Shown here: positions 1 to 64,000 of the stretch, piece by piece
How the letters are laid out: each line of letters begins with the position of its first letter
Numbering within the stretch: position 1 is the first letter of the stretch
Origin: an uncultured Gemmatimonadales bacterium
GTDB lineage: Bacteria; Gemmatimonadota; Gemmatimonadetes; Longimicrobiales; RSA9
Reading direction: 5' to 3'
NCBI GenBank assembly: GCA_963798845.1
Contig: CAWCUS010000002.1
Span: forward strand, 96,001-160,000
Length of the DNA stretch: 64,000 bases
Notes under the pieces: generated by a model
Database searches by the model: none
The model's input: the letters and a program-made list of their open reading frames with translations, nothing else
What the model was told of the DNA's origin: nothing
Program-made: the position numbers and the translations under genes

Positions 1-2
1 GC

Positions 3-860
3 TGGTCTGACGTGGTGCTGCCGGAGTCTACGTACCTCGAGCGGGACGACGACCTGAACTCGGTCTGGTACCGGCAGGGCTTCGTGGCGCTCCGGCAGGC
101 GGCGGTGAGCCCGATGTACGATACGCGCCCCGGGTGGTGGATCGCCAGGGAGCTCGCCCGTCGTCTGAACCTGGCGGAGCACTTCCAGTGGGACGACGCG
201 CGCTCGTACGTGGACGCGCGGCTGAAGGCGGCGGGCGTGGACGTGGCGCAGGCCCGGCGCGACGGCGTCGTCATGGGCGAGCGCCAGCCGATCTACTACG
301 AGGAAGGGGCGCCGCCGGTGTTCTACACGGGCTCGGGGAAGATCGAGCTCTGGTCGCCGCAGCTGGCGTCGCTCGGCTTCGATCCGATCCCGACCTGGAA
401 GGACGGAGAGCTGGAGGAACCGCCGGCGGGCTATTACCGGCTCCTCTTCGGACGGGCGCCGACCATGACGTTCGGGCGGACCACGAACAACCGGCTCCTG
501 GCCGAGACGTTCCCGGAGAACGCCGTCTGGGTGAACAGCAAGGTGGCGCGGAAGTGGGGGCTGAAGAACGGGGAGCGCGTCTACCTGAAGAACCAGGACG
601 GGGTCCAGTCCACGTTCTCGGCGCCGGTGAAGGTGACGGAGCGGATCCGTCCCGACGCGGTCTACGTCGTCCACGGCTGGGGCCGCAAGGCGAAGGGGCT
701 GGAGTTCGCCCACGGCCGTGGGATCGACGACGCGGAGCTGGTGACGCGCTACAGGACCGACCCGCTGATGGGCGGGACGGGGATGAACGTGAACTTCGTG
801 ACGTTCGTCCGGGCCCCGGATGTGGCGGCGGCCGGGGGTGCGGAGGAGGTGGCTGAATGA
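3..860 (+). CDS. Molybdopterin oxidoreductase catalytic subunit (PsrA/PhsA-like), C-terminal part, truncated by window edge
   Basis: DVVLPESTYLER motif and C-terminal molybdopterin-binding domain (VWVN..A...GLKNGERV, VTERIRPD.VYVVHGWG); followed by 4Fe-4S and NrfD genes. Confidence 0.9.
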   Translation, partial: WSDVVLPESTYLERDDDLNSVWYRQGFVALRQAAVSPMYDTRPGWWIARELARRLNLAEHFQWDDARSYVDARLKAAGVDVAQARRDGVVMGERQPIYYEEGAPPVFYTGSGKIELWSPQLASLGFDPIPTWKDGELEEPPAGYYRLLFGRAPTMTFGRTTNNRLLAETFPENAVWVNSKVARKWGLKNGERVYLKNQDGVQSTFSAPVKVTERIRPDAVYVVHGWGRKAKGLEFAHGRGIDDAELVTRYRTDPLMGGTGMNVNFVTFVRAPDVAAAGGAEEVAE

Positions 861-1408
861 TCGGAAAGCGCTACGGCATGGCGCTCGACACGCGCACCTG
901 CGTGGGGTGCACGGCGTGCGTGGTGGCGTGCAAGACCGAAAACGACGTCGCGGAAGGGTTCTCCCGCGACTGGGTGACCACGGAGCTCACCGGTGAGTTC
1001 CCGTCGCTCTCCATGGAGATCCGGAGCGAGCGGTGCAACCACTGCGAGTCCGCGCCGTGCGTGGCCGCATGCCCGACGGGCGCTTCGTATTACGGCCCCG
1101 GCGGAACGGTACAGGTCGATGCGGACAGGTGCACGGGCTGCAAGGCGTGCATCGCGGCGTGCCCGTATGGCGCCCGCTTCGTGGACCCGCGCACCCGCAC
1201 CGTGGACAAGTGCACGTTGTGCGCGCACCGGGGCGCCGATGGCGGCGAATGGACCACCGCATGCCAGGACACGTGCCCGACCCGGAGCATCCATTTTGGC
1301 GACCTGAACGACCCCACGAGCGAGATCTCGCGACTGCTCGCCACGCGCAAGTGGCGCGTGCTCCTGCCGGAGGCGGGGACCAGGCCGAAGGTTTTCTACC
1401 TGGAGTAG
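857..1408 (+). CDS. 4Fe-4S dicluster electron-transfer subunit (PsrB/NrfC-like)
   Basis: Four Cys clusters (CVGCTACVVAC, CNHCESAPCVAACP, CTGCKACIAACP, CTLC...CQDTCP); ATGA overlap with upstream gene. Confidence 0.95.
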   Translation: MIGKRYGMALDTRTCVGCTACVVACKTENDVAEGFSRDWVTTELTGEFPSLSMEIRSERCNHCESAPCVAACPTGASYYGPGGTVQVDADRCTGCKACIAACPYGARFVDPRTRTVDKCTLCAHRGADGGEWTTACQDTCPTRSIHFGDLNDPTSEISRLLATRKWRVLLPEAGTRPKVFYLE

Positions 1409-1415
1409 CGGCGAC

Positions 1416-2408
1416 ATGAACGAATACACGACCACGCGCGCGAATGCGATGGTGGATCCCGGGCTCCACGTCTGGCACTACCAGGTGCCCGTGTACCTCT
1501 TCCTCGGCGGGTTGGTGGCCGGGGTGATGGTGCTGTCGGGCGTGTGGATGCTGCGCTCGCCCGGGCGGGAGCGCTCCCGTGCGCTTTCGCTCCTCCCGTG
1601 GGCGGCGCCGGTCCTGCTTTCCGCCGGCATGCTGTTCCTCTGGCTCGACCTGGAGAATCGCTGGAACGCCTTCCGGTTCTATCTCGCGTTCCGTCCCTCG
1701 TCGCCAATGTCGTGGGGGGCGTGGATCCTTCTGGCGATCTACCCCGCGAGCATCCTCCTGGCGCTGCGCATGACGCCCGTGGAGCTGCGCGCGTGTCCGC
1801 TTTCGAAGCTGGCGAAGCGGTTCGGGGCCTCGTCGCTCGGAAAGGGGCTCGAGACCGGTTTCACCCGGGCCACGTTCTGGGTGGACGACCACACGCGCGG
1901 TATCGCGCTCTGGAACGTGACGCTGGGTGGCGCCCTCGGGATCTACACCGGAATCCTGCTCGGCTCCCTGGGCGCCCGGCCGCTCTGGAGCTCCGCGATC
2001 CTCGGTCCGCTGTTCCTGGTCTCCGGGCTGTCCACGGGGGCGGCGTTCATGATGCTCACGGGCCTGCGCGACGATGAGCGGACGCTACTGGGGAAGACCG
2101 ACATGGGGCTGATCGTTGTGGAGCTGGCGCTCCTGGCCCTGCTCCTGATCGGCCTGACCACGGGTGGAGGAGCGTCGCGCGAAGCGGCGGGCGTGCTGCT
2201 CGGCGGCCCCTATACCGCCGCGTTCTGGACCATGGTCGTGGCGCTGGGGCTGCTTGCGCCGCTCTCGGCCGAGTGGCTGGAGGCGAAGCATGGGGTGGTG
2301 TCCGGTCGCATGGCGGCGGTGCTGGTGCTGACAGGCGGGCTGGCGCTCCGCTGGGTGCTCGTGGCCGCGGGCCAGCACACCACGTGGCTCATGGCCGCGC
2401 TCAGGTAG
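1416..2408 (+). CDS. nrfD: NrfD/PsrC family membrane anchor
   Basis: W..QVPVYLFLGGL, LWLDL, SPMSWGAWIL, YTGILL..RPLW motifs; multiple TM helices. Confidence 0.92.
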   Translation: MNEYTTTRANAMVDPGLHVWHYQVPVYLFLGGLVAGVMVLSGVWMLRSPGRERSRALSLLPWAAPVLLSAGMLFLWLDLENRWNAFRFYLAFRPSSPMSWGAWILLAIYPASILLALRMTPVELRACPLSKLAKRFGASSLGKGLETGFTRATFWVDDHTRGIALWNVTLGGALGIYTGILLGSLGARPLWSSAILGPLFLVSGLSTGAAFMMLTGLRDDERTLLGKTDMGLIVVELALLALLLIGLTTGGGASREAAGVLLGGPYTAAFWTMVVALGLLAPLSAEWLEAKHGVVSGRMAAVLVLTGGLALRWVLVAAGQHTTWLMAALR

Positions 2409-2424
2409 GCGGAAAGGAGTGGAC

Positions 2425-2934
2425 ATGGAAGCGAAGAAATACTGGAACCCGTACGCCGCCGGTGTCCTTCTGGGGTTGACGCTCCTGGCCGCGTTCCTGG
2501 TCAGCGGGGGCGGTCTGGGGGCGAGCGCCATGCCGAAGCGGCTCATCGCGCTCGGCGCCATGAAGGCGGCACCCGCGTGGACCGCGGCCAATCCGGCACT
2601 GGGAAGCTACGTGGAGGCAGGGAACCCGCTCCGCAACTGGCTGGTGGTGGAAGTGATCGGTGTGCTGTTGGGCGGCTTCATCGCCGCGGTGTCGGCCGGA
2701 CGGTTCCGCGCCACCGTGGAGAAGGGCCCGCGCATCTCCACGGGCGGGCGCCTGCTCTACGCCGCCACGGGTGGCGTGATCATGGGCTTCGCCGCGGCGC
2801 TGGCCCGCGGCTGCACGTCGGGACAGGCGCTGTCGGGCGGCGCGCTGCTGGCCACCGGGAGCTGGATCTTCATGCTGATGGTATTCGCGGGCGGCTACGC
2901 CGCCGCGTGGTTCGTGAGGAGGCAGTGGACATGA
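2425..2934 (+). CDS. YeeE/YedE sulfur-compound transporter
   Basis: YWNPYAAGVLLG N-terminus, LARGCTSG motif; AAGGAG RBS before ATG 2425. Confidence 0.88.
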   Translation: MEAKKYWNPYAAGVLLGLTLLAAFLVSGGGLGASAMPKRLIALGAMKAAPAWTAANPALGSYVEAGNPLRNWLVVEVIGVLLGGFIAAVSAGRFRATVEKGPRISTGGRLLYAATGGVIMGFAAALARGCTSGQALSGGALLATGSWIFMLMVFAGGYAAAWFVRRQWT

Positions 2935-4112
2935 GCGTGTTTCCGCTGGTCTTCGCCAACGACGAGGTGCGACTCCTCACCGGCCTCGTCATCGGGTTCT
3001 TCTTCGGCTTCGCGCTGGAGCGCGGCGGTTTCGGCAACGCGCGCAAGCTCGCCGGCCAGTTCTACCTGCACGACATGACCGTGTTCAAGGTCATGTTCAC
3101 GGCCATCCTGGTGGCCATGGTCGGACTTTACACGCTGGTCGGCCTCGGCTGGGTGGACATGGCCCGGCTCTGGGTCAATCCCACCTTCCTGTGGTCGGAG
3201 CTGGTGGGCGGGTTCCTGCTCGGCGTCGGCTTCATCATGAGCGGCCTCTGCCCCGGCACTTCCGTGGTCTCGGCCGCTTCGGGACGCTGGGACGGGCTGG
3301 CCGCCATCGGCGGTATCTTCGTCGGTACCTTCTTCTTCACGCTGGCCGTGGACTGGTTCCCGGCGCTGAATACGCTGTATCACGCGGGCAGCCTGGGCGT
3401 GTCCGTTCTCCCCACCCTTTTCGGCCTCCCGACGCTGCCGTTCGTGCTCGGCGTGGTCGTGCTGGCCGGGATGGCGTTCGTCGGCGCGGAGATGGTGGAG
3501 CGCGCGTTCCGGACCCGGCACGCCGAGGTCGAGCTGACGCCGTCGCCGATCCCGTTCGCGAAGTTCGGGCTGGCCGGCGCGCTGGCGCTGGTGCTCTTCG
3601 TCGGTCTCGGGCTCCGGCCCGGTCCCACGACCATGCCGGTGCGCGCGGTGGCGCAGGACCCGGTCGCAGCCATCGACCTTGCCCGGCGCGTGATCGCGGG
3701 GGACCCGGACCTGATGATCCTGGACCTGCGAGGCGATGCCGAGGATCGCATTCCGGGATCGTATCCCGCGGCAGCGGACGAGTCCGCGGCGCCGATCCTG
3801 GCGGCGGCGGGCGAGAACACCGACGTGGTGCTGGTCACCGAGGACGGCGCCCTGGACGCGGTGCCCGCTTCGTGGCCCGCGCGCCCTCGCTACCGCATGC
3901 TGCGGGGTGGCTGGGCGGCCTGGGATTCGGACGTGCTGACGCCCGCACAGCCGAACGGCACGGGCGCCGAGGAGATGGACCGCGTGCGCGAGCAGAACGG
4001 CATCTCGGCGTTCTTCTCGGGCGCCGGCACGCTCGCTCCGCAGCTGGCCGCGCCGCCGCCGGTACTGCCGCAGGGCGGGAGCGCGGCGAAGCCGAAGCGG
4101 GGCGGCTGCTGA
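2931..4112 (+). CDS. YeeE/YedE transporter fused to a rhodanese-like domain with C-terminal GGC tail
   Basis: FGFALERGGF, GLCPGTS motifs; then ILDLR...IPGS...MLRGGWAAW rhodanese-like fold; ends KPKRGGC; ATGA overlap. Confidence 0.85.
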   Translation: MSVFPLVFANDEVRLLTGLVIGFFFGFALERGGFGNARKLAGQFYLHDMTVFKVMFTAILVAMVGLYTLVGLGWVDMARLWVNPTFLWSELVGGFLLGVGFIMSGLCPGTSVVSAASGRWDGLAAIGGIFVGTFFFTLAVDWFPALNTLYHAGSLGVSVLPTLFGLPTLPFVLGVVVLAGMAFVGAEMVERAFRTRHAEVELTPSPIPFAKFGLAGALALVLFVGLGLRPGPTTMPVRAVAQDPVAAIDLARRVIAGDPDLMILDLRGDAEDRIPGSYPAAADESAAPILAAAGENTDVVLVTEDGALDAVPASWPARPRYRMLRGGWAAWDSDVLTPAQPNGTGAEEMDRVREQNGISAFFSGAGTLAPQLAAPPPVLPQGGSAAKPKRGGC

Positions 4113-4116
4113 ACGG

Positions 4117-4659
4117 TCAAACCTTGCCGAGCACCGCCCGCTCCACCACGTCGCCGACCTTCGTCGCCAGCGCCGGGTCGTCCGCGAAGAAGACGGGGAA
4201 AGGAGCGCGCGCGGCGTAGTCCGGGTCGTCCGTGATCCCGGCGATGAGCTCGGACGCGCCCGCTCCCGCGGGATCGAAGACGGGATGCTCGTGCGCGGCG
4301 CGGCGGAAGATCTCGATCTTCGGCAGGCTCTCGCCTTTGAAGCCTTCCACCACGACCACGTCGGCATCGGACAGGTAGCGCGACGCGAGCTCGGCCGCTC
4401 CCATCTCTCGCCCGGCCGGCCACGTGCCCACCACGGAGAACTGACCGGGACCCGCCAGCACCACCCGCTCCGCGCCGCCTTCCAGGCGATGGCGGTAGGA
4501 GTCGGTGTCCGGACGGTCCAGGTCGAAGTGGTGCCCGTGCTTGATGGTCATCGCGCGGTACCCGCGGGCCCGGAGCTCCCTCAGCAGGAAGAGCACCGTC
4601 GTCGTCTTGCCGGACTTCTTCTTTCCCACCACGCAGACCATCGGCGGCGTGCTCGACAT
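4117..4659 (-). CDS. mobB: Molybdopterin-guanine dinucleotide biosynthesis protein B
   Basis: GKKKSGKTT P-loop, IKHGHHFDLD, DSYRH, DVVVVEGFK. Confidence 0.92.
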   Translation of the reverse strand: MSSTPPMVCVVGKKKSGKTTTVLFLLRELRARGYRAMTIKHGHHFDLDRPDTDSYRHRLEGGAERVVLAGPGQFSVVGTWPAGREMGAAELASRYLSDADVVVVEGFKGESLPKIEIFRRAAHEHPVFDPAGAGASELIAGITDDPDYAARAPFPVFFADDPALATKVGDVVERAVLGKV

Positions 4660-4731
4660 GGCGGCAAAGATGCGGTCGCGGCCGGACCGTCGCCACTGGA
4701 CGTCCCGTCAGAGCGCACCCGGGCGCGGGCT

Positions 4732-5445
4732 TCAGGCGCCGCCGGTGGATCGCGCGAGCCGCAGGCTGCGAGCGCGCGCCGCCACGGCGGTGCCGCCGAT
4801 GTAGAGACCGAAGCCGCCCGCGAAGGCGGTGGCGACCCGTAGCAGTCGCGGCAGCAGCGGGGCCGCCCGGGTAATGTCGCTCGTTCCGCGGGTGAGCATG
4901 AGTGCCCGGGCCTCGCCCAGCGCCAGGTGGAGCACCACCAGAAGGGCCATGAAGACGACGAATGGGAGCACGGCCGGGAGCCGCAAGCGCGCCACGGCCT
5001 CCACCATGGGAATGAACGGCAGAACCAGCGCTGCCCAGAACAGCCAGCTCCCGAGCTCGCGGAATACCGTCGCGAGCCCGCCCGCCCCGGCGAGCACCAT
5101 GACGAGGAGCGCGAAGACGGTATAGATCACCCCGGTCGCCACCAGGGCGAGGGAGCCGGCCACGGCATGCTCGACAGGGGAGACCAGGTTGTGGCGCAGG
5201 AACGTCACGAGCCCCGTCTCTCTCTGTTCCTCGAGACCGGAGCGAAGAGCGAAGAGGAGTCCGACGAAATAGCCGTATCCGGCCAGGTCGGAATCCGCGT
5301 GCCAGCCCGATCCCGCCCTCCACGGCAGGAAGGCGGCCAGCATGATGATCGCGCCGGCCCCGGTGAAGCCGGCCCGCGTGAGCCACATCCGGAGGTTGGT
5401 CCGGAGCGCGAAGGCTGCCAGCGCCAATGTCGTGCGTGCGGTCAC
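4732..5445 (-). CDS. Putative ABC transporter permease (multi-TM membrane protein)
   Basis: About 6 hydrophobic segments; GTGA overlap with upstream ABC ATPase. Confidence 0.7.
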   Translation of the reverse strand: MTARTTLALAAFALRTNLRMWLTRAGFTGAGAIIMLAAFLPWRAGSGWHADSDLAGYGYFVGLLFALRSGLEEQRETGLVTFLRHNLVSPVEHAVAGSLALVATGVIYTVFALLVMVLAGAGGLATVFRELGSWLFWAALVLPFIPMVEAVARLRLPAVLPFVVFMALLVVLHLALGEARALMLTRGTSDITRAAPLLPRLLRVATAFAGGFGLYIGGTAVAARARSLRLARSTGGA

Positions 5446-6122
5446 GATCCGCCTCCCGCGTTGCCCTCGACCCGAGGTGCCGTATCGGGGACGGCCACAC
5501 CCACCGCACCGCCGAGCCGCCCCGCCACTCCGGCCTCGAGGTGGATCCCGCCATCCCGGAGCGCCCGTTCGGTGGACTGGTTCGTGGCCACGATCACGAC
5601 GTGGTGCCGTGCCCGCGCCTCCAGCGCACGGGTGAGCTCCCCCTTCGCATCGGGGGACAGATGCTCGTACGGCTCATCCAGCAGGAGCGGACCCTCCAGG
5701 CGGAGGAGCGCGTCCAGGACGAGCCGTTTCCGCTCCCCTGTGGACAGGCGGCCAACCCGCCGGCCGTCCGCGACGTCAGGCCAGAGCGGAGTCCGCCCCG
5801 TGTGGCCGACGAGCCGGATCATCAGGGAATCCCAGTCCCCCGCCTCCGCGCTGGCCGGCAGCGTCATCTCGGACTGGAAATAGCGCCACGCCCGCGGATC
5901 GGCCGGCGCCCGGCGCACGGTTCCACCGCGCGGCCGATCGAGTCCCGCCAGGACCCGAAGCAGGCTCGTCTTCCCTGCGCCGTTGGGGCCCACCACCCAG
6001 AAGATCCTGCCCGGGCCGATGTCGAACCCCAGCCCCTCAACTACCGGGTTCGGGCCCCGGCGCACCTCCAGTCCTTCCACCGTCAGTCGCGAGTTCCGGT
6101 GCGGGCGGGAGCTTGCAGGCAT
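5442..6122 (-). CDS. ABC transporter ATP-binding protein (compact; start uncertain)
   Basis: Walker A GPNGAGKT, signature LSTGE, Walker B LLLDE; H-loop reads ATNQ. Confidence 0.85.
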   Translation of the reverse strand: MPASSRPHRNSRLTVEGLEVRRGPNPVVEGLGFDIGPGRIFWVVGPNGAGKTSLLRVLAGLDRPRGGTVRRAPADPRAWRYFQSEMTLPASAEAGDWDSLMIRLVGHTGRTPLWPDVADGRRVGRLSTGERKRLVLDALLRLEGPLLLDEPYEHLSPDAKGELTRALEARARHHVVIVATNQSTERALRDGGIHLEAGVAGRLGGAVGVAVPDTAPRVEGNAGGGS

Positions 6123-7110
6123 GGAAGCCATCCTCGTCGTCTACAAGGAGAACGGTACGTTTGCGCGGGAGATAGGCCATCGCCGTGGCGGGCACGTCGG
6201 TGATGAACCCCTGGATGAACCGGAGCTGACGATCCAGGCGGAGGAGCGCCCGCTCGGGGCGGCTCCCCGTCAGCTGGTTCGTCCGGGTCATGACGTACAC
6301 CTCGTCCGAGCGCCGATCCAGGCTCATGGCGATGGCGGGCACCAGCATCTCGAGCATCTGAGCTTCCGTGACCGGCGCCGTGGGGATGAAGTCGATCCGG
6401 TCGCGCGTCGCGTCCGGCGTCGGCAGCGCCAGCTGGCGCACGCTGCCCCCGGGGTACAGGGCGAACGCGCGTGGCTCGAGGAACTGGTGCACCACGAGGG
6501 CGGTGCCATCCGAAAGCACCTCCACGAGAGCCGTGTTGCCCAGCGCAGCGACGACCATGTCGGTGTATGCGCGCTTCGGGATGTCCACGGGAGAAAGCGT
6601 ATCTCCGCGCCACCGCTCCAGGAGCGTGGGCGGGCTGGGGCCGAAGGGCATCGCAGTGACGAGGAAGCTGCCGTCGCCCGTCTCGGCGAGCGATGCGGGG
6701 GCGAAATCGAGGGGCGTGCTCCGAAGCTCCCGACCATCCAGCGACAGGAGCACCAGCCGGAGGTTGCCCCGTCCGGCGATCGCCACAGCGGTGTCACCCG
6801 CAGGGACGGCGCTCACGGGCTCCTCGACCGCGCCGGGCCCCGTCTCGACGTAGCTCACCTCCCACAGCCGACGGAGCTCGTCGTCGAACAGGGCCACGGT
6901 GCGCTGGGCTTCGTCCAGCACGGTCCAGGTGGAATCGGACACGCCCCGCATCTCGGCCACCGCGTACTCCCCGTCCACGTGCACGGGGCGACAGTCCAGG
7001 CGGGCGGCCCGCTTCAGGAAGCCATCCACGATCGTATAGCCGGGCCGCCCGGCGTCATGGCACCCGGGCAGCAGCATCAGCAGCAGAATGAGAAAGGTCG
7101 ACCGGCGCAT
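6037..7110 (-). CDS. Lipoprotein, probable 6-bladed beta-propeller
   Basis: MRRSTFLILLLMLLPGC lipobox; GPGAVEEP (GPGEF-like) motif and repeated beta-blade pattern; GGAGG RBS. Confidence 0.7.
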   Translation of the reverse strand: MRRSTFLILLLMLLPGCHDAGRPGYTIVDGFLKRAARLDCRPVHVDGEYAVAEMRGVSDSTWTVLDEAQRTVALFDDELRRLWEVSYVETGPGAVEEPVSAVPAGDTAVAIAGRGNLRLVLLSLDGRELRSTPLDFAPASLAETGDGSFLVTAMPFGPSPPTLLERWRGDTLSPVDIPKRAYTDMVVAALGNTALVEVLSDGTALVVHQFLEPRAFALYPGGSVRQLALPTPDATRDRIDFIPTAPVTEAQMLEMLVPAIAMSLDRRSDEVYVMTRTNQLTGSRPERALLRLDRQLRFIQGFITDVPATAMAYLPRKRTVLLVDDEDGFHACKLPPAPELATDGGRTGGAPGPEPGS

Positions 7111-7131
7111 GAAAGGCACCTCCGTGAGTAG

Positions 7132-7326
7132 CTAGACGCTCCGCCTCAGGCACCCGACGTAGCTGGCGAAGCAGCTGATGTCGGCCATTCTCTTCAGCAT
7201 CCCTGAGTAGTAGTACGAGTCGTTCAGACACCTCACGTACTCCGTCGTGCACTCGGCGGCCACGGGCCGCGGTACGGCGGTGATCGCCCCCGCGGAGAGG
7301 GCGAGCATCAGGATGATCTTGTTCAT
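7132..7326 (-). CDS. Small secreted peptide (64 aa) with CX6C-X18-CX6C core
   Basis: AGGAGG RBS; Sec signal MNKIILMLALSAGAITAVPRPVAA; mature ECTTEYVRCLNDSYYYSGMLKRMADISCFASYVGCLRRSV. Confidence 0.8.
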   Translation of the reverse strand: MNKIILMLALSAGAITAVPRPVAAECTTEYVRCLNDSYYYSGMLKRMADISCFASYVGCLRRSV

Positions 7327-7510
7327 TGTTGCCTCCTCGGTTCGCGTTGGGCGCCGGCCGACCCTTCGCGACCGAGGGTGCTCCATGATAAGGGGCCCAT
7401 CCATAGCGGAACGGGACCCGCTCGCGCGAAGGCCAAACCTCCAGCCGCGCAGGGCCCCGGACGGCGCTCAGGTTGACGCGCCGCCCGTGCTTCCGCTAGC
7501 GTCCGACGTG

Positions 7511-9390
<1,880 letters not shown>

Positions 9391-9404
9391 TCGGCGGCGA
9401 GCCG

Positions 9405-9443
9405 GGCGGTGCCACATCGAAGTGGCACCGCCATCACTATTTC
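9405..9443 (+). terminator. Probable intrinsic terminator after thiC
   Basis: Perfect 11-bp stem GGCGGTGCCAC-ATCGAA-GTGGCACCGCC; weak T-tail. Confidence 0.55.
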
Positions 9444-9543
9444 AGGCCCCGGGTTGGCTGGCCAGGCCGTAACCACGCTATGGTAGGCGCATGCGCGTCC
9501 GGACTGTGGAAGGACGTGGGGTGCCCGCGGGAGAGCTGACGTC

Positions 9544-10881
9544 GTGAGCGCGGTGGACGGCAACGGCACGGCGGGCGGAGCGGCCTCGCCCGCCGGCGAG
9601 GCCGGCGAGGCCGCTCGGCAATCGGCGGCATCGGCCGTCCTGCGCGGCGAAGGTCGCGGGCCGTGGTACGCGCGGCTTCTGCCGTTCCTCGGGCCCGCGT
9701 TCGTCGCCTCGGTGGCGTACGTGGATCCGGGCAACTTCGCCACCAACATCCAGGCGGGCGCCACGTTCGGCTACACGCTGCTGTGGGTCATCGTGGCGAG
9801 CAACCTGGCGGCCATGCTGATCCAGACGCTGTCGGCCAAGCTCGGCATCGCCACGGGCTGCAACCTGGCAGAGGTCTGCCGCGACCACTACCCTCGCCCA
9901 GTGGTGTGGGGGATGTGGGTGGTCTCGGAGCTCGTCGCGATCGCCACGGACCTGGCCGAGTTCCTCGGCGCGGCCGTCGGCTTCAACCTGCTCTTCGGCA
10001 TCCCGCTGCTGCCGGCGGCGTTGCTCACGGGCGTCACCACCTTCCTGATCCTTGGGCTGCAGCGCTACGGGTTCCGCCCCATCGAAGCGGTGATCACCGC
10101 CATGGTGGGTGTCATAGCCCTCTCCTATCTCGTCGAGACGCTGCTGGAATGGCCGGACTGGAGCGCGCTCTTCGCCAGCGCGGTCACGCCCCGGTTCCAG
10201 GGCACGGAGAGCGTGCTGCTGGCGGTGGGGATTCTCGGGGCGACTGTGATGCCTCACGTCATCTTCCTGCACTCCTCGCTGACGCAGAACCGCATCCGCA
10301 CCACCAGCCCGGACCAGATGCGCCGGCTGTTCCGGTTTCAGCTCGTCAATGTCACGGTGGCCATGGGGCTGGCAGGCCTCATCAACGGTGCGATGCTGGT
10401 CATGGCGGCGGCCACCTTCCACCGCGCGGGGCTGACGCAGGTGGCTTCCATCGAGGAGGCGTACCGCACCCTCACGCCGCTGCTGGGCCCGCTGGCGAGC
10501 GTGGTGTTCGCCATATCGCTCCTGGCGTCGGGACTCTCGTCTTCGACGGTGGGCACCATGGCCGGGCAGGTGATCATGCAGGGGTTCCTGCACTGGCACG
10601 TGCCGATCTGGGTGCGGCGACTGGTGACCATGGCGCCGGCCATCGTCGTCATCGCGGCGGGGCTCGACCCGACCCGGACGCTGGTGATCAGCCAGGTCGT
10701 GCTGTCGTTCGGAATCCCCTTCGCGCTGGTCCCGCTGGTGCAGTTCACCAGGAGGGCCGAGCTGATGGGTGTGCTGGTGAATCGTCGCCCGACGACCGTC
10801 GTGACCTGGGTCATTGCCGCCGCCATCATCGCGCTGAACTTCTACCTTCTGTTCCAGATCTTCACGGGAGGCGGCCCATGA
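9544..10881 (+). CDS. mntH: NRAMP family divalent metal (Mn2+) transporter
   Basis: DPGN and GATVMPH motifs, GTMAGQVIMQGF. Confidence 0.95.
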   Translation: MSAVDGNGTAGGAASPAGEAGEAARQSAASAVLRGEGRGPWYARLLPFLGPAFVASVAYVDPGNFATNIQAGATFGYTLLWVIVASNLAAMLIQTLSAKLGIATGCNLAEVCRDHYPRPVVWGMWVVSELVAIATDLAEFLGAAVGFNLLFGIPLLPAALLTGVTTFLILGLQRYGFRPIEAVITAMVGVIALSYLVETLLEWPDWSALFASAVTPRFQGTESVLLAVGILGATVMPHVIFLHSSLTQNRIRTTSPDQMRRLFRFQLVNVTVAMGLAGLINGAMLVMAAATFHRAGLTQVASIEEAYRTLTPLLGPLASVVFAISLLASGLSSSTVGTMAGQVIMQGFLHWHVPIWVRRLVTMAPAIVVIAAGLDPTRTLVISQVVLSFGIPFALVPLVQFTRRAELMGVLVNRRPTTVVTWVIAAAIIALNFYLLFQIFTGGGP

Positions 10882-11804
10882 CCGACACCGACGCCCTGGG
10901 CACCGCGCGCGTGGAGCGCATCCTGGTCCCGCTGGATGGCTCCGCGCTGGCCGAGGCCGTGCTCGTGCTCGCGGCCGAGCTGGCGACGCTGCTCGACGCG
11001 GAGCTCGCGCTGCTGCACGTGGTCGAGCGCGACGCGCCCACCCGGATCCACGGCGAGCCTCACCTGCACCGGTCCGGCGACGCGCTGCGCTATCTCGACG
11101 CCGCGGCCGAGAGCCTGCGCGGACGAGGCGCGCGCGTGGTGACCCACGTCCACGAGCCCGCCATCGGCGACGTCGCCGCGGCCATCGCGCAGCACGCCAC
11201 GGAGCTCGGCGCCGGCCTCATCCTGCTCTGCACCCACGGCTCCGGCGGGCTGCGGGACCTGCTGCTGGGGAGCATCGCGCAGCAGACGCTGCGGCTCGCG
11301 ACCACGCCGGTGCTGGTGGTGCGTCCGGGGGACCCTGCGCCGGTGCTGAGCTGCGAGCGCTGGATCGTCGCGCTGGACCCCGTCGTCCACGGCCCCGGTG
11401 CGCTGCCGCTGACGACCACGCTCGCGCGCACGTGCGGCGCACGGCTGCACCTCCTCACGGTCGTGCCCACCCGCGCGAGCCTGCCGCCCGAGCGCGGCGC
11501 TCCCGCCATCTTCTCCCCGTCCGCTACAGCCGACGTGCTCGAGATGGAGGCCGACGACGCGCGTCGCTACATGGAAACCCTGGTGGAGACGCTGCGCGCG
11601 GAGGGCATCGAGTCGATCGCCGAGGTACGGCGAGGCAGCGCCACGCACGAGACGCTGGACGTGGTCGCGCGCCAGCAGGTCGGCCTGCTGGTCATCGCCA
11701 CGCATGGCAAGGCCGGCGTGCCCGGCGTGCTCTCCGGCAGCTTCGCCGCCGCCGTGGTGCCGAGGGTCTCGGCGCCGGTGCTGCTGGTGCCGCTCCAGGA
11801 GTGA
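10878..11804 (+). CDS. Tandem universal stress protein
   Basis: RILVPLDGS, THG.GG....LLGSIA, second domain ATHG...LSGSFA; ATGA overlap with mntH. Confidence 0.9.
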   Translation: MTDTDALGTARVERILVPLDGSALAEAVLVLAAELATLLDAELALLHVVERDAPTRIHGEPHLHRSGDALRYLDAAAESLRGRGARVVTHVHEPAIGDVAAAIAQHATELGAGLILLCTHGSGGLRDLLLGSIAQQTLRLATTPVLVVRPGDPAPVLSCERWIVALDPVVHGPGALPLTTTLARTCGARLHLLTVVPTRASLPPERGAPAIFSPSATADVLEMEADDARRYMETLVETLRAEGIESIAEVRRGSATHETLDVVARQQVGLLVIATHGKAGVPGVLSGSFAAAVVPRVSAPVLLVPLQE

Positions 11805-12061
11805 GGCGTGTCCCCGGAAAGTGACCATGGCGCTGCCGAGCCTCGCCCACCGGTCGGGAACCGGCTCCAGGGCTCGGCGGTCGACCATCCGTTCGCGGGC
11901 GGCGCCAGCGTGTGGTCGGTGAGCGGGGCTGGGGGCCGGGTTCCGTCCCCGGGACCGTGAGAAGAGGACGAGGAGTCGATTTCCGGGTGCCGGCGGCGGT
12001 GGTAGGCGTGGAGGACTCGTCCGGTCGAGGGGCATGGGCGCCGGGCGCTCGACCCGCCGCG

Positions 12062-12205
12062 CGAGTCGGCGATTGCTGGCCGAGTCGGCGATTGCTGGCC
12101 GAGTCGGCGATTGCTGGCCGAGTCGGCGATTGCTGGCCGCGAGTCGGCGATTGCTGGCCGAGTCGGCGATTGCTGGCCGAGCCGGCGATTGCTGGCCGCG
12201 AGTCG
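12062..12205. repeat. 19-bp tandem array CGAGTCGGCGATTGCTGGC, 7 copies plus a partial copy
   Basis: Read directly; CG insertions after copies 4 and 7, one T>C in copy 7. Confidence 0.95.
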
Positions 12206-12232
12206 CTGTCTCGCATTAGCTTCGAAGCCACC

Positions 12233-13156
12233 ATGTCTCCCGACGACGACCGCGACCAGGCAAACCGAGCGCCGAGGCCAGGGCCGACTCGAGAGCCCGG
12301 GCCAGCGCCGACCCCCGAGCCGACGCAGCCGCCGACGCCAGCGCCGGCGCCCGCGCCGACCTCCGAGCCGAGGGCAGCGCCGACCCCGGACCCGACGCAC
12401 CCGCCGACCCCGGCGCCGGCGCCCGCCCGAACGCTCAGCACCCAGCAACTCGAGGCGGTGATCCGCCGCGCCGTGGAGCTGGAGGCCGGGACCCCGGGAC
12501 GGGCGGACGACGGCGTCTCGGAGACGGACGTGGTGCGGATCGGCCGGGAGCTCGGCCTCGACGCCGCCACGGTCCGGCGCGCCATCGCCGAGGTCCGGAC
12601 CCGACCGCCCGAGGAGCACGGCGTCCTGGCCCGGACCATGGGACCCGGCACCGTCTCTTCGTCTCGCGAGATCGCGCGCTCCGCCCACGACACCGCCGCA
12701 CGTGTGGAGCGATACCTCCACGACACCGAGCTCATGATCAAGCAGCGGCGCTTCCCGGGGCGGGCCCGGTACGTCCGGGACTCGAGTCTCGGAGCGGGCA
12801 TGACCCGGGTGGTTCGGGAGCTCTCCCGCGGGCCGAAGCCGGTGAACCTGCAGCAAGTGGACGTCGCCGTCTCCCCCATCGACGACGAACGCTGTCTTCT
12901 GGAGGTCAGCAGCGACCTGAAGGGCGCCCGCGCGGGCCACGCGGCGGGGGCCCTCGGCGTCGGCGCTTCCCTCGCCTCCGGCCTGGCCGCGTTCATCTGG
13001 GCGACGCCCGTCGCCGACCCGCTCATGCTGCTCGGCATCCCGATCCTGGGCGGCGCGTGGGCGGGAATGCGAGCGATCTACGGCCTCTCGGTACGCTCGA
13101 CCCGGGAGCGGCTGGAGGCGCTCCTGGAGCGCGTGGAGTACGACGAGCTGGCGTAG
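12233..13156 (+). CDS. Hypothetical membrane protein with Pro-rich N-terminus
   Basis: LEAVIRRAVELE...DVVRIGRELGLD helical domain, two C-terminal TM helices. Confidence 0.7.
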   Translation: MSPDDDRDQANRAPRPGPTREPGPAPTPEPTQPPTPAPAPAPTSEPRAAPTPDPTHPPTPAPAPARTLSTQQLEAVIRRAVELEAGTPGRADDGVSETDVVRIGRELGLDAATVRRAIAEVRTRPPEEHGVLARTMGPGTVSSSREIARSAHDTAARVERYLHDTELMIKQRRFPGRARYVRDSSLGAGMTRVVRELSRGPKPVNLQQVDVAVSPIDDERCLLEVSSDLKGARAGHAAGALGVGASLASGLAAFIWATPVADPLMLLGIPILGGAWAGMRAIYGLSVRSTRERLEALLERVEYDELA

Positions 13157-13432
13157 GTGGCCGGTCCGCAGGAGCCGGCGCTGACCCGCAGGCGAGGGGT
13201 CGCGGTCCGGCCTAGCCACGAGGCCGTCGCCGCGGAGGCTGAACGGTCTCGTGATCCAGATGGGCGCTATGCCCGACGTCGCTCGACCAGCACGTGATCG
13301 TGGAGGAGACTGTCCCTGTCGAGTCGCAGGTGTCGGTTGGATTTGCCTCGCACGCACCCGCCGCGCACAGTTGTGCCGGAAGCTCGCCAGGACGCAAAGG
13401 CGGCAGGGCAGCCGCCCACACGGAGGCAACCC

Positions 13433-14140
13433 ATGATCGTTCGCCCCAGCACCGGCGCCGTCCACCTCATCACGCAGCCGGACCACGCGGCCCTCGCCCG
13501 CCGGATCATGGAGCACTGGCGGCCGCTGGGCGACGAGCCGCGCCGCGACGCGATCCTCCTTGCGGTCGGCGAGCACGACGCCGGCTGGCGCGAGCCCGAT
13601 GCGGATCCGCGAGTGGATGCGAATGGCCGCGTCGCCGATTTCGTTCACCTGGACCTCGACGCGCGTCAGGGGGTGTGGCCCCGCGGGGTCGCGCGGCTGC
13701 GCCAGGAACCCTGGTCGGCGGCACTGGTGGCCCACCACGCGGTCACCGTGTACGGGCGGTTCCGCGGCCATCCCGCCTGGGCGGCGTTCTTCCGCGGAAT
13801 GGAATCGGCGCGGGACCGGCACGTCGAGGAAGCCGGTGGCACCCTGAACGAGTTGAACCACGAGTACCGCTACCTGCGCATCGGTGACCTCATCTCCCTC
13901 GCCTTCTGCACCCGCCAGCAGGGCGAGGAACGGTTCGAGGAGTGGTCGGTCCGCCTGGTGGACGGACGCCGCGTGGTCGTGAGCCCGTACGAGCTGGACG
14001 GGCCCGAGCTGGACATCGCGGTGGACGCGGTGGAGCTGCGAACGACGTCGTTTCCGTCCTCCGACACCCTCCGCGAAGCGATCGGCGCGGCCCCGCGGGT
14101 CCGGCTGGAGGGGGTGGTGGGCCCCGCGCCGGCGACGTGA
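13433..14140 (+). CDS. DUF3891 family protein
   Basis: MIVR...LITQPDHAALA, EHDAGW, ALVAHH; GGAGG RBS. Confidence 0.8.
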   Translation: MIVRPSTGAVHLITQPDHAALARRIMEHWRPLGDEPRRDAILLAVGEHDAGWREPDADPRVDANGRVADFVHLDLDARQGVWPRGVARLRQEPWSAALVAHHAVTVYGRFRGHPAWAAFFRGMESARDRHVEEAGGTLNELNHEYRYLRIGDLISLAFCTRQQGEERFEEWSVRLVDGRRVVVSPYELDGPELDIAVDAVELRTTSFPSSDTLREAIGAAPRVRLEGVVGPAPAT

Positions 14141-14363
14141 CACGCTTCAGAGGCCGGGCGTCGTCGGAGTCGAGAAACCCGAGCGCCCACCGGGACCGCT
14201 GAACCGACGCGCGGTGCTCTCCATGAACCGTTTCGGGCGACGCGGGCGTTGACACCGGACACGCGGGTGTGAATTAGTTGTAGCGCCTTCCGTACACCCG
14301 GCGGCGCCGATCCCGGCCGCCACATTCCACACTCCGATCCGCCGCAGGACCGAGGAGATTCCG

Positions 14364-17247
14364 ATGAGCCTCTCCGTTCGCCGCAAGGTTCTGGTCGTGC
14401 TCGCCGTGGTGATGGTGCTTCCGCTGGGGGTGGTGGCCGCGTCGAGGAACGCGCGGGTGGAAGTCGGCTCGCTGCGCGCGTGCGTCGGGCTGGGCAAGGC
14501 CGGCTTTCGGGCCATCGCCGAGGACCGCCGGGACCGGTTCCTCGGCAAGGTCCAGGCATACACGGCGCGCTGTCGTGGCGGGGAGCGTGGGGACGCGTAC
14601 CGCCCCACTCCGTGGGTGGACTGGACGAACTACTGGGGCACGGGCGACCGGACTTCGCTGTCGGGGCCCGGCCTGCTCGGCCACCTCGCGCGCAACGGGC
14701 GTGGCATCGACGGGGCGCTGCTGGACCTGGAGTACCAGCGCATGGAGCTCATCAAGTTCAACCTGTTCGACAACTACACGTTCGAAGAGTACGTGGACGG
14801 CCGGGGCGGCGTGCCAGGGCGGTCGTTGAAGGTGTGGCCGCAGATGCGGCTGCCAGCCGATGACGCGCACTACGCGGAGGTGGGCGGCGCGGGCGAGCAG
14901 CTTTGCGGCGGCGAGCTGATCCGCTACCGCAACGAGAGCGGCATCTGCAACGACATCCGCAACCCGCTCATGGGCTCCACGGGGACGCTGTTCGCCCGCA
15001 ACGTCCAGTTCGAGGAGACCTCCCCGGAGCTGGGCGCCACGCAGCTGGTGCGCAACCGCCACGGCGACCGGCTCGGGCTGCTGAAGCCGGACCCGCAGGT
15101 GATCAGCCGCGAGCTGTTCACCCGCCAGCAGAGCCACCCGGAGCGGTGTCGCGACGGGCTGGCCGCCGGCGCCGACGCGAGGTGCGACTACATCGAGGCT
15201 CCGTTCTTCAACGTGCTGGCGGCGTTCTGGATCCAGTTCATGACGCACGACTGGTTCGCGCACCTGGACGAGGGGCGCAACTCGCCTGAGCTGGCCCCGG
15301 TGGGGTGCAGCACGCGCCTGGAGGGCGGGGCGGAGCGGACACTGACGGCGGAGGAGATCGCCGCGCTCGGCTGCCGGCCCGGAGACCGCATGGACGCGGC
15401 GCTGATGGCAGACACCACGCCGCCGCCCACGTTCGAGCACGATGGCCGGACGCACCTGCGGCGGGCGCAGCGCACCACGCGCAACCTGAACACCGCCTGG
15501 TGGGACGCCTCGCAGCTGTACGGCTACAGCGATCGTTCCGTGCACCGGGTGAAGCGCGACCCGCGCGACCCGGCGAAGCTGCTCACGGTGCAAGTCGGTG
15601 GACGGGCGGGCGCGGGTGAGCGGCAGGGCTACCTGTCGGTTTTCGAGCCGGGCGACCCGATCCTGCCCGTCCTGGGCCGGGCAGGAAGCGGTAGCGTTTC
15701 CGGACAACTGGTCCATCGGGCTGAGCTTCTTCCACAACGTCTTCGCGCGCGAGCACAACAACTTCGTGGACGCGTTCCACAAGCGCGCGGCCGCGGATCC
15801 GGACGGTGATTCCGGACTGCGCGACCCGGCGGACCCGGAGCGCGTGATCCGTTACCGTGACGTCACGCCGGATGAGCTGTTCCAGGTGACGCGGCTGGTC
15901 GTCGCCGCGGAGATCGCGAAGATCCACACCATCGAGTGGACCACGCAGCTGCTCTACGACGAGCCGCTCTACCAGGCGATGAACGCCAACTGGCACGGGC
16001 TCGTGCGACCCGACAACGCGGTCTCTCGCGCGCTCGACCAGGTGGCAGTGGATCGGCTCGGCCGCTCGTTCAACGAGACGGACCAGACCCAGTGGTACTC
16101 CGTGTTCGCCTCCGGCGCCGGCATCACCGGGCTGGGCAGCCACCGCTACGCGGAGCGGCCCGGCTTCCTCGGCATCGTGCAGCACAGCAAGGACATCTGG
16201 GACCTGCGCAATCCCGACCACGTGAACGGCGGCACCAACCATTTCGGCTCGCCGTTCAACTTCCCGGAGGAGTTCGTCACCGTCTACCGGCTGCACCCGC
16301 TGGTGCCCGACCTGCTGGAGTACCGTGACCTGGAGCAGCCGAATCGCATCGAGCGGCGCGTGCCGGTGGCCTCCATGGTGCGCGCCAGCGCCACGCCGGC
16401 CATGCGCGAGGGAGGGCTGACCAGCTGGGCGCTCACCATGGGGCGGCAGCGGTTGGGCGCGCTGACGCTGAACAACCACCCGCTGTTCCTGCAGAACCTG
16501 CCCATGCCGCGTCTGAGCAGCGAGACCGGGAAGCTCGACATCCCCGCGCTGGACATCATCCGCGACCGCGAGCGAGGCGTGCCTCGCTTCAACGAGTTCC
16601 GCCGCCAGTATGGTCTGAAGACGCTGACCGGCTACGACGACTTCGTCGACCGGCACCTGAGCGCCGACTCCCCGGAACGGCAACGCCAGGTCGAGCTGGT
16701 GGACAGGCTGCGCCAGGTCTACGGGCAGCACCGCTGCGACGATTCGAAGGTGATCAGCGACGTGCAGCTCGTCGACGGCGAGCCCGTCACCGACTGCCTC
16801 GGGCATCCGGACGGGACCGTGGTGGACAACGTCGAGGACCTGGACGTGGTCGTGGGGTTCCTGGCGGAGTCCACGCGGCCGCACGGATTCGCCATCTCCG
16901 AGACGCAGTTCACCGTCTTCATCATCAACGCGTCCCGGCGCCTGTTCAGCGACCGCTTCTTCACCTCCAGCTTCCGGCCCGAGTTCTATACGAGCCTGGG
17001 GATCGAGTGGGTCGAGAACAACGGGCCCGACGGCAAGGTCTACGAAGCGGGGCGTCCCAACGGCCACCGGGACGAGGTCTCGCCGCTCAAGCGCGTGCTG
17101 CTGCGGGCCATGCCCGAGCTCTCCGGCGAGCTTTCGCACGTCGTGAACGCCTTCGATCCCTGGGCCCGGGACCGCGGCGCCTACTACACCCTCGACTGGA
17201 AGCCACGTTCGGGCGCCGAGTCCGATCCGGCGTTCCAGGGACCCTGA
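14364..17247 (+). CDS. Animal-type heme peroxidase / fatty-acid alpha-dioxygenase-like protein, split by a +1 frameshift near 15666-15668
   Basis: FWIQFMTHDWF, TAWWDASQLYG, FAREHN, EIAKIHTIEWT, VYRLHPLVPD, RDRERGVPRFNEFRR, SRRLFSDRFFT; removing one C joins GDPILP to SWAGQEAVAFPDNW. Confidence 0.85.
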
Positions 17248-17279
17248 TCGGGCGATCACGCCGGCCCGCCGCGGGCGCG

Positions 17280-17600
17280 GGCTCGCGCCCCGGAGCGTGC
17301 GCGGCCCGAACGGCGTGGCCCGGGGCGTGTGCGGCCGGGGCTCGCGCCCCAAAGCGTGCGCGGCCCGAACGGCGCGGCCCGGGGCCTGTGCGGCCGGGCG
17401 GCGCGGGCCGGGGCGTGTGCGGCCTGCCGGCGCGGGCCGGGGCGTGTGCGGACGGGCGGCGCGGGCCGGAGCGTGTGCGGCCCGCCGGCGTGGGCCGGGG
17501 CGTGTGCGGCCCGCCGGCGCGGGCCGGGGCGTGTGCGGACGGGCGGCGCGGGCCGGAGCGTGTGCGGACGGGCGGCGTGGGCCGGGGCGTGTGCGGCCGG
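17280..17600. repeat. GC-rich ~29-bp tandem array (core GCGTGTGCGG, ~11 copies)
   Basis: Core recurs with ~29-bp period between the peroxidase and DUF559 genes. Confidence 0.85.
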
Positions 17601-17630
17601 CCGAGTGACCCCTCGTCGCGGGGATCCGAG

Positions 17631-17770
17631 ACAGTGGTCGCCAACCGGTCTCAATTCCCGGCGATCGACCACCCGATCACGGCCGGAGCGGCCGGGTGGT
17701 CGCCGACCGGTGATGGAAGCCGGTTTCCGCACGATCGACCGCGGGAGAGGCTTGAGTGGTCGACCTCCGG
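17631..17770. repeat. 140-bp direct repeat, copy A (internal GTGGTCG/CGACCAC inverted motifs)
   Basis: Gapless match to 18991-19130, about 110/140 identical by manual count. Confidence 0.9.
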
Positions 17771-18672
17771 ACCTCGGCCCGCGTGAGCACGGCCGTGAGC
17801 CGCCGTACCAGGGGGAGCGGCTCCTCGCGGATCTGGCGCCAGGTGACGCGGTGCACCTCGATGCCGCGCGCAGCGAGGTCGAGCCCGCGGCCGCGGTCGC
17901 GCTCGAAGGGATGGCGCAGGTGGTGGTACGCGTAGCCGTCCACCTCCACTGCCACACCGAGGTTCCGCCAGAAGAAGTCCGCCTCGTGGCCGAAGATCAC
18001 GACGTTGCACTCCGGCTCGGGAAGGCCGGCCTCCCGTAGCAGCGCGAGGAGGCCGTCCTCCGCCGGCGATCGAGTGAAAGCCGGGCCGGGCCCGGCGAGG
18101 ATGGCCCGCAGCAGCGGGGTGCCAGGCCGGCCCCTCTCCCGCTCGAGGCGGTCCCGTAGGGCCTCCGTGTCCAGCCGACCCAGGCGCTCCGCGCGTGCAA
18201 TGATCTGCTCGAGCTCGCGGGGCCTCGCGTCGGCGGCGGTGTCGAGAATCGAGCGGATCGGCGTCGTCGTACGGATCCGCTCGACGATTTCGACGTCCCC
18301 GCCGGGAATCGAGGCGACCCGGTGCGCCAGCACCCCGGGCTGCCGACACCGGCCCCGGGCCAGCAGCACGTGCACCGGCCCGGGCGGCTGGCAGGGCACA
18401 AGCTCCAGCAGCCAGAGAGCGCTGCGGCGGGCGACGACCGCCCCGCGTCCGCAGGCCAGCATCGCTGCCATTTCCCGGTGCCGGACCGGCAGCAGCGGTC
18501 CCCTGAGCGTTCCGAGCAGGTAGACGCCCCGGTGAAGGCTGAGAAGCCGCCCGGCGCGTACGCGTGACCGGATCGCGTCGGCGGTGAGGCCCGCCTGGAT
18601 CAGCTGCGCGCGCGTCACCACCCCGTGCTGACGGGCCCCCGTCTCGGCGATCATGGCCTCGATGGACTTCAC
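17677..18672 (-). CDS. AbiEi-like antitoxin N-terminal domain plus DUF559 (Vsr-like PD-(D/E)xK) endonuclease-domain protein
   Basis: RQHGVVTRAQL..AG, LHRGVY, TTPIRSILD, TRSPAE, PECNV, EADFFW, VAVEVDG...H, FERDR. Confidence 0.88.
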   Translation of the reverse strand: MKSIEAMIAETGARQHGVVTRAQLIQAGLTADAIRSRVRAGRLLSLHRGVYLLGTLRGPLLPVRHREMAAMLACGRGAVVARRSALWLLELVPCQPPGPVHVLLARGRCRQPGVLAHRVASIPGGDVEIVERIRTTTPIRSILDTAADARPRELEQIIARAERLGRLDTEALRDRLERERGRPGTPLLRAILAGPGPAFTRSPAEDGLLALLREAGLPEPECNVVIFGHEADFFWRNLGVAVEVDGYAYHHLRHPFERDRGRGLDLAARGIEVHRVTWRQIREEPLPLVRRLTAVLTRAEVRRSTTQASPAVDRAETGFHHRSATTRPLRP

Positions 18673-18990
18673 CGCTCACCTCCGTCCACGAACACGCTCC
18701 GCGTCGATCGTCCAGGCCGGGCGTCGGCGCGAAGCTCGAACCAGAGACCCTGCGCAGGCACGTCGCCCTCGCAAACAAGATCCCGGAAGTCGAACATGCT
18801 GGCTCTCCATCGGAACTGGAGCTGCACCATTCGGTCGTGTGCGGGGCGCGTCCATGGCGGCGTGGGCCGGGTTCCCGGACCGGGAGTCGGTCGTCGGATC
18901 TTCGAATGCCGTACACACCCGGCCGGCGGCAAGCCGGGGTTCGCGGCGCTCCGTCCGGCGAAGACCGACCCATTGGAAACGGAGTCCGAC

Positions 18991-19130
18991 CGAGTGGTCG
19001 CCAACCGGTCCAGATGCCCTGCAATCGACCACTCGACAACGGCTGACGCGGCCGGGTGGTCGCGGAGCGGTCATGGAAGCCGACTTCCGACCGATCGGCC
19101 GTGAGAGGAGCGGGAGTGGTCGACTTCTGG
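18991..19130. repeat. 140-bp direct repeat, copy B
   Basis: Same orientation as copy A, offset 1360 bp. Confidence 0.9.
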
Positions 19131-19260
19131 GCCGAGGCCTCCCGGGCCCCCCCGGCCTCGGCCTCGCGGGCCCCCCGGCCGAGGCCTCGCGGGCCCCCCG
19201 GCCGAGGCCTCCCGGGCCCCCGGGGCCTCGGCCTCCCGGGCCCCGCCGGAGGCCTCGCCG
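19130..19260. repeat. GC-rich ~23-bp tandem array (GGCCGAGGCCTCSCGGGCCCCCC-like)
   Basis: 5-6 imperfect copies abutting repeat copy B. Confidence 0.75.
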
Positions 19261-19331
19261 TCCCGGTCCCCCGGCGCGGGGAGAGCGTCGGCGGACTATC
19301 TTGCGTCATCGGGGCCGAGCACGGGAGCTGA

Positions 19332-22904
<3,573 letters not shown>

Positions 22905-22913
22905 CGGATCAGG

Positions 22914-23261
22914 TCAGCCGCGGCGTTCCGGGGGTGGGAGGTGAGGCAGGACCTCGGCGTCCCCTTCCACGATCCGCACGCCGGCGTCATCACCTTCCGT
23001 CTCCGTTCGGGGGAGGCAGGCGGCCTCCAGCGCCTCTACGGGGCCCGCGCGAAGCTTGCGGTTGTGCGCCTCGATCGCGTGCTGCGTGCGACCCGTGAGC
23101 CCATGGGGGGCCAGCCGTCCGCACGGTCCGTTTCCGTCGGCCCCGGGCACGCACAGTCGGAAGCACCATGCGCTCCGGTTCTTCGTGAGTGGGCAGCCGA
23201 GGTGCGTGTATTCCCGGATGCCCTTCCGCGTGCGGATGGTGCGCTTTGTCTTCTTCGGCAT
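22914..23261 (-). CDS. Small basic hypothetical protein with 4-Cys/His cluster
   Basis: MPKKTKR...YTHLGCPLTKNRSAWCFRLC...PCGRLAPH; GC3-rich codons. Confidence 0.6.
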   Translation of the reverse strand: MPKKTKRTIRTRKGIREYTHLGCPLTKNRSAWCFRLCVPGADGNGPCGRLAPHGLTGRTQHAIEAHNRKLRAGPVEALEAACLPRTETEGDDAGVRIVEGDAEVLPHLPPPERRG

Positions 23262-23498
23262 GGCCGTCGCAGCTGTCAGGGGATGGACGAGCGTTTCCGA
23301 ATCTACCGCGTTCCGGGCGAGGCCGCCGCCCCCGGGCCGGTCGAGGCGCTGACGCGCGAACATGTTGGGAGGTGCTGCGCCAGGCGGCCGGGCTCGGGGT
23401 GCACCAGCAGGGGCAGGGTCCCGGCTTCGCTTCCGACGCGGCGGTCCGGGCGACACGCTCTCCGGGACCCGCATCTTCAACACCGCCTGTCCTTCGTG

Positions 23499-24554
23499 TC
23501 AGGCCGGCTTGATGTCCAGCACCGGTGAGCCGTCGAGGGCGTCCAGCCCACGAACCTCGAGCTCGTTGCCGTCCATCGCCAGCAGCTCCACGACGGTGGC
23601 GCCGATCGGGTTCGGACGGCGCGGACTGCGCAGCGCGAACACGCCCCGCTCCGGCCTCGACGCATCGCCTCTCGGATGCTGGAGCAGCGATCCCCGCTCC
23701 GCGCGGTGGAAGACGAAGAGCACCAGGAGCCGGTCGCCCGTCTTCAGGCCGGTCAGCCCGGGCTTCAGCTCCGGCTCGATCACCAGGCGCGAAATGCCGC
23801 TCCGAAGCGTTTCCGGATCCGTCGGCGCCTCGAAGTCGCTCCTGACATGGCCGATCGGACGGAACGACTCGGTGACCGGCGCGGCCGTCGACACCGTCGT
23901 TGCGTGGTTCCGGACACCACGCCCTTCCGTCAGCCCCCGCAACCACACCTCCATCCCTGAATCGAGGATGCGGTCCAGGGAGCACGGCGCCAGATCCTCC
24001 GCGCCCGTGTGAACCTGCAGCGCCACCTGCAGCATCAGCCCGGACACGATCATCCGGGACGCGACCTCCGGGTCCACATCCGGCCGGAACTCCCCTCGCT
24101 CCACGCCCCCGCGGATCAGGTCCATGACCAGGAACCAGCCCCGGATCGGACCCTCCTCCACCCACATCCGGAACAGCGCCGGGAACCGTAGCCCGACCTC
24201 CCCGAACATGAGGCGGAACGTGTGGCCCCAGGCCGGCTCGAGCAGGTGCTGCCAGAGCCGGCGAAGCACGTGGCGGATCTTCACCGAAGCCGGCGCGTCG
24301 AGCTGCCTCAGCTCCCGCTCGACATCCAGGAAGATCGTGGCGTGGCGATATCGAACGGCCCGGCGGAGCAGGTCTTCCTTACCCTCGAAGTGGTAGTAGA
24401 TCGCTCCCTTCGTCAGACCTGCCTCATCGGCCACTTCCTCCAGCCGGGTGCCGTGGTACCCACGTGTGGCGAACACCCGGAACGCCGCGTTCAACAGCGC
24501 ATCCGGGGGAGAGAGGCGCGTCTTCTCCTGGTCGAGGGGCGATGCAGGGTCCAT
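23499..24554 (-). CDS. TetR/AcrR regulator fused to a TsaA/TrmO-like SAM-binding domain
   Basis: HTH (AAFRVFATRGY..T.LEEVA..AGLTKGAIYYHF.GKEDL); C-terminus FRPIGHVRS, LFVFH, RGVFALRSPRRPNPIG, GLDALDGSPVLDIKP. Confidence 0.88.
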   Translation of the reverse strand: MDPASPLDQEKTRLSPPDALLNAAFRVFATRGYHGTRLEEVADEAGLTKGAIYYHFEGKEDLLRRAVRYRHATIFLDVERELRQLDAPASVKIRHVLRRLWQHLLEPAWGHTFRLMFGEVGLRFPALFRMWVEEGPIRGWFLVMDLIRGGVERGEFRPDVDPEVASRMIVSGLMLQVALQVHTGAEDLAPCSLDRILDSGMEVWLRGLTEGRGVRNHATTVSTAAPVTESFRPIGHVRSDFEAPTDPETLRSGISRLVIEPELKPGLTGLKTGDRLLVLFVFHRAERGSLLQHPRGDASRPERGVFALRSPRRPNPIGATVVELLAMDGNELEVRGLDALDGSPVLDIKPA

Positions 24555-24849
24555 ACTATCAAGTCAAGTTATCGGACGTTCCGGTTCACCAGACATCCAA
24601 CCTACGCGCCTGCGTGTGCGTGGACAACGACTCTGTTGCAATCCAACTCGCCGCCCGCGAGGTTCATGTTCGACACCATACTCATCGGTAGTGCGCGCTG
24701 GAGAAGTATGGTGTTCCCGTCAGCGTGGGGACGCATGACTACTGAGCCGGGCGGACGGGTTCGGATCCCCTTCGCGTGAGGCGGGTAGCTCCCCCAGCAT
24801 GGCCGGGGCATCCTGCCGAGTTGGAGCGACACGAAGGAGCCAGGCTCAG

Positions 24850-25296
24850 GTGGAGAGGGAGCACGAGGGGCCGCGGGTCAGGCCGGGCGACATCGCCCCG
24901 GCGCAGCTGGATCCATGGTACGGCGAGCTGTTCGACGCCGTCGCCCTGCCGGTCCTCGCCCTCGACAGCGAGACGTGGCGGATCGTCGCGGCCAACCAGG
25001 CCGCCCTCGACCAGTACGGCTACGCCCGCGGCGAGTTCGTTGGCATGTCCGTTCTCGAGGTGCGCCCACCCGAGGGGCGGGACCAAGCGCGCGAGGTGCT
25101 CGAGGCGATACCGCAAGGCCTGTGGCGCACCCGGGGCGTGGCCCACTGTCGGAAGGACGGTTCGGTCTTCTGGGCGGACGTCTGGTCCCGCGACGCCATC
25201 ATCGACGGGGGTCTGGTCCGCATCTGCACCATCAGCGACGTCACCGACCGCGTCGAGCTCGAGCGGAAGCTCCACGACCCCGACCGCCCCGGCTGA
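24850..25296 (+). CDS. Stand-alone PAS domain protein
   Basis: LFDAVALPVL..D, IVAANQAA...YGYARGEFVGM, HCRKDGSVFW, SDVTDR; AAGGAG upstream of GTG. Confidence 0.8.
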   Translation: MEREHEGPRVRPGDIAPAQLDPWYGELFDAVALPVLALDSETWRIVAANQAALDQYGYARGEFVGMSVLEVRPPEGRDQAREVLEAIPQGLWRTRGVAHCRKDGSVFWADVWSRDAIIDGGLVRICTISDVTDRVELERKLHDPDRPG

Positions 25297-25336
25297 CCGG
25301 CAAGCCCCACGCCGGCGCCTCTGCTCGCGGTCGCAC

Positions 25337-25882
25337 TCAGTCGTCGTCGGCGAGCAGTCGGCTGCTGCCGCCGGGCCGGAAGACGCCGACGAGCTCTCGT
25401 ATGGCGTTGAGGAGCATGAGCACCACCGTCACCATCATCCCGCCGAGGATGGAGGAAACGCCGAGGAGCGTGTAGTACACCACGTTGTAGAAGTCCTGCA
25501 GCTGCTCGGACTCGTCCAGCGGGAAGGTCAGCACCATGAGCACGCCCACCGAGGTGATGAGGGTGATCACGGCCATGACGGAGGCCTGCTGGATCCGGCG
25601 GTAGTGGCGAGACTTCAGCTGGGCGTCCGTGTCCCTGCTCATGCCGAGGAGCGTGAGCATGAGGGCGAGGATGGTGGCGGACGCGGTCATGGTGGAGGAG
25701 GAGAGGAAACGGATGGTGGGCATGCTCGCCTCGAGGAGCCGTCGGGCCTCGTAGTCGCCGATCCGGCCCACGAGCGACATGACGCCCAGGGCGAAGAGGG
25801 CGGTGACGAGGCCTCCGGCAATGGCCCAGCGCGTGTCCACCAGGCGCGCTTCGCCGCCGTTGCCATCCTGTTCACCGCTCAC
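25337..25882 (-). CDS. Hypothetical 4-TM membrane protein
   Basis: Four hydrophobic helices, ASATILALMLTLL; AAGGA RBS before GTG. Confidence 0.7.
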   Translation of the reverse strand: MSGEQDGNGGEARLVDTRWAIAGGLVTALFALGVMSLVGRIGDYEARRLLEASMPTIRFLSSSTMTASATILALMLTLLGMSRDTDAQLKSRHYRRIQQASVMAVITLITSVGVLMVLTFPLDESEQLQDFYNVVYYTLLGVSSILGGMMVTVVLMLLNAIRELVGVFRPGGSSRLLADDD

Positions 25883-26103
25883 GCCATGGTCCTTTTCGGA
25901 GTGCTGACGAACCCCGCCGCGCGAGGTGCAACTATCAGTCCGGGCGGGCAGCGCCTCGTCCGGATCGAGCCGGGGTCCCGGAGGCGGCGGACACCTGACG
26001 GGTGGCGCGGCACACCCGATGCATTCGTCTTCGCGGGCGTGTACGTTGCCCCGGCGCCGTTGGAGCGCATCGAAGTCGCCCGAGCCCCCGGAGGATGCCC
26101 CAC

Positions 26104-27405
26104 GTGAACGACCGTCTCGAGGAGATCCACACGCGCGAGCTGCGCGAGCGACTGGCACGTGCGTCCACGCAGATCGTCGACGTCCGGCCGATCGATTCGT
26201 ACAACGGGTGGCGTCTCGATGGGGAGGCGCGCGGCGGCCACATCCCGGGCGCCCGCGCGCTGCCCCACAAGTGGAGCCGGTACCTGGACTGGATCGAGAT
26301 CGTCCGGTCGAAGGGACTCGACCCGGAGCGTCCGCTGGTGGTGTACGGACGAGACCGGACGGAGAGCGGGGAGGTGGCCGACCTCTTCCGCCGGTCGGGA
26401 TACGGGGACGTGCGCCTCTACCACGGCTTCGCCGACGAGTGGGCCGCGGACCCGTCGCTGCCCCTTGACCGCCTCGCCCGCTACCGCCACCTGGTTCCCG
26501 CCACGTGGCTCCGGCAGGTGATGACGGGCGGGCCGGCCCCCGAGCACGATGGCGGCCGGGTCGTCCTCTGCCATGCCCACTACCGCGACACGGGGGACTA
26601 CGAGACCGGCCACATCCCCGGTGCCCTGAGCCTGGACACCAACACCCTGGAATCGCCCGACACGTGGAACCGTCGCTCCCCCGCTGAAGTGCGTGAAGCG
26701 CTCCTCGGCCTCGGCATCACGGCGAACACCACGGTGGTGCTCTACGGCCGCTTTTCCTTCCCCGACAATGACGAGGCGTTCCCCGGCAGCAGCGCGGGGC
26801 AGTTGGCGGCGTTCCGGTGCGCGTTCATCATGCTGTGGGCCGGCGTGAAGGACGTGCGGGTGCTGAACGGCGGGCTTCAGTCGTGGCTCGACGCCGGATT
26901 CGAGACGAGCACGGAGGCGGCGGAGCCGGAGGCGGCCGAGGCGTTCGGGGTCGCCATTCCGGCGTCGCCGGAGCTGGCGGTGGACCTGGCGGAGGCGAAG
27001 CAGATCCTCGCGTCGCCGGAGGCGAACCTGGTGAGCGTGCGGAGCTGGCGTGAGTACATCGGCGAGGTGAGCGGCTACAACTACATCGAGAAGAAGGGGC
27101 GGATTCCGGGCTCCGTGTTCGGCAACTGCGGCAGCGACGCGTACCACATGGAGAACTACCGAAACCTCGATCACACCACGCGCGAATACGGCGAGGTGGT
27201 GAATGAGTGGCGCAGCGCGGGGATCACGCCCGAGAAGCACAACGCGTTCTACTGCGGCACGGGCTGGCGGGGGAGTGAGGCCTTCTTCAACGCGTGGCTG
27301 CTGGGGTGGCCGCGCGTGTCCGTCTACGACGGCGGCTGGTTCGAGTGGAGCAGCGACCCGGCCAACCCCGTGGAAACGGGCGAGCCCGGAGAACGGGCGG
27401 CGTGA
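26104..27405 (+). CDS. Three-domain rhodanese sulfurtransferase (YnjE-like)
   Basis: GHIPGA repeats, active loop YCGTGWRG, C-terminal VYDGGWFEWS. Confidence 0.9.
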   Translation: MNDRLEEIHTRELRERLARASTQIVDVRPIDSYNGWRLDGEARGGHIPGARALPHKWSRYLDWIEIVRSKGLDPERPLVVYGRDRTESGEVADLFRRSGYGDVRLYHGFADEWAADPSLPLDRLARYRHLVPATWLRQVMTGGPAPEHDGGRVVLCHAHYRDTGDYETGHIPGALSLDTNTLESPDTWNRRSPAEVREALLGLGITANTTVVLYGRFSFPDNDEAFPGSSAGQLAAFRCAFIMLWAGVKDVRVLNGGLQSWLDAGFETSTEAAEPEAAEAFGVAIPASPELAVDLAEAKQILASPEANLVSVRSWREYIGEVSGYNYIEKKGRIPGSVFGNCGSDAYHMENYRNLDHTTREYGEVVNEWRSAGITPEKHNAFYCGTGWRGSEAFFNAWLLGWPRVSVYDGGWFEWSSDPANPVETGEPGERAA

Positions 27406-27863
27406 GCGAGCCGGGAACGGCCGCCACGTCGGGGTCCCGGCGGACGATGGCGGAGGTGGAAGCGGAGATCGTGGCCGAGATGGCCGGGCTGGACGATCCA
27501 CTCGCCCGCTACGAGTACCTGGTGCGGCGGGGGCGGGAGCTCGAGGCGCCGGAGCCGTCCATCCGGGTGGATGAGTTCGCCGTCCCCGGGTGCGAGTCGC
27601 GAGTCTGGATCCGCGCCCGGCCCGCGGACGGGCGGCTGCGCCTGAGCGCGGACGCGGAAGCCATGATCACGCGCGGGATCGTCGCCCTTCTCCTGCGCGT
27701 CCTGAACGACCGGAAACCCGCCGAGATCCTCGCCGCCGACCTGGGCTTTCTCGACCGCACCGGACTGCGCACGCATCTCTCGCCCGCGCGCGCCAACGGG
27801 TTGGCGGAGATGGTGCGGCGCATCCGTCAGCACGCCGAAGCGGCGACGAGCTCGCGGAGATAA
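27402..27863 (+). CDS. sufE: SufE family sulfur acceptor
   Basis: RYEYL, VPGCESRVW, ITRGIVALL, LSPARANGL; GTGA overlap. Confidence 0.9.
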   Translation: MSEPGTAATSGSRRTMAEVEAEIVAEMAGLDDPLARYEYLVRRGRELEAPEPSIRVDEFAVPGCESRVWIRARPADGRLRLSADAEAMITRGIVALLLRVLNDRKPAEILAADLGFLDRTGLRTHLSPARANGLAEMVRRIRQHAEAATSSRR

Positions 27864-27950
27864 GCCCCGCCCGGGCCTCTTGCCCCCTCGCCGTGCGGCC
27901 CCCTACCATCCGGTTTCCACGCCCTCGTCCCCAACCCGGGTCGCCACACG

Positions 27951-28604
27951 ATGCCCCTCGACCGCGGACTCCTCGACCAGCAGCTCGACGACCTCGGCGA
28001 AGGGTCGCTCTGGTGGGACGTGCGCGAGATGCGCGACCTGCCCACCGTCCTGCACGCCGACGAGCGCATCCTCGCCCTCGGGCGCGGGAAGATCGCCCGC
28101 GGCCGCTGGCTCCGCCGAACCTGGCTCATCGCGGTCACCGACCAGCGCCTCCTCTGCATGCACTCCGAGCGGCGGCCAGGGTGGCGCCAGCTGGAGATGT
28201 CAGGGCGCCAGATCGAGCGCGCCAGGCTCCGCGTCGGTCCCTTCCGGGGCCGCGTCATCGTCGTCGCCGCCGGCCGCAAGTACCGGTTCCTCGTGCGACG
28301 GGCAGAAGGGTACAAGCTCCTGCGCGCCCTCTCCTACTTCGATCCGCCCGCCTACAGCCTCCTTCCCGGCTTCCGACCGGGGCGCATGGTACGGCAGGTG
28401 CTCGACCACATGATGGCACTCCCCGCCGTCGCCCTCGGTCCCGATGTCGCCACCACCAACGCGGCCGCCGCCGAGGCCGGGCGCCTCCAGGACCGGCTGG
28501 ACACCCTCGAACAGCAGAACCAGCACCTCCAGGAGCAGGTGGACTTCCTGGAGAACCTGCTGCGCGAGAAGAACGCGCTGCCCGCGGCCGGCAGGCCCGA
28601 GTAG
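27951..28604 (+). CDS. Hypothetical protein with bacterial PH-like domain and C-terminal coiled coil
   Basis: L..DERIL....G, LIAVTDQRLL; heptad RLQDRLDTLEQQNQHLQEQVDFLE. Confidence 0.65.
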   Translation: MPLDRGLLDQQLDDLGEGSLWWDVREMRDLPTVLHADERILALGRGKIARGRWLRRTWLIAVTDQRLLCMHSERRPGWRQLEMSGRQIERARLRVGPFRGRVIVVAAGRKYRFLVRRAEGYKLLRALSYFDPPAYSLLPGFRPGRMVRQVLDHMMALPAVALGPDVATTNAAAAEAGRLQDRLDTLEQQNQHLQEQVDFLENLLREKNALPAAGRPE

Positions 28605-28631
28605 CGCCCCCGAAGCCCGGCGGGGGGAGCC

Positions 28632-30428
28632 ATGAGGAAGTCCATGAAGGAAACGGCGCGGGTGGCGCTCGCTGTGGCGCTCTTCGTCGGCGGCTGCGCG
28701 AGGGCGGGGGCACCGCCTTCCGCCCCCGCCGAGGTCGCCCCGGGGGAACGGGCCGGGCCGCTGCCGGAGCCGGGCTTCGCCTATCGGCCGCTGGAGAGCC
28801 GGGCGGGGATCGACGTCGTTTCATACCGGCTGTCGCTCGATTTCGGGGGTATCGCGGACAGCGTTCTGTCGGCCACGGCGGAGCTGCGGGTGCACGCGGC
28901 CGTCCGGCTGGCCGAGCTGCCGCTGGACCTGGTCGGGCTGGAGGTTCGGGCGGTGCGGCTGGATGGCGATGCGGTGCCCTACGACTACGATGGGGTGCTG
29001 CTGAGGGTGAGGCCGGCCAGGCCGATCGCGGCGGGGGACACGGTGACGGTGGCGGTGGACTACGGCGGGCGTCCGAAGGAGGGGCTGTTCTTCGACACCG
29101 ATGCGAACGGCGGCGCCACGGCGTTCGCGGACAACTGGCCGAACCGGGCGCGCTGGTGGTTCCCGTCCAACGACCACCCCTCGGACAAGGCCACCGTCGC
29201 GTTCGACGTGCGGGTCCCGGCCGGGCTGGAGGTGGTGGCGAACGGGCGGCTGGTGTCCTCCCTTCCGGATCGGGAGCGCCCGGGTGGCACGGAATGGCGC
29301 TGGTCGAGCGCCGTGCCGATCCCCACGTACACCATGGTGGTCGGCGTCGCGGACTTCGCCCGCGCGGTGCTGGGGGAGGCCGCGTGCGGCGAGGCGCCGG
29401 TGTCGCCCGGGCGGTGCGCCGAGGTCTCCGTGTGGGCGCTGGCCGGAGACAGCGCCTACGCCGTGGAGCGCTTCGCGAGGGCGCCGGACATGATCGACTA
29501 TCTCGCCGCAGTGATCGGACCGTTTCCCTACGCCAAGCTGGCGCACGTGGAGTCGGCCACCCGTTTCGGCGGCATGGAGAACGCGAGCGCCATCTTCTAT
29601 CCGCGGGGGCAGTGGGAGCGAAAGCGGATGGGCGAGAGCGTGATCGCGCACGAGAGCGTGCACCAGTGGTTCGGCGATGACGTAACGGAATCGCGCTGGC
29701 GCGACCTCTGGCTGAGCGAGGGCTTCGCCAGCTACTTCGACCCGCTCTACTACGAGTCGCGGGACGGCGGCGCGACGTTCCGGGCGAGGATGGAGCGGGC
29801 CCGCCAGCAGTACGTGACGTCTGCGGAGGTGGACCACCCGATCGTGTTCGACACGACGGCGCTCTACTGGCTGCTGAACGCGAACAACTACCAGAAGGGG
29901 GCGTGGGTGCTGCACATGCTGCGGGGCGAGGTGGGCGACAGCGCTTTCTTCCGGGGCGTCCGCCGCTACCGGGACGCCAACGCGCACGGGAACGCGAGCA
30001 CGGCGGACTTCGAGCGGGCCATGGAGGCGGCGTCCGGGGAGGATCTGGGCTGGTTCTTCCGTCAGTGGCTGTTCGAGCCTGGCTACCCGCAGCTGACCGT
30101 CGAGTGGCAGGACGAGCCCGGGGAACGCGCCGGGACGGCGAACGGGGAAGGCGCCGGGACGGCGAGCGGGGCCGGCCGGACGGTGGTCGCGGTGGTGCGT
30201 CAGACACAGGACGGGGCGTGGCCCACCTTTCGGATTCCCACGGTGCTGCTCGTCACGCTCGAGGACGGCCGGAAAGTGAGCCGCGACGTGGTGCTGGAGG
30301 CGCGGGCGGAAACGCTGCGCGTGAGCGTCCCCGCCCTGCCGTCGGCGGTCACCCTCGACCCTGACGATCGGATCCTGAAGACGCTGCAGGTGCGGCGGGC
30401 CGGGTCGCGGTCGGCCGCGGGCGGTTGA
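28632..30428 (+). CDS. M1 family metallo-aminopeptidase, lipoprotein
   Basis: Lipobox VGGC, GGMEN, HESVHQWFG...WLSEGFA (HExxH-x18-E), YQKGAWVLHML. Confidence 0.92.
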   Translation: MRKSMKETARVALAVALFVGGCARAGAPPSAPAEVAPGERAGPLPEPGFAYRPLESRAGIDVVSYRLSLDFGGIADSVLSATAELRVHAAVRLAELPLDLVGLEVRAVRLDGDAVPYDYDGVLLRVRPARPIAAGDTVTVAVDYGGRPKEGLFFDTDANGGATAFADNWPNRARWWFPSNDHPSDKATVAFDVRVPAGLEVVANGRLVSSLPDRERPGGTEWRWSSAVPIPTYTMVVGVADFARAVLGEAACGEAPVSPGRCAEVSVWALAGDSAYAVERFARAPDMIDYLAAVIGPFPYAKLAHVESATRFGGMENASAIFYPRGQWERKRMGESVIAHESVHQWFGDDVTESRWRDLWLSEGFASYFDPLYYESRDGGATFRARMERARQQYVTSAEVDHPIVFDTTALYWLLNANNYQKGAWVLHMLRGEVGDSAFFRGVRRYRDANAHGNASTADFERAMEAASGEDLGWFFRQWLFEPGYPQLTVEWQDEPGERAGTANGEGAGTASGAGRTVVAVVRQTQDGAWPTFRIPTVLLVTLEDGRKVSRDVVLEARAETLRVSVPALPSAVTLDPDDRILKTLQVRRAGSRSAAGG

Positions 30429-30729
30429 CGCCGGGGGCGATGGCGCGCCAGACGGCCGGCGAGGGCTGGCGTCGCCCGTTGCGGGACGCGACCAGCGCTG
30501 CCACGCCGGAGGGCGAGAGCCTGTAGGCCGGCAGCGCCCCGCCGCTGCGCGGGTCGGCGACACGCTCGATGAGCCCCTCGTCGTGGAGCCTGCGCACCAC
30601 CTCCCCCACGTGGGCGCGGAGCACCGGCCAGCTTCGAGGGATCTCGTGAACGGTCCGGTAGGCGGGCCCCTCCAGCGCCTCCAGCACCTGCTTCCGCAAC
30701 GCCATCACGCTCGGGTTGTTCGGGTTCAT
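30349..30729 (-). CDS. Small winged-helix-like protein
   Basis: GGAGGTG RBS; VLEAL...VVRRLHDEGLIER...YRLSPSG wHTH pattern; 3' end overlaps peptidase. Confidence 0.6.
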   Translation of the reverse strand: MNPNNPSVMALRKQVLEALEGPAYRTVHEIPRSWPVLRAHVGEVVRRLHDEGLIERVADPRSGGALPAYRLSPSGVAALVASRNGRRQPSPAVWRAIAPGVNRPRPTATRPAAPAASSGSDRQGRG

Positions 30730-30755
30730 GATCACCTCCGTGATCGTCCGTGGGT

Positions 30756-31409
30756 TCACAGGAGCGGCGTGAGGACGGCCGTGGCGATGAGCGCCGCGGC
30801 CCACACCGCGTTCAGGTTGATCCAGACTGCCCGGAGCAGGCGCAGGCCGAGCTTCTCGTAGACCAGCACCGCGATGGCGCCGGTGACCAGGAGGTAGCCG
30901 GCGGTGTGGACGGCCGTGGCGAGGAGCCCCATCGCCTCCCCCCCGGCCATGCCCGCAGCGAGCATGTGCATGCCGTGCGCCGATCCGTGCGCATCGCCGC
31001 CGACGGCGGGAGCCATGGCCCCCAGCACGAAGGGGAGGACCATGAGCCCGGCCCCGTGCGCCGACGCCATCAGGAACGACCATACGGTCAGATCCCGGGG
31101 TCCCACGCGCATGCCGCCCCAGCGCGGGTGCCGATGCCGTGCCAGGTGGAAGGTGCCGAAGGCGAAGAGCGCCCCGGCGACGATCCACTTCAGCACGCCC
31201 GTGGGCACCGCCACGCCTACGGCGGCAGCGAGCACCACGACCAGCGCGATGGCAAGGGCATGGCCGAGCGCCATGGGGCCCAGGGCGCGCCAGACCGCGG
31301 CGCGCTTCTGCTCCTGGAGCCCGAGGCCGACGGCGAACAGCCAGCCCATGGCCGGGTTCAGCCCGTGCGCGGCGCCCAGGAGCACCATGGTGATGAGCAG
31401 CGTGGTCAT
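30756..31409 (-). CDS. His-containing membrane protein downstream of SBP56
   Basis: HGLNPAMGWLFAV, GHALA, WSFLMASAHGAGLM, WINLNAVW. Confidence 0.8.
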   Translation of the reverse strand: MTTLLITMVLLGAAHGLNPAMGWLFAVGLGLQEQKRAAVWRALGPMALGHALAIALVVVLAAAVGVAVPTGVLKWIVAGALFAFGTFHLARHRHPRWGGMRVGPRDLTVWSFLMASAHGAGLMVLPFVLGAMAPAVGGDAHGSAHGMHMLAAGMAGGEAMGLLATAVHTAGYLLVTGAIAVLVYEKLGLRLLRAVWINLNAVWAAALIATAVLTPLL

Positions 31410-31417
31410 GGCGCGCC

Positions 31418-32821
31418 TCAGGCGTAGCAGAAGGAGTCGGACGACGCGTCGCCGCCCTGGAGCCGCACCTGGTGCGGGCGCAGCCCTTCCTCGAACTCGA
31501 CGAAGAAGCGGGGGTCGAACGCCATGCCGCCCGCCGGGCTCGTGTCGATGCGCGCCATCCACCCCTTGATCCCGTCGGGATAGAACTGGGCGTCCCACGG
31601 CGTGTACAGCGAGTTCGTCAGGTAGACGCGCTTTCCGTCGCGGCTGACCTCCACCATCTGCGCGCCACCGTTCAGCGGCTGGTCCGGCCTCGCGGGGTGT
31701 GCCGCCCGCCGCACGATCCCGCCGATCTCCAGCGACCCCGTGAGCTTCGGCTCGAACGGATCGCTGACGTCGTACTGCAGCAGCTCGCCCGTCCCCCAGC
31801 AGCTGACGTAGAGGAAGCGGTCGTCCAGCGACAGATTGATGTCCGTAACCAGCGGCGGCACGGCCCCGAACGGGGCGATCACGGGCGGCAGATCGGCCGG
31901 GTCCGCCGTCTGGGCCGGGATGGTGATGACCTTCTTCGTCTTCCAGCGGCCGGAGTCCGTGTCCATGTACCAGAGGAAGATCGAGCTGGACAGGTCCTCG
32001 AGGCTGATGACCACGCCCACGAAGCCATAGGCGCGGCGCGGATTGTGGGCGGGCCGGAGCTCCAGCACCATCTGCTGCTCCTCTCCCAGCGACAGCGCCT
32101 CCAGGTGCTTGCGGGACTTCAGGTCCCAGATGTGGAGCGAGTTGCCGTACTTCCCGCCCATGAGGAGATCACCGTTCACGCCGTCCTTCACCATGTTCGG
32201 CGTCCCCCACTCGCTGGTGATCAGGGTGTCGTAGCCGAGGTGCCACCAGAAATCGTACGACAGCTGTTGCGGGCCCCGCTCCCTCTCCCATGCCCCCTTC
32301 AGCTCGAACGTCTCGTGGTCGAGCATGAAGATCCCGCCGGGACCATTCCCGTCGGGCGCGCCCAGCGCGTTCATGTAGATGCCGTCGGGGCCGCAGTGCA
32401 CCGTGTGAGGCGCGGCGTAGCCGGTCCGCCGCATGACCTCCTCAGGCTCGATCACCTTCACGAGCGTGGGGGAGCGGGGGTCCGGCTTCGTGTCCACGAC
32501 GTGGATCCGGGAGCTGTTGGTTCCGGGCACCACCAGGTAGCGGCGCTCCATGTGGGGGTTGGCGGCATAGCCGCACAGGTGCGAGCTGCACGCGTTCCAG
32601 CCGAAGTGGTGCAGCTCGTTGCCGGCGTCCGGGAAGTCCACGCGGCCGATCAGGGTGCCGTAGTCGCCCGACGCGGGGTCCGTGTCGATCACGCCGAGCG
32701 CGTCGGTCTTGCCGTTGCCGGCGTCGGCGAGGAGCGCCACGTACGCGAGCTTCTCCGCCGGGGCTTCGCCCGCCAGCGCAGGCGAGGGGTAGAACGTCGG
32801 GTCCGGAAGCATGCGAGCCAT
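31418..32821 (-). CDS. Selenium-binding protein SBP56 / methanethiol oxidase family
   Basis: ELHHFGWNACSS, PHTVHC, YDFWWH, SEWG, LSLDDRFLYVSCWG, QMVE.S.DG.RVY.TNSLY..WD.QFYP, GGDASSD. Confidence 0.92.
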   Translation of the reverse strand: MARMLPDPTFYPSPALAGEAPAEKLAYVALLADAGNGKTDALGVIDTDPASGDYGTLIGRVDFPDAGNELHHFGWNACSSHLCGYAANPHMERRYLVVPGTNSSRIHVVDTKPDPRSPTLVKVIEPEEVMRRTGYAAPHTVHCGPDGIYMNALGAPDGNGPGGIFMLDHETFELKGAWERERGPQQLSYDFWWHLGYDTLITSEWGTPNMVKDGVNGDLLMGGKYGNSLHIWDLKSRKHLEALSLGEEQQMVLELRPAHNPRRAYGFVGVVISLEDLSSSIFLWYMDTDSGRWKTKKVITIPAQTADPADLPPVIAPFGAVPPLVTDINLSLDDRFLYVSCWGTGELLQYDVSDPFEPKLTGSLEIGGIVRRAAHPARPDQPLNGGAQMVEVSRDGKRVYLTNSLYTPWDAQFYPDGIKGWMARIDTSPAGGMAFDPRFFVEFEEGLRPHQVRLQGGDASSDSFCYA

Positions 32822-33065
32822 CTCTTCATCTCCTGTCGCGGGTCTTGTCGGTTCTCGGATGGGGATGCGCGGAAAGGCGGAGGGAGCGGACACGCGGGTG
32901 CGGACTGGACGTCGCGGCCTCGCCGGAAGGGGGGGCGCTGCGGCGATCGGGAGGGCGGCGCTGCGGCGCCAGGAGGGCGGGTCCTGGCGGCGCTCGGAGG
33001 GGGCGCTCGCGGACTCGGCGAGGGGCCCGGCTGCGGCGCGCGGCGCGTGGAGGTGTGCGGCGGAT

Positions 33066-35789
33066 CTACAGCGTGGCGCGATCCACGGCGGCGAGGTCGG
33101 ATAGGGCGGCCTGGACCCGGGCGTCCTGCTCGGGGGTGCGGCTGGCGCGGAAGATGACGAGGGCGGCGGTCAGCTCGGAACGGGCCTCGTCGTAGCGGTG
33201 CTCGTCGAGCAGCAGGGAGCCGAGAGCCGCTCGCATCATGGCCACGTTGCGGGTCCGGGGTCCGTTGGCGCGGCTTCGGATCTCGATTCCGCGCCGGAGG
33301 TCCGCCTCGGCATCCGCCGTGCGCCCGCCGAGCCGGCGGACGCGCGCGCGGTCCACCAGGAGGTCACCGTACATCTGGTGGTCTTCGCCCCAGTCCCGCC
33401 GTGCGAGGACGAGCGCCTCTTCGACGGCGGCATCGGCCTCCTCGAGGCGGCCCAGGAGCGCCAGCTCGCGCGAGATGGTCCCGAGCAGCGGGGCGAGGTT
33501 GGCGAAGTCGTGGCCGTAGGTGCGACGGAGGATGCCCATCTCTTCCCGGAACATCGCGACGGCCCGGGCATGGTCGCCGCGGGCGGAGAGAACTTCGGCC
33601 AGGTCCCCGAGGGTGTAGGCGTAGCTCGGGTGCCCCGCTCCCACGGTGCGGCGGCGGATGTCGACCACGCGCGCGAGGAGCGAATCCGCTTCGTCCAGCC
33701 GGCCGAGATCGGTGTTCAGATAGGCAAGGTGATTCATGGGGACGGCGGTGAACGGGTGCTCGGGCCCGTACCGTCGCTCGGCGATGGCGATCGCCCGGCG
33801 GAGGTGCCCTTCCGCTTCGTCGTATTCGCCGAGGCGCCGGATCACCGCTGCCAGATGGACCAGGCTCGTGATGACCAGCGAATCATCGGGCTGGGGCGCG
33901 TTCTCCTGGATCGCCAGCGCGCGGCGAGCCAGCGTATCGGCGGCGGCGAGGTCACCCCGGTAGATGGTCAGGCCGGACAGCTGCACCAGGGCCGCGGCCA
34001 CTTCCGGGTCGTCGCTGCCCAACACCTCCTCTTCGATCCGCAGCGCCTCGCGGGCGAGGGCTTCCGCCTCGGGGTAGCGTCCCTGCCGCCGGGCGACATC
34101 GGCCAGGAACGCGCGCGTGCGCGCCACTTCGATGTCGTCCTCGCCGAGCCGGGCGCGCCGGACCGCCAGCGCCCGCTCCGCCAGCGCCCGGGCGTCCGCC
34201 GGCTTGCCGATGCTCAGGTACACGCGGGCGACGGCGTCCATCACCCTGGCCTGCACGAGCGGCTGATCGGACAGGCGCTCGATCCGCGCCGCGCCCCGCC
34301 GGAGCAGGTCGCGCGCAGTGACATCCGTTTCCGCGGATTCCGCGGGATCGCTGGCTTCGAACAGGCCCACCAGGAAGCCGGTGACCGCCTCCGACTCGCT
34401 CAGCGCGGCTTCGGCGTGGACCCTGGCGGCATCCGCCCGGTCGCGCTCGGCGCGGGCAATGGATGCTTGCCAGAGCGCGGTGCCCGCGCCGGTGACGAGG
34501 GAGACGACCGCGGTGGCGGTGATGATGACGGCCGCCCGGTGCCGTCGCATGAACTTGCCGACGTAGTAGCGTCGGCTGCCGCGGTGGGCGAGGACGGGGA
34601 GCCCTTCGAGGTGGCGGTGGATGTCCTCCATGAGGAGGTCCGCGGACCCGTAGCGGCGATCGGACTCGGCGCGCAGCGCCATGAGGATGATGGCATCCAG
34701 GTCGCCGCGGAGCGTTCGACAGAGGTGCTCGGGGGTGGAAGCGCGGGCTGCGGCCACGGCGGAGGAGCCGGCCGCCACGGCGGCGCTGGGGCGCGCCACG
34801 CGTCGCTCGCCCGGGTAGTTGAGGAAGCCCGGATCGCTGCCGCCCGTGGACGGCTCCGCATCGCCGGGCCGGCAGCCGGCCAGGAGCTCGTACAGGATGA
34901 CGCCGAGCGCATAGACGTCGCTCGCGGTGGAAAGCGATTCGCCGCGCAGCTGCTCGGGGCTGGCGTATTCCGGGGTCAGCACGCGCACCCCCGTGCGCGT
35001 GACGGGCATGGCCATGGCGCTCAGGCCGGGATTGAGGAGCTTGGCGATGCCGAAGTCGAGCAGCTTCACGCCGCCGGCCTGGGTCACCAGGATGTTGCCC
35101 GGCTTCAGGTCGCGGTGCAGGACGAGGTTGCGGTGGGCATGGTGGACCGCGGCGCAGACGTCCTGGAAGAGCCGGAGCCGTGGCTCGATCCCGAGCCGCC
35201 GACGGTCGCAGTACTCGGTGAGGGGAATGCCGTCGACGTACTCCATCACCAGGTACGGGAGCTGTCCATCGGCGACGCCGGCGTCGAGCAGCCGGGCGAT
35301 GTTCGGGTGGTCCAGGGAAGCCAGGATCTGGCGCTCGGCCCGGAAGCGGTCGCGGAGCTCGTCGCCCTCCGCCGCGCCGCGCAAGAGCTTGATCGCCACC
35401 CGGCGACGGAACTGCCCGTCATCCCGCTCCGCCAGGTACACCACGCCCATCCCGCCCCGCCCCAGCTCCCGCAGGAGACGGTACGGGCCCACGTGGCGAG
35501 CCTCCGCCGGAGAGTCGGGGGAGCGGGCAGCCGAGGGGCGGCCGGGGCGGTGGTCGGCGCCGGGGCCCGGCCCGCTCGCCACCGACGCTTCGGCGGCCAT
35601 GTCCACGTCGAGGATCCCCCCGGCCATCTCGTGGGCCCGGAGCAGCTCCTCCACTTCGGCCCGCAGCTCCGGGTCGTCTGCGCAGCGGGCGTCGAGCCAG
35701 GCCGATCGCTCGGGCGGGTGCCGGTCGAGCGCGTCCGCGAACAGCTCGTCGGCGAGGTCGCGGCGCGCCGGATCGTCGAGCGGGCTCAC
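33066..35789 (-). CDS. Ser/Thr protein kinase with TM helix and TPR repeats
   Basis: LGRGGMGVVY, VAIK, HRDLKPGN, DFG, TPEYASPE; TPR repeats; GTGA overlap with ECF sigma. Confidence 0.93.
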   Translation of the reverse strand: MSPLDDPARRDLADELFADALDRHPPERSAWLDARCADDPELRAEVEELLRAHEMAGGILDVDMAAEASVASGPGPGADHRPGRPSAARSPDSPAEARHVGPYRLLRELGRGGMGVVYLAERDDGQFRRRVAIKLLRGAAEGDELRDRFRAERQILASLDHPNIARLLDAGVADGQLPYLVMEYVDGIPLTEYCDRRRLGIEPRLRLFQDVCAAVHHAHRNLVLHRDLKPGNILVTQAGGVKLLDFGIAKLLNPGLSAMAMPVTRTGVRVLTPEYASPEQLRGESLSTASDVYALGVILYELLAGCRPGDAEPSTGGSDPGFLNYPGERRVARPSAAVAAGSSAVAAARASTPEHLCRTLRGDLDAIILMALRAESDRRYGSADLLMEDIHRHLEGLPVLAHRGSRRYYVGKFMRRHRAAVIITATAVVSLVTGAGTALWQASIARAERDRADAARVHAEAALSESEAVTGFLVGLFEASDPAESAETDVTARDLLRRGAARIERLSDQPLVQARVMDAVARVYLSIGKPADARALAERALAVRRARLGEDDIEVARTRAFLADVARRQGRYPEAEALAREALRIEEEVLGSDDPEVAAALVQLSGLTIYRGDLAAADTLARRALAIQENAPQPDDSLVITSLVHLAAVIRRLGEYDEAEGHLRRAIAIAERRYGPEHPFTAVPMNHLAYLNTDLGRLDEADSLLARVVDIRRRTVGAGHPSYAYTLGDLAEVLSARGDHARAVAMFREEMGILRRTYGHDFANLAPLLGTISRELALLGRLEEADAAVEEALVLARRDWGEDHQMYGDLLVDRARVRRLGGRTADAEADLRRGIEIRSRANGPRTRNVAMMRAALGSLLLDEHRYDEARSELTAALVIFRASRTPEQDARVQAALSDLAAVDRATL

Positions 35790-36400
35790 GGCAGGGTCGT
35801 CGCCGCGGGGACGTCCTCCGCGTCCGTGCCGCCGTCCATATAGAGCGCGCGGTAGAGACGGGCGCGGGCCTTGACCCAGTCGCGGCGCACGGTGCGGTCG
35901 GAGAGGCCGAGCGCGCGGGCTACCTCCGTCTCCTCCAGCCCGGCGAAGAAGCGCATCTCGACAACCTGGCGCTGGCGTTCGTCGAGCTGCGCGAGGGCGC
36001 TGTCCAGGGCGAGCAGCTGGTCCGGGTCGACCTCGAGAGCGCCAGCGCCGGTGGACAGCGTGGTGCGCGCCCACCCGCCGCCCCGCTTCGACGCCGACCG
36101 GCGTCGAGCCTGGTCGACCAGCACCTGGCGCATGGCGCGCGCCGCGATGGCCAGGAAGTGGGCCCGGTCCTCCACCGGCAGCGACCCGCCGCTGGCGAGT
36201 TTCAGGTACGCTTCGTGGACCAGCGAGGTGGCGTGCAGCGTCCGCGGCGCGGCCTCACGGCGCAGCTCCCGCTTCGCCAGTCGGCGCAGGTCGTCGTACA
36301 CCAGCGGGATCACGCGGTCGAGAGCGGCGGCGTCGCCGGCGCGGGCCGCCTGGAGCAGCCGCGTAACATTGCCGGGGGATGCCGGCGCCGTTCCACCCAT
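35786..36400 (-). CDS. ECF sigma factor (kinase-associated type)
   Basis: VTRLL, PLVYDDLRRLA, TSLVHEAYLKL, DRAHFLAIAARAMRQVLVD, VVEMRFFAGL, RTVRRDW. Confidence 0.93.
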   Translation of the reverse strand: MGGTAPASPGNVTRLLQAARAGDAAALDRVIPLVYDDLRRLAKRELRREAAPRTLHATSLVHEAYLKLASGGSLPVEDRAHFLAIAARAMRQVLVDQARRRSASKRGGGWARTTLSTGAGALEVDPDQLLALDSALAQLDERQRQVVEMRFFAGLEETEVARALGLSDRTVRRDWVKARARLYRALYMDGGTDAEDVPAATTLP

Positions 36401-36543
36401 GCGCATGCGAGGCTCCTGGCCCGGCGGCCGTCGTGGCCGGGCCGGAAGCGGAGAATGGGGCCTGGGTTGCGCGATGAGAGCCCAAGATGCCCGCTCCGGC
36501 GCGGCCGAAGCAAGGGCGATGATGCGGTCCCGACGACTGCCTT

Positions 36544-37053
36544 CTAGCGGTCTTCCGCCGCTCGCTTTCGCGCCGCCGACAGGTAGCCGGGCTCCAGGTC
36601 AAGAAGGTTGGCGATCTTCCGCAGCATGTAAGCCTCGTGCCGCGCGATCTCGCCGTCCGCCAGGATCAGCCCCCACATGATCTCCGCCAGCAACGTCTTC
36701 TGGCCCAGGTCGTAGCTGGAGCGGATCAGGTTCGTGAACTGGAACAGGTCGATGGCGGACTGGCGCTCCTCCTCCGCCAGCTCCAGCAACTCCTGCGCGG
36801 TCCCCTCGTCCAGGTCGAAATGCCGGCGCAGCACCGCCTCGATGTGCATCCGCTCGATGCCGCTGAACTCGTCGTCCGCGTGCGCGAGCTCCAGGAGAAG
36901 CGCGCACGCGGCCACGTGCAGACGCTTCCGCTCCTCCTCCGACGCCGGGCTACGCCCGCGCACGTCTCCCGGCTTCGACTCCCTGCCGCCCCCGTTGCCG
37001 CGGGGCTGGACGTGCATGCGTCGCTCGAAGAACGATCGGATCGACTCTCTCAT
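36544..37053 (-). CDS. TerB family (tellurite resistance-like) protein
   Basis: AACALLLELAHAD.EFS..E, DLFQFT.LI, LADGEI..HE..MLRKIA.LL. Confidence 0.85.
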   Translation of the reverse strand: MRESIRSFFERRMHVQPRGNGGGRESKPGDVRGRSPASEEERKRLHVAACALLLELAHADDEFSGIERMHIEAVLRRHFDLDEGTAQELLELAEEERQSAIDLFQFTNLIRSSYDLGQKTLLAEIMWGLILADGEIARHEAYMLRKIANLLDLEPGYLSAARKRAAEDR

Positions 37054-37120
37054 CCGGCCATGATGAGGACGCCGCACCCGCGCGGCAAGCCGGGGCGGCG
37101 CACTTGCGCGGCGGCGGCGA

Positions 37121-37590
37121 AGGTGCGGACAACCCCCGACGGGCGGGCCGCGCGGTGGCGGGACGTGGCGTTTGCCCGCCACAGGCCGGACAACCCCCGA
37201 CGGCCGGGCCGCGCCGGGGCCGGACGTGGCGTTTGCCAGTCCCAGGCCGGACAACAGGTGCGGACAACCCCCGACGGGCGGGCCGCGCCGGGGCCGGACG
37301 TGGCGTTTGCCCGCCACAGGCCGGACAACCCCCGACGGGCGGTCCGCGCGGGGCGGGACGTGGCGTTTGCCCGCCACAGGCCGGACAACAGGCCGGACAA
37401 CCCCTGACGGCCGGGCCGCGCGGGGGCCGGACGTGGCGTTTGCCAGTCCCAGGCCGGACAACAGGTGCGGACAACCCCCGACGGGCGGGCCGCGCGGGGG
37501 CGGGACGTGGCGTTTGCCCGCCACAGGCCGGACAACCCCCGACGGCCGGGCCGCGCCGGGGCCGGACGTGGCGTTTGCCAGTCCCAGGCC
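37121..37590. repeat. Intergenic ~61-bp tandem array, 7 units with occasional 12-bp AGGCCGGACAAC inserts
   Basis: Unit AGG(C/TG)CGGACAACCCCCGACGG...GGACGTGGCGTTTGCC(CGCCAC|AGTCCC). Confidence 0.93.
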
Positions 37591-37615
37591 GCCAGTCGCC
37601 GCCGGCCGCCGGCGG

Positions 37616-39211
37616 CTAGGATCGAGCGGTGACGGTGGGCTGCGGGGTCGGCACGGCCGGGAGCGTGAAGTAGAAGAGGCTTCCCCCTCCCGGCGCCGCC
37701 TCCATGCCGACCTGGCCGCCCAGTTTTTCGACGATCTGGAGGACGATGGAGAGGCCCAGGCCGTGCCCGGCCCCGCGGCGCGAGTCTTTGCCGAACTGGC
37801 TGAAGGGGATGAAGAGGCGCGGACGGAGGTCGTCGGGAACGCCGGGGCCGTGATCCCTGACCCAGAAGCGGACGGCGCCGTCCGGAGCCGGATCGGCGCC
37901 GATCTCGATTTCGGGGGGGTGGCCGCCGTAGCGAAGGGCGTTGCTGAGGTAGTTCGCCCAGACCTCCTCGATCCACGGCGCGTAGCCGAGCGCCAGCGGC
38001 CACACGTCGGGTTGGGAGATGCGGGCCCCGCTGGCAGCGATCATCTCGCAGAGCCCGTCGCGCGCGTGGGCGACGATGCCTGCCATGTCCAGCACCTCCG
38101 CGGGGGCCTGGGCCCTGCGTACCTGGGCCAGGGACAGGAGCCCCTCGATGATCCGGTTCATCTTCTCCGCGGTGATCGTGATCCGATCGAGGAGAGTCTC
38201 CGTCCTTCCCGGCGGCAGCGCCGAGGTCTCCGTGACCATGCGGGCGTTGGTGAGGATGATCGCGAGAGGGTTCTTCAGGTCGTGGGCCACGGTATGCGCG
38301 TAGGCGTCCAGCTCCTGGTTCCGCTGCTGGAGCTCGACCGCGCGTTCTCGCAGCTGCTGCTCGGAGCGAAACAGCTCCTGGTTGCGGCGCTCGAGCGTGG
38401 CGGCGTAGTCGCGCAGCTGCTCCTGCGAACTGCGCAGGTCGCGCAGCAGAATGCCCTGCGGCCGGACGAGCCCGGTCTCGATGACGGCCTTGTACAGGAC
38501 GTAGAACGCCAGCAGGCGCAGGAAGTGTCCGACGAGGTTCGTCCTGCCATAGACGCTGAAGTAGAAGCTGAACGTCAGCTCCGAGGCCGCCGTGAGCACC
38601 AGGGAGGTGGTCAGAAGCCGCAACACCGTCGCGTCGAAGGCGCCGCGCTTCCACCAGAGCAGCGCTGTCGCGCCGAGGAGGACGAGCGAGGTGGCATACT
38701 CGCTCATTCGCTTGAACGTCGTCAGCCCCGCCCCCTCCACGTACGCGGTCGGGAAGATCCTCCAGTCGAAGATGGAGAGGAGCAGGACGGCGGTGAGGAT
38801 CGCGAATCCTCCGGCAACGGCGGCGATCCGGATTCGGCGGCCGAGGAAGAAGGGAGCGGTGGCGAGGGCGATGGCCTGGATCCACCGGCCGGCGAGCCAG
38901 AGCTGTGTGGCCAGGTCGGCGCCGTCGCCGGCGAACACGCCCATGCCGTCGTAGGCGAGGGCGTGGAGGAGGTCCACCAGCGCCACGAAGATGGACGACA
39001 CGCCGACTACGAGGAGGTAGTTGTTCTGGAGGTTGTGGCGCGCGTTCCAGGCGATGACGAACACGCCACTCGCCACCACGACCGTGAACATCTCGGTCAG
39101 GGTGTGGAACAGCAGATAGCTGTCGCGGCTGGTGAGGAACAGCCCGAACAGGAGCAGCGTGCCGCCGGTGAGGCGGACGGCGGTTCGCCTGGTGCGCGTC
39201 ATATCCGCCAT
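37616..39211 (-). CDS. MASE3-domain sensor histidine kinase
   Basis: YLLFHTLTE, DLLHALAY.GM, ATQLWLAGR; H-box VAHDLKNPL, NYLSNALRY, D.GPG, GLGLSIV. Confidence 0.92.
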   Translation of the reverse strand: MADMTRTRRTAVRLTGGTLLLFGLFLTSRDSYLLFHTLTEMFTVVVASGVFVIAWNARHNLQNNYLLVVGVSSIFVALVDLLHALAYDGMGVFAGDGADLATQLWLAGRWIQAIALATAPFFLGRRIRIAAVAGGFAILTAVLLLSIFDWRIFPTAYVEGAGLTTFKRMSEYATSLVLLGATALLWWKRGAFDATVLRLLTTSLVLTAASELTFSFYFSVYGRTNLVGHFLRLLAFYVLYKAVIETGLVRPQGILLRDLRSSQEQLRDYAATLERRNQELFRSEQQLRERAVELQQRNQELDAYAHTVAHDLKNPLAIILTNARMVTETSALPPGRTETLLDRITITAEKMNRIIEGLLSLAQVRRAQAPAEVLDMAGIVAHARDGLCEMIAASGARISQPDVWPLALGYAPWIEEVWANYLSNALRYGGHPPEIEIGADPAPDGAVRFWVRDHGPGVPDDLRPRLFIPFSQFGKDSRRGAGHGLGLSIVLQIVEKLGGQVGMEAAPGGGSLFYFTLPAVPTPQPTVTARS

Positions 39212-39224
39212 CGCGGGCAGTCGT

Positions 39225-42200
39225 TCAGGTGACGGGTTTCGACGCGGTCGTCACCACGTAGGGGATCCCGAGGCGGTCCGCCATCGTGTTGATCTCTGCC
39301 AGGTCCGTGGCCAGGAGCGAATCCAGCTCATCCAGGTAGCCCTGCAGCTCCTCCTCCTGCGCGGCCCAGACCTCCCGCATGCCCTGCGTGGGCGCGCCAT
39401 CGCCTTCTGCCGCCCACATGTAAAGCGGCGTCAGGCGCGAGTAGAAGCGGCTTCCCTTCGCCAGGATGTCGTACGTGACTTCGGCCTCCGGGCTGTACAT
39501 CCGGCGCGCCAGCGAGTCCAGCTTCGCCACCAGAGACTCGGATCTCGCCCGCAGCTCAGCGGCATCCGGACGGTCGGCCAGCGCCGAGTCCCGGGCCACC
39601 AGCTGCCCGCGCACGCTCCGCAGCCGGGCGACGCCATCCGCCAGGCGGTTGAGCGCGCTCCGCAGCTCCAGGGCGAACGCCAGCTGGGCGGCACGGTCTT
39701 CGTCCGGGACGCGCAGACGAGGATCAGGGACGACCACGAGCGGCGCAGTGGCCGTGTCGCCGTCGGCGGAGAGGCGGAGAGTGTAGCGGCCGGAGGGCGC
39801 CGACGGCGCGTCCGCCGGATCCCCGGTGTCGATCATGGCGCCCGGGATCCGCTTCGCTCCCTCGAGTCGGAGGTCCCAGACCGCTCGCTGGACCTCGGCC
39901 GAGTCCGCCGAAAGCTCCGGCTCCGGCTGCTTCTCGTACTCGGAGTAGTGGTCCAGCGGCTTCGCGACACTGCTCAGCGTGCGGATCACCGCGCCCGCCG
40001 AGTCGAGGACCTCCAGCTTCAGCTCGCCTGCCGGCTTCGCCCTCAGCCAGTAGTTGACGATGGCGCCGGCGGGCGGGTTCGCACCCGTGGGCCCGTCCGC
40101 CCAGGTGTAGCGGTAGCGCCAGGCGGTGGTGGTGACGGGCGGGAAGAGGGCGAGTGGCTTCGCGGCGATGGCGTCTCCCCACTGCCGGAGCGGGGTCAGG
40201 TCATCCAGGATCCAGACGCCGCGGCCGTGGGTCCCGAGCACGAGGTCGTTGTCCTTCACGGCCAGGTCGTGCACGGCCACCGTGGGGAGATTGAGGTCGA
40301 GCCCCACCCACGTCTCGCCATCATCCGGCGACATCGCCACCCCGTGCTCCGTCCCCACGTACAGCTGCCCGGGCTTCTCCGGGTCCGCGCGCACGGCGTG
40401 CAGGTACGTGTGGCGCGGGAGGCCCGCGTCCATCCGCTGCCACGACTTCCCGTAATCGGTGGTGCGGAAGAGATAGGGGGTCATGTCGTCCAGCCTGTGG
40501 GCGTCCACCACCACGTACGCCGTGGCCGCATCGAACGGGGACGGCTCGATCATGTCGATGGTGCCCCATTCGGGGATCCCCTTCATCCCTTTCGTGACAT
40601 CCGTCCAGTGCTGCCCGCCATCGCGCGTGACGTGGACCAGGCCGTCGTCGCTTCCCACCCAGATCAGCCCCTGCTCCATCGGCGATTCCGCGATGGCGAA
40701 GATGGTGGAGTAGTACTCGACGCCCGTGTTGTCGCCGGTGATCGGGCCGCCCGTCCAGCGCTGCTTCGTCGTGTCGTTGCGCGTGAGGTCGGGGCTGATC
40801 CGCGTCCACGTCTGTCCGCCGTCGGCACTCCGGAATAGCACCTGGGCGCCATGATAGATGACGCCGGGCTCGTTCGGGGAGGCCGCGATCGGGGCGGTCC
40901 ACTGGAAGCGGTAGTCGGCATCGACGTCTCCGTGGCCGCTCGGGTTCTCCGGGTACGCGCTCACGTTCCGCGATTCCCCCGTGCGCTCGTCGTGGCGGGT
41001 GATGATCCCCAGGTACTCGCCCGCGTAGACGACGTCCGGGTCCTGCGGATCCGAGACCACGAAGCCGGCTTCGCCGCCGCCCACGTCCCGCCAGTCCGCG
41101 TCCGTGATCCCGCCGGCGCGCAGCGTGTTGTTCGGCGCCTGCGCCGTGCCCAGGTCCTGCATGGCCCCCTGCACCCGGTAGGGGTTCCGGCTGTCCGTGG
41201 CGATGTGGTAGAACTGGCCGAGCGGGAGCGGCGGGCTCATCCACGTCTCGCCGCCGTCGGTGGAGATGGCCACGCCCCCGTCGTGCCCGTCGATCATCCG
41301 CTTCGCGTTCTCCGGGTCGATCCAGACGTCGTGGTGGTCGCCGTGGGGCGCGTCGACGATCTCCACGGTCTTGCCTCCGTCGATGGTGCGGACCAGCGGC
41401 ACCTGGGGGAACCAGACGCGGTCCGGGTTGGTCGGGTCGATGGTGAGGGTGGCGTAGTACCAGGCGCGCTGCGTGAGCATGTGGGAGTCGTTGACCCGGT
41501 CCCACGTGTCGCCGCCGTCGTCGGAGCGGAACAGACCGCCATCATCGGCCTCGATGATGGCGTAGACCCGGTTCCCGTCCGACGGCGCCACCGCCACGCC
41601 CACCTTCCCCCAGGTCCCGCCGGGCAGGCCGTGCCCGGTGAGCTGTGTCCAGCTGTCGCCGCCGTCGCGGGACACGTACAGCCCGCTTCCCGGCCCGCCG
41701 CTGGTCATGGACCACGGCGTGCGCCGCATCTGCCACAAGCCGGCGAAGACGACATTGGGGTTGGAAGGGTCCAGCGCGACCGCCGAAGCCCCCGTGCTCG
41801 CATCCTTCTTCAGCACCTGCACCCAGCTCGTGCCGCCGTCCGTGGTGCGGTAGACGCCGCGCTCGGGATTGGGGCCGAACGCGTGGCCGAGCACCGCCGC
41901 AAAGGCGACGCGGGCGTCCCTCGGGTCCACGGCGACCTGCCCGATCTGCCCCTCCTGCTTCCACACGTGCTCCCAGGTCCTGCCCGCGTCCAGGGAGCGA
42001 TAGATGCCGTCGCCAGGCGCCGTGTTCCCGCGCACGTTCGCCTCGCCCGCCCCGACGTAGACCACGTTCGGATCCGACGGTGCCACGGCGATGGCGCCGA
42101 TCGAGGACGTGGGCTGGTCATCGAAGATCGGCTTCCACTCGTGGCCGCCGTCCACGCTCTTCCACACGCCGCCCGACGAGGCGGCGATGTAGTAGGTGAA

Positions 42201-42407
42201 TGGGTCGCCCGGGATGCCCGCCACGCGTGTCAGGCGCCCGCCCGCGAACGGGCCCAGGAGCCGGTACTCCAGCCCGGCGAAAGCAGCTGGCTGCGCGAGC
42301 GCGGAGGGCGCGCTCCGCTGCTGCGCCGTGGCGGTGGCCGCCGTGAGGGCGAGGAGAAGGGCCGAGACGGGCAACGGCAGAGGCCGGCCTCGAGGCGAGA
42401 GCCGCAT
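39225..42407 (-). CDS. Secreted VPS10/BNR-repeat (Asp-box) glycosyl hydrolase-like beta-propeller protein
   Basis: Signal peptide, YRLLGPFAGGR, many S.DGG.TW Asp-boxes, HGDHH, RFQW.AP, GTHGRG. Confidence 0.88.
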   Translation of the reverse strand: MRLSPRGRPLPLPVSALLLALTAATATAQQRSAPSALAQPAAFAGLEYRLLGPFAGGRLTRVAGIPGDPFTYYIAASSGGVWKSVDGGHEWKPIFDDQPTSSIGAIAVAPSDPNVVYVGAGEANVRGNTAPGDGIYRSLDAGRTWEHVWKQEGQIGQVAVDPRDARVAFAAVLGHAFGPNPERGVYRTTDGGTSWVQVLKKDASTGASAVALDPSNPNVVFAGLWQMRRTPWSMTSGGPGSGLYVSRDGGDSWTQLTGHGLPGGTWGKVGVAVAPSDGNRVYAIIEADDGGLFRSDDGGDTWDRVNDSHMLTQRAWYYATLTIDPTNPDRVWFPQVPLVRTIDGGKTVEIVDAPHGDHHDVWIDPENAKRMIDGHDGGVAISTDGGETWMSPPLPLGQFYHIATDSRNPYRVQGAMQDLGTAQAPNNTLRAGGITDADWRDVGGGEAGFVVSDPQDPDVVYAGEYLGIITRHDERTGESRNVSAYPENPSGHGDVDADYRFQWTAPIAASPNEPGVIYHGAQVLFRSADGGQTWTRISPDLTRNDTTKQRWTGGPITGDNTGVEYYSTIFAIAESPMEQGLIWVGSDDGLVHVTRDGGQHWTDVTKGMKGIPEWGTIDMIEPSPFDAATAYVVVDAHRLDDMTPYLFRTTDYGKSWQRMDAGLPRHTYLHAVRADPEKPGQLYVGTEHGVAMSPDDGETWVGLDLNLPTVAVHDLAVKDNDLVLGTHGRGVWILDDLTPLRQWGDAIAAKPLALFPPVTTTAWRYRYTWADGPTGANPPAGAIVNYWLRAKPAGELKLEVLDSAGAVIRTLSSVAKPLDHYSEYEKQPEPELSADSAEVQRAVWDLRLEGAKRIPGAMIDTGDPADAPSAPSGRYTLRLSADGDTATAPLVVVPDPRLRVPDEDRAAQLAFALELRSALNRLADGVARLRSVRGQLVARDSALADRPDAAELRARSESLVAKLDSLARRMYSPEAEVTYDILAKGSRFYSRLTPLYMWAAEGDGAPTQGMREVWAAQEEELQGYLDELDSLLATDLAEINTMADRLGIPYVVTTASKPVT

Positions 42408-42628
42408 CGATGTCTCCGGGTAGAGTGGGGTGTGGGAAGCCGCCGGCACGGACCGGCGGGAGAGGGAAGATACGGGCTGGAGCGCGCGCGGTACAGTCGA
42501 GAGCGCCGCGCTGGCCTTCTGAGCCGTACACCCCGTGGCAGGATGCGTCCGCCCGCCCGACACGCGCGCCGGCAGCGCATCCGAGCACCCGGTTGCGCAC
42601 CCGGGGCGGAGGGTGACAGAGTGGGCCC

Positions 42629-43390
42629 ATGCGTAGCGTCATCTCCTGGGTGATCTGGGGCGGCATCGGCCTGGTGGCCCTCCTCTGGCTGCCGCTGCTG
42701 GCGGTGATCTTCGCGGTCACCGCCCCGTTCGACCCTGGCCGCTATACCGTGGGGCGCTGGTTCCGCCGGGCAGGCGTGGCTGCCGTCCGGCTCATCCCGT
42801 TCTGGCACTTCGAGACTCGCGGCGTGGACATTCGCGACCCGCGGCGACCTTACGTCGCGGTGGCGAACCACGAATCCTACGCCGACGTATTTCTCATCTC
42901 CCACCTGCCCTGGGAGATGAAGTGGCTGTCGAAGGAGGCGATCTTCCGCATCCCGGTCATGGGGTGGATGATGCGGATGGCCGGCGACATCCCGGTGGAG
43001 CGGGGCAGCCTGCGGAGCCGCGCGGGAGCGCTGGAGCAGATCGGCGACCGGCTCGACAAGCGCGTCTCCGTCATGGTGCTGCCCGAGGGCACCCGCTCCC
43101 GCACGGGCGCGCTGCTCCCCTTCCACGACGGCGCCTTCCGGGTGGCCGTGGACAGGCAGGTTCCGATCCTCCCGATCGCCGTGGCCGGGACGCGCGACGC
43201 CATGGCCAAGCACTCCATGCGCTTCAACCGCGCCCGCGCCATCGTCCGGGTGCTGGAGCCGGTCCCCACGGCGGGTCTGGGGCCGGCCGACGTGGGGCAG
43301 CTCCGCGACCACGTCCGCGACCTCATCGACAGGGCGCGACGCGAGCTCCGCGACGAGCTGATGGGGGCCGACTCGGGGCCATCGGCGTGA
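42629..43390 (+). CDS. plsC: 1-acyl-sn-glycerol-3-phosphate acyltransferase family
   Basis: NHESYAD, PEGTRS, PFHDGAF motifs. Confidence 0.88.
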   Translation: MRSVISWVIWGGIGLVALLWLPLLAVIFAVTAPFDPGRYTVGRWFRRAGVAAVRLIPFWHFETRGVDIRDPRRPYVAVANHESYADVFLISHLPWEMKWLSKEAIFRIPVMGWMMRMAGDIPVERGSLRSRAGALEQIGDRLDKRVSVMVLPEGTRSRTGALLPFHDGAFRVAVDRQVPILPIAVAGTRDAMAKHSMRFNRARAIVRVLEPVPTAGLGPADVGQLRDHVRDLIDRARRELRDELMGADSGPSA

Positions 43391-43498
43391 TGGCCCCGTC
43401 GCCCCGGTCCTGGACCGGCGCAACGCCCCCCTGTCGCCAGGCCGGGGAACCAGTGCACATTAGAAGAACAGGCCGCTCTCCCCGCACCCTGCCCACAC

Positions 43499-45373
43499 AT
43501 GCAGGATCTCACTGAACGCCTCCTCGCCCTGGCGAGGGAGCTCCGCCGTCGCCGTGTCCTGCACACCGCGGGTATCTACCTCGTGGCGGCGTGGGCGGCC
43601 GTGGAGGTCACGTCCACGGTCTTCCCGCTCCTCTTCCTGCCGGACTGGGCCGCGCGCGCCGTGGTCGTGGCCGCGTTCCTCGGTCTCCCCGTGGTGCTGG
43701 TGCTGGCGTGGGCCTTCGATGTCACGCCCGAGGGGGTGCAGCGCGCGGAATCGGCGCCCGGTCGGAAAGTCCCCGTGGAGGCGAGAGTCGCGTTGGTCGC
43801 CGTCACTGTCGTGGTGACGGGGCTGGCCGGGTGGGGAGCGCGGGGATTCTGGCTGCGGGAGCCGGCCGACTCGACGGCGTCACTGGACCCGGCGCGCGTC
43901 GCCGTCCTCTACTTCGATGATTTCTCGGAAGGCCACCAGCTCGGGTACGTGGCGGATGGCCTGACGGAGGCGCTGATCCACGAGCTGGCGCAGATCGGGC
44001 CGCTCGAGGTGGTGTCGCGCAACGGCGTGAAGCCGTTCCGCAACCACTCGGTCCCCGAGGATAGCCTGGCCCTCCTGCTGAACGCGGGGACGATCGTGGA
44101 GGGGAGCGTGGAGTCGGACGGCGACCAGCTGCGCGCCACGGTGCAGATGATCGATGCCCGGACTGGGGTGCACACGTTGAGCGTGCGCCTTCAGCGCAGC
44201 GGGGACGACGTGCTGGAGCTGCGCGACGAGATCGTCCGGGAAGCGGCGAGGCGGCTCGGCCAGACGCTGGGGCGTGAGCTGGAGCTGGCCCGCGTCGGGC
44301 ACGGCCCGCACAGCGGCACGGCGTGGTCCGCGGTCCAGCAGGCGCACGCCCTCATGGACCAGGCGGACACGCTGGCGTGGACACTGGGCGATCAGCCCGG
44401 CGCGCTCGCGACCCTCGGCCGGGCCGACTCGCTTTTCGCCATCGCCATGCGCCACGACCCGCGCTGGATCGAGCCGTTGATCGGGCGGGCGGCCGTACGG
44501 CTCGTGCGCACCGTGATCATTACCGGCGCGGTTCGGGCGGAGCTCCCGGACAGTGCGGCGGAGCCGCTGCGGCAGGGACTTCTGTTCGTGAACCAGGCGC
44601 TTCAGATGGAGCCGCGCAGCTCGGAGGCGCTGTCGTGGCGAGGAAGGTTGCGCTACCGGCTGAGCTGGATCGGCGGCGACGCCGCGCCGAGCCTCGTGGA
44701 GGAGGCCGAGTCGGATTACCGCCAGGCGGTGGCCGTGGACTCCAGCAACGCCGAAGCGTGGGTCGGGCTGGCCGAAGCGCTCCGGTCGCGCGGCGAGTTC
44801 GGGGAGGCGGCGCTGGCCGCTGACCGTGCGCTGGCGGCGGACCCGTTCCTGATCCACGCGGAGAAGGACATCCTGTTCACGCTCTCGCACGTCTGGCTGG
44901 AGCTGGAGCGTTTCGACCGCGCGGCCGAGTTCGCAGCGGAGGGGCGTAGGCGCTACCCGGCCGAGCCCATGTTCGCCGCGGAGCTGCTGGTGCTCTCCGC
45001 CGGCTGGGCGGGCCCGCACATCCCGGTCGACTCGGCCTGGGCGCTGGTGCACGCGGTGGAGAACGGGTTCAGCATGACGTTCTGGCCCCACGGCCACCTC
45101 CAGGTGGCCGCCGTCCTGGCCCGGGCCGGACAGCCGGACAGCGCTCTGGCCGTGGTGGCCAGGGTCAAGTCCGGGGAGCCCAGCCCGTGGCTGGACTATT
45201 TCGAGGCCAACGTACGACTCCAGCTCGGGGAGCCCGGGGAGGCCATCGATCGCCTGGCCGACTTCGTCCGGGCCGTGCCCCACCGCAGGGACTACATCGC
45301 GCAGGACTGGTGGTGGCGACCGCTGGCCGACTCCACCCGGTTCAAGGAGCTGGTGGCGGACTCCACCGAGTAG
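43499..45373 (+). CDS. Membrane protein with TolB-like N-terminal (FlgO-like) domain and TPR repeats
   Basis: ELRRRRV..A..Y...AW three-TM N-terminus, VAVLYF, YVADGLTEALI..LA, VEGSV; TPR C-terminus. Confidence 0.75.
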   Translation: MQDLTERLLALARELRRRRVLHTAGIYLVAAWAAVEVTSTVFPLLFLPDWAARAVVVAAFLGLPVVLVLAWAFDVTPEGVQRAESAPGRKVPVEARVALVAVTVVVTGLAGWGARGFWLREPADSTASLDPARVAVLYFDDFSEGHQLGYVADGLTEALIHELAQIGPLEVVSRNGVKPFRNHSVPEDSLALLLNAGTIVEGSVESDGDQLRATVQMIDARTGVHTLSVRLQRSGDDVLELRDEIVREAARRLGQTLGRELELARVGHGPHSGTAWSAVQQAHALMDQADTLAWTLGDQPGALATLGRADSLFAIAMRHDPRWIEPLIGRAAVRLVRTVIITGAVRAELPDSAAEPLRQGLLFVNQALQMEPRSSEALSWRGRLRYRLSWIGGDAAPSLVEEAESDYRQAVAVDSSNAEAWVGLAEALRSRGEFGEAALAADRALAADPFLIHAEKDILFTLSHVWLELERFDRAAEFAAEGRRRYPAEPMFAAELLVLSAGWAGPHIPVDSAWALVHAVENGFSMTFWPHGHLQVAAVLARAGQPDSALAVVARVKSGEPSPWLDYFEANVRLQLGEPGEAIDRLADFVRAVPHRRDYIAQDWWWRPLADSTRFKELVADSTE

Positions 45374-45388
45374 GGCGTTCCAGGCCGA

Positions 45389-45799
45389 TCAGTGCTTCCC
45401 GACGATGATCTCCGGGTCCAATACCCGGACGTTCGCGCCGTCCCACACGCCGACCGAGTACTTGTAGCTCCCTTGCGGGGCGTTCGCATGCACCGCGGCC
45501 CGGAACGGGCGGTTCTTCTGCCCGTGCATGGCCTGTGGCGGGAGCGTGGGGCCGAACAGGTCGGCGTGCCGCTGCACCGCCAACCCGAAATCCAGGTCGC
45601 TGGCCCACTCGATCCGGGTGCCGGGGGTGACGTGAACCTGCATCGAGTCCACGACGACGGCCCCCGCGCTGTCCAGCGAGATCGTGATCGTGACGGGCCG
45701 CTGCACCCGATTCGCCGGAGCTGCCGCCGCGAGGGTCAGGAGCGCGGCAACGGCGAACAGGGAGGCGACGCGGATCCGGGGAGAAGTGAGACGCGACAT
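45389..45799 (-). CDS. Small secreted beta-sandwich (cupredoxin-like) protein
   Basis: Signal peptide; V.PG..IEW, GSYKYSV, LDPEIIV; GAGGA RBS. Confidence 0.65.
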   Translation of the reverse strand: MSRLTSPRIRVASLFAVAALLTLAAAAPANRVQRPVTITISLDSAGAVVVDSMQVHVTPGTRIEWASDLDFGLAVQRHADLFGPTLPPQAMHGQKNRPFRAAVHANAPQGSYKYSVGVWDGANVRVLDPEIIVGKH

Positions 45800-46181
45800 G
45801 TGTCTTTCCTCACGGGGGTGGGGGCTCGTCCCCGGGCACCGATCGCCCGGGCGCCACAGGCAGTGGCGCGTACATAGTACCTGAGGTGCTGCCGCGCAGA
45901 AAGGATCTCGTTGGCACGATGCCGCTCCCTTGACGCGCTCCACCGGCCGGCCGACTTTGAACCCGAACGCCGGGACGTCGCCCCCTACCCACGGCTCCGG
46001 CGGGCAGCATGGCTTCGCCGGAGGCTACCCTCATGCGTTCGCTGCCACACCGCAGACCGTCACGCGGTCTCGGCCCCCGTGCGTTCCGACGAGGCCGCGA
46101 GACCGGTGCGCCCCGAGCGTTCCGCGCACTCCCTGACGCTCGCGGTCCGATCCTCGCCCACGTCCCACGGCTGGAGGTCCC

Positions 46182-47228
46182 ATGGCAGGCATAGTCGGCT
46201 ACGGCGCGTACATCCCCCGCAACCGGATCCGGGCGGAGGAGATCGCGCACCAGTGGGGAAAGGACGCCGAGTCGATCCGCGCCGGGCTGCTGCTCCAGGA
46301 GAAGTCGGTACCCGGCCTGGACGAGGACACGATCACGATCTCCGTGGCGGCCGGGCGCGCCGCGCTGGCGAGGGCGGGCGTCGACCCGCAGAAGGTCGGG
46401 GCACTGTACATCGGCTCGGAAAGCCACCCGTACGCGGTGAAGCCGAGCGGCACGGTGGTCTCGGAGGCGCTGGGGATCGGGCCGCATGTGCACGTGGCGG
46501 ACTTCGAGTTCGCTTGCAAGGCCGGAACGGAGGCGATGTTCGTGGCGCTGGGGCTGGTGGAGTCCGGCCGCGTGGAATACGCCATGGGGATCGGGGCGGA
46601 CACGTCGCAGGGGGCGCCGAGCGACGCGCTGGAGTACTCCGCGTCCGCGGGAGGGAGCGCGTACATCTTCGGCAAGGACAATGTCATGGCCGACGTGGTG
46701 GACGCGGTCAGCTACACCACGGACACGCCGGACTTCTGGCGTCGGGAGGGTGAGTTCTACCCCCGCCACGGCGGACGCTTCACGGGCGAGCCCGCGTACT
46801 TCAAGCACGTGCTGAGCGCCACGAAGCTGATCCTGGAGCGCACTGGGCTGAAGCCGGCCGATTTCCGCTATGCGGTCCTCCACATGCCGAACGGCAAGTT
46901 CCCGCTGAGCGCGGGGAAACAGCTCGGCTTCACGCGCGAGCAGCTCGAGCCGGGGTGGATCGTGCCCACCATGGGCAACACGTATTCCGGCAGCTCGCCC
47001 ACCGGCCTGGCGGCGACGCTGGACATCGTGGAGCCGGACCGGCTCATCCTCATCACCTCGTTCGGGTCCGGCGCGGGCAGCGATTCGTTCGTGCTGCGCA
47101 CCACCGACGCCCTGGTGGAACGGCGCGGCCGTGCGCCTTCCGTGCGCTCGATGCTGGACGGTCCTCGGCGGTACCTGACCTACGGGGAGTACGTGAAGCT
47201 GCGCGAGAAGATCCGGATGAACGACTGA
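46182..47228 (+). CDS. Hydroxymethylglutaryl-CoA synthase, archaeal type
   Basis: GIVGYGAYIP, GSESHPYAVKP, EFACKAGT, DTPDFWRR, RFTGEPAYF, HMPNGKFP, GNTYSG, SFGSGAGSD. Confidence 0.93.
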   Translation: MAGIVGYGAYIPRNRIRAEEIAHQWGKDAESIRAGLLLQEKSVPGLDEDTITISVAAGRAALARAGVDPQKVGALYIGSESHPYAVKPSGTVVSEALGIGPHVHVADFEFACKAGTEAMFVALGLVESGRVEYAMGIGADTSQGAPSDALEYSASAGGSAYIFGKDNVMADVVDAVSYTTDTPDFWRREGEFYPRHGGRFTGEPAYFKHVLSATKLILERTGLKPADFRYAVLHMPNGKFPLSAGKQLGFTREQLEPGWIVPTMGNTYSGSSPTGLAATLDIVEPDRLILITSFGSGAGSDSFVLRTTDALVERRGRAPSVRSMLDGPRRYLTYGEYVKLREKIRMND

Positions 47229-47305
47229 CCGCGCGGCAGGCGCGGGGGGCGGGGGGCGGACCTGGGCCGGCGCGAGCCGGCAGGCGGAGAACCCGAGGAG
47301 GTTGC

Positions 47306-48454
47306 ATGCGCGACGTCGCCATTGTGAGTGCCGGGATGACCAGCTTCGGCGAGCTCTGGGATTCGAGCTTGCGCCAGAATGTTCGCGGAGGCCGCGCTGG
47401 AAGCGCTGCGCGGCGCGGGCGTGGACCACCTGGACGCGATCTACGTGGGGAACATGGCCGGGGGCCAGTTCGTGGGGCAGGAGCACCTCGGCCCGATTGC
47501 CGCGGACCAGCTGGGGATGGCCGGCGTGCCCGTGACGCGGGTGGAGTCGGCCTGCGCGTCGGGGGGATGGCGCTGCGGGCGGCGTGGATCGAAGTCGCCT
47601 CGGGGCTGAGCGACGTCGTGCTGGCCGCGGGCGTCGAGAAGATGACCAATGGCGCCGACGCCACCAACGTCCTGGCCACGGCGGCGGACCAGGAGCTGGA
47701 AGCGTATCACGGGATCACGTTCCCCGGGCTCTACGCCATGATCGCGCGGGCCCACATGGCTACGCGTGGAACCACGCTGGAGGACATGGCGTGGGTTTCA
47801 GTGAAGAACCACCGGCACGGTGCGCTCAACCCGCGTGCGCAGTACCGGCGCGAGATCACCGTGGAGGACGTCATGGGCTCGTCCCTGGTGGCCGAGCCGT
47901 TGCGGCTGCTCAACTGCTCGCCCGTGAGCGACGGGGCGGCGGCGGTGCTCGTGGTGCCGCTCGAGCGGGCGAAGGAGTTCACCGACCGGCCGGTGGCGAT
48001 CCGCGGGAGCGGGGCCGCCACGGCGCCGCCCGCGCTGGCGGACCGCGAGGACCCGTCGGTGCTCACGGCGGTGAGGCTGTCGGCGGAGCGCGCGTACGCC
48101 ATGGCCGGCATCAAGCCGTCGAACGTGGACGTGGCCGAGGTCCACGACTGCTTCTCCATCGCCGAGATCTGCTGCATCGAGGCCATGGGCCTCACCGACG
48201 GCTGCAACCCGGCGCAGGCGGCGAAGAGCGGCTTCACGGCGCTGGGCGGACGCCGCCCGGTGAACACGAGCGGCGGACTGAAGGCGAAGGGTCACCCCGT
48301 AGGCGCCACGGGGGTGGCGCAGGCGATCGAGATCTTCGAGCAGCTGCGGGGGGAGGCGGGCAACCGCCAGGTGGAGAATGCACACATCGGCGTCGCGCAG
48401 AACATGGGCGGCTCCGGTGGCAGCTCCGTGGTCCACGTTTTCGAGAGGGTGTGA
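47306..48454 (+). CDS. Archaeal-type acetyl-CoA acetyltransferase (thiolase) with two compensating frameshifts (~47378 and ~47561-47566)
   Basis: MRDVAIV..GMT.FGE; VESACASGG in shifted frame; GVEKM, VKNH, CSPVSDGAAA, EVHDCF, SGGLKAKGHPVGATG, NMGGSG. Confidence 0.9.
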   Translation: MRDVAIVSAGMTSFGELWDSSLRQNVRGGRAGSAARRGRGPPGRDLRGEHGRGPVRGAGAPRPDCRGPAGDGRRARDAGGVGLRVGGMALRAAWIEVASGLSDVVLAAGVEKMTNGADATNVLATAADQELEAYHGITFPGLYAMIARAHMATRGTTLEDMAWVSVKNHRHGALNPRAQYRREITVEDVMGSSLVAEPLRLLNCSPVSDGAAAVLVVPLERAKEFTDRPVAIRGSGAATAPPALADREDPSVLTAVRLSAERAYAMAGIKPSNVDVAEVHDCFSIAEICCIEAMGLTDGCNPAQAAKSGFTALGGRRPVNTSGGLKAKGHPVGATGVAQAIEIFEQLRGEAGNRQVENAHIGVAQNMGGSGGSSVVHVFERV

Positions 48455-48456
48455 CA

Positions 48457-48858
48457 ATGCCGAGTCCCAGGTACTGGCGAGAGATCCCGGCCCGCTACCG
48501 GCTCGAGGGCAGCCGCTGCACCGCATGCGGCAAGGTGGTCTTTCCGAAGCGGCAGGTCTGTCCCGCGTGCAGGGGCGAGGAAATGGAAGAGCTGCGGCTC
48601 TCGGCGCGCGGACGCGTGGTCACCTCCACGGTGATCCACGTGGCGCCGGACGAGCTCACCCCCGAGGCGCCGTACGCCATGGCCATCATCGAGACTCCGG
48701 AAGGCGCGCGGTTGATGGCGCAGGTAGTGGACTGCGTCCCGGAGGAGATCCTCCCTGGCGTGGAGGTGGCGCTCGAGTTCCGCCGCATACGCGCGGAGGG
48801 ACACGGCGGCATCCTTTGCTACGGTCACAAGGCCGTGCCGGTCGGAGGCGCATCGTGA
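48457..48858 (+). CDS. DUF35 Zn-ribbon/OB-fold protein
   Basis: PRYWREIP.RYRL.G..C..CG...FP.R.VCP.C, APY..AII, EFRRI...G..G...YG.K. Confidence 0.92.
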   Translation: MPSPRYWREIPARYRLEGSRCTACGKVVFPKRQVCPACRGEEMEELRLSARGRVVTSTVIHVAPDELTPEAPYAMAIIETPEGARLMAQVVDCVPEEILPGVEVALEFRRIRAEGHGGILCYGHKAVPVGGAS

Positions 48859-49061
48859 ACGGCGTGGTGGAGGTCCCGGTCGTCGCCCGGGTCAGCGACG
48901 AGCACTACCGCGCCTATCAGGCCGAAGCCCGGCGCCGCGGCGTCCCGGTGGAGCAGCTGGTGGCGCACACCGTGAACTGCCTGCTCGAGGAGCTCGAGCG
49001 GGAAGAGAACGAGTGCCGCGACGTGCTTCGCCGGACGACCCCCGCCGGCGGCTCCGCGTAG
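48855..49061 (+). CDS. Small ribbon-helix-helix-like protein
   Basis: GTGA overlap, GGAGG RBS; beta strand VVARVSDE then helices Y.A.ARRRGVPVEQLV. Confidence 0.55.
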   Translation: MNGVVEVPVVARVSDEHYRAYQAEARRRGVPVEQLVAHTVNCLLEELEREENECRDVLRRTTPAGGSA

Positions 49062-49340
49062 ACCCGGGCCCCGACCGCCGGGCTGTTCCTCGGTGACGTA
49101 GCCGGCTCCGCGACCAGGAAGACCTTCCTGTGCGCGGCGATGTACCGCGGCGCGTCGTCCACCGAGCCCTCCGAGATCTGCGACAGATCCCCTTCGTCGC
49201 GCAGCGTCGCTCCGCGGATCCGCTTCACGGCTACGGGGTCCATTCGCGGCCTCGTGCGGTTCGAGCGGCGAAGTCGGCACGGGACGGCTCGCCTGTTGCG
49301 TTCGTGAAGGTGGGAGCATCCACCAGACCGGAGGGGGCCG

Positions 49341-50402
49341 ATGTCGAGCGATCGGAAGAGTCAAAGCGAAGGCACGGAGCGCAGGAAGTGGGCCGGGGGA
49401 CGGGAGCGTTTCCGGGAGGCGGCGGAGCGCACGGCGGAGGCGCAGCGGCGGATCCAGGCCGAGCTGGAGCGGAGAGAGGCGGAGCGCGAGCGCGGGGGCT
49501 CCGATGGCGAGGGTGGTGATGCGACGGAGGCGGTGCAGGCGAGCGCTCGCGAAGAGCCGGAGTCGCCCGTCCCGGAGCAGCACCAGGCCAAGCCGGGGCG
49601 GGAGTCGGAGCTGGAGCCGGCGCCGCGCTTCGCGGGCCACGGGTACAGAGGGTCGGGGAAGCTCGAAGGGCGGGTGGCGCTGGTCACCGGCGGCGATAGC
49701 GGGATCGGCAGGTCGGTGGCGGTCCTGTTCGCCCGGGAAGGGGCGGACGTTGCAGTCGTCTACCTGAGCGAGCACGAGGACGCCGAGACCACGAAGCGCG
49801 CCGTGGAGGCGGAAGGGCAGCGCTGCATCACGCTCTCCGGCAATGTACGGGATTCCGCCTTCTGCGAGTTCGCCGTGGAGCGCACCGTTGAAGAGCTCGG
49901 CGGTCTGGACGTGCTGGTGAACAACGCGGCGTTCCAGGAGCACGCCAGGTCGCTCGAGGACCTCACGGATGACCACATCCGGATGACTCTGGAGACGAAC
50001 ATCCTGGGCTACATGGCCATGGCGAGGGCCGCGCTCCCTCACCTGGGCGAAGGAAGCGCCATCGTGAACACGGGGTCGGAGACGGGGCTGTTCGGGCAAC
50101 CGATGCTGCTGGACTACTCCGCGACGAAAGGGGCGATCCATGCCTTCACGCGCGCCCTCGCCCAGAACCTGGCCGACCGCGGGATCCGCGTGAACGCCAT
50201 CGCGCCCGGACCGGTGTGGACGCCCCTCAACCCGGCCGACCGGGCGGCAGAGGCAGTGCCGGAGTTCGGGAGCGACACGGCCATGCACCGGCCCGCCCAG
50301 CCGGAGGAGCTCGCGCCCGCGTACGTCTTCCTCGCCTCGCCCGTCACGGCCGGGTACATCACGGGCGCCGTGCTCCCGGTCATGGGCGGCGTAAAGGGGT
50401 AA
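49341..50402 (+). CDS. SDR oxidoreductase (general stress protein YdaD/YghA-like)
   Basis: Y.GSGKL.GRVALVTGGDSGIGR, NNAA, YSATKGAI, PGPVWTP, RPAQPEE. Confidence 0.93.
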   Translation: MSSDRKSQSEGTERRKWAGGRERFREAAERTAEAQRRIQAELERREAERERGGSDGEGGDATEAVQASAREEPESPVPEQHQAKPGRESELEPAPRFAGHGYRGSGKLEGRVALVTGGDSGIGRSVAVLFAREGADVAVVYLSEHEDAETTKRAVEAEGQRCITLSGNVRDSAFCEFAVERTVEELGGLDVLVNNAAFQEHARSLEDLTDDHIRMTLETNILGYMAMARAALPHLGEGSAIVNTGSETGLFGQPMLLDYSATKGAIHAFTRALAQNLADRGIRVNAIAPGPVWTPLNPADRAAEAVPEFGSDTAMHRPAQPEELAPAYVFLASPVTAGYITGAVLPVMGGVKG

Positions 50403-50436
50403 CGATCGCGACGCCGCGTCTCGAACCGTCGAGCCG

Positions 50437-51267
50437 ATGAGAGAACGACGCAGCATATCCCGCCCCGCGCTGGCCGTCGTTCTCGCCCTGTGCGTGCTCC
50501 CCGGCGCGGCAGGTGCGCAGGGGAGTCAGGCCGGGGACGCCGGGCCGCGCCCGCTCTTCGACCAGCGCGACGCCTGGATCGCAGCCGCCTACGTGGGCGG
50601 CGCCGCCCTGTCCTTCCCCTTCGACGAGCGCGTGGCCATGGCCATCCGCGATTCCGTGTTCCAGGAGTCGCGTGGACTCAAGCCGGCGGCGCGCGCGTTC
50701 AACTTCCTGGGATTTCCAGGCTCGCTGCTGATAAGCGCCGTGGTCTACGGCGGCGGGCTCGCCGCGGGAAGCCACGACGTGAGCGGCATGGGTCTGCACA
50801 TGGGCGAGGCCATCATGATGGCGGAAGGATTCACGTATGCCATCAAGACGCTGGCGGGGCGCGCTCGTCCCGCCCTGGACATCCACGCCCCATTCAACTT
50901 CCGCCTCGCGCGCGGCATCCGGGGGAGTCCGTACCAGTCCTTCCCATCCGGGCATTCCACCGCCGCGTTCGCCACCGCGGCGGCGGCCGCCCACGAGCTG
51001 CGGAACGTCTGGCCCGGGCACGACATCCTGGTGGGCATGGTGACGTACGGAGCCGCCACGATGGTGGGGCTGAGCCGGATGTTCGACAATCGCCACTGGA
51101 CCAGCGACGTGGTGTTCGGCGCCGCCATCGGCGCGTTCAGCGGATGGAAGGTCGTACGCTACAACGACGAGCACCCGGGCAACCGGCTGAACCAATGGCT
51201 GCTGGTGGGCTCGTTCGTGCCCGGCCGCGGCGGTGGCTTGGCCGTCGGCCTGCTGCCCGCCATGTGA
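50437..51267 (+). CDS. PAP2 family phosphatase
   Basis: K...GRARP, SFPSGH, SR....HW.SDV. Confidence 0.9.
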   Translation: MRERRSISRPALAVVLALCVLPGAAGAQGSQAGDAGPRPLFDQRDAWIAAAYVGGAALSFPFDERVAMAIRDSVFQESRGLKPAARAFNFLGFPGSLLISAVVYGGGLAAGSHDVSGMGLHMGEAIMMAEGFTYAIKTLAGRARPALDIHAPFNFRLARGIRGSPYQSFPSGHSTAAFATAAAAAHELRNVWPGHDILVGMVTYGAATMVGLSRMFDNRHWTSDVVFGAAIGAFSGWKVVRYNDEHPGNRLNQWLLVGSFVPGRGGGLAVGLLPAM

Positions 51268-51285
51268 TGGCCAGGCGCGCCGGGC

Positions 51286-52023
51286 CTACAGCCAGTGCTG
51301 GAAGAGGACCATGCTGATCGCGGCCGCGCTGGCCAGGCTCGCCACCGCCGCGCGCGTGCCCTGGTGGAACGCTTCCGGGAGCAGCTCCACGAGCACCATG
51401 AACACCATGGCGCCCGCGGCGAACCCCAGACCGTATGGCAGGGCGCTCCGGAACGCCTCGACGAAGAGAAACGCGGGCACGGCCATCACGGGCTGCGGCA
51501 GCGACGATATGATGCTCCAGCCCGCGCAGCGGGCCACGCTCACACCCTGCGGCCGGAACACGGCGCTGATCGCCACACCTTCCGGGATGTTGTGGATGGC
51601 GATGGCGATCGTGATGAGCGCGGCGAGGGTCATCCCGCCGCCGAAGGAGACGCCCACGGCCACACCCTCGGAGAACGAGTGCACGGTCATCACCACCATC
51701 ATGAGCAGCATCTTCTTCGCGCCCTCGCCACGCGCGGCCTCGAACACCAGCTCCTCCTCGTCGCGGTCGCCGAGGATCCGCTGCGTGACCAGGATGAAGA
51801 GCACACCGACGACGCCGCCCACCACCACCTCCACCCTCCCGTAGCCCGACCCCTCCGACACCAGCCCGAAGCTCGCCCCGAGCATCAGCCCGGCCGCCAC
51901 CGCGTTGGAATACGCGATCAGGCGAACGGACGGCCGGCGAACGAAGGCGAAAGGAAGCGCGCCGAGACCCGTGGCGATCGCCGTCGCCAGGGCGTAGAGG
52001 AAGACCAGGACGACCGTGCTCAC
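51286..52023 (-). CDS. ZIP family metal transporter
   Basis: ATGLGALP, HSFSEG, HNIPEG, SSLPQP, GFAAGAM. Confidence 0.9.
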   Translation of the reverse strand: MSTVVLVFLYALATAIATGLGALPFAFVRRPSVRLIAYSNAVAAGLMLGASFGLVSEGSGYGRVEVVVGGVVGVLFILVTQRILGDRDEEELVFEAARGEGAKKMLLMMVVMTVHSFSEGVAVGVSFGGGMTLAALITIAIAIHNIPEGVAISAVFRPQGVSVARCAGWSIISSLPQPVMAVPAFLFVEAFRSALPYGLGFAAGAMVFMVLVELLPEAFHQGTRAAVASLASAAAISMVLFQHWL

Positions 52024-52748
52024 GGAATGTGCCCGCCGAGCAGGACCACCAGCCCGAGGGCTACCATCGAGACGAGAGCGATGCTGGTGCTGCCAGCCTG
52101 CCGGTAGGACTCCGGCAGGAGCTCCACCAGCACCAGCTGGAACAGGGCGCCCACGGCGAAGCCGGTGGCCAGCGGAAGGAGCGCCGGGATGGCGGAGATC
52201 ATCGAGAAGGTGACCACCGCCAGCAGGACCTGGTTGATGTTCGTCGCCAGGGCGAGACCCAGCGACTGGACCACAGAGAGGCGCTGCCGCGTCAGCAGCG
52301 AGCTCAGCACCATCGCCTCGGGGATGTTGTGGACCGCCAGCGCCAGAGCCATCGAGATCCCCAGCGGGATCGAGACCAGCATGGCGACGCCGATCGCGAT
52401 CCCCTCGTGCGCCGCGTGGAGCGTGTCGGCCAGGATCACCTTGTAGCCGTGCTCGATGCTGTCCTCCTGTATGCGGTCGAGCTCGGCCGTTCCGGTGAGG
52501 GCGTGCGTGGCTCGCACGAAGCCGATCCCCACCACGGCACCCACCGCTCCCGCCAGCAGCCCCGTCTTCAGCCCGGCGGTCAGGAGCATGTAGGCCACGC
52601 CGAACATCAGACCGGCGGCCACGGCGTTCGCCCAGCCGATCACCGAAGTGCGCGGGCGGCCGCCCAGGACCTGCGGCAGCACGCCCAGCATGGCTGTGAA
52701 CGAGGCCACGGCCGAGTAGACGAAGACGGTGACAACCGGGTTGCGCAT
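52020..52748 (-). CDS. ZIP family metal transporter (divergent paralog)
   Basis: HAAHEG, HNIPEA, GFAVGAL, ELLPESY; GTGA overlap with next ZIP. Confidence 0.85.
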   Translation of the reverse strand: MRNPVVTVFVYSAVASFTAMLGVLPQVLGGRPRTSVIGWANAVAAGLMFGVAYMLLTAGLKTGLLAGAVGAVVGIGFVRATHALTGTAELDRIQEDSIEHGYKVILADTLHAAHEGIAIGVAMLVSIPLGISMALALAVHNIPEAMVLSSLLTRQRLSVVQSLGLALATNINQVLLAVVTFSMISAIPALLPLATGFAVGALFQLVLVELLPESYRQAGSTSIALVSMVALGLVVLLGGHIP

Positions 52749-52998
52749 CGGCACGGAGGTATTGTGGCACCCGCCCGGGCATTCCGCGAGAGGCGCTTGC
52801 TGCTCATGACGCCGTGGAGCGGGCGGCTCGGCGCGCACCACGCGACGCACCGGCCGGCACCCGCGCGGGCCCCCCGGCGCCGTTCCTGCATGACGACGCA
52901 CCGGAACCCGCGCGCGGAACCCGCGCGGGCGGGGCACTCCAGCGCGCCGGTCGCCGCTGGCCCGCGACGCTCTGACCACCACATGGCTCGACGACCCA

Positions 52999-53818
52999 AT
53001 GACGATCCGATCCGCCCTGGCCGCCGCTCTCCTTCTTTCCGCTTCCGCCTGCGCGGGAGGCACGGCGGGCGCGCCCGGCCGGACCGGCGCCCGGGATGAC
53101 GGCGAGGGGCGTCCCCGGGTTCGACACCCGCGACTACCCCGGCGAGGATGCCCTCACACGCTGGCGCGAGCAGTCCCCCTATCGGTGGGTCGGGTTCTAC
53201 CTCGCCGCGCCCTGCTACACCGGCACCAGCTGGCAGGGGAAGCGCACACGCCTCGAGGCAATGGGGTGGGGCCTCGCCGTGATCTTCGTGGGAGAGCAGG
53301 ACTGGCCCCAGCACGTGGGCCCCACCCCCGACAGCGAGGCCACCGCGCCTTCGTGCACGCGCGGCAACGTCTCACCGCAGAAGGGTAGCGCCGACGGCGC
53401 GGCCGCCGTCCGTGCCGCCGCCGCCGAGGGGTTCCCGGACTCCACCGTCGTATACCTCGATGTCGAGCGAGTGGACAGCGTCGCCGATCCCCTGGTGGCC
53501 TACGTGCACGCATGGGCGGAGGCGCTCCTTGCGGACGGGCGATTCCTCCCCGGGCTGTACGCCCACGCGGGCAACGCGCCACGGCTCCTCGACGCGGTCG
53601 AGGATGCCTTCGGTGCCGCAGGCCGCACCGGGCCGCCGAGCCTCTGGCTGGTGGACACCACCGGTTTCAACCTGCGTCGCGCCCCGGCCGAGTCCGGCTT
53701 CCCGGACGCTCGGGTATGGCAGGGCCGCCTCGACGTCCGGGAGTCGTGGGGCGGCATCGAGCTGCCCATCGACGTCAACGTCGCGGCGTCGAGCGCACCA
53801 TCGCAGGGAGGAGGCTGA
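52999..53818 (+). CDS. DUF1906 (Rv2525c-like glycoside hydrolase) lipoprotein, +1 frameshift near 53074-53076
   Basis: Lipoprotein signal MTIRSALAAALLLSASAC in one frame; GFDT..YPG, WVGFYL, IFVG.Q, VYLDVE, VWQG, IDVN in the next frame. Confidence 0.8.
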
Positions 53819-53914
53819 GCCAGGGGACATCGCGACCCCCCGGGCCCCATCCCCGCTCCGGATGGAGGCCTGCCCCGCAGCCCGTGCTCCGGAGCAGGCC
53901 TCCCGCAACGCCCG

Positions 53915-54475
53915 CTACTGCCTCACCGTCTGGGCTTCGATCTCGATACGCACCTCGTTGCCCACGAGCAGGCCGCCGGTCTCCAGCGCCTGGTTCCACT
54001 TCAGGCCGAAATCACGCCGGTCGACAGTCGTCTGCGCGCTGAACGCGGCCCGCTCACCGCCCCACGGGTCCTGGTTCGTGCCACCGAACACCGCGTCCAG
54101 CGTCACCTCCTTCGTCACCCCGCGGATCGTCAGCTCCCCTACCACCTCGAAACGGCTTCCCGGCTCCAGCGCCGCGCCCTTCACCCGAGTGCTCACGAAC
54201 CGGATCTCCGGGTACTCCTCGGCGTCCAGGAAGTCCGCCGAGCGCAGGTGCGCATCCCGGTCCTCCGTCCCCGTATCGATGCTCGCCGCCCCGATCTCCA
54301 CCTCCACACGGCTCGCCCCGGGGTCGTCCACGTCGAGCTCCACCGCTCCCGTCACGTCCGGGAACTGGCCTCGCACCTTCGTGATCATCATGTGCTTCAC
54401 CGTGAACTCGACCTGCGAGTGTGCCGGGTCGATCTCCCACGTCGTGGTTCCCACGGTCATCTGAGTATCACCCAT
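53915..54475 (-). CDS. yceI: YceI family lipid/isoprenoid-binding protein
   Basis: WEIDPAHS.V.F.VKHMM, SIDT...RD.HLRS.DF, G.LTIRGVT, R.DFGL.WN. Confidence 0.93.
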   Translation of the reverse strand: MGDTQMTVGTTTWEIDPAHSQVEFTVKHMMITKVRGQFPDVTGAVELDVDDPGASRVEVEIGAASIDTGTEDRDAHLRSADFLDAEEYPEIRFVSTRVKGAALEPGSRFEVVGELTIRGVTKEVTLDAVFGGTNQDPWGGERAAFSAQTTVDRRDFGLKWNQALETGGLLVGNEVRIEIEAQTVRQ

Positions 54476-54500
54476 CGTGCCCTCCAAGCTAGGATCAAAG

Positions 54501-54519
54501 ATTCTCTGTTTCGAGATAA
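54501..54519 (-). promoter_or_regulatory. Putative MarR operator upstream of yceI
   Basis: Minus strand TTATCTCGAAACAGAGAAT matches the site upstream of marR. Confidence 0.65.
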
Positions 54520-54555
54520 CTACCGAAAAAAAACCCGTCGAACGAACGGCCCGTT

Positions 54556-55107
54556 TCATCCCCCGGCCGGGCTGGCCGGCTCGCCCGCGCGCCTCGTGAG
54601 GGTCCCGGCGGCGCCGGAATCCGGTGCGCGGAACCCCGTGCGCGGGGCCATGCGCCCGGCGTCGCCCGGCAGCGGTCGCCGCTCGGCGCCCAGTCCCAGG
54701 CGCTTCAACAGATCGGCCGCCTCCGCCTTCTCGGCGGCCGTGAGCTCGCCCTGCGCCGTCGTCAGCGCGGCTGCGTGCTCGGGGAAGATGCGGTCCAGCA
54801 GCTCCTCGCCCTCTGCCGTCAGCTCGGCGTACACCGCGCGACGATCCTCCGGGCACGGGCGACGTCGCACGAACCCCTTCCGCTCGAGACGGTCGATCAC
54901 GTAGGTGATGCCGCCGCTCGACTTGAGCACCGCGCGCTGGAGTGCGCCCACCAGGAGCGGTCCCTTGTGGTACAGCGCCTCGAGTGCCGCGAAGTCGGCC
55001 AGGGAGAGTCCATGGCGCGCCACGTCCGCCTCGGCATGGGCCGTGAGGCTGGCGTGAGTGCGGCTCAGGATCACCCAGAGCCGGAGAGCTGTCTGGCAGT
55101 CGTCCAC
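54556..55107 (-). CDS. MarR family regulator (MhqR-like)
   Basis: LWVILSR, GLS...F..LEALYHKGP, SSGGITYVIDRLE.KG, DRR...AELT..G, FPEH. Confidence 0.9.
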   Translation of the reverse strand: MDDCQTALRLWVILSRTHASLTAHAEADVARHGLSLADFAALEALYHKGPLLVGALQRAVLKSSGGITYVIDRLERKGFVRRRPCPEDRRAVYAELTAEGEELLDRIFPEHAAALTTAQGELTAAEKAEAADLLKRLGLGAERRPLPGDAGRMAPRTGFRAPDSGAAGTLTRRAGEPASPAGG

Positions 55108-55122
55108 CGGACCTCCCGCGGT

Positions 55123-55144
55123 ATTATCTCGAACCAAAGATAAT
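55123..55144. promoter_or_regulatory. Putative MarR autoregulatory operator
   Basis: Inverted repeat ATTATCT-CGAACCAA-AGATAAT in AT-rich patch just upstream of marR. Confidence 0.75.
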
Positions 55145-55234
55145 CCGTCCGGGCGGGTCGGTCAAGGGGCGGGGCAGAGGAAGGAGAGACGGGCCCGGGT
55201 GGTGCAGTCGGCGCGGGTCTCCAATGTTGAGCGC

Positions 55235-55912
55235 ATGGAGAACGATTTCTGGGAGGATCCGGAGCGGGTGGCGCGGTTCGGGGAGCGTGAGCCGGACCAC
55301 CGGCTGAAGGCGCTGGCGGAGGAGTACGCCGAGCCGGCGTCGACGCGTGTGCTGGACCTGGGGTGCGCGGGTGGTCGGAACACCGTGATGCTGGCGCGTC
55401 TTGGGTTCGACGTACAGGCGCTGGACGCGTCGCGGTCAATGGTGGAGCACACGCGGGCGCGCCTGGCGGAGGTCGTGGGGGAGGAGGAGGCGGAGTCGCG
55501 GGTGCGGCGGGGTCGCATGGACCGCCTGTCGGCCTACGGAGACGGGATCTTCGACGTCGTCGTGGCGCTCGGTGTGCATCACAGTGCCTCGACGCGGGAA
55601 GAATGGGAGCGTGCCGCGGACGAGCTGGCGCGGGTGGTGGCGCCGGGAGGGACGGTGCTCTTCAACCAGTTCACGCCGGAGGTGGACCTGACGGGCCGCG
55701 GCGTCCGGCCGGTCGCGGGGGAGCCGGGCGTGTACGAGGGCATGCCGTCGGGACGTGGGGTGCTGCTGACTGCGGCCGAGCTGGACCGTGCGATGGCGGC
55801 GCGGGGGCTTTTTCCCCGGGTGCCCAGCGAGACCGTTCGAGTGCAGCTCGAGGAGGGTCGTCGGGTGAGCGTGAACGCGCTGTACGAGAAGGTCGGCCCC
55901 GGGGCCGGATGA
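55235..55912 (+). CDS. Class I SAM-dependent methyltransferase
   Basis: VLDLGCAGGRN, ALDAS, FDVVV.LGVHH, PGG. Confidence 0.88.
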   Translation: MENDFWEDPERVARFGEREPDHRLKALAEEYAEPASTRVLDLGCAGGRNTVMLARLGFDVQALDASRSMVEHTRARLAEVVGEEEAESRVRRGRMDRLSAYGDGIFDVVVALGVHHSASTREEWERAADELARVVAPGGTVLFNQFTPEVDLTGRGVRPVAGEPGVYEGMPSGRGVLLTAAELDRAMAARGLFPRVPSETVRVQLEEGRRVSVNALYEKVGPGAG

Positions 55913-56210
55913 CCTACCCCCGGCCGCGTCGAAGGGCTCCGGGTGGCTGAGCTCCGCTTCGTGGTTTCCGGTCAGGTCAGCAGGTGGAGTGAATGAGCGC
56001 GCCGACCGGCCAGAGCTTGGCGTCCTTGAAGACGCGCCCGTCCGCCAGCTCGATCCGGCCCCAGGCGTCGGAGACAATGCGGGGGGAACGCGCGTGCGGG
56101 CTCAGGTCTTCACGATGCGTGAGCGGGCCGGCAGGCTCAAGGGGGCACCCTCTTTCACGCTACTTGCGTCGTGGGATCCACCTCAGCCCCATCACCGGCG
56201 GAGGTGAGTG

Positions 56211-57194
56211 ATGCGTCCGGACGGAGACACCCTGAAGCGCGGGGCCATGGCGGGCGTGCTGGCCGCCACTGCAGTGGCCGGCTGGTTCCTCCTGGTCGAC
56301 ATCCTGGCCGGGCAGCCGCTCCACACCCCGAACTATCTCGCCGCCGCCGTGCTCGGGCCGGAACGCGTCGGCACGGGGCTCACTGCGGCCACCGTCCTGT
56401 ACACCGTGTTCCACTACTTCGTCTTCACGGCCCTCGGCATCGCCGCGGCGGCGGCCCTGCGCCGCGTCGGCCGCATCCCGGCTCTGCTGCTCGGCCTCGC
56501 GTTGGGGTTCGTCCTTTTCGATGTGATGTTCTACGCCGGCCTGCTCGTGAACGGGGCGAACGTGCTGGATGAGCTCGGCTGGCCGCAGGTGCTGGTCGCG
56601 AACGTGCTCGCGGGCGTCGTGTTCATGGGCGTCCTCGCGGCCACGGGCGTGGTCACGGAGCTCGACTGGGGGGCGGTGCTGCGCAGGCACCGTGCAGTGC
56701 GGGAAGGGATCGCCGCCGGGCTCATCGGCGCCGCCGCGGTGGCGGTTGTGTTCTTCATCTTCGACGCCGCTTCGGGCCGCCTCCTCTTCACGCCCGCGGC
56801 GCTCGGCTCGGCGCTTTTCCACGGCGCCCGCGAGGCCGCGGCAGTACAGGCGGACGCTGCCACCATCGTGGCGTACACCGCGGTCCACGTCGCCGCGTTC
56901 CTCGTGGTCGGGTTGGTCGCCGCGGGTCTGGCCGCCGAAGCGGAACGTGAGCCGCCGGTCGTGCTGGGGATCTTCCTCCTGTTCATCACCTACGAGACCC
57001 TGTTCGTCGGGCTGCTCGCCATCTTTGCCGACTGGCTGCTCGCCTCCCTCCCGTGGTGGAGCGTCGCGGCCGGGAACATCCTTTCGGCGATGGCCATGGG
57101 CGTGTATCTGTGGCGGGCGCACCCGGCGCTCGGGGCGGCGCTACGCGAGAAGGACCGGGCGCTGGAAGCGCCCTCCCCGGCCCCCCGCCGCTAG
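56211..57194 (+). CDS. Hypothetical membrane protein with two homologous halves
   Basis: G..AG...A.AVA..F...D...G..L.TP..L and YT..H motifs occur in both halves. Confidence 0.75.
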   Translation: MRPDGDTLKRGAMAGVLAATAVAGWFLLVDILAGQPLHTPNYLAAAVLGPERVGTGLTAATVLYTVFHYFVFTALGIAAAAALRRVGRIPALLLGLALGFVLFDVMFYAGLLVNGANVLDELGWPQVLVANVLAGVVFMGVLAATGVVTELDWGAVLRRHRAVREGIAAGLIGAAAVAVVFFIFDAASGRLLFTPAALGSALFHGAREAAAVQADAATIVAYTAVHVAAFLVVGLVAAGLAAEAEREPPVVLGIFLLFITYETLFVGLLAIFADWLLASLPWWSVAAGNILSAMAMGVYLWRAHPALGAALREKDRALEAPSPAPRR

Positions 57195-58108
57195 GACCCC
57201 GCTTCGCCGGCCAGGATTTGGTCGACTTCCCGCAGGTCGTCCTCGTCGAGGGGCCAGGCCGCGACCGCCGACGCGTTGGACCGCGCCTGCTCCGGCCGGG
57301 TCGCCCCGGCGATGACCGAGGCCACCACGTGGTGGGCGGCCAGCCACGCGAACGCGAGCTCAAGGAGCGTGTGGCCGCGCTCTTCGGCGAACACCGCCAG
57401 GCGGTCCACCGTGTCCAGGCGCTCGTCCGTGAGCCGATCGCTCCGGCCGCCGCTGGTCAGACGGGTGCCCTCCGGCATCGGCCGCCCCTTGCGGTACTTG
57501 CCGGTGAGCAGCCCGCTCGCGAGAGGGAAGAAGGGGATGAGCGCCAGGTCACGGCGGGCGCACTCGTCCAGGACTCCGCTCTCCGGCTCGCGGGACAGAA
57601 GGCTGTACTCGTTCTGCACGCTGACGAAGCGCACACCCGCCTCCTCGGCGGCCGCGTCCGCTTCCCGGATCTGGGCGACGGAGAAATTGGAGCACCCGAC
57701 AGCCCTCACCTTGCCGGCGTCCACCAGCTCTCTGAGCGCGCCTAGCGTGGCGACGATCGGGACGGACGGGTCCGGCTTGTGGAGCTGGTAGAGGTCAATG
57801 CGGTCGAAGCCCAGCCGTCGCAGGCTGGCGTCAGCGGCCTCGCGCACCGCGTCCGGGGCGGCGCCCTCCCTCCAGCCGAACTTCGTGGCGACGACCGCGC
57901 GCTGTCGTCGTCCGCGCAGCGCCCGGCCGAGATACTCCTCGCTGCGCCCGTCGCCGTACGAGTTGGCGGTATCGAAGAAGTCGATCCCCGCGTCCAGGGC
58001 CGCGTGGACCACGTCGGCGGTGGCCGCGCCGTCCAGGCGCGTGCCGAAGTTGTTGCAACCAAGCCCGACGACGGTGACGTCGAGGGTCCCGATGGAGCGG
58101 CGTTCCAT
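57191..58108 (-). CDS. Aldo/keto reductase
   Basis: GLGCNNFG, FDTANSY, ATKFG, IDLYQLH, GCSNF, QNEYSLL, PLASGLLTGKY. Confidence 0.95.
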   Translation of the reverse strand: MERRSIGTLDVTVVGLGCNNFGTRLDGAATADVVHAALDAGIDFFDTANSYGDGRSEEYLGRALRGRRQRAVVATKFGWREGAAPDAVREAADASLRRLGFDRIDLYQLHKPDPSVPIVATLGALRELVDAGKVRAVGCSNFSVAQIREADAAAEEAGVRFVSVQNEYSLLSREPESGVLDECARRDLALIPFFPLASGLLTGKYRKGRPMPEGTRLTSGGRSDRLTDERLDTVDRLAVFAEERGHTLLELAFAWLAAHHVVASVIAGATRPEQARSNASAVAAWPLDEDDLREVDQILAGEAGS

Positions 58109-58251
58109 GCATTCCCTCCGGTCCGGGTTCGCGACAGTGTTCCGGGGGCGGCTGGCACCCGGCTCCCTCCGTGCGCATCATCCAAGCCGGATTGCGGTTT
58201 CCGCAGCAGGCGAGAACCGCATGATCGGACGGCCGTGGACAGGAGCGTGAC

Positions 58252-59196
58252 GTGGCCGATTTCGCCGTGGAGACCGTGGAGCTCGGGAAGCGGTTCGGGG
58301 ACGTACGGGCGGTGGAAGCCCTCGACCTGCGCGTCCGGCGCGGCGAGATCTACGGCTTTCTCGGGCTGAACGGGGCGGGCAAGTCCACGACGATCCGGAT
58401 GCTCCTTGCGATGATCGCCCCCAGCGCCGGAACCGCGTCACTGCTGGGCGAGCCGGTGCGGCCGGGCGCGGGCCGCCTGTGGCTGCGCGTGGGGCACCTG
58501 GTGGAGTCGGCGGTGGCGTACCCGGAGCTGACGGTGCGGGAGAACCTCGAGGTGTCGGCTCGCCTGACGGCGGTCCGCGACGCCCGGGCGGTGTCACGCC
58601 GGATCGAGGAGCTGGCGCTGGCGCCGTACGCGGATCGACGGGCGAGGACGCTGTCACGGGGGAACCTGCAGCGGCTGGCGCTGGCGCGCGCCCTCCTGGG
58701 TGACCCGGACCTCCTGGTGCTGGACGAGCCGGCGAACGGGCTGGATCCTGCCGGCGTCGTGGAGGTGCGCGAGCTCCTGCGCAGCCTCGCCCGGGACGCC
58801 GGCGTCACGGTTTTCATGTCCAGCCACCACCTTGCCGAAGTGGACCGCCTGGCCACGCGCATCGGCATCGTCCACGGTGGCCGCCTCGTCGAGGAGATGG
58901 GCACGGCCGAGATGGAGGCGAAGCGGGACCGCCGACTGGAGGTGGGCTCGCGCGACCCGGACGCTGCGGCCGCTGCGCTCGAGGGAGCCGGCTTCGGGCC
59001 GGTGGTCCGTGGGGGTCAACCCGGAGGCGGGGGTCGAATCCTGGAGCTGCGCGCCAGGCGGGCCGTGGACGCGCCTGACGAGGTGGCGCGCGCGCTCGTG
59101 ACGGCGGGAACGGCGCCCACCCGTCTGGCCGTCGTGCAGGAGGACCTGGAACAGCATTTCCTCCGTCTGACGCGGGATGCGGGAGGGGTGGCGTGA
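58252..59196 (+). CDS. ABC transporter ATP-binding protein (peptide-antibiotic resistance BcrA-like)
   Basis: GLNGAGKST, LSRGN.QRL, LDEPANGLDP, SSHHL. Confidence 0.92.
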   Translation: MADFAVETVELGKRFGDVRAVEALDLRVRRGEIYGFLGLNGAGKSTTIRMLLAMIAPSAGTASLLGEPVRPGAGRLWLRVGHLVESAVAYPELTVRENLEVSARLTAVRDARAVSRRIEELALAPYADRRARTLSRGNLQRLALARALLGDPDLLVLDEPANGLDPAGVVEVRELLRSLARDAGVTVFMSSHHLAEVDRLATRIGIVHGGRLVEEMGTAEMEAKRDRRLEVGSRDPDAAAAALEGAGFGPVVRGGQPGGGGRILELRARRAVDAPDEVARALVTAGTAPTRLAVVQEDLEQHFLRLTRDAGGVA

Positions 59197-59981
59197 GCGG
59201 ATACGGCGCGGCGCTCGCCGCCGAGACGGTGAAGGCGAGGCGCGCCCGCGTCCTCTGGATCCTCATGGGCGGCTTCTCGATCGCACCGCTGGCGGGCGGG
59301 TTGTTCATGGTGATCCTGAAGGACCCCGATCGGGCCAGGCAGATGGGGCTGATCGGGCAGAAGGCGCAGATCGTGGCGGGAACCGCCGACTGGCCTGCAT
59401 TCCTCGCCCTCCTGGCGCAGAGCGTGGCGGGCGGAGGCCTGATCATCTTCGCGTTCGCCACCGCCTGGATCTTCGGCCGGGAGTTCTCGGACCGCACGGT
59501 TCGCACGCTGCTGGCGCTTCCCACTTCACGGCGGGCCATCGTGGCCGCGAAGGCGACGGTGGCGGCGACGGTGTGCTCCGCAATGGCGGTCTGGGTGTTC
59601 GTTCTCGGTGTGGCCGTGGGCGGCGTAGTGGGGCTGCCCGGCTGGTCGCCGCGGCTCCTGGCCGCGAGCGCCGCGACCATCCTCCTCGTGGCCGGCGCCA
59701 CCATTGCCCTCCAGAGCGTGACGGCGTTCCTGGCCAGTGCGGGACGCGGCTACCTGGCCCCGATCGGCTGGACCTTCTTCTCCCTCGTCCTGGCCAACAT
59801 GCTCGGGGTCCTCGGCCGGGGTGGCTGGTTCCCGTGGGCGGTGCCGATGCTGTACACCGGCGTGGCAGGGCCGGAAGGGGAGGCCGTGGGTGTGGGGAGC
59901 TTCGTACTGCTGGGAGCGACGTCCGTCGCCGGTCTCATCGCCACCTTCACGTGGTGGGACAGGGCGGACCAGGCCGGATGA
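59193..59981 (+). CDS. ABC-2 type permease
   Basis: AE..K.RR, WIFGREFSDRT..LL..P, PW; GTGA overlap. Confidence 0.88.
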   Translation: MSGYGAALAAETVKARRARVLWILMGGFSIAPLAGGLFMVILKDPDRARQMGLIGQKAQIVAGTADWPAFLALLAQSVAGGGLIIFAFATAWIFGREFSDRTVRTLLALPTSRRAIVAAKATVAATVCSAMAVWVFVLGVAVGGVVGLPGWSPRLLAASAATILLVAGATIALQSVTAFLASAGRGYLAPIGWTFFSLVLANMLGVLGRGGWFPWAVPMLYTGVAGPEGEAVGVGSFVLLGATSVAGLIATFTWWDRADQAG

Positions 59982-60277
59982 CGCGGCGGCTCACGTCCCG
60001 GCGGACGGCGCCGCCACCCCGCGGGCGAACGCCGCCAGCTCGCCCATCGTGTCCAGGCGGTGCACGGTCGAGGGGCGGCGGCGAAGTAGACGTGCTTCTG
60101 CATGGATTCGGGCACGTGTCGGCAGCGCTGGGCAAGGAGGATCGGCGCGGCTTCCTGGAGGCGGTGGAGGAGTACCGCAGGGGGGCAGTGCCGCTGGAGG
60201 CGCCGCTGGCGCTGCTGCGCTCGTGGGCGAGGGAGGGCGCTTCGTCGTGGCTGGCGGCGCAGACCTACCTGGCGTGA
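59978..60277 (+). CDS. Small hypothetical protein
   Basis: 4-bp overlaps on both sides (ATGA and GTGA); no recognisable domain. Confidence 0.4.
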   Translation: MTRRLTSRRTAPPPRGRTPPARPSCPGGARSRGGGEVDVLLHGFGHVSAALGKEDRRGFLEAVEEYRRGAVPLEAPLALLRSWAREGASSWLAAQTYLA

Positions 60278-60771
60278 GCGCGCCGGTGCTGCGGAACCGG
60301 GAGCACGTGCTGCGGACGCGGATGACGCTGCCGCTGTCGCCCGACGAGGTGTTCCCGTTCTTCGCGGAAGCGAAGAACCTGGAGCGAATCACGCCGCGGG
60401 AGCTTGGATTCCGGATCATGTCGCCGGTGCCGGTGGCGATGGGGCAGGGGGCGAGGATCGACTACCGGCTGTCGCTGTTCGGCGTGCCGTTCGCCTGGAA
60501 CACGGAGATCACGACGTGGCGGCCGCCGCACGAGTTCGTCGACAGGCAGGTGAGGGGCCCGTACGCGCAGTGGGTCCACCGCCACCGCTTTCGCGCGACG
60601 CCCTCGGGCACGGAGATCGAGGACGAGGTGCGCTATCGTCTGCCCGTGCCGCTGCTGGGGGAGGTGGCCCATCCGCTGGTGCGGCTCCAGCTCCGCCGCA
60701 TCTTCCGGCACCGGCAGGCGAGCATCCGGGCGATCCTGGTTGACGGGGCGAGAGGCCACGAGGTAGCGTAG
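60274..60771 (+). CDS. SRPBCC family protein
   Basis: VFPFF....NLERITP, IDYRL, W..EIT.W.PP..FVD.Q..GPY..W.H.H. Confidence 0.88.
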   Translation: MSAPVLRNREHVLRTRMTLPLSPDEVFPFFAEAKNLERITPRELGFRIMSPVPVAMGQGARIDYRLSLFGVPFAWNTEITTWRPPHEFVDRQVRGPYAQWVHRHRFRATPSGTEIEDEVRYRLPVPLLGEVAHPLVRLQLRRIFRHRQASIRAILVDGARGHEVA

Positions 60772-60818
60772 GAATCTGGCGATGCCCCTCGTCGTTCATC
60801 TCACCGGAAGCGAACACC

Positions 60819-61421
60819 ATGCGCGTCGTCGAAGTCAGCCGCCGGCCGGACGAAACAGGCCACCGCGGCGGGCCGCTGCGCCTGGCCCGATCCATCGTCC
60901 TTGCCGCGGGCACCCTGGTCGCCGCCTGCGCCACCGGGTCTTCCGGCGCGTCGGAGCCGGCCGCCACCACGCGCACCGGCGTCGTCGTGCAGACGCCGGG
61001 GAGCTCCGACGCGTTCACGCTCACCCGGGACGCAAACATCTCCACCATGACGGTCCCGGCTTCGCCGGAATCCCTGTGGCCGGTGCTGGTCACGGCGTAC
61101 GGTGACGCAGGGCTCGACGTGAGCGGCGCCGACAGCGACCGCCGCATCCTGGTGAGCAGCGGAAGCCGCGTGCGGCGCATTGCCGGGGACCGGGTGGACC
61201 GGTTCTTCGACTGCCCCGGGACCGCCTACGGCAACACCGCCTCGAGCGGCGACGTCTATCCCCTGGTCCGGACGGAGCTCATCAGCGCCTCGGAAGGCGC
61301 CACCGTGGTCCGGATGCAGGTGGAGGCGGTCTCCGTCAGCAACACGGGCAACCGCGGCCAGTGCCGGAGCACAGGCCGGCTCGAGCGGATGCTGCGGGAC
61401 GCGCTCGTGGCCGGCCGCTGA
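60819..61421 (+). CDS. Hypothetical lipoprotein
   Basis: Lipobox LVAAC; FFDC...QCRSTGRLE Cys pair. Confidence 0.7.
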   Translation: MRVVEVSRRPDETGHRGGPLRLARSIVLAAGTLVAACATGSSGASEPAATTRTGVVVQTPGSSDAFTLTRDANISTMTVPASPESLWPVLVTAYGDAGLDVSGADSDRRILVSSGSRVRRIAGDRVDRFFDCPGTAYGNTASSGDVYPLVRTELISASEGATVVRMQVEAVSVSNTGNRGQCRSTGRLERMLRDALVAGR

Positions 61422-61430
61422 TCGCGGCGC

Positions 61431-62042
61431 CTACCGCCCGCCGAACTGATAGGCGAAGCCAATCCCGACCGCGGCGTACCCGACGCCGACGCTCACGGAC
61501 TCGCCGCCGAGGACGATATCGCCGGAGTACCCGCGGTAGCGGACGGCGGGCTGGATACGGAGTCCGCTCTCGCCGAGGGCAAGGTCGAGCCCGGCTCCTA
61601 CCTCGACCCCGAACGTCCGGTCGGACTCCACGGTGACGTCGGCCGTGCCGCCACTCACCTCGAGGCTGAACACGTCGTACAGTGCGCCGAAACGCACCCA
61701 CGGCGTGACCGGGGCGCTGGCGCCGAGCGGAATGGTGAAGCGCAGACCGCCGGTGAAGCCCGCGTCGCCGTACTGGCCGTCCATCCCCGGGTCATTCTCG
61801 TCGACGTCGAAGGTGAACTTGCCGTAGGCGGCGTAGATGCCGATCACCGGCGTGAGCTGGGCCAGTCCCTCCACCCCGAAGCCGGTCCCCGTCTTCGCGT
61901 CGCTGAGATCGTTGGACACGGGGAAGGCGAAGTCACCCCGGCCAGATATGGCGAATCCGACCGAGCCCTGGGCGGCGGCGGGCGAGGCGGCAAAGGACGT
62001 CGCAAGAACGAGCGCAGCGACCCGGGGAAGGTGTTTCGGCAC
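61431..62042 (-). CDS. Outer-membrane beta-barrel protein
   Basis: Signal peptide AAAQ; alternating amphipathic strands; near-terminal GFAYQF. Confidence 0.78.
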   Translation of the reverse strand: MPKHLPRVAALVLATSFAASPAAAQGSVGFAISGRGDFAFPVSNDLSDAKTGTGFGVEGLAQLTPVIGIYAAYGKFTFDVDENDPGMDGQYGDAGFTGGLRFTIPLGASAPVTPWVRFGALYDVFSLEVSGGTADVTVESDRTFGVEVGAGLDLALGESGLRIQPAVRYRGYSGDIVLGGESVSVGVGYAAVGIGFAYQFGGR

Positions 62043-62132
62043 GGGGACTCTCCGTCTCAGGGGGAACGGCAGCGTTCTTTCGCGACGTCAAGTTGGACCG
62101 GACCCGGCGCGGGGGCAATGTCGGCGTCGCCC

Positions 62133-62540
62133 TCACTCCGCCGGGCGCTCGCACAGGAGCATCCACGACGTGCCGAAGCGATCGCGCAGCATGGCGAAAC
62201 GCGCCGCGAAGAAGGTCTCCTCCATTTCCATGAAGACCTCGCCGCCTTCACGGAGAAGGCCGTATACGCGCTCCGCTTCCTCGGGGGTGCCCAGCGTCAG
62301 CGAGAGATACGCGCTCCGCATGGGCTGCGCGGACGGGATGTCCGCTCCCCGGAGGAGCATGCCCCCGATCTCGATCTGCGCGTGCAGGATGGCATCCCCC
62401 CACTCCGGCGGCATCTGCGAGCTCCCGGGCCCCTCGGAGTGCGTGGTCATCATGGTGATCTTCCCGCCGAGGTGCTGCTCGTAGAAGCGGAACGCGTCCG
62501 CGCAGGTGCCGGGATAGTTGACGTAGACGTCCAGCTTCAT
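62133..62540 (-). CDS. VOC/PhnB-like (glyoxalase superfamily) protein
   Basis: Y.NYPGTC..AF.FY, ILHA.I, ETFFA.RF.ML.DRFG.SWM. Confidence 0.88.
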   Translation of the reverse strand: MKLDVYVNYPGTCADAFRFYEQHLGGKITMMTTHSEGPGSSQMPPEWGDAILHAQIEIGGMLLRGADIPSAQPMRSAYLSLTLGTPEEAERVYGLLREGGEVFMEMEETFFAARFAMLRDRFGTSWMLLCERPAE

Positions 62541-62664
62541 GGTGTCTGCCGGTGGATCGTGTGGGTCGGAAATGACATGCCCGGACCTGCCTTCCGGACC
62601 GCCAGAGGCGGGCTTACGCGGAGAGGCCCCACGGCCACGGGGGCCGCGGGACCTCTCCGCCGAG

Positions 62665-62738
62665 TCGGGCAGGCCGGATTCGAACCGGCGACCCCCTGAA
62701 CCCCATTCAGGTGCGCTACCGGACTGCGCCACTGCCCG
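62665..62738 (-). tRNA. tRNA-Pro(GGG), CCA not encoded
   Basis: CGGGCAG acceptor stem, D arm GCGC-AGTCCGGTA-GCGC, anticodon arm CCTGA-ATGGGGT-TCAGG, T arm GCCGG-TTCGAAT-CCGGC. Confidence 0.95.
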
Positions 62739-62891
62739 ATGTGGTGTGCTGCGAGTGGGGAAGATAGTGCGGGACGGCGCCGGCTACAACCCGCTGCGGC
62801 AACGTGCGCGGCCCGTTCCCCGTGCGCGCGGCAGAGCGCTTGCGGTATCTTTCTGCGGTGATCGCGGACGGCAGCGGAGGGAAGGGCGGCC

Positions 62892-63314
62892 ATGGGAAAA
62901 GAGAAGTCGCAGCGGGAACAGGAAGGGCTGGAGGGGATGGGGCTGGGACTCCGGCTCGGCATCGGCGTGGCGGTGGCCATGGGCGCCCTGGTGAGCGGCT
63001 TCCTGGTCTCCCGGCGTGGTCGTCGGCTGGTGGCCGACACGTTCCGCGGCCGGCGGCCGTCGCCGCTGGCGGACCGCGTGCTCGACCGGCTCTGGGACGA
63101 CGCGCTGCTCGGGCGCCGGCGCCTCGACGTGGACGAGCCGAGCGACGGCGTGGTGGTGATCATGGGGTCGGTCGCTTCGGACGACGAGCGACTGCGGGCG
63201 CTGGAGCTTGCGCGCGCGGTGGACGGGGTGGCGAAGGCGGAGGACCGATTGGTCCTGGATCCCACGATTCGGCGGCGTCGCGTGAAGCAGCTGTCCGGGA
63301 ACGGCCGGGGCTGA
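62892..63314 (+). CDS. BON domain protein with N-terminal TM helix
   Basis: LADRV...L..D, LDV....GVV...GSV, A..LAR.VDGV....DRL. Confidence 0.82.
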   Translation: MGKEKSQREQEGLEGMGLGLRLGIGVAVAMGALVSGFLVSRRGRRLVADTFRGRRPSPLADRVLDRLWDDALLGRRRLDVDEPSDGVVVIMGSVASDDERLRALELARAVDGVAKAEDRLVLDPTIRRRRVKQLSGNGRG

Positions 63315-63459
63315 GGGAGAGGCGGGGGAGCCGATCGATCCGGGGCTGAACGAGCCGGAGGCGTCGCAGCGGATCGGCGCACTGCAGGAGAAAACGGGTC
63401 GCAGGCGCCGCGCGTGGCCGGACTGGTCAGGCGGCCGCCCCGTCGACATCTTCGGGGGT

Positions 63460-63846
63460 ATGACCGAGCGACGGCGAGTGCCCACGGGCGCCCCGTGGGC
63501 GGAGAAGGTCGGCTACTCCCGGGCCATCCGGGTCGGTGACACCATCTACGTCTCGGGGACGGCGCCGGTGGATGCGGCCGGCGGCATCGCGTTTCCGGGG
63601 GACGTGTACGGGCAGGCCAAGCGGTGCCTGGACATCATCGTGGCGGCGCTGGGCGAAGCGGGTGCCCGACCCGAGCACGTCGTGCGCACGCGCATCTTCG
63701 TCCGTGACGCCTCGGCCTGGGAGGCCGTGGGCCGGGCGCACGGCGAGGTCCTGGGCCACGCCAGGCCCGCCACGACGCTCGTCGAGGTGAACGGCTTCAT
63801 CCATCCGGAGATCCTCGTGGAGATCGAGGCAGTCGCGGTGGTCTAG
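63460..63846 (+). CDS. RidA family protein
   Basis: WAEKVGYSRA.RVG..IYVSGT, VVRTRIFV, RPATT.V.V, LVEIEA.A. Confidence 0.92.
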   Translation: MTERRRVPTGAPWAEKVGYSRAIRVGDTIYVSGTAPVDAAGGIAFPGDVYGQAKRCLDIIVAALGEAGARPEHVVRTRIFVRDASAWEAVGRAHGEVLGHARPATTLVEVNGFIHPEILVEIEAVAVV

Positions 63847-64000
63847 CGCGCGGCCGGACGCGCGTGAGGCGTGTCCGGCATTCTTCGCGCGTGCCGCGCG
63901 CATCCCAGCACGTGCCCAGAATTATTACAGGCGTTCCTCTTTCCGGCGGGGTCCAGTCACGGCAGGAAGGGTCCGCGCGTTGTTGGGTGAGCGCGGGCGC

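Follow-up and report, generated by a model that had tools for sequence, protein, structure and literature searches.

In Bacteroidota, NVEALA-type loci have a small secreted protein encoded next to a six-bladed propeller lipoprotein. Small hairpins with paired cysteines include the twin-CX9C (CHCH) and twin-CX3C proteins of the mitochondrial intermembrane space and the plant alpha-hairpinins, which have CX3C pairs. Lactococcin 972 has a Sec signal. Downstream of its gene lie two more, encoding a putative immunity ABC transporter (excerpts of PMC4055356). Disulfide-stabilised alpha-hairpins are described as a common predicted bacteriocin shape (excerpts of PMC11564875). Lantibiotic self-immunity by LanI and LanFEG involves a small ATPase and six-helix permeases that expel the peptide (excerpts of PMC5786555 and PMC4828448); the peptide is bound by LanI, a lipoprotein of the membrane; NisF is 225 residues long, and NisE and NisG have six helices each (excerpts of PMC5786555).

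The locus studied here lies within a window of 64,000 nucleotides (the whole stretch of DNA analysed). It is a conserved envelope operon, consisting of a leader, a twin C-x6-C peptide precursor, a propeller lipoprotein, an ABC ATPase and an ABC-2-like permease; a MobB-family gene is probably part of the same operon. Its features, in the order of transcription, are:

7327..7400, minus strand: conserved upstream region with promoter-like hexamers and a structured 5' leader (comparison, folding)
7132-7326, minus strand: peptide precursor, 64 aa (sequence, homologues)
7255..7326, minus strand: signal peptide of the precursor, residues 1-24, ending V-A-A (sequence and hydropathy)
7132..7254, minus strand: mature 40-aa twin C-x6-C miniprotein and stop codon (sequence, family alignment, AlphaFold2)
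6037..7110, minus strand: lipoprotein, 357 aa, NHL-like six-bladed beta-propeller (18-sequence alignment, AlphaFold2, Foldseek)
5442..6131, minus strand: ABC ATPase, about 204-229 aa (Pfam, PDB matches, 4-sequence alignment)
4732..5445, minus strand: permease, 237 aa, six hydrophobic segments (hydropathy in orthologues, look-alikes)
4117..4659, minus strand: MobB-family P-loop protein, the fifth gene (Pfam MobB, E 1e-30)

The initial annotation had four co-oriented genes here, from the peptide to the permease, and a check against the window places all four on the minus strand with their coordinates unchanged. It also had overlapping junctions. This is the case between lipoprotein and ATPase and between ATPase and permease, the latter overlap being of 4 nt (GTGA) and identical in two related loci, L001 and L002, but the peptide and lipoprotein genes, being separated by a 21-nt gap, do not overlap. 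Within the block, Pfam and NCBIfam searches reveal no recognisable modifying enzyme, in agreement with the earlier proposal; the propeller itself could still be an enzyme. When compared with known anti-phage defence models (PADLOC), the peptide, propeller and permease match no family, and the ATPase gives only generic P-loop matches. The peptide, propeller and ABC pair very probably constitute one functional unit. The gene set is real and conserved; as to its job, we infer only a candidate, i.e. self-protection against the cell's own peptide or another cell-envelope task.

The peptide gene has a GAGGAGG Shine-Dalgarno sequence ending 6 nt ahead of its ATG, and the GC content at codon positions 1/2/3 (0.46/0.48/0.94, in a window of 71% GC) is a coding signature. 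Homologues support the 64-residue start, which is therefore preferred over that of a 90-residue ORF starting at 7404. Read by eye and by hydropathy, the precursor begins with basic residues, continues into a hydrophobic core and then reaches a V-A-A cleavage motif; the alanine at -1 is nearly invariant in 78 sequences. An assignment of the peptide as a lipoprotein was rejected, because the residues before the first cysteine do not fit, e.g. E or D at -1 in the window clade. The strong ribosome-binding site and signal peptide first ascribed to this ORF are both recognisable, and the proposal of a genuine, conserved Sec-type precursor, here with an A-x-A cleavage site, is supported. The mature 40 residues have exactly the pattern C-x6-C-x18-C-x6-C, including, as originally described, an internal repeat (C-T-T-E-Y-V-R-C-L / C-F-A-S-Y-V-G-C-L) and a Y-Y-Y loop. 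The cysteines are residues 26, 33, 52 and 59 of the precursor. The helical hairpin envisaged at the outset is also what AlphaFold2 predicts (pLDDT 87 overall and 96-98 for residues 30-60; helices 22-36 and 42-63), and the antiparallel register of the model suggests disulfides pairing 26 with 59 and 33 with 52. In a fold search with this model, none of the 58 listed matches reached E <= 0.001; Mdm35, luffin P1 and neurotoxin B-IV are among the non-significant ones.

A profile search of 1.84 billion proteins gave 80 matches, with E-values down to 9e-29, of which four long ones (P0065, P0075, P0089 and P0093) were dropped on inspection as spurious repeat proteins. The initial annotation had made its proposal depend in part on conservation of the cysteine spacing; all 76 matches shorter than 130 residues retain the twin C-x6-C, and the spacing within each cysteine pair is 6 in all family members. 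The family is defined by a signal peptide, C-x6-C, a connector of 13-21 residues and a second C-x6-C, with the core motifs C-T-x-x-Y-x-x-C-[LI]-N-[DE] and A-D-x-E-C-x-A-x-[YW]-x-G-C. It comprises at least 76 clusters at 50% identity, and the window peptide has every feature of the definition. None of the 78 aligned members lacks any of the four cysteines, a conservation beyond chance, and Y30 is nearly invariant; alignment A4 omits four N-terminally extended ORF calls (P0027, P0041, P0076 and P0079), all of which carry the motif. No fused forms were found at any length in the exhaustive profile search. The peptide family had not been recognised at first sight, and it does lie outside Pfam and NCBIfam, with none of the 78 members matching a consistent family in either, nor the Pfam families of lactococcin 972 (0 of 78) or NVEALA (0 of 78). 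Searches of the literature found no description of a twin C-x6-C family, no bacterial case in the CX6C papers among the matches listed, and nothing relevant on propeller/lipoprotein/ABC-2/small secreted sets or on bacterial periplasmic Cys-stabilised alpha-hairpins. Judged by its sequences, the family is real, unnamed and previously undescribed. Language-model look-alikes of the peptide (Atlas) are attributed to Acidobacteriota and Aminicenantota, a lead only and the sole basis for the taxonomy of the wider family. A tblastn search of 72,556 plasmids with the propeller, the window peptide and the KLKFW-type member P0047 gave no match.

The upstream region is conserved in the window, L001 and L002, and in a third locus, L003, over the 43 nt available. 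The promoter-like hexamers, including a TATCAT-like -10, are a reading by eye, since a consensus promoter and terminator scan of 4000-7700 gave no sites. In the predicted fold of the leader, part of the Shine-Dalgarno sequence is paired in a long stem; of the 22 pairs in the consensus fold, two show compensatory changes, and the folding z-scores are -4.3, -1.8 and -2.0. A search of Rfam with the minus strand of 7000-7800 found no family for the peptide leader and no Moco motif or riboswitch. On the opposite strand the same region has the thiC TPP riboswitch; a snoRNA match was below threshold. The separate structured leader suggests regulated expression, and across the family a conserved scaffold is combined with variable helix surfaces and a variable loop, as might be expected if the miniprotein were a secreted cue and the propeller lipoprotein its receptor. 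Such signalling is unlikely, in that the block has no conserved histidine kinase, response regulator or transcription factor (a GGDEF protein is found near L002 only), ABC-2-type transporters are, to our knowledge, exporters, and a signal would face the same problem of outer-membrane passage as a bacteriocin.

A pattern scan of 185,579 species genomes confirmed three related loci (L001-L003), a lower bound, in Gemmatimonadota relatives; so small a number suggests an accessory trait. The initial annotation would have been undermined had homologous propellers lacked an upstream cysteine peptide. The same peptide is, however, directly upstream of the propeller in three of three related loci, and in four of four with the window, with gaps of about 15-24 nt. 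In both loci that extend further (L001 and L002), the ATPase, permease and MobB genes follow, so that the conserved block consists of five genes. The flanking genes vary (thiC, DoxX or CMD upstream; Sulf_transp or RecQ downstream), and because they differ among the loci the block can be regarded as a conserved unit. Identities are 50-70% for the mature peptide and 45-57% for the propeller; the peptide diverges no faster and is not hypervariable, and the closest pair is L002-L003 for both (70% and 57%, respectively). These results make it very improbable that the peptide gene stands beside an unrelated lipoprotein/ABC operon by chance, given the same order, short gaps and differing outer flanks in all four loci and the parallel divergence of peptide and propeller. 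Chance adjacency would fit the observation that the peptide family (76 clusters at 50% identity) seems much wider than that of the propeller (55 clusters found, each at least 44% identical), which implies that the peptide can exist without this propeller; this contrast is soft, because the propeller search was word-limited, with 8000 candidates scored.

The lipoprotein is taken to start at the ATG at 7110, in preference to a GTG at 7119, on the evidence of its homologues and a GGAGG site. All 18 aligned sequences share the lipobox cysteine C17, C40 and C332 are further invariant cysteines in the same alignment, many polar residues are invariant (R55, D59, D66, D106, R166, R180, D184, N192, H208, Q209, D265 and D324), and a proline-rich insertion at about 228-260 is conserved. 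The beta-propeller originally proposed is recovered in the AlphaFold2 model (pLDDT 89, pTM 0.85), which Foldseek matches to NHL domains (Thin, TRIM2 and Brat; E about 4e-11, TM 0.65-0.73 on target), and the protein can confidently be modelled as an NHL-like six-bladed propeller. The family profile weakly matches the TRIM3/TRIM2 NHL domains in the PDB (E 0.002-0.006); the propeller has no match in Pfam (E <= 0.1) or NCBIfam. The better full-length matches by fold include two further structures, Bacteroides DUF4221 (3s9j, E 4e-10) and BF0058 (4raa), and Streptogramin B lyase structures are also found. NHL-like and related six-/seven-bladed propellers include enzymes, e.g. peptidyl-alpha-hydroxyglycine lyase. 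The propeller may be a periplasmic enzyme acting on the miniprotein or on its precursor, by trimming or modification, in which case the locus would yield a modified peptide, with the ABC-2 pump giving tolerance; the invariant polar residues and the proline-rich insertion could form an active site. We regard peptide processing as improbable, since neither a catalytic motif nor an enzyme family is apparent by sequence (Pfam, NCBIfam, PDB profile), aspartates conserved at blade turns frequently have a structural role, the closest matches by fold are binding domains such as TRIM, Brat and Thin, and the peptide termini are not conserved in the manner of a processing site.

The start of the ATPase is either 6131 or, by alignment, about 6080. 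It matches Pfam ABC_tran (E 2e-13) and, in a 4-sequence alignment, has Walker A, LSTGE signature and DEP Walker B motifs. The consensus for ABC ATPases has T-H at the H-loop; the motif here is T-N-Q, the expected histidine being absent in three of three full sequences. NCBIfam matches are all below the cut-offs, with CcmA-like families among the best, and PDB matches include EttA, NosF and CcmA, the last two at the generic ABC level. Six hydrophobic segments are present in three of three permease orthologues. The permease matches nothing in Pfam or NCBIfam, nor in the PDB as a single sequence or 3-sequence profile; its language-model look-alikes (Atlas) include ABC-2 permease (ABC2_membrane) clusters at 0.92-0.95, a lead only. 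It is probably of ABC-2 type, and the ABC ATPase and permease of the initial annotation do look like an ABC-2-type pair.

The fifth gene has its own bearing on function. Pfam MobB matches recur in L001 and L002 (E 2e-33), and the gene is co-oriented with, and tightly linked to, the permease gene in all three loci where the region is visible, at a distance of 72 nt in the window, about 8 nt in L001 and about 12 nt in L002. Neighbours in the window include Sulf_transp and a Psr-like molybdopterin oxidoreductase set (Molydop_binding, Fer4_11, NrfD), those of L002 include Sulf_transp and CMD, and L001 has DoxX. The peptide could accordingly be a periplasmic partner or relay, i.e. a non-toxic stable subunit, or a carrier of a sulfur species, metal or other cofactor, acting together with the propeller on a substrate that the ABC-2 exporter supplies, in function analogous to NosL/NosDFY or CcmAB-type maturation and tied to Mo-cofactor/sulfur metabolism via the co-transcribed MobB. 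A relay of this type, with MobB and the sulfur genes, is possible and nearly as likely as self-protection. It would account for the retention of MobB (gaps of 8-72 nt in three of three loci, though outer flanks differ), for the recurrence of sulfur-/thiol-related neighbours, and for a peptide that occurs in single copy, is mostly anionic and is conserved to the same degree as its partners; a periplasmic location requires no outer-membrane export; and NosF and CcmA are among the ATPase matches in the PDB, as is CcmA in NCBIfam, at generic ABC levels. By contrast, the hairpin register of the four invariant cysteines favours structural disulfides over free thiols or a metal site, a known cofactor-binding motif is absent, the leader has no Moco riboswitch or other Rfam family, and the neighbour pattern comes from three loci and may be chance. 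Moreover, on the MobB side independent support comes from L001 only, because the window and L002 share wider synteny there. A broader proposal, which we consider rather unlikely, is that twin C-x6-C miniproteins are unrecognised multi-phylum bacterial periplasmic disulfide hairpins, architecturally the counterpart of mitochondrial twin-CX9C proteins, and that one of them in Gemmatimonadota is the dedicated partner of a new envelope machine (propeller lipoprotein, ABC-2 exporter with a histidine-less H-loop, MobB) in a sulfur/metal/cofactor relay for periplasmic molybdoenzymes, not in antibiosis.

The reading that we prefer, tentatively and by analogy, is of a peptide-plus-self-protection module resembling LanI/LanFEG or lactococcin 972. 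The precursor would be exported by Sec, cut after the A-x-A site and oxidised in the periplasm to an alpha-hairpin stapled by two disulfides (C26-C59 and C33-C52); the invariant C40 and C332 of the propeller fit an oxidising compartment. The hairpin would be bound on a conserved face of the membrane-anchored propeller lipoprotein, with an ATPase/permease dimer acting on the same ligand from the membrane. The lipoprotein would thus trap, on the outer side of the cytoplasmic membrane, peptide that its own cell has made, the ABC-2 pump would expel peptide reaching the bilayer, and the peptide would act as a competition or signalling factor for neighbouring cells. In favour of self-protection, the parts match the LanI/LanFEG immunity architecture, the predicted hairpin has a shape common among predicted bacteriocins, and the few loci confirmed suggest an accessory trait. 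Against it, MobB has no place in an immunity model, and the family is mostly anionic (net charge of core plus tail, median -2, range -8 to +3; the window peptide is at about +1), whereas streptococcal hairpin bacteriocins are cationic. Gemmatimonadota have two membranes, including an outer membrane, and the block has no gene for an outer-membrane export component. Each locus has a single copy of the peptide, with no paralogue in the window or related loci, and the mature peptide is at least as conserved as the propeller. The propeller is unrelated in sequence to LanI, as is the peptide to lactococcin 972, and the ATPase lacks the expected H-loop histidine in three of three full sequences. Several points beyond the initial annotation make a classical bacteriocin somewhat less likely: MobB, the anionic family, the single copy, a peptide divergence no faster than that of the propeller, and two-membrane relatives combined with a block lacking an outer-membrane export gene.

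With 40 residues, two disulfides and no modification enzyme involved, the hairpin would be cheap to synthesise and may be a stable scaffold. Should it be antimicrobial, a phylum in which hardly any peptides have been characterised would gain a new class of Sec-dependent peptide; should it instead serve a propeller/ABC-2/MobB machine as periplasmic partner, it would indicate an envelope process not known so far. Either way, peptide and propeller are a defined testable pair, and the conserved leader provides a handle on regulation.

Among described systems, the Bacteroidota NVEALA loci are alike in having a small secreted protein beside a six-bladed propeller lipoprotein, and the DUF4221 (3s9j) and BF0058 structures are among the fold matches. 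By contrast, none of the 78 peptides belongs to the NVEALA Pfam family and the propeller matches no Pfam family, so that the NVEALA analogy drawn initially survives as a lead; since a literature search found no paper mentioning NVEALA or DUF4221, the function of that system is no guide. The twin-CX9C/CX3C proteins and alpha-hairpinins likewise have a helix-turn-helix with one C-xN-C pair per helix, can form two parallel inter-helix disulfides and belong to an oxidising compartment. The spacing here is 6, rather than 9 or 3, the proteins are bacterial and Sec-exported, and CHCH/twin-CX9C membership is not supported by any Pfam match or significant fold match; the likeness is one of shape, not of membership. 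NosDFY-NosL and CcmAB also combine an ABC-2-like exporter with a lipoprotein or periplasmic partner, in that case maturing periplasmic centres, and share NosF/CcmA similarity with the ATPase, but at a generic ABC level below all curated cut-offs, and homologues of NosD, NosL, CcmC and CcmE were not found.

The lactococcin 972 cluster differs in that it has no lipoprotein, is plasmid-borne, has a Gram-positive host and encodes a different fold. Streptococcal class IId alpha-hairpin bacteriocins are, in the excerpts of PMC11564875, similarly small, unmodified, disulfide-held pairs of antiparallel helices; they have double-glycine leaders and are cationic, whereas the peptides here carry Sec-type A-x-A signals and two C-x6-C pairs, their net charge has a median of -2, and they are not assigned to that class. 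In comparison with LanI/LanFEG (e.g. NisI/NisFEG), the present peptide is no lanthipeptide, as it carries a Sec signal and no modification; the lipoprotein, being a beta-propeller, has no sequence link to LanI, Pfam and NCBIfam place neither it with LanI nor the permease with LanE/G, and there is one permease gene rather than two, in a two-membrane phylum and with MobB attached. What is shared with the LanI/LanFEG systems is architecture only, i.e. a peptide gene accompanied by genes for a membrane lipoprotein, an ATPase of about 204-229 residues and a permease with six hydrophobic segments.

The four co-oriented genes that had been proposed at 4732-7326 of the window fit those coordinates, on the minus strand, and a MobB-family gene lies 3' of them. 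The features of this operon and of its upstream side are listed below, together with equivalents in L001, L002 and L003, three related genome loci found by a pattern scan for the propeller lipoprotein.

4117-4659, minus strand: MobB-family gene (L001:3423-4004; L002:8278-8883), on the same strand as the permease and 3' of it
4732-5445, minus strand: permease gene, 237 aa, its start and the ATPase stop overlapping in GTGA
5442-6131, minus strand: ABC ATPase gene, overlapping the non-conserved lipoprotein tail
Start ATG 7110, minus strand: lipoprotein gene, 357 aa (17 homologues and a GGAGG site)
7132-7326, minus strand: peptide gene, 64 aa
7327-7400, minus strand: conserved 5' leader of the peptide gene, about 70 nt (L001:782-855; L002:5679-5752; L003:1-43)
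7507-7612, plus strand: TPP riboswitch ahead of thiC (66.8 bits, above the gathering score)
7666-9390, plus strand: thiC, divergent from the peptide operon

The junctions had been described as overlapping, which holds for ATPase/permease and lipoprotein/ATPase, but not for peptide/lipoprotein, where there is a 21-nt gap. In keeping with the strong ribosome-binding site and signal peptide ascribed to the peptide ORF, a GAGGAGG Shine-Dalgarno site ends 6 nt upstream of its ATG, and the precursor N-terminus is signal-like, with a basic start, then a hydrophobic core, then V-A-A ahead of residue 25. The 40-aa remainder likewise has the C-x6-C-x18-C-x6-C pattern, the pair of similar nonamers and the Y-Y-Y loop noted initially. 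The ORF is a coding sequence: its GC contents at codon positions 1/2/3 are 0.46/0.48/0.94, in a window of 71% GC, and those at position 3 of three orthologous genes are 0.85-0.87.

A word-indexed search with the peptide gave two relatives only (3/3 candidates, one being the query). A profile built from alignment A3, i.e. those relatives plus three peptides recovered from related loci, gave 80 matches at E <= 0.001, 24 of them at E <= 1e-10, among 1.84 billion representatives. Four long matches, repeat proteins matching over short stretches, were dropped. The Cys spacing, conservation of which had been set as a check, is kept in all 76 matches shorter than 130 aa, each with two C-x6-C pairs separated by a connector, after a signal-like N-terminus; the search was unlimited in length and revealed no fused forms. 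A 78-sequence set (6 + 72) excludes four ORF calls with N-terminal extensions. All of its members keep the four cysteines, and nearly all keep Y at +4 relative to the first; the frequent columns read C-T-x-x-Y-x-x-C-[LI]-N-[DE] and A-D-x-E-C-x-A-x-[YW]-x-G-C-[VLI]. The connector has 18 residues in 47 members and 19 in another 16; the others range over 13-21, and the pattern mis-parsed one row (P0099). A KLKFW-like C-terminal tail, absent from the window clade, occurs in 16/78 members (e.g. the profile matches P0047, P0048, P0057 and P0066), and this conserved aromatic end might serve another partner as a recognition tag. Across the 78 members Pfam gave no consistent family, only two single chance-level matches, and NCBIfam gave no match to any family; unnamed Atlas clusters of 68-73 aa at 0.87-0.89, attributed to Acidobacteriota and Aminicenantota, are a lead only. 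Judged from sequence, the peptide is a member of a real family, unnamed and undescribed.

The AlphaFold2 model of the peptide, made from a 78-row alignment (mean pLDDT 87; 96-98 over residues 30-60), has helices at residues 22-36 and 42-63 with a five-residue loop between them. In an antiparallel hairpin the sum of partner positions is constant; since 26+59 = 33+52 = 85, two inter-helix disulfides are geometrically consistent, and C26-C59 and C33-C52 bonds would be compatible with the predicted hairpin. In shape the peptide is similar to hairpins of the twin-CX9C and twin-CX3C types and to plant alpha-hairpinins. Membership in these groups failed on spacing, Pfam and fold significance: none of the 58 Foldseek matches listed against the PDB reached E <= 0.001, the top, non-significant rows including the disulfide-rich hairpins neurotoxin B-IV, Mdm35 and luffin P1.

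The proposed beta-propeller lipoprotein is borne out by a confident model (pLDDT 89, pTM 0.85), which matches the six-bladed NHL propellers of Thin, TRIM2 and Brat (E about 4e-11, TM 0.65-0.73 on target) and, over its full length, two Bacteroides exported propellers, DUF4221 3s9j (E 4e-10) and BF0058 4raa; TRIM NHL domains are also detected, weakly, by the propeller family profile (E 0.002). Neither Pfam nor NCBIfam has a match to the lipoprotein, and its family, which is undescribed, is small and tight (18 proteins in a first search and 55 in a profile search, each scoring 8000 word-sharing candidates only); relatives share 44-67% identity with the query and are 'hypothetical' throughout, and one is named from Longimicrobiales. 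The invariant cysteines are C40, C332 and the lipobox C17, and conservation of the first two suggests that they form a disulfide in an oxidising location. With invariant residues placed on the model strand order by the usual propeller convention, most are predicted to fall within the loops of one face and within a conserved, proline-rich insertion (about 228-260). That the propeller processes the peptide is unlikely. The analogy with NVEALA-type loci of Bacteroidota, offered in the initial annotation, stands as to the shared propeller fold, but not as to the peptide, the NVEALA domain being in none of the 78 members; a literature search for NVEALA or DUF4221 returned no paper mentioning either.

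The ATPase matches Pfam ABC_tran (E 2e-13), its NCBIfam matches are all below cut-offs, with CcmA-like and ABC-F models best, and its PDB matches (EttA, NosF, CcmA) are generic. Walker A, LSTGE and LLLDEP are kept in four aligned orthologues. We take an H-loop T-H and a Q-loop glutamine to be canonical ABC ATPase motifs; T-N-Q replaces the former in the window, L001 and L002 proteins, and the latter varies Q/H, with histidine in 2/4 orthologues, which suggests an atypical or slow enzyme. The permease has six hydrophobic segments in 3/3 orthologues and no Pfam, NCBIfam or PDB sequence match; ABC-2 permease clusters, scoring 0.92-0.95, are among its language-model look-alikes, as a lead only.

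Of 126 matches from a pattern scan over 185,579 species genomes, 3 were confirmed as loci, in two Gemmatimonadaceae MAGs and one Longimicrobiales MAG. A Cys peptide upstream of homologous propellers had been set as a further check, and a twin C-x6-C precursor is directly upstream in 3/3 loci; mere adjacency of peptide gene and operon is very improbable. After the propeller, L001 and L002 continue with the ATPase, the permease (with the same 4-nt overlap) and the MobB-family gene, in that order, the permease-to-MobB gap being about 8 and 12 nt, respectively, and 72 nt in the window; the short L003 contig ends after the ATPase start that follows the propeller. Upstream neighbours differ (thiC with its TPP riboswitch in the window, DoxX in L001, CMD in L002), as do those downstream (Sulf_transp in the window and L002, RecQ in L001), so the conserved unit is of five genes. 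MobB has no obvious function alongside a secreted peptide and an ABC pump.

Within the peptide leader, a 12-nt core is invariant and a long stem pairs with part of the Shine-Dalgarno sequence; the consensus fold of the leader among three sequences has 22 pairs, 2 with compensatory changes, the folding z-scores are -4.3, -1.8 and -2.0, and no Rfam family matched. A role in translational control, or as a new cis-regulatory RNA, is possible. As thiC is divergent from the operon, both control regions share the approximately 340-nt intergenic space. Directly downstream of thiC (9544-11804, plus strand) are a Nramp-family metal transporter and then a tandem universal stress protein. Elsewhere in the window, overlapping plus-strand ORFs at 14364-15809 and 15598-17247 both match the animal haem peroxidase family (profile positions 1-172 and 303-445, respectively), and could be a single gene interrupted by a frameshift or sequencing error, or else an artefact of crude ORF calling. 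A minus-strand ORF at 17677-18672 carries at its N terminus an AbiEi_4 antitoxin-type domain (E 8e-9) and could belong to a toxin-antitoxin or abortive-infection pair.

There is good support for the operon genes being one unit that acts in the envelope; the function of the unit we infer. Of the bacteriocin or peptide-signal module proposed initially, the classical bacteriocin is argued against by several features. The family is mostly anionic (core plus tail in the 78-sequence set: median net charge -2, range -8 to +3); there is a single peptide copy per locus, no second being found in the window or the three loci; and the peptide is as conserved as its partner proteins. Identity between pairs is 50-70% for the mature peptide, 45-57% for the propeller, 60-63% for the ATPase, 35-43% for the permease and 67-72% for MobB; L002-L003 is the closest pair for both peptide and propeller. 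Gemmatimonadota is a phylum with two membranes, and the block has no outer-membrane export gene. MobB is conserved in it. A role for the miniprotein as a signalling cue is improbable.

The window begins with a Psr/Phs-like molybdopterin oxidoreductase set (12-2408, plus strand: catalytic-subunit end, 4Fe-4S subunit, NrfD membrane anchor). After it comes a Sulf_transp (YeeE/YedE-like) protein whose C-terminal extension is long (2931-4112, plus strand) and which is convergent with MobB; the same Sulf_transp gene adjoins MobB in L002. A periplasmic partner or relay role for the peptide is possible, and nearly as likely as self-protection, because MobB is conserved and neighbours are sulfur- or molybdenum-related (Molydop_binding, Fer4_11, NrfD and Sulf_transp in the window; DoxX, CMD and Sulf_transp in L001/L002).

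By analogy, the block may, tentatively, be a self-protection module for the cell's own peptide, because its architecture is that of peptide self-protection modules. LanI, a lipoprotein, binds the lantibiotic, which is expelled by LanFEG, a small ATPase with six-helix permeases (PMC5786555). The gene for lactococcin 972 precedes two ABC genes with a putative immunity role (PMC4055356). Among streptococcal class IId bacteriocins, the shape predicted most often is a disulfide-stabilised alpha-hairpin (PMC11564875). As with LanI/LanFEG, the window operon has a lipoprotein, a small ATPase and a six-segment permease. A small secreted peptide with a lipoprotein and a putative ABC-2 pump is a known kind of combination; the peptide family and the propeller family that make it up here are undescribed.
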